A stretch of DNA of 20,000 bases. It comes from an uncultured virus (IMG/VR IMGVR_UViG_3300020020_000024) (taxonomy: Duplodnaviria; Heunggongvirae; Uroviricota; Caudoviricetes). The stretch lies in the IMG/VR virus record IMGVR_UViG_3300020020_000024; one strand, 5' to 3'. The translations under genes and the position numbers were made by a program. Numbering within the stretch: position 1 is the first letter of the stretch; every line of letters begins with the position of its first letter. The notes below the pieces were generated by a model that ran no database searches, was not told where the DNA came from, and saw only the letters and a program-made list of their open reading frames with translations. Below, in pieces: positions 1 through 20,000 of this stretch.

Positions 1-308
1 TCACGGAAAGTTTTTAATATTTCAGTAAGAATTGGGAAATCATTGGTGTAATGACAAATAATTTCCTTCATTAGATTTTCCTGGTCTTTAAAAAGTTCTG
101 TTATTCCTTTGTGGTCAGTAATCTTACTCCATAGTGATTCCAATTCGGCTGCTACTACTTTTTCAAGTTCTGGAATCAATAAATTGATTCTGTTTTTGAG
201 ATCGTGACGGTAATACTTCGTTTCTTTTAATTCGTCCATTAGAGAAAGCAGTCCTTCACATTGCATTATTGCATGTAAGTAAAGATGACTATGATTAGGA
301 ATATTCAT
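1..308 (-). CDS. hypothetical protein, runs off the window start
   Basis: Manual translation: ATG at 308-306, open frame MNIPNHSHLYLHAIMQCEGLLSLMDELKETKYYRHDLKNRINLL... to base 1; packed 4 nt after the stop of the 313..603 ORF. Confidence 0.75.
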   Translation of the reverse strand, partial: MNIPNHSHLYLHAIMQCEGLLSLMDELKETKYYRHDLKNRINLLIPELEKVVAAELESLWSKITDHKGITELFKDQENLMKEIICHYTNDFPILTEILKTFR

Positions 309-312
309 AATA

Positions 313-603
313 CTACTTTTGTTCGTCGTCTTTTTCAAATACAAGTTTTGCAAACTCAAAACCGGCGCATGGCCTACCAGCATCTTTGAATTGCGGGGTA
401 TGGCAATTGAACCCACCCTCAGCCATCAGCATGTATGCAGCATTATCGGCAGCCATGAAATAAGTCAGGTTGTGTTCCTGCTCCCATTTGAAGGCGCAGG
501 TATCGCACATCTTCCCGCATTCACCAAGTTTACCTTGTTGCTTAGCTTTCTCAGCCCCCGCTTTCGCCAGTTGTGATATTGATTCTGCGTAACTGACTAT
601 CAT
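313..603 (-). CDS. small Cys-rich phage protein (DUF6283-like, possibly metal-binding)
   Basis: CDTCAF...FNCH...PCAGF pattern; start overlaps the stop of the upstream MTase. Confidence 0.7.
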   Translation of the reverse strand: MIVSYAESISQLAKAGAEKAKQQGKLGECGKMCDTCAFKWEQEHNLTYFMAADNAAYMLMAEGGFNCHTPQFKDAGRPCAGFEFAKLVFEKDDEQK

Positions 604-1367
604 TATTTATCAATTGTAATAAGACAAGAAGCGACATTTGCGCCACTCTCTTTAAATGTATCCTGCGGTAAATCATCAATATTTGAATTGAGATTGTTTA
701 GCCACCTTTCAAACTCTTTTTCTTTTTTCGTACTCACAATACGAAAATGATTTGAACACACTGTAACGATCCGGCCACCTGGAGCGCAGACTTCATACAT
801 CATCCTGATATGATCAATATCCTGGTTCTTTGCAAATGGAGGATTGGCGATAATAATATCGAATAATAAGTTTTTTTGTTTATACTTTTTGATATCCAAA
901 AAGTTATTGCAGATAAGTCTGCCGTCGTCACTAATATTTTCAAGTAGTTCGTGTTTGGTTGTATCAAGCTCACAGTACCAGTAAAGATTTTTACAACCGT
1001 TCCGGTGAGCAGCATGGATTAAAGCACCTTCTCCGGCATGTGGTTCAAGAAATGTGACAGGAGGCTTTTTTAATCTTGCACTTGGAAAAGCCAAACCAAT
1101 CATGTGATCAGATAAACCCTTTGGGGTATAAAATGATTGAAACTCTTTTTGCAAGTTTCTTTTTACTCCACCCGCTACCTGGGCCACAAGATCAGTAGGA
1201 TCATGAGGAAACAAAAACCCTTGTTCTTTTTTATTCCAAGCACCACCTATTTTTTGTAATGTAGTTGATACTTGAAGATATAGCGGTCTTTCTAATTGAA
1301 CATCTGGCAGCTTAACCAGTTTTCCTTTAATTGTACATTGCTTTAATACTTCTTCTTTTGTTTCCAT
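603..1367 (-). CDS. SAM-dependent amino-methyltransferase, probably DNA N6-adenine
   Basis: FYTP motif X, LEPHAGEGAL SAM-binding motif I, IIANPPF catalytic motif IV, FKESGANV C-terminal motif. Confidence 0.85.
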   Translation of the reverse strand: METKEEVLKQCTIKGKLVKLPDVQLERPLYLQVSTTLQKIGGAWNKKEQGFLFPHDPTDLVAQVAGGVKRNLQKEFQSFYTPKGLSDHMIGLAFPSARLKKPPVTFLEPHAGEGALIHAAHRNGCKNLYWYCELDTTKHELLENISDDGRLICNNFLDIKKYKQKNLLFDIIIANPPFAKNQDIDHIRMMYEVCAPGGRIVTVCSNHFRIVSTKKEKEFERWLNNLNSNIDDLPQDTFKESGANVASCLITIDK

Positions 1368-1375
1368 GATTGTTT

Positions 1376-1720
1376 TTATTTTATCTTTTTAACGATTGCG
1401 TAATTTTTTGATTGGTCTAGCTTCATAATATTCATTCCAAGTAAAAAAGCCTCACACCAGGAAATATTTGATTTATCCATGAATGTGATTATTAGCTGGT
1501 TACTGACTATTTCTTTTGTACTAAATAAATAAACGTAATGCTCAATAGGATTCAACAGTATTCGACGATCCAAGCCGGTTGATCTCAGAGCGTATTCAAG
1601 ATGGCCATACCTTCTTGTAAGATTCTTATTTGTGATAATATCAAAACGGTAGGCGTCGTCCTCAACTTCAATCGCAAAAATGCTTTTTAGGATTTCTTTA
1701 ATATTAACTGTCTTTGCCAT
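1376..1720 (-). CDS. hypothetical protein
   Basis: 114-aa ORF in a tightly packed minus-strand run, overlapping the upstream stop. Confidence 0.65.
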   Translation of the reverse strand: MAKTVNIKEILKSIFAIEVEDDAYRFDIITNKNLTRRYGHLEYALRSTGLDRRILLNPIEHYVYLFSTKEIVSNQLIITFMDKSNISWCEAFLLGMNIMKLDQSKNYAIVKKIK

Positions 1721-2372
1721 TTAGCTTTAGTTTTTTTTCAGTTATATCTTGACATACTAACTCAAATGCAGTAAACACTTTTCTCATTACAGCAAATGAA
1801 TGTTGCTTCCCGTCTGATAGTTCATCAATTGCTTTTGTCCAAATCTCTCTTGGTTTCATCCAAAGCTGACTCATTTTTTCCTCTGTATCAACCTTACCGT
1901 TAAAAGCTCCATAACTAAAAAATGTATCGGTCTTGAAAAAGCAGAACCTTGCGTTTGATTTTATTTCTTCTTGTAAAATAAATTGCTTTATTACAGGTAT
2001 GGTCATTGATATTAAATTATCAATTGCTGGTTTTGCTTTAAGAATTTGAGCAGCCAGCTTGCCAGCAAGTATGAACTTTTCAAGTGTGTTAGGATCGTCG
2101 TTTTCCAGGAATCTTGCCTTATAGTGACATTCCTTTTCTTCTTCATTTGTAATAGTAACAAATATATAAAGCAAATTGTTGGCCATGCAGTACCACCCAT
2201 CTTTTGCACGACGAACATATGTAAAACATAGCGGTTCACAGTTTTCACTTACCTCTGAAAGATGAATAATTTTGTTGATCATTGCTGCATGATTCTTAAA
2301 ATCAAGACTACTGCATTCTTCTTCCGTCGCAAATGGTTTTACCAGTTCGATCATTTCTTCTGTTATAATCAT
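1704..2372 (-). CDS. hypothetical protein
   Basis: 222-aa ORF with ATG start and A-rich leader. Confidence 0.75.
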   Translation of the reverse strand: MIITEEMIELVKPFATEEECSSLDFKNHAAMINKIIHLSEVSENCEPLCFTYVRRAKDGWYCMANNLLYIFVTITNEEEKECHYKARFLENDDPNTLEKFILAGKLAAQILKAKPAIDNLISMTIPVIKQFILQEEIKSNARFCFFKTDTFFSYGAFNGKVDTEEKMSQLWMKPREIWTKAIDELSDGKQHSFAVMRKVFTAFELVCQDITEKKLKLNGKDS

Positions 2373-2398
2373 CTTTCTTTTTTAATTTTTTAAAATTT

Positions 2399-2424
2399 AG
2401 CCAGGGCATTGATATGCCCCGGCA
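2399..2424. terminator. GC-rich hairpin, possible terminator
   Basis: gccagggcat-tgat-atgccccggc imperfect inverted repeat in an intergenic gap. Confidence 0.4.
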
Positions 2425-2457
2425 TCTATTCTATTTTTACAAAAAAACCCTCTTTAG

Positions 2458-2730
2458 TCAATTCCATTTTACACCATCTTCCCATTCTATTTCCATTGTT
2501 CCTTGTGGCCATCGATGCCACATATCAAGTATGCAGGTAAGGTCAGACAGATCAGATAGCTTATTATATTGCTTATAATCCTTTGCATCGTCGGCTATTT
2601 TCATTTGCTCTTTTACTTTTTTATGAAGCATAGTAAAATTTAGTTTGCCAACCTGCTGCCTCAAAATTGTTAGCCGATGTGTCTCTGACATCTTAGCTAG
2701 GCTGCGTACCAGTTTATCAGTAGCTTTCAT
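2458..2730 (-). CDS. hypothetical protein
   Basis: 90-aa ORF, ATG start overlapping the upstream ORF end. Confidence 0.65.
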   Translation of the reverse strand: MKATDKLVRSLAKMSETHRLTILRQQVGKLNFTMLHKKVKEQMKIADDAKDYKQYNKLSDLSDLTCILDMWHRWPQGTMEIEWEDGVKWN

Positions 2731-2959
2731 TTCCTATTGCGTCAATCTTTTTATCCAAACGATCAATTTTTTCATTCAATTTTATAAGTCCATTTTCATC
2801 GTTTATAAATCGCAATTGCAACATATACCAATTAGCCATAAGCCAATATGCGAACAGTTTTATTGATTTTATAAAAACGATACCTACTCCCATAGTGATA
2901 GAATAAACATTAATACAGTAATGAAAACAATACCGATTGCGAATCCGAATAGAAACCAC
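2717..2959 (-). CDS. hypothetical small protein, possibly membrane-associated; start uncertain
   Basis: Hydrophobic middle and coiled-coil-like C-terminus (LIKLNEKIDRLDKKIDAI); fits operon packing. Confidence 0.4.
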   Translation of the reverse strand: MVSIRIRNRYCFHYCINVYSITMGVGIVFIKSIKLFAYWLMANWYMLQLRFINDENGLIKLNEKIDRLDKKIDAIGNESY

Positions 2960-2965
2960 GCCGTT

Positions 2966-3205
2966 TTAACTTGCTTCATATTTTACTTTTTTAGCAGGTT
3001 GCGTTCTTGCTTGCTTAATAAATTCATTTATCTTTCCAGATTCAATTAACAAATAAGTAAAGAATGCGTAATAGTATCTGTGCTTACTATTACTATGAGA
3101 TGCCATATCATCGAACAGATCACGCTTAAATTTAGCATCTATGTCATAAACCAATCCAGACTCTTTAATTATTGTTGAGTTCTGCTTCATATGCTTTTCT
3201 TGCAT
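2966..3205 (-). CDS. hypothetical protein (start possibly ATG 3190)
   Basis: 79-aa ORF overlapping the upstream gene end. Confidence 0.6.
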   Translation of the reverse strand: MQEKHMKQNSTIIKESGLVYDIDAKFKRDLFDDMASHSNSKHRYYYAFFTYLLIESGKINEFIKQARTQPAKKVKYEAS

Positions 3206-3641
3206 TTTTAATTTCTACTGCATAATCCCTTTGCACCTGCTCCCAAAATTCAGGTCTCACTCTTACATCATAGCCAGCGAATACCTTAGTTCTTTGAACA
3301 TTCTCCATTTGTCTAGCATTACGCTTCTTTTTTTCCAGGTCTAGAAGTTTCTCTAATGCCTCTGATCCTGGAACTTTAATCATTTTATTGAAATTGCTCT
3401 GTGGCAGAGTGGCGATGTAATCAAATTTGAATTTCATAAAATCAAACCTTGCATCCTTGCCGTATATTTCCAGGCATATCGCTAATGCAAGTTGAGCAGC
3501 ACCGCTACCAGGGTAACCCCAATTGAACTCAGATGACATCTTTGATCGTTCAAGACTTTTTTTAATAGCAAGTTTTTTACCATTCAGATAAACATACTTC
3601 TTGAAATAATTTCCTCTGAGTTGAATTGTGATCAGTTTCAT
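3165..3641 (-). CDS. DUF6166-like phage protein
   Basis: FNWGYPGSGAAQLALAI...FKFDYIATLP motif recalled as typical of this family. Confidence 0.7.
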   Translation of the reverse strand: MKLITIQLRGNYFKKYVYLNGKKLAIKKSLERSKMSSEFNWGYPGSGAAQLALAICLEIYGKDARFDFMKFKFDYIATLPQSNFNKMIKVPGSEALEKLLDLEKKKRNARQMENVQRTKVFAGYDVRVRPEFWEQVQRDYAVEIKNARKAYEAELNNN

Positions 3642-3659
3642 ACGTTAATTGATTCTTTA

Positions 3660-3826
3660 AAAAGGGGCATCCCGCATCCGGGTCAGCCCCACCATTAAAC
3701 CTCAACCTAAGCCTTATGCAAAGTCATTTAAAGAGAGCCTACCGATTAAGGAACGGCTCTCTCATTAACCGTCCATGTTAATATATTGAAGAAAGACCCT
3801 ACCGCCCATGCGGATCGGGCCTTCCT
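3660..3826 (-). ncRNA. three tandem related hairpins with spacers; candidate small-RNA array (first hairpin probably also terminates 3827..4645)
   Basis: Hairpins at 3664-3690, 3732-3762 and 3795-3821, each an outer stem plus internal loop plus inner stem, followed by U-rich sequence on the minus strand. Confidence 0.45.
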
Positions 3827-4645
3827 TTACAACCTATTTTGTTGCGCCATCTTTTCTGCTGACATGGTTTTAGAATAAAAATATCCGTTGTATTGCTGCT
3901 TAGCCCACGCAGCAAGATCATCTGATATGGTAGGCATTTCCAAAATAACAGCAACCATTGATTCTAATACACTGGCCCGATCGGAAACCTGCGAAGCAAA
4001 CTCCTGGACTTCTTCTAAGTTTTTAAGGTTTGCATCAGGGAAGTGAATATTATTGATTTTACCATTTGTGAATATGTGAATACCACAATTATTCTTTAGC
4101 CAGAAACTAATTTCTCCGTTATGAATAAGAATATAGTTGACTGATTTTTTTAAAACTGGATTTGAAAGGTAGTGTCTGCCAACCTTATTGGTATTATCTA
4201 TCCGTTCTTGCTGAATGGTTGTGATGTGTTGTTCTCTTGCATGGTAATGCTTTACCCCCAGGTCTATCAGAGCCTTTAATTTATCAGCATCAATTTCTTT
4301 GTTAATATTAATCCTAATTACATAATTCTTTGTGACGTCAACTGTCATTGTTCTCATTGCAATAAAACGATTCTTCCTGATAGTGGTCTTTCTTGTATAA
4401 GCATTTGCTCCAGCATAAGAAGCGTTATCAAAGTTTATGGTAAATACAGCATCTTTTATTTTTATTTCGTTGGTATGCAGCTTGGATTCAATTTCAAAGT
4501 CAAGTGACTCTAAGAATGAAATGAATTTGCTACCGTAAATATTATCGTCTGCACGGGTTTCAAACTCCCTGTTTTTGTCATTGATCTCAAACATTGTAGT
4601 ATGCTTCTTTGTCATCTTTCTTGTTTCTAAAAAATCAGTAGTCAT
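3827..4645 (-). CDS. hypothetical protein
   Basis: 272-aa ORF with ATG start, followed by a hairpin. Confidence 0.8.
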   Translation of the reverse strand: MTTDFLETRKMTKKHTTMFEINDKNREFETRADDNIYGSKFISFLESLDFEIESKLHTNEIKIKDAVFTINFDNASYAGANAYTRKTTIRKNRFIAMRTMTVDVTKNYVIRININKEIDADKLKALIDLGVKHYHAREQHITTIQQERIDNTNKVGRHYLSNPVLKKSVNYILIHNGEISFWLKNNCGIHIFTNGKINNIHFPDANLKNLEEVQEFASQVSDRASVLESMVAVILEMPTISDDLAAWAKQQYNGYFYSKTMSAEKMAQQNRL

Positions 4646-4647
4646 GA

Positions 4648-4878
4648 TTACTCCGGTATTGGTTTTGTGAAAAATGAAACAATCTTAGCTTCCCTTTTGA
4701 CAATAGTAACTTTGTTCTTTACAAAAGGTTTCATGTGCGTCAGAAGGTCTGATTCGTTTTCGGTATATGCAGCACCCGCTACCACACACAAGCAACCTGC
4801 TAGTGCCATCTCGTTTGATTTCTCACAATCCCTTACGAGTCTATTTATTTTATCAATTAAAATATCTCTTGCATTCAT
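4648..4878 (-). CDS. hypothetical protein (start revised to ATG 4878)
   Basis: MNARDILIDK...; this start removes the overlap with 4889..5782. Confidence 0.65.
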   Translation of the reverse strand: MNARDILIDKINRLVRDCEKSNEMALAGCLCVVAGAAYTENESDLLTHMKPFVKNKVTIVKREAKIVSFFTKPIPE

Positions 4879-4888
4879 ATAAGTAGCT

Positions 4889-5782
4889 TTATAAGAATGA
4901 ACTGATTTGATCCCTGAGATTAAGCAACTGTTCTCTTGTGAATCTGCCGATAACTTCAATATCTTTCACAACTTCAAAGTCTGGCTCTTGCCCTGTATAA
5001 CTTTCTTCTGAGGTAACATAATATTTCGTCTCTGCTTCATCGTATCCCGCATTAATAGCCTGATTGGTTTCATCTGCAACAGGTGTGCCAACGGTTTTGT
5101 ATTTCACCAATACATATAATTCGCTTGTCTCAATGTTAGACATAGTGCCTGATGCGATAATCTTATTTACTTTATCATTCCTGTCGTTGACATGCTTTAC
5201 AACATCATCAATCATACCATCATCTATTAATTGCTTCATGGTATTGTGCCATACGCCTTTTTGCGCATAACCAAATACTTTATCATCTTTTAGAACTGAA
5301 AAGGTTCTGATATTATTCCTCATTGAATATATCTCTGCATCATGTACTGCCCTTCCAAGTTCTTGTACCGTCTTTTGTTGTTTTAATCCCCTGATTATTA
5401 TTATCTCCTTCTGTCGTGGATAAGATAATTCCTCTTGTACATAGAACTTGTTTTCTACGGCCATATCCCATGCCATATTCCAAAGGTTAATATCAAGAGC
5501 ATCCTGTCTGCTTTTTTCCGTATGTGCATATTCGTAATCGCTTGGCATTGTTGGTCTGCGTCCAACTACGTTTATAAACGCTTCGTCCATTGTCATATTA
5601 GCATCAAGATATTCATGTGAGGCACAAGAATCTTTTTCATTGTCATTTTTAGTAATGACTTCATTTATCTGCTTCCTACTAAGATCACGACGAAGTATTC
5701 TTGAAAATTCTTTAGCAAGTGTTATTTGTAGTTGTAAGTCGCCGATAACCGGAGAGGTTGATTTATTGTTTGTTGTTGTCAT
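4889..5782 (-). CDS. hypothetical phage protein
   Basis: 297-aa ORF; CASHEYLDANMTMDEAF motif; leader taacctttacaacATG. Confidence 0.8.
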   Translation of the reverse strand: MTTTNNKSTSPVIGDLQLQITLAKEFSRILRRDLSRKQINEVITKNDNEKDSCASHEYLDANMTMDEAFINVVGRRPTMPSDYEYAHTEKSRQDALDINLWNMAWDMAVENKFYVQEELSYPRQKEIIIIRGLKQQKTVQELGRAVHDAEIYSMRNNIRTFSVLKDDKVFGYAQKGVWHNTMKQLIDDGMIDDVVKHVNDRNDKVNKIIASGTMSNIETSELYVLVKYKTVGTPVADETNQAINAGYDEAETKYYVTSEESYTGQEPDFEVVKDIEVIGRFTREQLLNLRDQISSFL

Positions 5783-5802
5783 GTTGTAAAGGTTATATTG
5801 AA

Positions 5803-6102
5803 TTAAGAAATTCTTTTTACATCAGCACCCATCCCCGGTTCATGTCTCTCACCAACTTCTAGTTTGACTATGGCTTGCCAATCAGGGTCAGACATAAATT
5901 CAAAAATGTCTTTAACATCAACTGCGTCCATGTTTACTACAAGTATTTCTATAAGGGAACTTGGCTCGTTTGAATCAACTGAATAAGTTCTTGAAGTAAA
6001 TTCGTCAAGTGTGAGATTATACTTTTCACAGAATTTCTTCTTTGTGTCATCGCTGAGTTTGGCGATCAGGTTCGCAACGTGATTTTCGTGGTTGTATGTC
6101 AT
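5803..6102 (-). CDS. hypothetical acidic protein
   Basis: 99-aa ORF directly downstream of a TAnnTTTG promoter. Confidence 0.75.
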   Translation of the reverse strand: MTYNHENHVANLIAKLSDDTKKKFCEKYNLTLDEFTSRTYSVDSNEPSSLIEILVVNMDAVDVKDIFEFMSDPDWQAIVKLEVGERHEPGMGADVKRIS

Positions 6103-6132
6103 ACGCTGTAAAGGTTAAAGCAATACAATAAT

Positions 6133-6164
6133 CAAATATATATATTTATATATAATAATGCCAA
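6133..6164 (-). promoter_or_regulatory. Bacteroidota sigma70-type promoter
   Basis: Minus strand TTGG (6164-6161), 20 nt, TATATTTG (6140-6133); consensus is TTTG-N19-21-TAnnTTTG. Confidence 0.65.
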
Positions 6165-6196
6165 CAGTCACGAAAAAATATTTCGTGACTGTTTTT
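6163..6196. terminator. intrinsic terminator-like hairpin after 6207..6587
   Basis: Perfect 13-bp stem aacagtcacgaaa (6163-6175) / tttcgtgactgtt (6181-6193). Confidence 0.65.
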
Positions 6197-6206
6197 GGCT
6201 TTATTG

Positions 6207-6587
6207 TTAGAATCCGTAGGGGTTTGTTGTTCTGACCTTTAATGTTGAATGAAAAGGAGCAATAATGGTAGCCCTGATCCACATATTAGGTACAAAGAGA
6301 GCGGGTGTGCCATTTTCATCAGAATGGCCAACTAAGAAAATGTTATATGCAAATGGTTCAAGAGTAAATGTTTCTGTAATACCAACTGACAATAATTCAA
6401 TTTCGATAGTGATCGTTTGGTCAGTATAATTCGTAAGAGCCACGCTATAACCAGCGTAATCGCTGTAAGAGTTATAATCTATGAATTCCATACGGAACGC
6501 ACGATTTGAAGAAGCGTTTTTTTTCTGAGCATTAACGTTGCTGGTGAATGCTGCAAGTACTAAAAGTACGATAGTAAGTTTTTTCAT
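6207..6587 (-). CDS. secreted protein with Sec signal peptide (start revised to ATG 6587)
   Basis: MKKLTIVLLVLAAFTSNVNA-Q: signal peptide with Gln at +1, common in Bacteroidota; own promoter and terminator. Confidence 0.8.
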   Translation of the reverse strand: MKKLTIVLLVLAAFTSNVNAQKKNASSNRAFRMEFIDYNSYSDYAGYSVALTNYTDQTITIEIELLSVGITETFTLEPFAYNIFLVGHSDENGTPALFVPNMWIRATIIAPFHSTLKVRTTNPYGF

Positions 6588-6617
6588 TGTTGTAAAGTTT
6601 AGAGTTAAAAGGATTAT

Positions 6618-6637
6618 CAAATGTATATATATACATT
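6618..6637 (-). promoter_or_regulatory. -7 promoter element overlapped by an 18-bp palindrome
   Basis: TACATTTG on the minus strand (6625-6618); aatgtatatatatacatt palindrome at 6620-6637. Confidence 0.55.
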
Positions 6638-6729
6638 AGCTAATACTATCTTTTTTGCAAAAATATTTTTACAACACGCATTTGGCTATACAACTTCGTT
6701 ATATAACAGGAGATTAGAGGGATTAGTAA

Positions 6730-7434
6730 TTATACGTTAGTGCGGATCGCAGCAAGGATAGCCCCATCCTGGCCTACGAATTTCTTTATATAGGCTCTTG
6801 TTTCTTCAACCTTTAATTTGCTTACGATTGTAGCGGTATCTGCATTTTTGAGACCAGCAAGAATAATTTCTTTAGTGTAGTTTCCGTATCCACGATTATA
6901 TAAAATAATAACGTGATCGAGTTTGTAATCACCGAAATCCTTTTTGGTTTTTGCCATCAGTTGGGCAAGGTGCATTGTGCCCATCCATATACTGAATTCA
7001 GGGATCAGTAGTGATTCATATATTTTCTTTTTCCAGGACAAAGTAAGTAGCGGAACAAAGCCACCAATCTTTAAAAAGTCGGGAAGGTATTTTTGAATAA
7101 TACTTGCTTCTGCCGGTTTCAGACTTGCTGCCTGGTCTTTTATTGTTTGGTATGCAGTAGCAACTTGCATTTGCATGAGACCATAAGAACATCCATAATT
7201 TGATTTGTCTAGTGTGGAGCAGCCATAGCTTATAGCTTTGGGATCTAGTGCAGTATTTTCAATGATCATGAAACCAACAACAAAGTTTTTGTCAATACCA
7301 ACTGTATCAGCTGCTGCCCTGATTACTGACCCATAGTTTGTTTTGATTTTATTTGCTGCTACAACGGCATCCCTGCTGAAAGTATCTGAATACTTTTCGT
7401 TGATCATTGGGAATTGAATATAATTAGTTGCCAT
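6730..7434 (-). CDS. lytic transglycosylase (SLT/lysozyme-like fold); endolysin or virion muralytic enzyme
   Basis: Catalytic Glu motif MIIEN..DPKAIS, YGLMQM, YNRGYG and ETRAYIKK motifs. Confidence 0.85.
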   Translation of the reverse strand: MATNYIQFPMINEKYSDTFSRDAVVAANKIKTNYGSVIRAAADTVGIDKNFVVGFMIIENTALDPKAISYGCSTLDKSNYGCSYGLMQMQVATAYQTIKDQAASLKPAEASIIQKYLPDFLKIGGFVPLLTLSWKKKIYESLLIPEFSIWMGTMHLAQLMAKTKKDFGDYKLDHVIILYNRGYGNYTKEIILAGLKNADTATIVSKLKVEETRAYIKKFVGQDGAILAAIRTNV

Positions 7435-7436
7435 GA

Positions 7437-7577
7437 TTATTCTATTCCTTTTGTGTTTCTTAATTCTGCTCTATCTTCTTCTGAAAGTTTGTTTGGTCTG
7501 CGGATAAAGAAGTACCATCCAGCAACGCCGCCTAAAACCAAGACGGAACTAATGATGATCGCTACCTTAATTTTCAT
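7437..7577 (-). CDS. small single-pass membrane protein (46 aa, start ATG 7577)
   Basis: MKIKVAIIISSVLVLGGVAGWYFFIRRP followed by a charged tail; 2 nt upstream of the SLT gene start. Confidence 0.7.
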   Translation of the reverse strand: MKIKVAIIISSVLVLGGVAGWYFFIRRPNKLSEEDRAELRNTKGIE

Positions 7578-7686
7578 ATAAAATGTGTGGATGCGGCTAA
7601 AAATAAGTAAAAAAAATTGAAGCCAGCAACTGTTATTTGCCAGAGTTGGTGGCAAATAATAATTCAATGTTTAATCCGTCAATCTT

Positions 7687-8158
7687 TATATTAGTTCCTT
7701 GATTTGGGTAAAGGAAGTAATGCTTCTTTTAAGGAACAACAAACGGATGTCTTTGCAGTAGGCATCCGTTCTCCTTTTAAAAATCAAAAACAATTGTATC
7801 TTTATTGCGCTAACTTTTTTTAAAGTTGGCTTTTTCTGTTATAATATCATAATAATATTTTTAACTCTCTCATTGGACATACCTGTTGTTATAAGCAGCC
7901 TCTTTATTAGGGGCTGTTTCTTTTTTATTATATTTACCTCGTAGTTTTTCATAGGATATTGAACATAACCAGGATCACCTGCCATTTTTATGGTGGGTGA
8001 TTTTTTATAACTACAACTTTTTAAAAATATTTTTTACAAGATTTGGGTAATTTCTATATAACTTAGGATTGTAATTCTTCCTCAAACTTGCCATAGTTTA
8101 GATTAATTACATCGTCCTGAAATTATAAACCCCCGATTTCCATCGAGGGTTTTGTTTT
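7687..8158 (+). ncRNA. array of short promoter-like/spacer/terminator-hairpin units; candidate small RNAs
   Basis: Five U-tailed hairpins (7742-7770, 7809-7830, 7894-7918, 7974-8001, 8127-8152), each preceded by a degenerate TAnnTTTG-like element (7687, 7797, 7856, 7929, 8059); no ORF of 60 aa or more in about 500 bp. Confidence 0.5.
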
Positions 8159-8179
8159 ATATACCGTCCAAGTATAATA

Positions 8180-8704
8180 TTATTTCACCTGATAAATAAC
8201 AGCGTTCTTGAAAGTGTAAGTGTTTGATGCCTGACCTGAGATGAATGTAAGTTCTATTCTTTGTTGTGTGGTAGTGTTGACTGCGACTGTTGCAGCAGTT
8301 GGACTGATGATCGGCGCTATCGCTTGTTTATCTCCAAATAAAGAACCAATAGCAGTTCCACCTGCCCCAATTGATCTTATGGTAATCAAACCACGAAAGA
8401 ACGAAGGCACCGCAGTAGTTCCTACCGATCCGGTAAGTGACGCCGCAATGTTTCCTGTAAGAGTTGTATTGCCGATCCTGATCCTGATAGTCGGGGTTGC
8501 TGCGTTCGTTCCCGCTTGTATGCAGTATGCTTCAATTGCAAATGTTGAACCTACTGCAAGTTCACCCACAGCAGCTATATAAGAAACAACAACTGTTTCG
8601 GTATTAGCAATAGCAGCATCAGCATTAAGAATGCCTCTGCCTCCAACCTCTCCAAAGGTTGCAATTCTATTTGATCCTGTTCCTTTCGGGCCTAAAAAAT
8701 CCAT
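8180..8704 (-). CDS. probable virion structural/fibre-associated protein
   Basis: Ala/Gly/Thr-rich beta-strand-like composition; coupled to the fibre gene. Confidence 0.7.
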   Translation of the reverse strand: MDFLGPKGTGSNRIATFGEVGGRGILNADAAIANTETVVVSYIAAVGELAVGSTFAIEAYCIQAGTNAATPTIRIRIGNTTLTGNIAASLTGSVGTTAVPSFFRGLITIRSIGAGGTAIGSLFGDKQAIAPIISPTAATVAVNTTTQQRIELTFISGQASNTYTFKNAVIYQVK

Positions 8705-8705
8705 A

Positions 8706-9782
8706 TTATCCGATTATAATTACTAGGTAAGTATTTGATGCCGGAGCGACAGCAAATGTAATCGTAACCGCATTGACGCTATTACGAACCACATCAGCGT
8801 AAACCTCTGCATGTGTAGAAGCATCTCTTATAGATACAGCGACATCTCTTGTGTTTAAGTTATGCGTACAAACTATTGCAGTAGCTACGCCGTCTCCAAT
8901 AGAAAATGTTTTCTTCTGTGTAAAATTTGCAAGGCCAGCAGGAGTCACGGCCCTGGTTGCATCTGATTTCGCTTCTACCTCAGCTTGTGTTGCAAGTTCA
9001 ACTATCCCTTGTGTCGTTAATGTTGCGGTGTCAACATTTGCTTGAACTACTACCCAATTAGCACCAACACCAGCATGAGTGCCAGCAGCAGATGAATCCG
9101 TAATACAATACAATGTATCACCAGCAGTAACATCAACACCTGATGCGCCACCGATTTTACCAGCTACTGTTACCTTGTAAACATGACCAGCATTAGCAGC
9201 AGGGTAATTAGGGTTTGCGCTACAATCAATACCGCCTTTGAATACTAGCGCATCGTTTGCATTGAGTAAGGCATCGATGTATGCCTTAACCGCTTTTTGT
9301 GTTGCGAATCTTGCATCGCTGTTTGCAGTCAATGCTACATCAGTATCGGCAACGTTAGCTGCCAGCATAGCAATAGTCAAATTACTGATCGTGTTATTTG
9401 AAGCATTGATCGTTTTATTTGTCAATGGTTCGGCCCCTGCTGGTGTTATGTAATCTGTACCAGCAACAGCAGCAGCAACAATACCAGCAGCAATCTTTAC
9501 AATACCTGCGGTTGTATATGCGGAGATTGTTTTATTAGCACCACCAGCAACTATTAATTCACCGGCACCACCAGCGTTTACGGCTCTTGTAACTGCGTTA
9601 ACGACGCCAGCACCTAAATAGATCCATGTAGTATCCTGGTAGCAACCAAACTGTTTTAGTGTAGTATCATAATAAACCAAGCCTTCTATTGGAGAACCTG
9701 GTGCAGCAGGAAGATTTTGTATAACTGCGTTTAGTAATTCTGTTCTTGTTAAATCGATTCCATTTAAAAACGATGCTGACAT
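8706..9782 (-). CDS. phage fibre-like structural protein
   Basis: ATLTTQGIVELATQAEV...AVTPAGL tail-fibre repeat; FKGGIDCSANPNYPAA and HNLNTRDV modules; Ala/Gly/Thr-rich. Confidence 0.8.
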   Translation of the reverse strand: MSASFLNGIDLTRTELLNAVIQNLPAAPGSPIEGLVYYDTTLKQFGCYQDTTWIYLGAGVVNAVTRAVNAGGAGELIVAGGANKTISAYTTAGIVKIAAGIVAAAVAGTDYITPAGAEPLTNKTINASNNTISNLTIAMLAANVADTDVALTANSDARFATQKAVKAYIDALLNANDALVFKGGIDCSANPNYPAANAGHVYKVTVAGKIGGASGVDVTAGDTLYCITDSSAAGTHAGVGANWVVVQANVDTATLTTQGIVELATQAEVEAKSDATRAVTPAGLANFTQKKTFSIGDGVATAIVCTHNLNTRDVAVSIRDASTHAEVYADVVRNSVNAVTITFAVAPASNTYLVIIIG

Positions 9783-9809
9783 AATATTGGATTTTAATAG
9801 TAAAAAAAA

Positions 9810-10262
9810 TTAACCTAAATATACTTTACCGCTAAATGCGGCACGAAATATAACTGTGATAGAGTTTGGATTAACGTATTCAACATCACCATAAACCTTT
9901 CTGCCGGTACTATCAACAATTGTTACACTAGGAAAATAATTTAAGTTGTGATTAATATTCCAGGTTGTTGCTGGCACTCCTTGTGTATGAGTATAAGTGC
10001 CACCACCCGAACTGCCTGGATCACCTTTTAAATCAATTAATGCAACAAGATCATTCCAGTTTACATCGCCAATATATCTCCATTGAATATGAGTTGATGA
10101 TTTTTGAAGATCTACTTCTCTGCCATCTGATCCTGGAACTGAATTTCGATTTCCGATATTTCTTAACCAATCAAAGGCAAATAAATCAGTCCAGTCATCA
10201 CTTTCACCACCACTCCATTGGATATGAGTTGGCGTGATTCTTAATTTTATATCCTGTGGCAT
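9810..10262 (-). CDS. phage structural/fibre-associated protein
   Basis: Two THIQW repeats, LKGDPG collagen-like stub, C-terminal YTHTQ..WNINHNL..PSV module. Confidence 0.75.
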   Translation of the reverse strand: MPQDIKLRITPTHIQWSGGESDDWTDLFAFDWLRNIGNRNSVPGSDGREVDLQKSSTHIQWRYIGDVNWNDLVALIDLKGDPGSSGGGTYTHTQGVPATTWNINHNLNYFPSVTIVDSTGRKVYGDVEYVNPNSITVIFRAAFSGKVYLG

Positions 10263-10393
10263 TGCGGTTAGCTGGTAAATAACGGGGGAGTATATATCCG
10301 AAATATATAAAAAAAACGTGACAACATTCTTCTTTTATGATAAATGCCTGTAAATTCATGTAGTCAATCCAATTAATCACCTAATAATCAATC

Positions 10394-10663
10394 ATGAGAA
10401 AGTTTATAGCATCAGCAATTTTGCTATCCCTTTTCTCAGTAGCGATGGTGGGCAATTGTTTTGCTTATAGTTTTTCGGTTGAAAAAGTATTGGTAATAAA
10501 AAAGCAGATTACTGCTGAGGCAATCGCTGAACCAATGTTTTTCTATACAAAGCCGATGAACAAGCACGAACAAAGGAAGTACCATCTTGCAGCCGGAGTA
10601 AACCAAAGGGTTGAAACTCGCTGCAACAGTCCTACTGAAAGGCATTTGCAAAATTCATATTAA
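10394..10663 (+). CDS. small putative secreted protein
   Basis: MRKFIASAILLSLFSVAMVGNCFA signal-peptide-like N-terminus; followed by a terminator. Confidence 0.6.
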   Translation: MRKFIASAILLSLFSVAMVGNCFAYSFSVEKVLVIKKQITAEAIAEPMFFYTKPMNKHEQRKYHLAAGVNQRVETRCNSPTERHLQNSY

Positions 10664-10689
10664 AAAAATGTAGTAAAGAAAAAACAACT

Positions 10690-10720
10690 GATCCCTGCTT
10701 ACCTGCGGGGATTTGTTTTT
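10690..10720 (+). terminator. intrinsic terminator
   Basis: gatccctgc-ttacct-gcggggatt followed by tgttttt. Confidence 0.65.
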
Positions 10721-10746
10721 ATTGATTATCCGAAATTAATTTTCCC

Positions 10747-10754
10747 TACATTTG
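10747..10754 (+). promoter_or_regulatory. -7 element of the methyltransferase promoter
   Basis: TACATTTG, 27 nt upstream of ATG 10782. Confidence 0.55.
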
Positions 10755-10781
10755 AAACCGACATAAATACCACCTTCGTTC

Positions 10782-13301
10782 ATGATTAAGATACTGCACG
10801 GTAAAATGGAAATCAGACTAAAAGAATTTCCAGATAATTATTTTGATAGTGTTGTTACAGATTCTCCGTATGGTCTCGGTGAAGAACCAAATGTAATTGA
10901 AGTATTAAGAGACTGGCTCGATCATGGTTATCACGAAGTAAAAAATAACGGTGGATTCATGAATGCTGAGTGGGATAAATTTGTTCCGCAACCAAACGCA
11001 TGGAAAGAAGTTTACAGAGTGCTTAAACCAGGTGGCCACTTAGTTACGTTCGCAGGCACACGGACATATGATTGGATGGTTATGAGTTTGAGGATCGCAG
11101 GATTTGAAATAAGAGATCAGTTGGATTGGTTGTATGGATGTTTAAGTAATGATACGGAAGTGCTTACTGAAAAAGGATGGATTTCTTATAAAAATCTTAA
11201 CACAATTGACTATGATAAGATAATGTGTTATGATATTTTGGACGACAGTATCCATTTTGAAAGACCACAAAAATGGAATGAATACCAAATCAAAGATACC
11301 TGTTACCGAATACAATCTGATAGTACAGACCAAATCGTCACCAGAAATCATCGTTGCCTTATTGAACGAAAAGGAAAGCTATTATTTGAGTTTGCTGAGA
11401 AAGCCGCACGGGAACAACAAGCGAATATACCCATTCTGGAAAGCATGTCGTGTTTGCGGGAAACCTTTTATGACTCATACCAAAGAACAAGCAAGCAGAA
11501 ACAAATGTTGTTCAAGGAAATGCCAGACAGCAATTTTAATAAACCGGAGAAAACGTGCAGTAAAATATTTAATAGAGAAAAAATGCGCTGTTTGTGGGGA
11601 AAGATACAAAGCAAGACAAGACAGGGAATCAAAATATTGTTCTGCAACATGCAATGGAAAAGTACAAGCATTGGGCTTAATAAAACATTCTCACAAGGGT
11701 CATTTGAGTTGGACAAAAGAAACAAAGTTGAAATTCAAGAAAAGAATGAAGGGGGCTTCAAATCCATCTTGGAAAGGGGGCGTAACATATCGAAACAGGA
11801 AAGGTGTTTACCGTCAATGGAAGATAAAATATATAAAGTGTCCAGTAGAATACGCATCAATGAGCAGGAAAGACGGGTATATAACGGAGTACAGATTGAA
11901 AGTGGCGCAACAACTACGACGAGTATTAACAAGAATAGAGGTTGTTCATCATATAGATCACAATCCAGAGAACAACGATATAGCGAATCTGATGTTATTC
12001 AAAAACAATGCAGATCACAAGAAATACGAAGCGGGGTACGATATAAAACCACTCTGGCAACCATCACTCCATTTGAATATAGCGGCATAGTTTTTTGTCC
12101 TACTGTATCTACTGGTGCTTTTGTAGCAAGAAGAAATGGAATGATTTTTATAACCGGAAATTCAGGATTTCCAAAATCACTCAACGTAAGTAAAGCTATT
12201 GATGCAAAATTCGGTGCTGAAAGAGAAGTGATCGGTAAAAGAAAACATCCTACTTTAAAAAATCCGGAAAAAATAATGGAAAGTAAAAGTGCTGTTCATA
12301 CGCTTGCTGATACTTGGCAACGTGAATGGCCTATTACTGCAGCCGCCACAGATGAAGCAAAGAAATGGCAGGGATGGGGAACGGCATTGAAGCCCGGGCA
12401 CGAACCGATATGTCTTGCAAGAAAACCATTATCAGAAAAAAACATTGCTGAAAATATTTTGAAATGGGGAACAGGCGCTATCAATATTGATGAAAGTAGA
12501 ATCGGATTTGCAGATGATGAAGATAAGGATAGTGCAGTATGGGGCAGAGGCACTGATATTGGTGGTGGAAATTTTGTTGGTTCTACTAAGTCATCAGGCA
12601 AAACAAATGTAGAACCTAATAAAGCAGGGCGATGGCCGGCAAATGTGATTCTTAGTCATCATCAAAATTGTGTTGATGAAATTCAAGAATGGAAATGCGT
12701 TGATGATTGTCCGATTAAAATTCTTAATGATCAAGCACCATCTACTGGCGCTGTTTCAATGATCAAAAAAGGCAGCTACGGTGTGAGCCAAAACACATAC
12801 AACGATTACGCATACAAAGGTGATGATGGAAGAACATTCAGGGGTGATATTACCGGGGCCAGCAGATTCTTTTATTGTGCGAAGGCAGATACACAGGAAA
12901 GGAATATGGGGCTTGATAAAGACAAGTATAAAAAAATAATCAATCATGGCATTCATGATACTTGTGAAATATGCGGAGGAAGAATATTCCAGGCCCAGGG
13001 TTTTCCTGGAACTTGTATTTGTGATGAACCAACAAGGCAAGGGAAAATAGTTAAAGGGAATTTTCATCCAACTGTAAAGCCTGTTGCCCTCATGCAATGG
13101 TTAGTAAATTTAATAACTCCTATCAACGGAAAAGTTCTCGATCCGTTTAATGGAACTGGTTCAACCGGGATCGCTTGTAAGATTGATGATTTTGAATATA
13201 TAGGGATTGAACAAGAAAAAGTTTTCTGTGATATCAGCGTGGATAGAATAAATGGCTGGATATATCAAAAAAAGAATTTAGTAGGTGATATGTTTGATTA
13301 A
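10782..13301 (+). CDS. beta-class N4C/N6A DNA methyltransferase precursor containing an intein
   Basis: VVTDSPYGL (motif IV variant), RVLKPGGH, WLYG|SGFPKS restored after intein removal, GWGTALKP, HPTVKP, VLDPFNGTGSTG (motif I). Confidence 0.92.
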   Translation: MIKILHGKMEIRLKEFPDNYFDSVVTDSPYGLGEEPNVIEVLRDWLDHGYHEVKNNGGFMNAEWDKFVPQPNAWKEVYRVLKPGGHLVTFAGTRTYDWMVMSLRIAGFEIRDQLDWLYGCLSNDTEVLTEKGWISYKNLNTIDYDKIMCYDILDDSIHFERPQKWNEYQIKDTCYRIQSDSTDQIVTRNHRCLIERKGKLLFEFAEKAAREQQANIPILESMSCLRETFYDSYQRTSKQKQMLFKEMPDSNFNKPEKTCSKIFNREKMRCLWGKIQSKTRQGIKILFCNMQWKSTSIGLNKTFSQGSFELDKRNKVEIQEKNEGGFKSILERGRNISKQERCLPSMEDKIYKVSSRIRINEQERRVYNGVQIESGATTTTSINKNRGCSSYRSQSREQRYSESDVIQKQCRSQEIRSGVRYKTTLATITPFEYSGIVFCPTVSTGAFVARRNGMIFITGNSGFPKSLNVSKAIDAKFGAEREVIGKRKHPTLKNPEKIMESKSAVHTLADTWQREWPITAAATDEAKKWQGWGTALKPGHEPICLARKPLSEKNIAENILKWGTGAINIDESRIGFADDEDKDSAVWGRGTDIGGGNFVGSTKSSGKTNVEPNKAGRWPANVILSHHQNCVDEIQEWKCVDDCPIKILNDQAPSTGAVSMIKKGSYGVSQNTYNDYAYKGDDGRTFRGDITGASRFFYCAKADTQERNMGLDKDKYKKIINHGIHDTCEICGGRIFQAQGFPGTCICDEPTRQGKIVKGNFHPTVKPVALMQWLVNLITPINGKVLDPFNGTGSTGIACKIDDFEYIGIEQEKVFCDISVDRINGWIYQKKNLVGDMFD
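11139..12161 (+). mobile_element. intein (residues Cys120-Asn460, 341 aa)
   Basis: Block A CLSNDTEVLTEKGW, block B IVTRNHR (TxxH), block F YSGIVFCPTV, block G FITGN followed by Ser+1; interrupts the conserved WLYGSGFPKS motif. Confidence 0.92.
11230..12090 (+). CDS. HNH homing endonuclease in the +1 frame inside the intein (true start uncertain)
   Basis: Two CxxC...CSxxC zinc ribbons, KGASNPSWKGG NUMOD-like motif, DGYITEYRL and EVVHHIDHNPENNDIANLMLF...H HNH core. Confidence 0.85.
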   Translation: MIFWTTVSILKDHKNGMNTKSKIPVTEYNLIVQTKSSPEIIVALLNEKESYYLSLLRKPHGNNKRIYPFWKACRVCGKPFMTHTKEQASRNKCCSRKCQTAILINRRKRAVKYLIEKKCAVCGERYKARQDRESKYCSATCNGKVQALGLIKHSHKGHLSWTKETKLKFKKRMKGASNPSWKGGVTYRNRKGVYRQWKIKYIKCPVEYASMSRKDGYITEYRLKVAQQLRRVLTRIEVVHHIDHNPENNDIANLMLFKNNADHKKYEAGYDIKPLWQPSLHLNIAA

Positions 13302-13302
13302 T

Positions 13303-13473
13303 ATGAAATATAAAGTTACCTATACCTATTACTGTTGGCTACCAGGGGCACAGACAATATATGTCGTGTTTGTTATTTATGAGCCAGACCTGTTTGATAA
13401 TAAATCAGAATTGCACAGATTTTTGTCCAGGTTCAATGGGTATGTGTTAAAAATCAAGCATAAAGAAATTTAA
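13303..13473 (+). CDS. hypothetical protein (start ATG 13303)
   Basis: Starts 1 nt after the MTase stop; 56 aa. Confidence 0.5.
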   Translation: MKYKVTYTYYCWLPGAQTIYVVFVIYEPDLFDNKSELHRFLSRFNGYVLKIKHKEI

Positions 13474-13517
13474 TTTTTGGCTGCAAATTTGTTTATATTT
13501 AGTTACAACTTAAACTT

Positions 13518-13712
13518 ATGACACTATTAGCCATTCCGGTAATTATTAATTTCTTGATAGCAGTTCTTGTGATCTGCATTATCGTTTACGCTATAAAACT
13601 TCTTGCTGATTGGTTGCAGTTTCCACAGCCTTTGAAAATATTACTCTATCTTATTTTTTTCTTACTGGCTATTTATTATTTATGGGAACACTACCTAACA
13701 ACATGGTTATAA
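13518..13712 (+). CDS. small two-TM membrane protein (holin-like topology possible)
   Basis: Two hydrophobic helices separated by LQFPQP; leader acttaaacttATG. Confidence 0.75.
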   Translation: MTLLAIPVIINFLIAVLVICIIVYAIKLLADWLQFPQPLKILLYLIFFLLAIYYLWEHYLTTWL

Positions 13713-13721
13713 AAAATTACA

Positions 13722-13729
13722 TATTTTTG
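13722..13729 (+). promoter_or_regulatory. -7 element upstream of the tmRNA
   Basis: TATTTTTG matches TAnnTTTG, 10 nt before the tmRNA 5' end. Confidence 0.55.
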
Positions 13730-13739
13730 AATTAAATAC

Positions 13740-14049
13740 GGGGATGGATTGATTTGATTGCTATTAGTAGTTCTTTGATCTCAGGCGTAGGTGGCAACCG
13801 ACTAATAAATATGCAAAAAAACAAAACGACAATAACACAGTGTATTCGTTGTTTGGTTCTAACGGGATCGGTGATTCTGCAAGAACCGGGGAAATGAAAG
13901 CAGCCGCTTAATTAGCGGCCCTGGCAAACGAAGGCTTTCAAAATTTCGGAATTGTTTTAAGGTTAATTTTCGACTGTCCAGAAGTAAAAGCCTGTATAAA
14001 GATTGAAGGGGAATGTAGTAAGACACGGGAGCGATACTCGTCATCTCCA
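13740..14049 (+). ncRNA. ssrA: transfer-messenger RNA (tmRNA)
   Basis: Acceptor stem GGGGATG/CATCTCC+A with G3-U70; T-arm ACGGG-AGCGATA-CTCGT; helix 2 pairings (ttgcta/tagtaa, caggc/gcctg); tag frame ...DNNTVYSLFGSNGIGDSARTGEMKAAA* with TAA 13909-13911 in the loop of the gccgct/agcggc hairpin; CCA not encoded. Confidence 0.92.
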
Positions 14050-14176
14050 CTAAGCTACAAGCCAAGTGTAATGTTCGTTAACAGGATCATACCCATATAG
14101 GCTCATTACAGCAACTTGTAGCTTGCTCCATTAAATGGTCAACTACTTTGTTATCAAAGAATAGGTTGTCATTTAT

Positions 14177-14212
14177 AAGCCTCTGGATCAGCACCCAGAG
14201 GCTTTATTTTTC
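14177..14212 (+). terminator. intrinsic terminator of the tmRNA transcript
   Basis: aagcctctgg/ccagaggctt 10-bp stem followed by a T-tract. Confidence 0.75.
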
Positions 14213-14230
14213 AAACTAGTATAATTTCTA

Positions 14231-14329
14231 TTTGGAGATATGACTTTTTATCCTACTTTAGCAGTCCTCTTTGGTGGAAGAGGATGGTGGCTTGTAAAAG
14301 GGTGCTGGTTCGGCACCCTTCTTTTTTTT
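14231..14329 (+). ncRNA. candidate small RNA of about 65 nt with its own promoter and terminator
   Basis: TTTG (14231), 19 nt, TACTTTAG (14254); hairpin tcctctt/aagagga; terminator aagggtgctg/cggcaccctt plus T-tract, which could also end the convergent HNH gene. Confidence 0.45.
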
Positions 14330-14732
14330 ATCGCTGTGAAGCGATTTTTATTTTTTTATAACCAGTTATGTAATGCTGCTTCTCAAACTCCTTATTAGTT
14401 AACGGAACTTTTATTGAATATTGAATTACCTTTTTTACATTCTCAATCATTACTTGAAGTATTGATGCGGGATAGTTTTTTATTCCATTCTTTCTTCTGA
14501 GTTGTGTTTGCAACCATACAAGAAATTGAACAGGCGTTCTATCATCCTTTGTCCTATTACATATATCACAGCAGCTGCCTAAAATATTTTGAGTTGATCG
14601 CAAGCCGTCTTTTGATTTTGGATGCATATGATCTTTTGTTCGTATAAGAGGCTTAATTAATTCCTTATATGGTGTTCCATATTTTCTTTCGCAGTAGTAG
14701 CAATGATCATTGCAGCATTGTGGTTTTTGCAT
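14328..14732 (-). CDS. free-standing HNH endonuclease
   Basis: CYYC...TKDHMHPKSKDG....N....CCDICNRTK, a His-Me finger with zinc ligands. Confidence 0.85.
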   Translation of the reverse strand: MQKPQCCNDHCYYCERKYGTPYKELIKPLIRTKDHMHPKSKDGLRSTQNILGSCCDICNRTKDDRTPVQFLVWLQTQLRRKNGIKNYPASILQVMIENVKKVIQYSIKVPLTNKEFEKQHYITGYKKIKIASQR

Positions 14733-14737
14733 AAAAC

Positions 14738-14956
14738 TTAAAAAGGATTTTTTTCCAGGCTATCCGCAACATATCGCAATTGTTTTATTAATTGCTGACA
14801 ATTTATTCCTTCTGACCGAAATATCCTTACACTTGCATTGACGTCAATTACTGCCATGTAAAAAGCCGAAAGATTGTCTTTCTTACATTCATCTTTCCAC
14901 TCTTGTATCATTTTTTGATTCTGCTCTAATGTTTGTTCAAGTGTTAAACTTTCCAT
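14738..14956 (-). CDS. hypothetical protein
   Basis: 72-aa ORF, tight packing. Confidence 0.7.
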   Translation of the reverse strand: MESLTLEQTLEQNQKMIQEWKDECKKDNLSAFYMAVIDVNASVRIFRSEGINCQQLIKQLRYVADSLEKNPF

Positions 14957-14957
14957 A

Positions 14958-15395
14958 TTAATTATCTTTTATTATATCGTCAATCATTATACTAAAATAG
15001 TGATTAGAATATTGTACAAATAAGTATATCCCTCCGTCTTTATCGATTTGATATTTATCGTTACAGACAGTAACAAGAATAACTTCTTTTATCGGTAGGC
15101 TTCTTATATGTTTTCTTTTTTCGTTATCAGATAAATAAGAATTTGATATTCTTATTTGTCTCCCCTTGATCGGATTTTCTATGCCAGCAAGTCTGAGTTC
15201 ATTTATTCTATAAAGTTCTTTTTGATAAGATAATTCTCTGTCATAGTGATCCCTTTCTTTAATAAGAACAGTATCTCTTATAAAAGGTTTCAAAATATTA
15301 GATTCGTGATCGTGACTGATCCACCAAGTTTGAGGTTCATTTCCTCTTTTTTTAACAGCATCCTTCAATAACTCAGCATATATTTTTGCTTCCAT
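14958..15395 (-). CDS. hypothetical protein
   Basis: 145-aa ORF, tight packing. Confidence 0.7.
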   Translation of the reverse strand: MEAKIYAELLKDAVKKRGNEPQTWWISHDHESNILKPFIRDTVLIKERDHYDRELSYQKELYRINELRLAGIENPIKGRQIRISNSYLSDNEKRKHIRSLPIKEVILVTVCNDKYQIDKDGGIYLFVQYSNHYFSIMIDDIIKDN

Positions 15396-15398
15396 GAT

Positions 15399-15965
15399 TT
15401 AAGGTTTATTTAGTTTCGGGTTATTTTCGTTTAAATATTTCCAGTATCTATATCTACCGCCACCAGGAAGTAGAATGCGTTTCTCATTAATTGCATTATA
15501 CTTTTCTTCCAGAACATTACCAATAGCTCTCATACTCTCACAACATTTAATTCTTGCAATTACAAATAAATCTCCTGTCACTAATTCATGCTCAAAGATA
15601 TCCTGGCCTAAAACAAATCTTGCTTGCTCAAATAACTGTTTTTGATTGATCGGATGTTTTTTGTTATGAGTTAATATATGTTTTAATTTTCTCTCAGCCT
15701 TATCAACAACACATTGTAGATGCTTTATCTTTTTAAGAGGATATATTATAATATATCGATGTTTGTCGGCACACTTACCTTGTTTTTTGCAGAACCCATA
15801 TTCACAAGTTCCTGGATCGCCAGAGCAAATCATCCCAATAGTACAGATAAACTGCTCTTTTAATTTTTGTCTTTCTTCTGATATTGGATCAAATTCGATC
15901 AATGGTGTTATTTTACATTTCAATAAGCCTTTTATAATTATCCCCATGGCAGCTAAGCGGCGCAC
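15399..15965 (-). CDS. hypothetical Cys-rich protein (start uncertain)
   Basis: 188-aa ORF with a C..C..C..C..C cluster. Confidence 0.65.
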   Translation of the reverse strand: MRRLAAMGIIIKGLLKCKITPLIEFDPISEERQKLKEQFICTIGMICSGDPGTCEYGFCKKQGKCADKHRYIIIYPLKKIKHLQCVVDKAERKLKHILTHNKKHPINQKQLFEQARFVLGQDIFEHELVTGDLFVIARIKCCESMRAIGNVLEEKYNAINEKRILLPGGGRYRYWKYLNENNPKLNKP

Positions 15966-16236
15966 ACCAACAAGCTATCACTTTATCTTTAAGAAGATGT
16001 AGATTATCTAAAATCCATTTTCTTCTATCTGGTTCAATATCGAGCCATTTAATGCCACTAATCCAATCTAAATGAGCTTGGATTGCATCTTCTCTTGTAG
16101 GTAATACAATCAGCGCCTTAGTACCTGATTTGTGAGTGAATGGATTCCCGAAATGTTCGATTGTTATTTTCGGATCACTTGGTCTGCCGATATAAACATC
16201 ATAAACGCTCTTTTTACAATGCACGATTTTTATCAT
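15913..16236 (-). CDS. DUF4326-like protein (start revised to ATG 16236)
   Basis: VYIGRPS...FGNPF...LKDKVIACWCAPLSCHGD signature. Confidence 0.85.
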   Translation of the reverse strand: MIKIVHCKKSVYDVYIGRPSDPKITIEHFGNPFTHKSGTKALIVLPTREDAIQAHLDWISGIKWLDIEPDRRKWILDNLHLLKDKVIACWCAPLSCHGDNYKRLIEM

Positions 16237-16246
16237 AAAAATAAAA

Positions 16247-17161
16247 TTAGCTAAATGCTTCACAAGTTTCGACACATCCGTCATTAGTATCTAAATATTC
16301 ATCCCACATACCACCGGCAATATTTACAGGATAAATTATTTTACTTTCATCCTGAGCCTCTACAAACGGGAACTTTGATTCTTCGATTATATCATCAACT
16401 GATCTCTGATCCCTGTAAAATCGGATCGGCAGTTTTGTTTCATCTTTCCTGTGTTGCCTGGATTCGGGGATGTAGTTGCCGTATTTGATTTCCATTTCTC
16501 TCCACCAGTTAGTCAATTTTGGTTCATTCTTGCTAAGTGTCATTAATTTCCTTATTGATTTTTTCCAACACAGGTCGCAGTTACCTTCATAAGATTTCAA
16601 TTCAAGATCAAAAGATTGTTTACTCCAAAATATATTCACATCATTACGGCTAACCTTTTTCAATGTAACAAATGGATAAAAAAGATTTTCTTTTTTTAGA
16701 GTCTCCCAATTAATCCGGGCCGGTTCATCAATTCTATATCCAACCGCAGTAATGTAATCCTGGCCTACCCATGCAATGGATCTAGCGTAAGCCCTGATTG
16801 CTTCCTTTTTTAATTGACGTGAGCAATGTGGATTAGGTTTGTTCGGTATCCCATACTTACTAATCATATCTTCAAACACCTGTCCATCTCTGTTTGCTGT
16901 CTCAAATGAAACTACATTTGCGGTAACACCTTCTCCGAATTTTTGATTTGTAACAGCTTCAATCCAAACAGTATTAAAACCAAAATTCAAATCACAGTTT
17001 CTGACGAATTCTAAGGTTGGTTCTTTCTCTTTTCCGGTATTAGAAAAGACAATTATTATTTCATAGTTATGGCGATCGGGCCACTCATTTAATAACCACC
17101 AAGTCATGTATGCAGAGGTTCTGCCGCCAGAGAAAGATATTAGAAGTTTTTTCTTTTTCAC
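16247..17161 (-). CDS. PAPS-reductase-like PP-loop protein
   Basis: ISFSGGRTSAYM PP-loop, FSNTGKE, CSRQLK, GYRIDE, GNCDLCWKK, C-terminal GCVETCE. Confidence 0.88.
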   Translation of the reverse strand: MKKKKLLISFSGGRTSAYMTWWLLNEWPDRHNYEIIIVFSNTGKEKEPTLEFVRNCDLNFGFNTVWIEAVTNQKFGEGVTANVVSFETANRDGQVFEDMISKYGIPNKPNPHCSRQLKKEAIRAYARSIAWVGQDYITAVGYRIDEPARINWETLKKENLFYPFVTLKKVSRNDVNIFWSKQSFDLELKSYEGNCDLCWKKSIRKLMTLSKNEPKLTNWWREMEIKYGNYIPESRQHRKDETKLPIRFYRDQRSVDDIIEESKFPFVEAQDESKIIYPVNIAGGMWDEYLDTNDGCVETCEAFS

Positions 17162-17177
17162 TAAATATGTATTGTGA

Positions 17178-18050
17178 CTATTTACCTATACTATTTTGAA
17201 TATGACTTAAAATATCCTGAGATGGCCCACAGAATCCATTACATTCCATTAACGGCTCAGACATCCTTCCCTCTATCATTGTAATGTCTTTTACGAAAGG
17301 ATACTCAGGATGCGGTATAAGAAATACAGGTAGTGGTTTCCCACCGTTTTTTAATCGTGCTTCTTTGGACTGATCTTTTAGTATCGTCACAGGAACTCCC
17401 TTTTCATTTGTATATCGATGTTCTCTTATTCCCATGCTTTCAAAGCGGTCAGGGAAATCAACTTTATACTTTTGCCAGTAACCAATACCACCTTGAACAC
17501 ATCCTGTTTTTAAACAGTTATTATTTGAATAGCCCATCTGATAAGATAGGGGAGGAATTATATTGTTTTTTTGTAAGAGTTTTAAGGATTCGGTTTTACT
17601 CATTAGTTCATAGATGATCGGAAATATCGGCTTTGAGTCAGGATAATTTATTCTCAATGCTTTTGCTCGATCAATTTCGTTGATGTCATAACCGAAAGCC
17701 TGGTAGGAATATTTATTCTTATTCTGAAATACTTTCCTTACTTCTCTTTTTAATTCAGTAGAACAGATCGCACCGCCGGCAACAGTAAGTGATAAATAAT
17801 GATCCCACACATCTTCTATATTATCCCATTTGTCGGTACAAATAGTTTCGATTTCTTTTCCATACCAGTTCTCACAATCCTTTTTGAACCTATAAGTATC
17901 ATCATCTTCATTTCTTGTATCAATGAATACGATCCTTACTGAATCCGGGCCGAACCATTCCAGGCACTTCTTACAAGCGATGGCTGAATCACCACCACCA
18001 CTCCACCAACCTATAACTGGATACTCAGGAGTTATTTCAGAAATCACCAT
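17178..18050 (-). CDS. second PAPS-reductase-like PP-loop protein (distinct subfamily)
   Basis: WWSGGGDSAIAC PP-loop, EDDDTYRF, CSTELK, NNNCLKTGCVQGGIGYW, C-terminal ECNGFC. Confidence 0.88.
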   Translation of the reverse strand: MVISEITPEYPVIGWWSGGGDSAIACKKCLEWFGPDSVRIVFIDTRNEDDDTYRFKKDCENWYGKEIETICTDKWDNIEDVWDHYLSLTVAGGAICSTELKREVRKVFQNKNKYSYQAFGYDINEIDRAKALRINYPDSKPIFPIIYELMSKTESLKLLQKNNIIPPLSYQMGYSNNNCLKTGCVQGGIGYWQKYKVDFPDRFESMGIREHRYTNEKGVPVTILKDQSKEARLKNGGKPLPVFLIPHPEYPFVKDITMIEGRMSEPLMECNGFCGPSQDILSHIQNSIGK

Positions 18051-18480
18051 TTGCTATTACATTTAATACTTTCCAGAATGAAGCAGGAAGATGAATGTTG
18101 CTTACATCAATCGCATCGGTAAACAATGGGGCCACCTGTTCAGGTGTATATCGAGCAAGACCGCATCCTATTTCCGGTACAAGAAATGTGTTATGCGGAT
18201 TTGCTTTTGCAAACTGTATAAGGTCTTTTATATACGGCTCTATTTCTTTTAGTGGAAGAATCTTTCTTACTGCGGGGTCATGGCCATGGCGACCGTCTTT
18301 AAAAGGAATGCCATAACTTCTCCCCATCAGTCCGGCAGGTTGTCCATTGATCGCACCAAACTTTTGTTTAGCAGTTAATGCTGCTCCCAGGCCATGACGT
18401 CCGGCCAGGTTTGAGCCGAATACAAATATTTCATTAAGTTTAAGATGATTGACAAATACAGATGTAGTTCTATTTTTCAT
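18037..18480 (-). CDS. macro-domain-like phage protein (A1S_2505-like)
   Basis: EIFVFGSNLAGRHGLGAA...SYGIP...FLVPEIGCGLA motifs. Confidence 0.8.
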   Translation of the reverse strand: MKNRTTSVFVNHLKLNEIFVFGSNLAGRHGLGAALTAKQKFGAINGQPAGLMGRSYGIPFKDGRHGHDPAVRKILPLKEIEPYIKDLIQFAKANPHNTFLVPEIGCGLARYTPEQVAPLFTDAIDVSNIHLPASFWKVLNVIANGDF

Positions 18481-18501
18481 TACGCAGTTATTTTATGAGT
18501 T

Positions 18502-19335
18502 TCAAATATAATGTTTTTTCCTCCCGCTATAATAGAATGGCTTAATGTCGGTTTCTATCTTTTGACCATCAATATATTTCTTCTTTACAACGCCGGTCTT
18601 TACATTGATGTGAGTCTTTGTTACATCGGCACACACAAGTTTTGTAACACTTGAATCATAACCATGTTCTTTAAATAGCCTCTCTACCTTTTCGGCAGCG
18701 TGTTTACTGGATACATATATTCCATCTACCCAAAAGAAAATAAAGTCTTTTCCAATATCCTTCGCAACCGAAGTAAGAATATTTCCAACCTTACTACAAA
18801 TCAAATTCCACAGGAAATTAGTTTCTTCTTGTTCATCGCTAAGTAGCTTCTGCTCTTTGCCATCAAATTGATAAACTGTAACCTTTCTTGCTAATGATCC
18901 GATAGCGGCAAGCCTTGTTTTCTTACTAATCTGTTTTTCATCTTTTCCTTTGTAATAGATCTGATCAGACAGTAATCCCAACCGGTAGGCAGTTTCCCAA
19001 TATGCTGACTTCATATCAACATTGTAAACAGTACGGAAATGCTCTCCTATTTTTATTTGTTTATTATATGCAAAATAAACCGGGGTAGCATTCAATTCCT
19101 GTCGTGTGCAGTTTTGTTGAACAGCATAGTGTAATCCATTATTTAAAACATGATTCTTGACCTGCTTAATAAAATGTAGTTCTCCGGGTGGAAACCTATT
19201 GTTGTTACTACCGCAACTACCTTTGTCGCACCTTACTGTTATTCTATGCAATGAAACAGAATAGGTAAATGGTATCTTATGCTTTAAATATTGCCTTACA
19301 GCATTTCTTACTTTGTTAATCGGTATCAGTATCAT
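18502..19335 (-). CDS. short family-B DNA polymerase palm-like protein
   Basis: Motif A-like NVDMKSAYW, motif B-like KKTRLAAIGSLA, motif C-like FFWVDGIYV; no recognisable exonuclease domain. Confidence 0.55.
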   Translation of the reverse strand: MILIPINKVRNAVRQYLKHKIPFTYSVSLHRITVRCDKGSCGSNNNRFPPGELHFIKQVKNHVLNNGLHYAVQQNCTRQELNATPVYFAYNKQIKIGEHFRTVYNVDMKSAYWETAYRLGLLSDQIYYKGKDEKQISKKTRLAAIGSLARKVTVYQFDGKEQKLLSDEQEETNFLWNLICSKVGNILTSVAKDIGKDFIFFWVDGIYVSSKHAAEKVERLFKEHGYDSSVTKLVCADVTKTHINVKTGVVKKKYIDGQKIETDIKPFYYSGRKKHYI

Positions 19336-20000
19336 AAAATTCAACTTTGTATTTTACAGTATTTGTTTTATAATTTACAAGTTTATGTATTCTTGTATCA
19401 GAGTCCGCATTGAATTGATTGAAGTATTCTTTACCAGCTGCTGAAACTTCTATACGCCTTCCTTCAAGAGCATAACGGTGGCCACCAACTACTACATAAT
19501 CCCATGATCCTACTTTTACATCATCATCAAACGCTCTTACACCTTGCCAGAATGTATATGTTTCAAACAACTCATAGCCTGGATCAATAATTTGCTCAGG
19601 AGTTTTCTCCGGTTTCTCCTTGATCATTTTTCGCTGGCCGGATGCTTCTTCAATTTCTTTTATTTTCATCCTTCTATTAGCCTCAGCTAAACTCAGATCA
19701 CCAATAGCCTTACTGTCCTTTTTCCTCTTAGCAGATTTCAACTTCTTTTTTATAGACGAAAGCTCTCTTTCTAATTTTCGTTTTTCTGCTTTCAGGATCG
19801 GTAACTCTCGATCCAGAGACCTATACTCTGATCTCCTGGAAACAAGATCATTGATTTTTGTTTCAGCAGATGCCTTGTAAGCCTTCAACTCTTTTCTATA
19901 CTTGGCTTTGTAGTATTTGCTTGGAGCAGATTTTATTTTTCTATTCAGCTTATAGATGGGTTGCCTCGTTTGTCTAAGTTCTTTATTGATGGATTTAATA
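19316..20000 (-). CDS. basic coiled-coil protein, 5'-truncated by the window end
   Basis: Manual reading shows the frame stays open from 19888 to the window end (...ISKINKELRQTRQPIYKLNRKIKSAPSKYYKAKYRKELKAYK...). Confidence 0.75.
   Translation of the reverse strand, partial: IKSINKELRQTRQPIYKLNRKIKSAPSKYYKAKYRKELKAYKASAETKINDLVSRRSEYRSLDRELPILKAEKRKLERELSSIKKKLKSAKRKKDSKAIGDLSLAEANRRMKIKEIEEASGQRKMIKEKPEKTPEQIIDPGYELFETYTFWQGVRAFDDDVKVGSWDYVVVGGHRYALEGRRIEVSAAGKEYFNQFNADSDTRIHKLVNYKTNTVKYKVEFYDTDTD

Follow-up and report, generated by a model that had tools for sequence, protein, structure and literature searches.

Tandem intrinsic terminators serve as fail-safe stops that close strongly transcribed units, as in the T1-T2 pair of rrnB. 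Short antisense RNAs encoded by phages are exemplified by the oop RNA of lambda, which is directed against late/structural genes and acts by base pairing. Other systems come close to the locus described here in other respects. In Bacteroides thetaiotaomicron, 49 intergenic small RNAs (sRNAs) have been classed as "high-confidence," GibS among them; Bacteroides intergenic sRNAs are defined by a transcription start site together with an intrinsic terminator, and TAnnTTTG is cited as the sigma-A -7 consensus (PMC7366714). T4-type phages carry PeSLs, modules with both promoter and terminator activity through which genes are gained and lost; their copies flank ORFans and are conserved over approximately 100 bp of promoter-stem-loop sequence (PMC2839356). 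Finally, STnc6030 of the Salmonella prophage BTP1 is antisense to the tailspike mRNA (reviewed in PMC12197685).

Here, we analyzed a window of 20,000 nucleotides from an uncultured virus of the Caudoviricetes (IMG/VR record IMGVR_UViG_3300020020_000024), in which a gene-free gap between putative tail and lysis genes carries a row of terminator-like hairpins. Like the Bacteroides intergenic sRNAs, the units in this gap are non-coding and intergenic, end in a hairpin followed by a U-tract, and are accompanied by Bacteroidota-like signals. Unlike them, the predicted units lack the canonical TAnnTTTG, and the gap packs five terminators into 411 bp, on a phage, against both neighboring operons. As with rrnB T1-T2, and with a terminator stack behind a tmRNA-like gene of this same phage, terminators of one strand stand before oppositely oriented genes; in contrast to such tandem fail-safe stops, the gap has neither a preceding plus-strand gene nor a known strong plus-strand promoter, and it has five stops, rather than two or three, separated by promoter-sized A/T-rich spacers. 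The composite layout of terminator plus promoter, clustered in a variable phage region, resembles that of PeSLs (PMC2839356; PMC4122927). Unlike PeSLs, which have sigma-70-type boxes, the gap has no common sequence and no ORFs, and it is oriented opposite to the neighboring genes. Membership in the PeSL family is excluded, because the units have no conserved sequence in common, the best repeat being 24 nt at 79% identity. The candidates also resemble STnc6030 and lambda oop in being short phage RNAs against late/structural genes, but those are single RNAs lying over a coding gene, whereas the candidates lie wholly within a non-coding gap and would be antisense only to read-through. What appears to be new relative to these known systems is the combination of five stops in 411 bp, an orientation against both operons, and the lack of a common sequence. 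No paper on tandem terminators in the intergenic regions of bacteriophages came up in a search of open-access text, which is not proof of absence.

Results

Setting of the gap

All genes between 3 and 10262 lie on the minus strand. The gap extends from 7578 to 8179, if the small gene on its left starts at ATG 7577; in the ORF listing, the frame of this small membrane-protein gene continues upstream as far as a TTG at 7667. With a GC of 0.315 over 7601-8000, the gap is A/T-rich and, at 602 bp, larger than the roughly 500 bp of a preliminary description of this DNA, which had rightly called it non-coding: no credible ORF was found in any of its six frames. Two TTG-start frames, 7704-7823 (39 aa) and 7873-7944 (23 aa, hydrophobic because it is T-rich), were rejected as genes because they traverse the terminators. 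No tRNA was found in the gap.

The 46-aa protein at the left border has no family match in PHROG and Pfam scans and is holin-like by position only. Its gene stands immediately before that of an SLT-domain lysin, and the two therefore most likely form a lysis cassette, as judged from their position. At the right border lies the last gene of a virion/tail-fiber-like block (Table 1). Other matches among the 20 ORFs scanned against PHROG and Pfam were to DNA methyltransferases, an HNH nuclease, and two PAPS-reductase-like proteins, and these scans placed no integrase, terminase, or replication gene next to the gap.

A Shine-Dalgarno-like motif is present at only 2 of 31 gene starts, upstream regions are A-rich, and the expression signals of the phage look like those of Bacteroidota. 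Further, the window contains a tmRNA-like gene on the plus strand, a stand-alone non-coding RNA with its own promoter and terminators. Three plus-strand terminators are stacked after it (14177-14204, 14298-14320, and 14330-14345), two of them only 10 nt apart, at a place where plus-strand transcription meets a block of minus-strand genes.

Table 1. Features of the gap and its borders, by position in the window. Values after stem positions are dG.
Feature	Position	Strand	Description and basis
SLT-domain lysin gene	6730-7434	-	Pfam SLT, 1.4e-06, 28.2 bits; directly downstream of the 46-aa gene
Small single-pass membrane protein gene	7437-7577	-	46 aa from ATG 7577; ORF and translation; left border of the gap
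-7-like box TATTTTTA(G)	7598-7605	-	About 20 nt upstream of ATG 7577; non-canonical; candidate lysis-cassette promoter
Terminator-like hairpin	7609-7653	-	Stem 7653-7622 (-9.0) with a T8 run at 7616-7609; close upstream of the lysis-cassette box
Hx	7632-7660		11-bp palindrome; overlaps the minus-strand hairpin 7609-7653
Octamer 1, TATATTAG	7687-7694	+	Degenerate -7-like box
24-nt direct repeat, copy 1	7688-7711	+	Contains 11-mer GATTTGGGTAA at 7701-7711
H0	7709-7731	+	10 pairs, 2 G-U, no T-tract; stable on plus only (-7.3 vs -2.2)
H1	7742-7779	+	11 pairs (7742-7770, -14.9), tail CTCCTTTTA; weaker minus form -10 to -11.3, tail TTGTTCCT / TTGTTCC; strict scan and fold
Octamer 2, TATCTTTA	7797-7804	+	4 nt before H2
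H2	7809-7840	+ only	9 pairs, A/U-rich (7809-7830, -8.8), tail TTTTTCTGTT; scan and fold
Octamer 3, TATTTTTA	7856-7863	+	
H3	7893-7928	+ only	11 pairs, 2 G-U (7893-7919, -15.3), tail CTTTTTTAT; scan and fold
Octamer 4, TATATTTA	7929-7936	+	Abuts the H3 tail
H4	7973-8010	+	13 pairs, 3-4 G-U (7973-8002, -18.0), tail TTTTTATAA; minus form -8.8 to -11.7 with two internal mismatches; scan, fold, and sequence reading
24-nt direct repeat, copy 2	8027-8050	+	Contains box TATTTTTT (8028-8035) and the 11-mer (8040-8050)
Box TATTTTTA	starts 8029	-	Within repeat copy 2
Octamer 5, TAACTTAG	8059-8066	+	
H4b	8063-8118	+	Long imperfect hairpin; -13.2 on plus, -12.9 on minus: no strand preference
H5	8127-8160	both	Bidirectional terminator; minus form 11 pairs, -14.6 to -15.5; plus form (8127-8152) -10.2, one A-C mismatch, tail TGTTTTAT
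174-aa protein gene	8180-8704	-	Right border of the gap; last gene of the virion/tail-fiber-like block
Tail-fiber / head-decoration PHROG families	8706-9782 and 9810-10262	-	PHROG matches

A row of plus-strand hairpins

Our strict scan, a constrained-fold search, demanded a stem of 7 or more pairs with no more than 3 unpaired bases, a loop no longer than 9, a dG not above -8, and 5 or more T among the 8 nt that follow the stem. It found five plus-strand hairpins followed by T-tracts within 411 bp (H1-H5), which are the five plus-oriented, U-tailed hairpins reported from first inspection. They are stable stem-loops of 9-13 pairs with loops of 4-7 nt and dG values of -8.8 to -18.0; their starts are 67-154 nt apart, and the spacers between them measure 30-117 nt.

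The preliminary description had allowed that shuffled sequence might hold a similar density of such units. For the hairpins, it does not: the region 7680-8170 (491 nt) gave 5 strict plus-strand hits, whereas 200 dinucleotide shuffles of it averaged 0.16 and never exceeded 1. The whole 20 kb gave 15 plus-strand hits, so that a third of them fall in 2% of the sequence, and a consensus terminator scan recovered 3 of the 5 hairpins. Among 49 other phage/metagenome loci (409,874 nt), none had at least 4 same-strand hits in 450 nt, the maximum being 3, in 4 loci, a comparison that is only a loose control because several loci are duplicates and many are G+C-rich. The hairpin row is real, unusual, and far beyond chance.

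The strand on which the hairpins act

T-tracts follow all five stems on the plus strand, whereas on the minus strand they follow only H5 and, more weakly, H1. Further, H0-H4 contain 10 G-U pairs when read as plus-strand RNA and none as minus-strand RNA. Six of these 10 pairs are internal and become A-C mismatches on the minus strand, which costs each hairpin 5-8 kcal/mol. When this G-U criterion was calibrated on window terminators whose direction follows from the gene, or the tmRNA, that precedes them, it was right for 5 of the 6 informative ones. The fold of the gap as a whole is a marginal indicator, favoring the plus strand by 12.7 kcal/mol where shuffles give 5.3 +/- 5.1, a difference attained by a fraction of 0.068 of the 133 shuffles.

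H1-H4 and H0 are built for plus-strand RNA, and plus-strand genes are absent for 7.5 kb upstream of H1-H4. The claim that the hairpins face against the flanking genes is borne out for four of the five; H5, in contrast, folds better on the minus strand. Because of this better minus-strand fold and its position 28 nt past the stop of the minus-strand gene 8180-8704, H5 is, as predicted from fold and position, the own terminator of the tail block, usable both ways.

Two alternative explanations bear directly on this evidence. First, the gap could encode a structured minus-strand leader, belonging to the lysis-cassette mRNA or to tail read-through, that times lysis through pausing, processing, or antitermination. 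It is plausible that minus-strand transcription runs across the gap, and both H5 and H1 can take minus-strand terminator forms; a terminator-like minus-strand hairpin and its T8 run closely precede the lysis-cassette box, and a minus-strand box is present at 8029. However, on that strand H0, H2, H3, and H4 are less stable by 5-8 kcal/mol and acquire A-C mismatches, and their U-tracts are on the wrong side; we consider a leader very unlikely.

Second, the row could be a relic or empty cassette site, made of what was left behind when small plus-strand morons or cassette genes were deleted from between the tail and lysis modules. The space between tail-fiber and lysis modules is a classical site of independently transcribed accessory genes, and it would suit such a history. 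A terminator followed by a promoter-like box also resembles the composite motifs of PeSLs (PMC2839356). Nevertheless, the units have no common sequence, no ORF remnants were seen in the gap, and the hairpins are intact; their imperfections are all G-U pairs on the plus strand, which speaks for continuing selection at the RNA level and not for decay. On balance, a relic is improbable, if less so than a leader.

Selection appears to maintain plus-strand RNA hairpins with U-tracts in this gap, which would mean that RNA polymerase crosses it in the plus direction and is repeatedly stopped.

Promoter-like boxes in the spacers

In the preliminary description, each hairpin was preceded by a degenerate -7-like octamer. 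All five octamers are present, starting at 7687, 7797, 7856, 7929, and 8059, but they are degenerate and lack the final G, and the canonical TANNTTTG (TAnnTTTG) has no site on either strand in 7680-8170. Only box variants ending in A, T, or AG occur in the gap. The octamer half of the shuffle comparison yielded a modest excess: TANNTTWR, a pattern picked after seeing the data, so that all box statistics are post hoc, was found 7 times against 3.31 +/- 1.70 expected, with a fraction of 0.036 of the shuffles reaching 7.

The distribution of the boxes over the spacers is somewhat more informative. A TA..TT[AT][AG] box precedes the next hairpin in each of the spacers. When each spacer was shuffled alone, the chance of such a box was 0.29, 0.15, 0.33, 0.50, and 0.72, values that multiply to about 0.005, and the joint chance of TA..TTT[AG] in the three short spacers was 0.007, again post hoc. 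Overall, one box per spacer has a joint p of about 0.005-0.02, which is suggestive, still with a pattern chosen post hoc.

How such boxes would perform can be gauged from the rest of the window. The five well-placed promoters elsewhere in it are all canonical, that of the tmRNA included: TAnnTTTG directly precedes the tmRNA-like gene, stands 23 nt ahead of the start at 18480, and lies at a distance of 35-45 nt from the starts at 6102, 6620, and 10782. A-ending boxes, in turn, lie 24-27 nt before two real starts, one at 7605 on the minus strand, before the 46-aa gene, and one at 13494 on the plus strand, before a 64-aa gene at 13518; because two real gene starts have such boxes upstream, A-ending boxes may be usable. 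Over the whole window, TAnnTTTG shows no enrichment (24 sites, 27.4 expected), and a scan for sigma-70-type promoters was uninformative (69 hits, 73 expected). As read from these motifs, the promoter half of the small-RNA claim is weak.

Repeats and shared sequence

The 11-mer GATTTGGGTAA does occur at 7701 and 8040, as had been noticed, and is part of a longer repeat of 24 nt whose copies are 79% identical. As a repeat, it does not exceed chance: an exact repeat of at least 11 nt arose in 13.4% of 1,000 shuffles of the gap. With at most 2 mismatches, the 11-mer was found 6 times in the window, against 8.65 expected, and no site complementary to it was found there. A TA-box lies 4-6 nt upstream of the 11-mer in both copies, so that the 11-mer would be the common 5' end of two RNAs. 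When six units were aligned, only 7 columns were invariant, and the anchoring box accounted for 5 of these, in agreement with the earlier statement that the units share an architecture and vary in sequence. A 10-mer common to U5 (the unit ended by H5) and the tmRNA-distal spacer was dismissed as being at chance level.

These repeats also bear on the idea that the gap is a DNA-level element, such as a replication origin, a packaging site, or an attachment site, whose hairpins act in single-stranded DNA. An A/T-rich, gene-free, and hairpin-rich gap, in which the 24-nt repeat copies bracket H1-H4, would be consistent with it. Against this stand the chance level of that repeat, the lack of iterons and of tandem or CRISPR-like repeats (only a 12-nt A/T row was found, with a score of 33), the lack of an adjoining integrase, terminase, or replication gene, and the consistent U-tracts after the stems, which are a feature of transcription. 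Of all the explanations weighed here, we give this one the least credence. Direct repeats of one unit, as in CRISPR or ToxI-type antitoxin arrays, are likewise absent.

Searches for families and relatives

As had been anticipated, the units escape repeat finders; they escape Rfam models as well. A covariance search of the gap, proposed earlier as a way to find a family for the units, gave no Rfam match at the gathering threshold; all 24 matches at E <=10 were far below it, and GibS, at 24.1 bits against a gathering score of 115, showed no homology. The gap region had no blastn match in 50,697 phage records.

The neighboring genes offer few relatives for comparison. The SLT lysin had no tblastn relative in viral contigs, genome contigs, or phage records, and a 297-aa protein had one relative locus. 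For the 174-aa and 358-aa neighbors, we found 8 + 13 + 27 loci, mostly in high-GC phages, with only domains in common at 32-69% identity. Relatives of the 174-aa protein (35-58% identity) are C-terminal parts of longer proteins. In the relative loci of the 174-aa and 358-aa proteins, no hairpin row follows the homolog, which lies within a longer protein with ORFs directly after it.

Discussion

Our results suggest that the terminators in this gap probably serve either to close a few short non-coding RNAs or to hold back antisense transcription. We favor the first, with a probability of about 0.4 that the gap is a plus-strand stop zone ending several short non-coding transcripts that run counter to the flanking late genes. 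Specifically, host RNA polymerase would initiate within the A/T-rich spacers, at weak -7-like boxes of non-canonical sequence, and the polymerase coming from each spacer would be halted by the next hairpin. The predicted RNAs would measure approximately 78 nt for U1 (7701-7778), 58 nt for U3, 67 nt for U4, and 90-120 nt for U5, and they fold better than their own shuffles, with z values from -3.0 to -5.3. The second unit would differ from these: its box is only 4 nt from H2, so that it would amount to a bare hairpin of approximately 30 nt, just its terminator, and H2 would most likely serve as a back-up stop only. As modeled, U1 has the classic layout of an sRNA, with a free 5' end (GAUUUGGG), an internal plus-strand-specific hairpin (H0), and a terminator (H1).

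As to what such RNAs would do, action in cis appears most plausible, because they would be perfectly complementary to minus-strand read-through linking the tail operon and the lysis cassette. They would pair with, and destabilize, untimely read-through into the lysis genes, and such cis-antisense RNAs could thereby act on the timing of lysis, while the terminator stack would also keep plus-strand transcription out of the tail operon. For action in trans, the five candidate 5' parts matched the 31 translation-start regions no better than shuffled queries did (fractions 0.16-0.89).

Nearly as likely, though still on the doubtful side, is that the row is a fail-safe barrier, at which plus-strand antisense transcription entering from outside is stopped before it collides with, or silences, the tail operon. 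In that case, there would be at most one functional RNA, either U1 or an antisense RNA of 0.5-0.7 kb to the lysis cassette. The transcription to be stopped could come from a canonical plus-strand box, TATTTTTGAAT, at 7088 inside the lysin gene, or from pervasive initiation on A/T-rich DNA. The box at 7088-7095 has 11 bases in common with the tmRNA promoter, and between it and H1 there is only one weak strict plus-strand hairpin (7403-7437, -9.3). Two plus-strand TAnnTTTG sites in the 850-nt lysis cassette are, on the other hand, unremarkable, because TAnnTTTG is not enriched in the window.

The phage itself supplies a precedent for a barrier in the three plus-strand terminators stacked after its tmRNA, where plus-strand transcription meets a minus-strand gene block. 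Since two of these are 10 nt apart and leave no room for a promoter, their stacking is an in-house case of fail-safe termination. Canonical promoters are absent from the gap, as would be expected of a barrier, and the tail of H1 is poor (CTCCTTTT), which makes back-up stops sensible. However, five stops over 410 bp exceed the three after the tmRNA, each of the 30-117 nt spacers holds a -7-like box, and U1 folds as a self-contained sRNA, all of which speak against a pure barrier.

The preliminary description had gone further, proposing a cassette of independently transcribed RNAs. The terminator shape of the units and their non-coding nature agree with it, but canonical promoters of their own are missing, independent transcription rests only on the degenerate boxes, and the hairpin of the fifth unit belongs to the tail gene. 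A full battery of four or five autonomous RNA genes of approximately 30-120 nt, each with a non-canonical -7 box and its own terminator and all transcribed against the late genes, is in our view somewhat unlikely. Such a battery might time lysis, or act on the host.

Almost nothing is known of non-coding RNAs and transcription architecture in phages of Bacteroidota-like soil bacteria, and each of the two leading explanations would add to this picture. If the units are expressed, the gap would be among the densest sRNA loci described in a phage, and scans for architecture (orphan rows of terminators and strand-specific G-U pairs) would find RNA genes that homology tools miss. If they form a barrier, then such phages devote much of their non-coding sequence at such junctions to halting antisense transcription before it runs into late operons, which would be useful for annotating phage operons and as a source of insulator parts for Bacteroidota genetics.

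The six sequencing runs listed for this phage, all of them DNA runs, are labeled as soil and freshwater metagenomes. Of four further sets of reads compared with the gap, one gave no matching piece; the short pieces obtained across the gap are identical to the window (e.g., over 7626-7779, 7792-7942, and 7996-8238), with 0 differing letters.

A tmRNA candidate and the terminators behind it

The window holds a candidate phage-encoded tmRNA, preceded by a canonical -7 box (consensus TAnnTTTG). Rfam model RF00023 aligned to it in full at 42.5 bits (E ~1e-15; gathering score 47), with high posterior probability for the acceptor stem and T-arm; the candidate was missed both by ARAGORN and by an Rfam run at the gathering threshold. 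Because its 3' end reads ...CUCCACUA, CCA is not encoded. The stack of terminators distal to it (14177-14345) sits where plus-strand transcription meets the minus-strand HNH gene block, its second and third members being only 10 nt apart, and resembles in design the gene-free gap at 7578-8179 with its row of plus-strand hairpin terminators.

The box of the tmRNA candidate recurs, across 11 identical bases, on the antisense strand of the SLT-lysin gene, where it might drive an antisense RNA running across the lysis cassette; chance could also account for its presence there.

Features of the window, with coordinates and strand
Feature	Position	Strand	Remark
Leader motif TAACCTTTACA	upstream regions 5783-5800 and 6103-6125	-	
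Canonical -7 box TATTTTTGAAT	7088-7098	+	antisense strand of SLT-lysin gene
N6/N4 DNA methyltransferase gene	10782-13301	+	839 aa; family match in two separate stretches
Canonical box TATTTTTG of tmRNA candidate	13722-13729	+	
tmRNA candidate, phage-encoded	13740-14052	+	Rfam RF00023 match below gathering score
Three successive terminators downstream of tmRNA candidate	14177-14204, 14298-14320, 14330-14345	+	
PAPS-reductase-like paralogs, adjacent pair	16247-17161 and 17178-18050	-	phrog_424, E 5e-44 and 1e-43

Putative DNA-modification genes

The match of the 839-aa methyltransferase to its family (residues 6-119 and 460-824) is split by an insert of ~340 aa, at about residues 120-460, which begins with CLSNDTEV and ends with ITGN|S. 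Judged by eye, this insert looks like an intein, and a Pfam search of it returned no match even at an E of 1. Two DNA methyltransferases lie near the PAPS-reductase-like pair, and together these genes may make up a DNA-modification module. In tblastn, the top phage matches to the pair reach only 37-43% identity.

Sequence stability and a shared leader motif

Pieces of the 6500-9500 region recur with 0 differences in soil- and freshwater-labelled sequencing runs of 2018 and 2025, and the phage sequence therefore appears, at thin coverage, to be very stable across samples. Elsewhere in the window, the motif TAACCTTTACA stands immediately 5' of the ATG in the leaders of two genes, those with starts at 5782 and 6102.

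Follow-up and report, generated by a model that had tools for sequence, protein, structure and literature searches.

We analysed a window of 20,000 nucleotides, the whole stretch of DNA studied, from an uncultured virus of the Caudoviricetes (IMG/VR record IMGVR_UViG_3300020020_000024), in which a DNA methyltransferase gene contains an insertion that is open in two reading frames (Table 1). The host ORF matches N6_N4_Mtase in Pfam (E 1.3e-24) and phrog_67, DNA methyltransferase, in PHROG (E 8.9e-46), and its frame, frame 0, is free of stops over 10767-13298. Within the insertion, frame 0 has the ends of an intein, and a second ORF, offset by +1 against the host frame, encodes an HNH endonuclease.

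Table 1. Features of the methyltransferase locus and of the two frames of the insertion
Feature	Position	Strand	Description
N6/N4 DNA methyltransferase precursor ORF	10782..13301	+	839 aa + stop, frame 0; ORF list
N-extein	10782..11138	+	119 aa, C-terminal end ...DQLDWLYG
Intein	11139..12161	+	341 codons, frame 0, Cys1 ... Gly340-Asn341; Ser+1 at 12162
N-terminal splicing (Hint) half	11139..11438	+	intein residues 1-100, including T68xxH71; AF2, profile, omega
Frame-0 filler/linker	11445..12038	+	intein residues about 103-300; S/K/R/E/Q-rich, predicted disordered
C-terminal splicing half, blocks F and G	12039..12161	+	Cys320, Thr339, Gly340, Asn341
C-extein	12162..13298	+	starts Ser+1-GFPKS
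Longest +1-frame ORF, HNH endonuclease	11230..12090	+	286 aa + TAG (12088-12090); ORF list, Pfam, PHROG
Most likely translated HNH gene	11278..12090	+	270 aa; family-conserved ATG
Zinc ribbon 1	11446..11523	+	C73, C76, C94, C98 (286-aa numbering); invariant in alignments A1 and A4
Zinc ribbon 2	11584..11652	+	C119, C122, C137, C141; invariant in alignments A1 and A4
NPSWKGG motif	11761..11781	+	read off the sequence; N, P, W, K, G, G invariant in A1
HNH catalytic core	11866..12030	+	...EYRLKVA...VVHHIDHNPENND..NLMLF..N..HKKYE

The initial annotation had proposed an intein with Cys1, TxxH and a terminal Gly-Asn before Ser+1, and all of these are present. The insertion begins with the Cys1 codon (11139-11141) and reads ...FITGN at its C-terminal end. 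Cys occupies position 1 in 120 of 120 relatives, and GN followed by Ser or Thr closes the element in all 120 relatives with mapped boundaries (Ser in 119, Thr in 1). Block B has the T/S-x-x-H motif as T68-R-N-H71, and H71 is invariant across 90 relatives, as are C320 (block F position 4), T339, G340 and N341. The usual penultimate His of block G is absent both here (Gly340) and in the 120 relatives; it is not obligatory, because the active AceL NrdHF intein also does without one according to its description (PMC7891396). Two marks of class 3 inteins are there, C320 being the Cys at position 4 of block F and T339 the Thr at position 5 of block G, with block positions placed by eye from the motif description in PMC7891396. 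The class 3 Trp at block B position 12 is absent (Cys73 in the window, family consensus HRC), and so is the class 3 lack of a nucleophile at position 1, Cys1 being invariant.

In the AF2 model of the intein, the N-terminal half is all-beta with pLDDT 81-97, and the C-terminal splicing half has pLDDT 82-95. When the intein model was compared with PDB by Foldseek, the matches listed were nearly all inteins or Hint domains, among them 6zgq, the AceL NrdHF intein (E 4.4e-5, TM 0.57 on target), which was also matched by a profile built from the 90 relatives (E 1.4e-7). The frame-0 insert has no Pfam family (E <= 0.1) and no PHROG (E <= 0.01), and the window intein stays under the cut-off of TIGR01445 (15.3 bits, E 0.029; cut-off 24.5). 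Curated Pfam profiles found Intein_splicing in 9, Hint_2 in 4 and PT-HINT in 2 of the 90 relatives. Between the splicing halves, the model shows no secondary structure across residues 116-302, and pLDDT is 41-53 over residues 111-300 and 60 over residues 101-110, by which the frame-0 middle is predicted to be a disordered linker. This linker contains 0 stops, against 15-18 expected.

For the +1 frame, the initial annotation had described a stop-free ORF ending at block F, with two zinc ribbons, a NUMOD-like motif and an HNH core. The HNH frame is indeed open over 11224-12087, where the third frame is open for just 102 nt, and the TAG lies over I317/V318 of the intein, at the start of block F. 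Both zinc ribbons follow the pattern CxxC...CxxxC. It turned out that residues 237-260 of the ORF match HNH_3 (PF13392) with 25.7 bits (E 8.9e-6), above the gathering score of 24.8, and that 63 of 66 relatives match this family too. Among 11 PHROG matches of the ORF, 9 are named HNH endonuclease, and the best is phrog_1271 (E 2.2e-16, residues 71-270). The catalytic His/Asn/His residues (H224/H225, N237 and H247 in the 270-aa form) are invariant in the 66 relatives. The profile search of both frames thus supported the HNH assignment in the +1 frame and gave no Pfam family for the frame-0 insert. The "NUMOD-like" label is not supported, as no NUMOD family was matched by the window (E <= 0.1) or by the 66 relatives (E <= 0.01).

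The AF2 model of the HNH protein (mean pLDDT 89, pTM 0.49) consists of several small domains with flexible links, and the whole model found nothing in PDB by Foldseek at E <= 1e-3. As for the beta-beta-alpha-metal fold of His-Me finger endonucleases, the best VIA-align match of model residues 166-256 is I-HmuI (1u3e), at a weak Z of 5.1 (rmsd 4.2 A, 76 aligned residues, 18% identity), while the HNH core gives Z 3.8 against I-PpoI. I-HmuI, from an intron of a Bacillus phage, is like the HNH protein of the window a phage HNH enzyme of homing type, but it is intron-encoded and has different DNA-binding modules. The HNH family profile found only weak zinc-ribbon look-alikes among PDB sequences (eL24, E 0.023).

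The initial annotation had noted that both frames are open over the overlap, and permutation shows that this goes beyond chance. When synonymous codons were permuted within the HNH ORF, 18.5 frame-0 stops were expected and 0 observed, and none of 5000 permutations left frame 0 stop-free; the third frame, used as a control, has 34 stops against 30.8 expected. Codon usage in the HNH frame shows the same avoidance, with T-ending codons at 0 of 73 positions before codons starting with AA, AG or GA and at 47 of 146 positions before other codons. Across 104 non-identical loci, the counts are 0 of 6442 before such codons against 24.2% elsewhere. Both reading frames are held open by selection.

The frame in which amino acids are conserved changes along the element, as shown by frame-specific dN/dS, a check that the initial annotation had proposed. 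We pooled omega over ten independent gapless pairs of relatives; relatives were used instead of the window itself because its nearest relative has about 53% amino-acid identity. From the intein start to the ATG, omega is 0.12 in frame 0 and 1.73 in the HNH frame; in the core it is 1.17 and 0.22; in the C-terminal splicing part it is 0.08 and 2.23, a contrast that is qualitative because overlapping frames are not independent and constraint in one lowers dS in the other. Over the N-terminal splicing half, frame-0 omega is 0.12-0.22, and mismatches in the core number 69, 65 and 164 at HNH codon positions 1, 2 and 3. Purifying selection thus changes frame at the domain borders, acting on frame 0 at the splicing ends and on the HNH frame between them.

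We collected 150 phage and metagenome loci with at least 200 aa of the HNH, and frame 0 is open across the whole HNH ORF in 146 of them, with a median open length of 108 nt for the third frame. A search with the splicing half alone gave 91 further loci, 90 of which contain the HNH, all 90 in frame +1. The initial annotation had named frequent stops in the +1 frame of homologues as an objection, and the frame stays open in the homologues. Among the 150 HNH-found and 91 splicing-domain-found loci, there is no HNH in frame with both intein halves, no other endonuclease type and no true mini-intein. The splicing-domain-found set also includes a single 199-aa form with a truncated HNH (L214), and decayed copies are seen at L062, L128, L221, L222, L227 and L234. 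In one 801-aa representative protein (P0010), the HNH frame runs directly into the C-terminal splicing part and the C-extein, which means that frame changes do happen in the family.

Besides, the family shows signs of horizontal transfer. The inteins of L072 and L115 have 0 differences over 343 codons, and their 5' exteins have 48 differences over 74 codons; L010/L011 and L017/L026 repeat this pattern of like inteins in diverged exteins. Near-identical inteins within diverged methylase alleles point to active homing.

Taken together, the results make it very probable that the N6/N4 DNA methyltransferase gene of this phage contains a mobile intein written in two overlapping frames. In frame 0, two Hint-fold splicing halves (residues 1-100 and 301-341) would be joined by a linker of about 200 residues, which is probably unconstrained and disordered, with the absence of stop codons as its sole requirement. 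Once translated, the intein would splice itself out and link ...WLYG with SGFPKS..., by which a motif conserved in the methyltransferase would be re-formed. The predicted joined junction, WLYG followed by SGFPKS, is the unbroken motif of the intein-free relatives L152 and phage Mantra gp64. The +1 frame would supply a free-standing HNH endonuclease of about 270 aa, in which a helical N-terminal segment precedes two zinc ribbons and the HNH_3 core, and which is translated separately, most likely from the internal ATG at 11278. The nuclease would cut intein-less methyltransferase alleles, and repair would copy the entire element into them. The proposal that one frame serves as a splicing-compatible filler and the other as the mobility nuclease is supported by the frame-specific selection, the structure prediction and the layout in 146 of 150 loci.

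A reading in which the insertion does not splice, and frame 0 is read through and retained as an extra loop of the methyltransferase, as has been proposed for ShiLan, here with vestigial Hint-like ends, seems very unlikely to us. The same methyltransferase family does tolerate out-of-frame HNH insertions without an intein (L149-L152, L155 and L157-L162, as well as the ShiLan type in Mantra gp64), the methyltransferase may be dispensable, and the missing penultimate His and the scores under curated intein thresholds fit such a loop. Vestigial ends, however, are hard to reconcile with C1, Asn341 and Ser/Thr+1 in 120 of 120 relatives, or with the strong purification of these ends in frame 0 (omega 0.08-0.22). 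The confidently predicted Hint fold resembles solved active inteins, and the nearest solved relative, AceL NrdHF, is described as splicing well without a penultimate His (PMC7891396). Excision would also restore the conserved YGSGFPKS exactly. We infer that the element splices.

The start of the nuclease was placed with the help of the relatives. In 92 of 120 relatives, an ATG is conserved at a distance of 43-52 codons ahead of the YPxW motif, and it corresponds to 11278 in the window. The +1 ORF of the initial annotation stands in its extent (11230-12090), and the nuclease most likely starts at this ATG instead of at 11230. A Shine-Dalgarno match of at least 5 nt precedes the conserved ATG at 30 of 76 loci (39%), against 4.1% of control positions, and the two signals suggest independent translation of the nuclease. 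As another route, programmed ribosomal frameshifting could make the HNH as a fusion of N-extein, N-intein and HNH with no internal initiation. In its favour, the HNH frame of 116 non-identical ORFs runs on without a stop for 47 codons or more (median 66) in the upstream direction from the first zinc ribbon, and the ATG of the window has no Shine-Dalgarno motif, which is also the case for 13 of 15 of the window's own genes. We hold frameshifting to be very unlikely, given the conserved ATG position and the enriched Shine-Dalgarno motif at that ATG; it would also need a +1 shift, and an unsystematic look brought no conserved slippery site to notice.

Two compensating indels of sequencing or assembly could in principle have shifted the in-frame HNH of an ordinary intein, a possibility that the initial annotation had named. 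Such indels are the commonest source of apparent frameshifts in metagenome assemblies, and P0010 shows a frame change within the family. With an artefact, however, chance alone would have to keep frame 0 free of stops for about 216-286 codons, which none of the 5000 permutations achieved. The artefact would also have to recur, as 146 of 150 independently assembled loci have the +1 layout and so do 90 of 90 HNH-bearing loci found by their splicing domain, in inteins of different composition (GC from 0.37 to 0.54 among the first four compared) and with 0 loci that have the HNH in frame with both intein halves. In contigs from an independent sample, positions 11079-11822 and 11834-12114 are reproduced without a difference or a gap, so that no indels appear across the element. 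Openness, family layout and independent contigs rule out this artefact as far as computation allows, and its probability is negligible. Equally negligible is a group I or II intron with an HNH ORF and an incidentally open frame 0: phage group I introns often carry HNH genes, but a permissive Rfam scan of 10500-13500 (E <= 1) gave no intron family and only a chance snoRNA-like match, an open frame 0, which introns do not require, is maintained in 146 of 150 loci, and the Hint-fold ends are selected in frame 0.

The doubt about novelty in the initial annotation was justified. The general design, with out-of-frame homing endonucleases in inteins and "hidden" HNH genes in phage methylases, is already known from work of the Gogarten laboratory in 2025-26 (PMC11855218; bioRxiv 10.1101/2025.01.02.630785; bioRxiv 10.64898/2026.09.14.751524), beside which a genome announcement also turned up (PMC12613952). 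What is new against these published cases is that the nuclease family, the host gene and the intein are all different. In the literature, we found no account of an N6/N4 methyltransferase interrupted by a complete intein whose HNH lies out of frame, though supplements of the preprints may list such elements.

Gosselin, Arsenault and Gogarten (bioRxiv 10.1101/2025.01.02.630785) describe non-canonical inteins of actinobacteriophages with the homing endonuclease in a separate frame. As described there, they share with the window intact splicing blocks, a same-strand endonuclease ORF between the blocks in another frame, an in-frame middle without recognisable structure, and evidence of continued transfer; they are proposed to have arisen when a free-standing endonuclease gene invaded an intein. 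The out-of-frame nuclease of that set is endonuclease VII-like and in "frame 3", whereas ours is of HNH_3 type with two zinc ribbons and in frame +1; in the described set HNH appears only in frame, and in the window it is out of frame. The host genes described are actinophage genes for DNA polymerase, minor capsid protein, terminase and thymidylate synthase, in contrast to an N6/N4 methyltransferase and a taxonomically wide set of hosts for the window family.

Phillips, DeSimone and Gogarten (bioRxiv 10.64898/2026.09.14.751524), who cite Gorbalenya 1998, report a cyanobacterial dnaX intein with an out-of-frame LAGLIDADG endonuclease, for which secondary invasion of a mini-intein is proposed. 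It resembles the window element in its overlapping frames and, over the overlap, in a low dN/dS in the endonuclease frame and a raised one in the intein frame. It differs in the LAGLIDADG type, in the cellular dnaX host and in the related mini-inteins that are described as coexisting with it, while the 91 splicing-domain-found loci of our family include no true mini-intein.

The ShiLan domain (Arsenault, Gosselin and Gogarten 2025, PMC11855218) is a "hidden HNH" insertion in mycobacteriophage DNA methylases. It occurs in the same methyltransferase family, Mantra gp64 having the same WLYGSGFPKSLDVSKAIDKAAGAERE motif, and is described as a mobile element with a zinc-ribbon HNH out of frame and an open host frame. 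The ShiLan HNH is distantly homologous to that of the intein-less class in our set (34-35% identity, E about 1e-6 to 1e-7), and the window HNH has no match to ShiLan phages at E <= 1e-5. In that account ShiLan is without splicing blocks and is thought to be retained in the protein, whereas the window has a full Hint domain. In Mantra gp64, the ShiLan site lies about 70 residues further downstream, after ...ARKP, in frame +2.

AceL NrdHF, the closest solved relative of the splicing domain, is a split class 3 intein from a phage-like contig (Hoffmann et al. 2020, PMC7891396), and such fractured genes were described by Dassa et al. 2009 (PMC2677866). By the published description, it shares with the window intein the Cys at block F position 4, the Thr at block G position 5 and the lack of a penultimate His, and a free-standing homing endonuclease gene lies between its intein halves. 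There, two genes each encode one part of the split intein, and the GIY-YIG endonuclease has a gene of its own without overlap; in the window, the halves are joined by a read-through linker that overlies the nuclease gene. Residue 1 is Ala in AceL NrdHF, as in class 3, and an invariant Cys in the window family.

More tentatively, the family may be an old, large and still-homing lineage in which an intein and an HNH gene of free-standing type were fused and overprinted, that is, a "sealed" fractured gene; we regard this as possible but doubtful. Some 45 codons, from 11278 to about 11428, would in that case code for two segments that both fold and are both under constraint, namely the beta-strands of block B in the Hint domain (frame 0) and the N-terminal helical segment of the nuclease (frame +1). 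This nuclease segment, which is lacking in free-standing and intein-less relatives, would have been born by overprinting. Having both Cys1, the class 1 nucleophile, and the branch-point Cys of class 3 in block F (position 4), the intein might splice by a hybrid or switchable route.

In conclusion, the locus is a clean natural case of dual coding whose selective logic is legible in the sequence, with about 200 codons of one frame shaped by stop avoidance alone. The predicted splicing domain accommodates a disordered insert of 200 residues, and its nearest solved relative is described as a fast-splicing split intein, both of which may interest protein engineers. Loci of this family number in the hundreds and come from phages, prophages and metagenomes. 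Because gene callers record them as a methylase containing an unusual insertion or as an isolated HNH gene, the true number of out-of-frame inteins probably far exceeds the handful of published cases. A single methyltransferase family contains out-of-frame HNH genes in three arrangements (enclosed in an intein, bare within a linker, and of ShiLan type), on which ideas of how inteins and free-standing homing endonucleases unite can be tested.

The window has the appearance of a part of a phage genome, with tail-fibre-like, PAPS-reductase-like and HNH genes, and the runs containing its sequence are soil metagenomes. The insert, which interrupts a DNA methyltransferase gene, starts with CLSNDTEVLT, holds T68-x-x-H71 inside and ends with ...MIFITGN, followed by Ser; the context of the site in the intein-less allele is ...TGGTTGTATGGA|TCAGGATTTCCA.... 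The insert, its splicing motifs and the HNH ORF in the +1 frame were all found in the places where the initial annotation had described them. Besides, a second homing-type nuclease, which is free-standing, is encoded 1 kb downstream of the methyltransferase by a separate ORF with matches to PHROGs of HNH and endonuclease VII (E 1e-9 to 4e-7), and two adjoining genes form a tandem pair, each matching phrog_424, a phage family named "phosphoadenosine phosphosulfate reductase" (E about 1e-43 to 5e-44).

Coordinates of features in the window and in relative loci
Feature	Sequence	Coordinates	Strand	Remarks
N6/N4 DNA methyltransferase ORF	window	10782-13301	+	839 aa; Pfam N6_N4_Mtase E 1.3e-24; phrog_67 E 8.9e-46
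Insert (predicted intein)	window	11139-12161	+	341 extra codons between ...DWLYG and SGFPKS...
Cys1	window	11139-11141
HNH ORF	window	11230-12090	+	286 codons, stop TAG, wholly within insert, offset +1
C320	window	12096-12098
Thr339-Gly340-Asn341	window	12153-12161	+	intein C-terminal end
Free-standing nuclease ORF	window	14328-14732	-	134 aa
Tandem pair	window	16247-17161; 17178-18050	-
Methyltransferase pieces	L002	2050-3756; 4192-5211
Free-standing HNH-like ORF	L002	3747-4220	+
Methyltransferase frame	L152	2032-3897
HNH ORF	L152	2492-3139
Mantra gp64 locus	L164	425-2749		Mycobacterium phage

Cys1, the terminal Asn and Ser or Thr at position +1 are present in all the 120 relatives with mapped borders, and the penultimate residue is Gly in each of them (120 of 120). 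Single-sequence Pfam scans of 90 relatives gave weak signals (Intein_splicing 9, Hint_2 4, PT-HINT 2) and no intein-family match for the window's own intein; a profile of 90 relatives matches the solved AceL NrdHF intein with E 1.4e-7. In the AlphaFold2 model from a 90-sequence alignment, residues 1-100 and 301-341 are confident beta structure (pLDDT 81-97), and residues 111-300 are without secondary structure (pLDDT 41-53). Foldseek matches of this model are inteins and Hint domains, i.e., 6zgq (AceL NrdHF), RadA, PolB1, DnaX, DnaE, DnaB and hedgehog. The predicted excision joins WLYG to SGFPKS, which is exactly the uninterrupted motif of intein-free relatives. From the sequence and the model, we conclude that the insert is an intein, in which a disordered linker, read through in frame 0 (the methyltransferase reading frame), takes the place of the endonuclease.

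This intein has an unusual set of catalytic residues, Cys1, C320 and T339, which are all invariant. Cys1 is shared with class 1 inteins; C320, the Cys in position 4 of block F, and T339, the Thr in position 5 of block G, are shared with class 3 inteins. Either Cys1 or C320 may be the nucleophile that acts first. The nearest solved relative, AceL NrdHF, is described in the available part of its report as a class 3 split intein, likewise without the penultimate His (PMC7891396).

Profile searches of both frames bear out the assignment of the nuclease to the +1 frame. The HNH ORF matches Pfam HNH_3 with a score above the gathering threshold and 11 PHROGs, 9 of which are named HNH endonuclease (best E 2.2e-16, residues 71-270), and the frame-0 translation of the insert has no match in Pfam or PHROG. 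The ORF contains two CxxC...CxxxC zinc ribbons, an NPSWKGG motif and an HNH core; the label "NUMOD-like" for NPSWKGG gets no support from profile searches with the window and relatives. The best structural match of the core is the homing endonuclease I-HmuI, a weak one (Z 5.1, rmsd 4.2 A, 76 residues). The product read from 11278 (270 aa) is predicted confidently, with mean pLDDT 89, and its two N-terminal helices, which overlap the intein block B region, are missing in free-standing and intein-less HNH relatives. The conservation of these helices may be a by-product of the frame-0 constraint.

This layout is widely conserved. The one close analogue that tblastn found in phage records comes from an uncultured phage of 484 kb and shares the methyltransferase, the insertion site, the +1 ORF and the open frame 0. 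When the HNH protein or its alignment served as query, there were 112 relatives in viral contigs (80 kept) and at least 379 relatives among at least 595 matched stretches of metagenome contigs (80 kept). The locus set has 164 sources (the window and 163 loci), 150 of which hold at least 200 aa of the HNH protein; the loci are partly non-independent, with 116 non-identical HNH ORFs and 104 non-identical inteins with mapped borders, and clustering below 80% identity leaves 90 clusters. It turned out that the frame one base upstream is stop-free across the whole HNH ORF in 146 of 150 loci; both frames are kept open and the homologues are not marked by frequent stops, in line with the initial annotation. 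In the 150 loci, open stretches of the third frame have a median length of 108 nt and a maximum of 390 nt. Of the four exceptions, two lie at contig ends (L034, L138), and in the other two (L062, L128) the methyltransferase frame is broken by decay and the HNH ORF is intact.

A second search, for which the query was cut down to residues 1-100 of the splicing domain, gave 91 further loci. HNH is present in 90 of these, each time in frame +1, and the frame-0 intein is complete in 82. By source, 13 belong to genome bins from widely separated phyla and one to an isolate genome, Plastorhodobacter daqingensis (L255), which carries the intein and HNH unit. The bins of L243-L255 include Bacteroidetes, Chloroflexota, Acidobacteriaceae, Gallionella, Kiritimatiellae, Spirochaetes, Bathyarchaeia and Methanospirillum, and these units presumably sit on prophages or on phage contigs that were binned along with these genomes. 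HNH in frame with both intein halves was not found at any locus of the HNH-based and splicing-domain sets, and no other endonuclease type was found in the intein among the relatives examined. Only L214 comes near a mini-intein (199 aa, with the first 107 HNH residues only).

Stages of decay are seen at L062, L128, L221, L222, L227, L234 and L214; for example, in L234 block A contains a stop and HNH is missing. In P0010, a representative-library protein of 801 aa, the HNH frame continues stop-free through the C-terminal splicing part and on into the C-extein. The change of frame is natural or was introduced by the assembly, and such a fusion is the sole case among the best 150 representatives. 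At L002, the intein-bearing methyltransferase is cut again downstream by a free-standing HNH-like ORF separating its pieces, which is a second mobile element in one methyltransferase gene.

For a null model, synonymous codons were shuffled within the HNH ORF with protein and codon usage preserved (n=5000). Over this ORF, frame 0 has no stops vs 18.5 expected, and 0 of 5000 permutations are stop-free; the third frame has 34 stops vs 30.8 expected. A frame-0 stop arises when an HNH codon ending in T is followed by a codon starting with AA, AG or GA. Before such codons, T-ending codons occur at 0 of 73 positions in the window (32% before other codons) and at 0 of 6442 positions in 104 loci (24.2% elsewhere). 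Compensating indel errors, which could have put the HNH out of frame, are not seen in independent-sample contigs (contigs, not raw reads) covering 11079-11822 and 11834-12114, which show zero differences and zero gaps.

Frame-specific dN/dS (omega) was pooled from 10 independent gapless close-relative pairs, with each locus used once. Constraint lies in the HNH frame over the core and in frame 0 at the splicing ends. Mismatches in the core (69, 65 and 164 at HNH codon positions 1, 2 and 3) show the same contrast directly. From the conserved ATG to the first zinc ribbon, dS is low in both frames (0.056 and 0.032).

Omega by region and frame; because each of two overlapping frames affects the value of the other, the comparison is read for its direction only
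Region	Frame 0	HNH frame
Intein start to conserved ATG	0.12	1.73
Conserved ATG to first zinc ribbon	0.22	0.58
Core	1.17	0.22
C-terminal splicing part	0.08	2.23

In several pairs of loci, the intein is nearly identical and the flanking methyltransferase far diverged. L072 and L115 have 0 differences in 343 intein codons and 48 in 74 5'-extein codons (dS 1.57), while dS is 0.05-0.10 in the intein vs 1.27 in the extein for L010/L011, and 0.015-0.08 vs 2.7 for L017/L026. This is the pattern that would be expected from recent homing into different alleles.

Inteins with an out-of-frame endonuclease are already published as a type. Gosselin et al. describe actinophage inteins with the endonuclease in another frame or on the opposite strand, where the other-frame nuclease is endonuclease VII-like ("frame 3"); in the available part of this preprint, HNH occurs in-frame only and no non-canonical intein is in a methylase (bioRxiv 10.1101/2025.01.02.630785). 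The available part of Phillips et al. reports a cyanobacterial dnaX intein with an out-of-frame LAGLIDADG, which has a frame-specific dN/dS pattern as in the window's family, and attributes the idea to Gorbalenya 1998 (bioRxiv 10.64898/2026.09.14.751524). For a complete intein that sits in an N6/N4 methyltransferase and has, in frame +1, an HNH_3 nuclease with two zinc ribbons, no full-text description was found (preprint supplements not covered), and the novelty is modest.

Out-of-frame HNH genes are also carried without an intein. The ShiLan domain of Arsenault et al. is, in the available part of that paper, an HNH encoded out of frame in methylases of mycobacteriophages, and it has no splicing domain (PMC11855218). 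Its carrier Mantra gp64 belongs to the same methyltransferase family as the window's, with WLYGSGFPKS intact, and the insert lies about 70 residues further downstream than the window's, in frame +2; it follows ...ALKPSHEPVVVARKP, with the HNH ORF over residues 298-529. Near its N-terminus, Mantra gp64 also has an in-frame LAGLIDADG-like segment (...YWLAGLIDGEGCF...). A second way of carrying the same HNH family as in the window is seen at L149-L152, L155 and L157-L162, for instance L152, where the intein site YGSGFPKS is intact, no Hint domain is present, frame 0 is open, and a shorter HNH gene in frame +1 occupies a variable linker 10-20 residues downstream, between the C-x-C and C-x-x-C pairs. 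This type is like ShiLan, but the site and frame differ. Thus, one methyltransferase family has at least three kinds of out-of-frame HNH insertion.

As for how the nuclease is made, no fewer than 47 codons (median 66) of open HNH frame precede the first zinc ribbon in the 116 non-identical ORFs, and 92 of 120 loci have an ATG 43-52 codons upstream of the YPxW motif. A Shine-Dalgarno match of at least 5 nt precedes the conserved ATG in 30 of 76 non-identical loci, vs 4.1% at other positions of the same inteins. The window's conserved ATG (11278) has an A-rich leader without the motif. Among the window's gene starts, 13 of 15 have no Shine-Dalgarno match and their leaders are A-rich, which suggests that its host may use Shine-Dalgarno-independent initiation. 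The comparative evidence supports the reading of one frame as a splicing-compatible filler and the other as a mobility nuclease. It is well supported by these comparisons that the intein would be spliced out, while the nuclease would be translated separately from an internal start and would drive homing.
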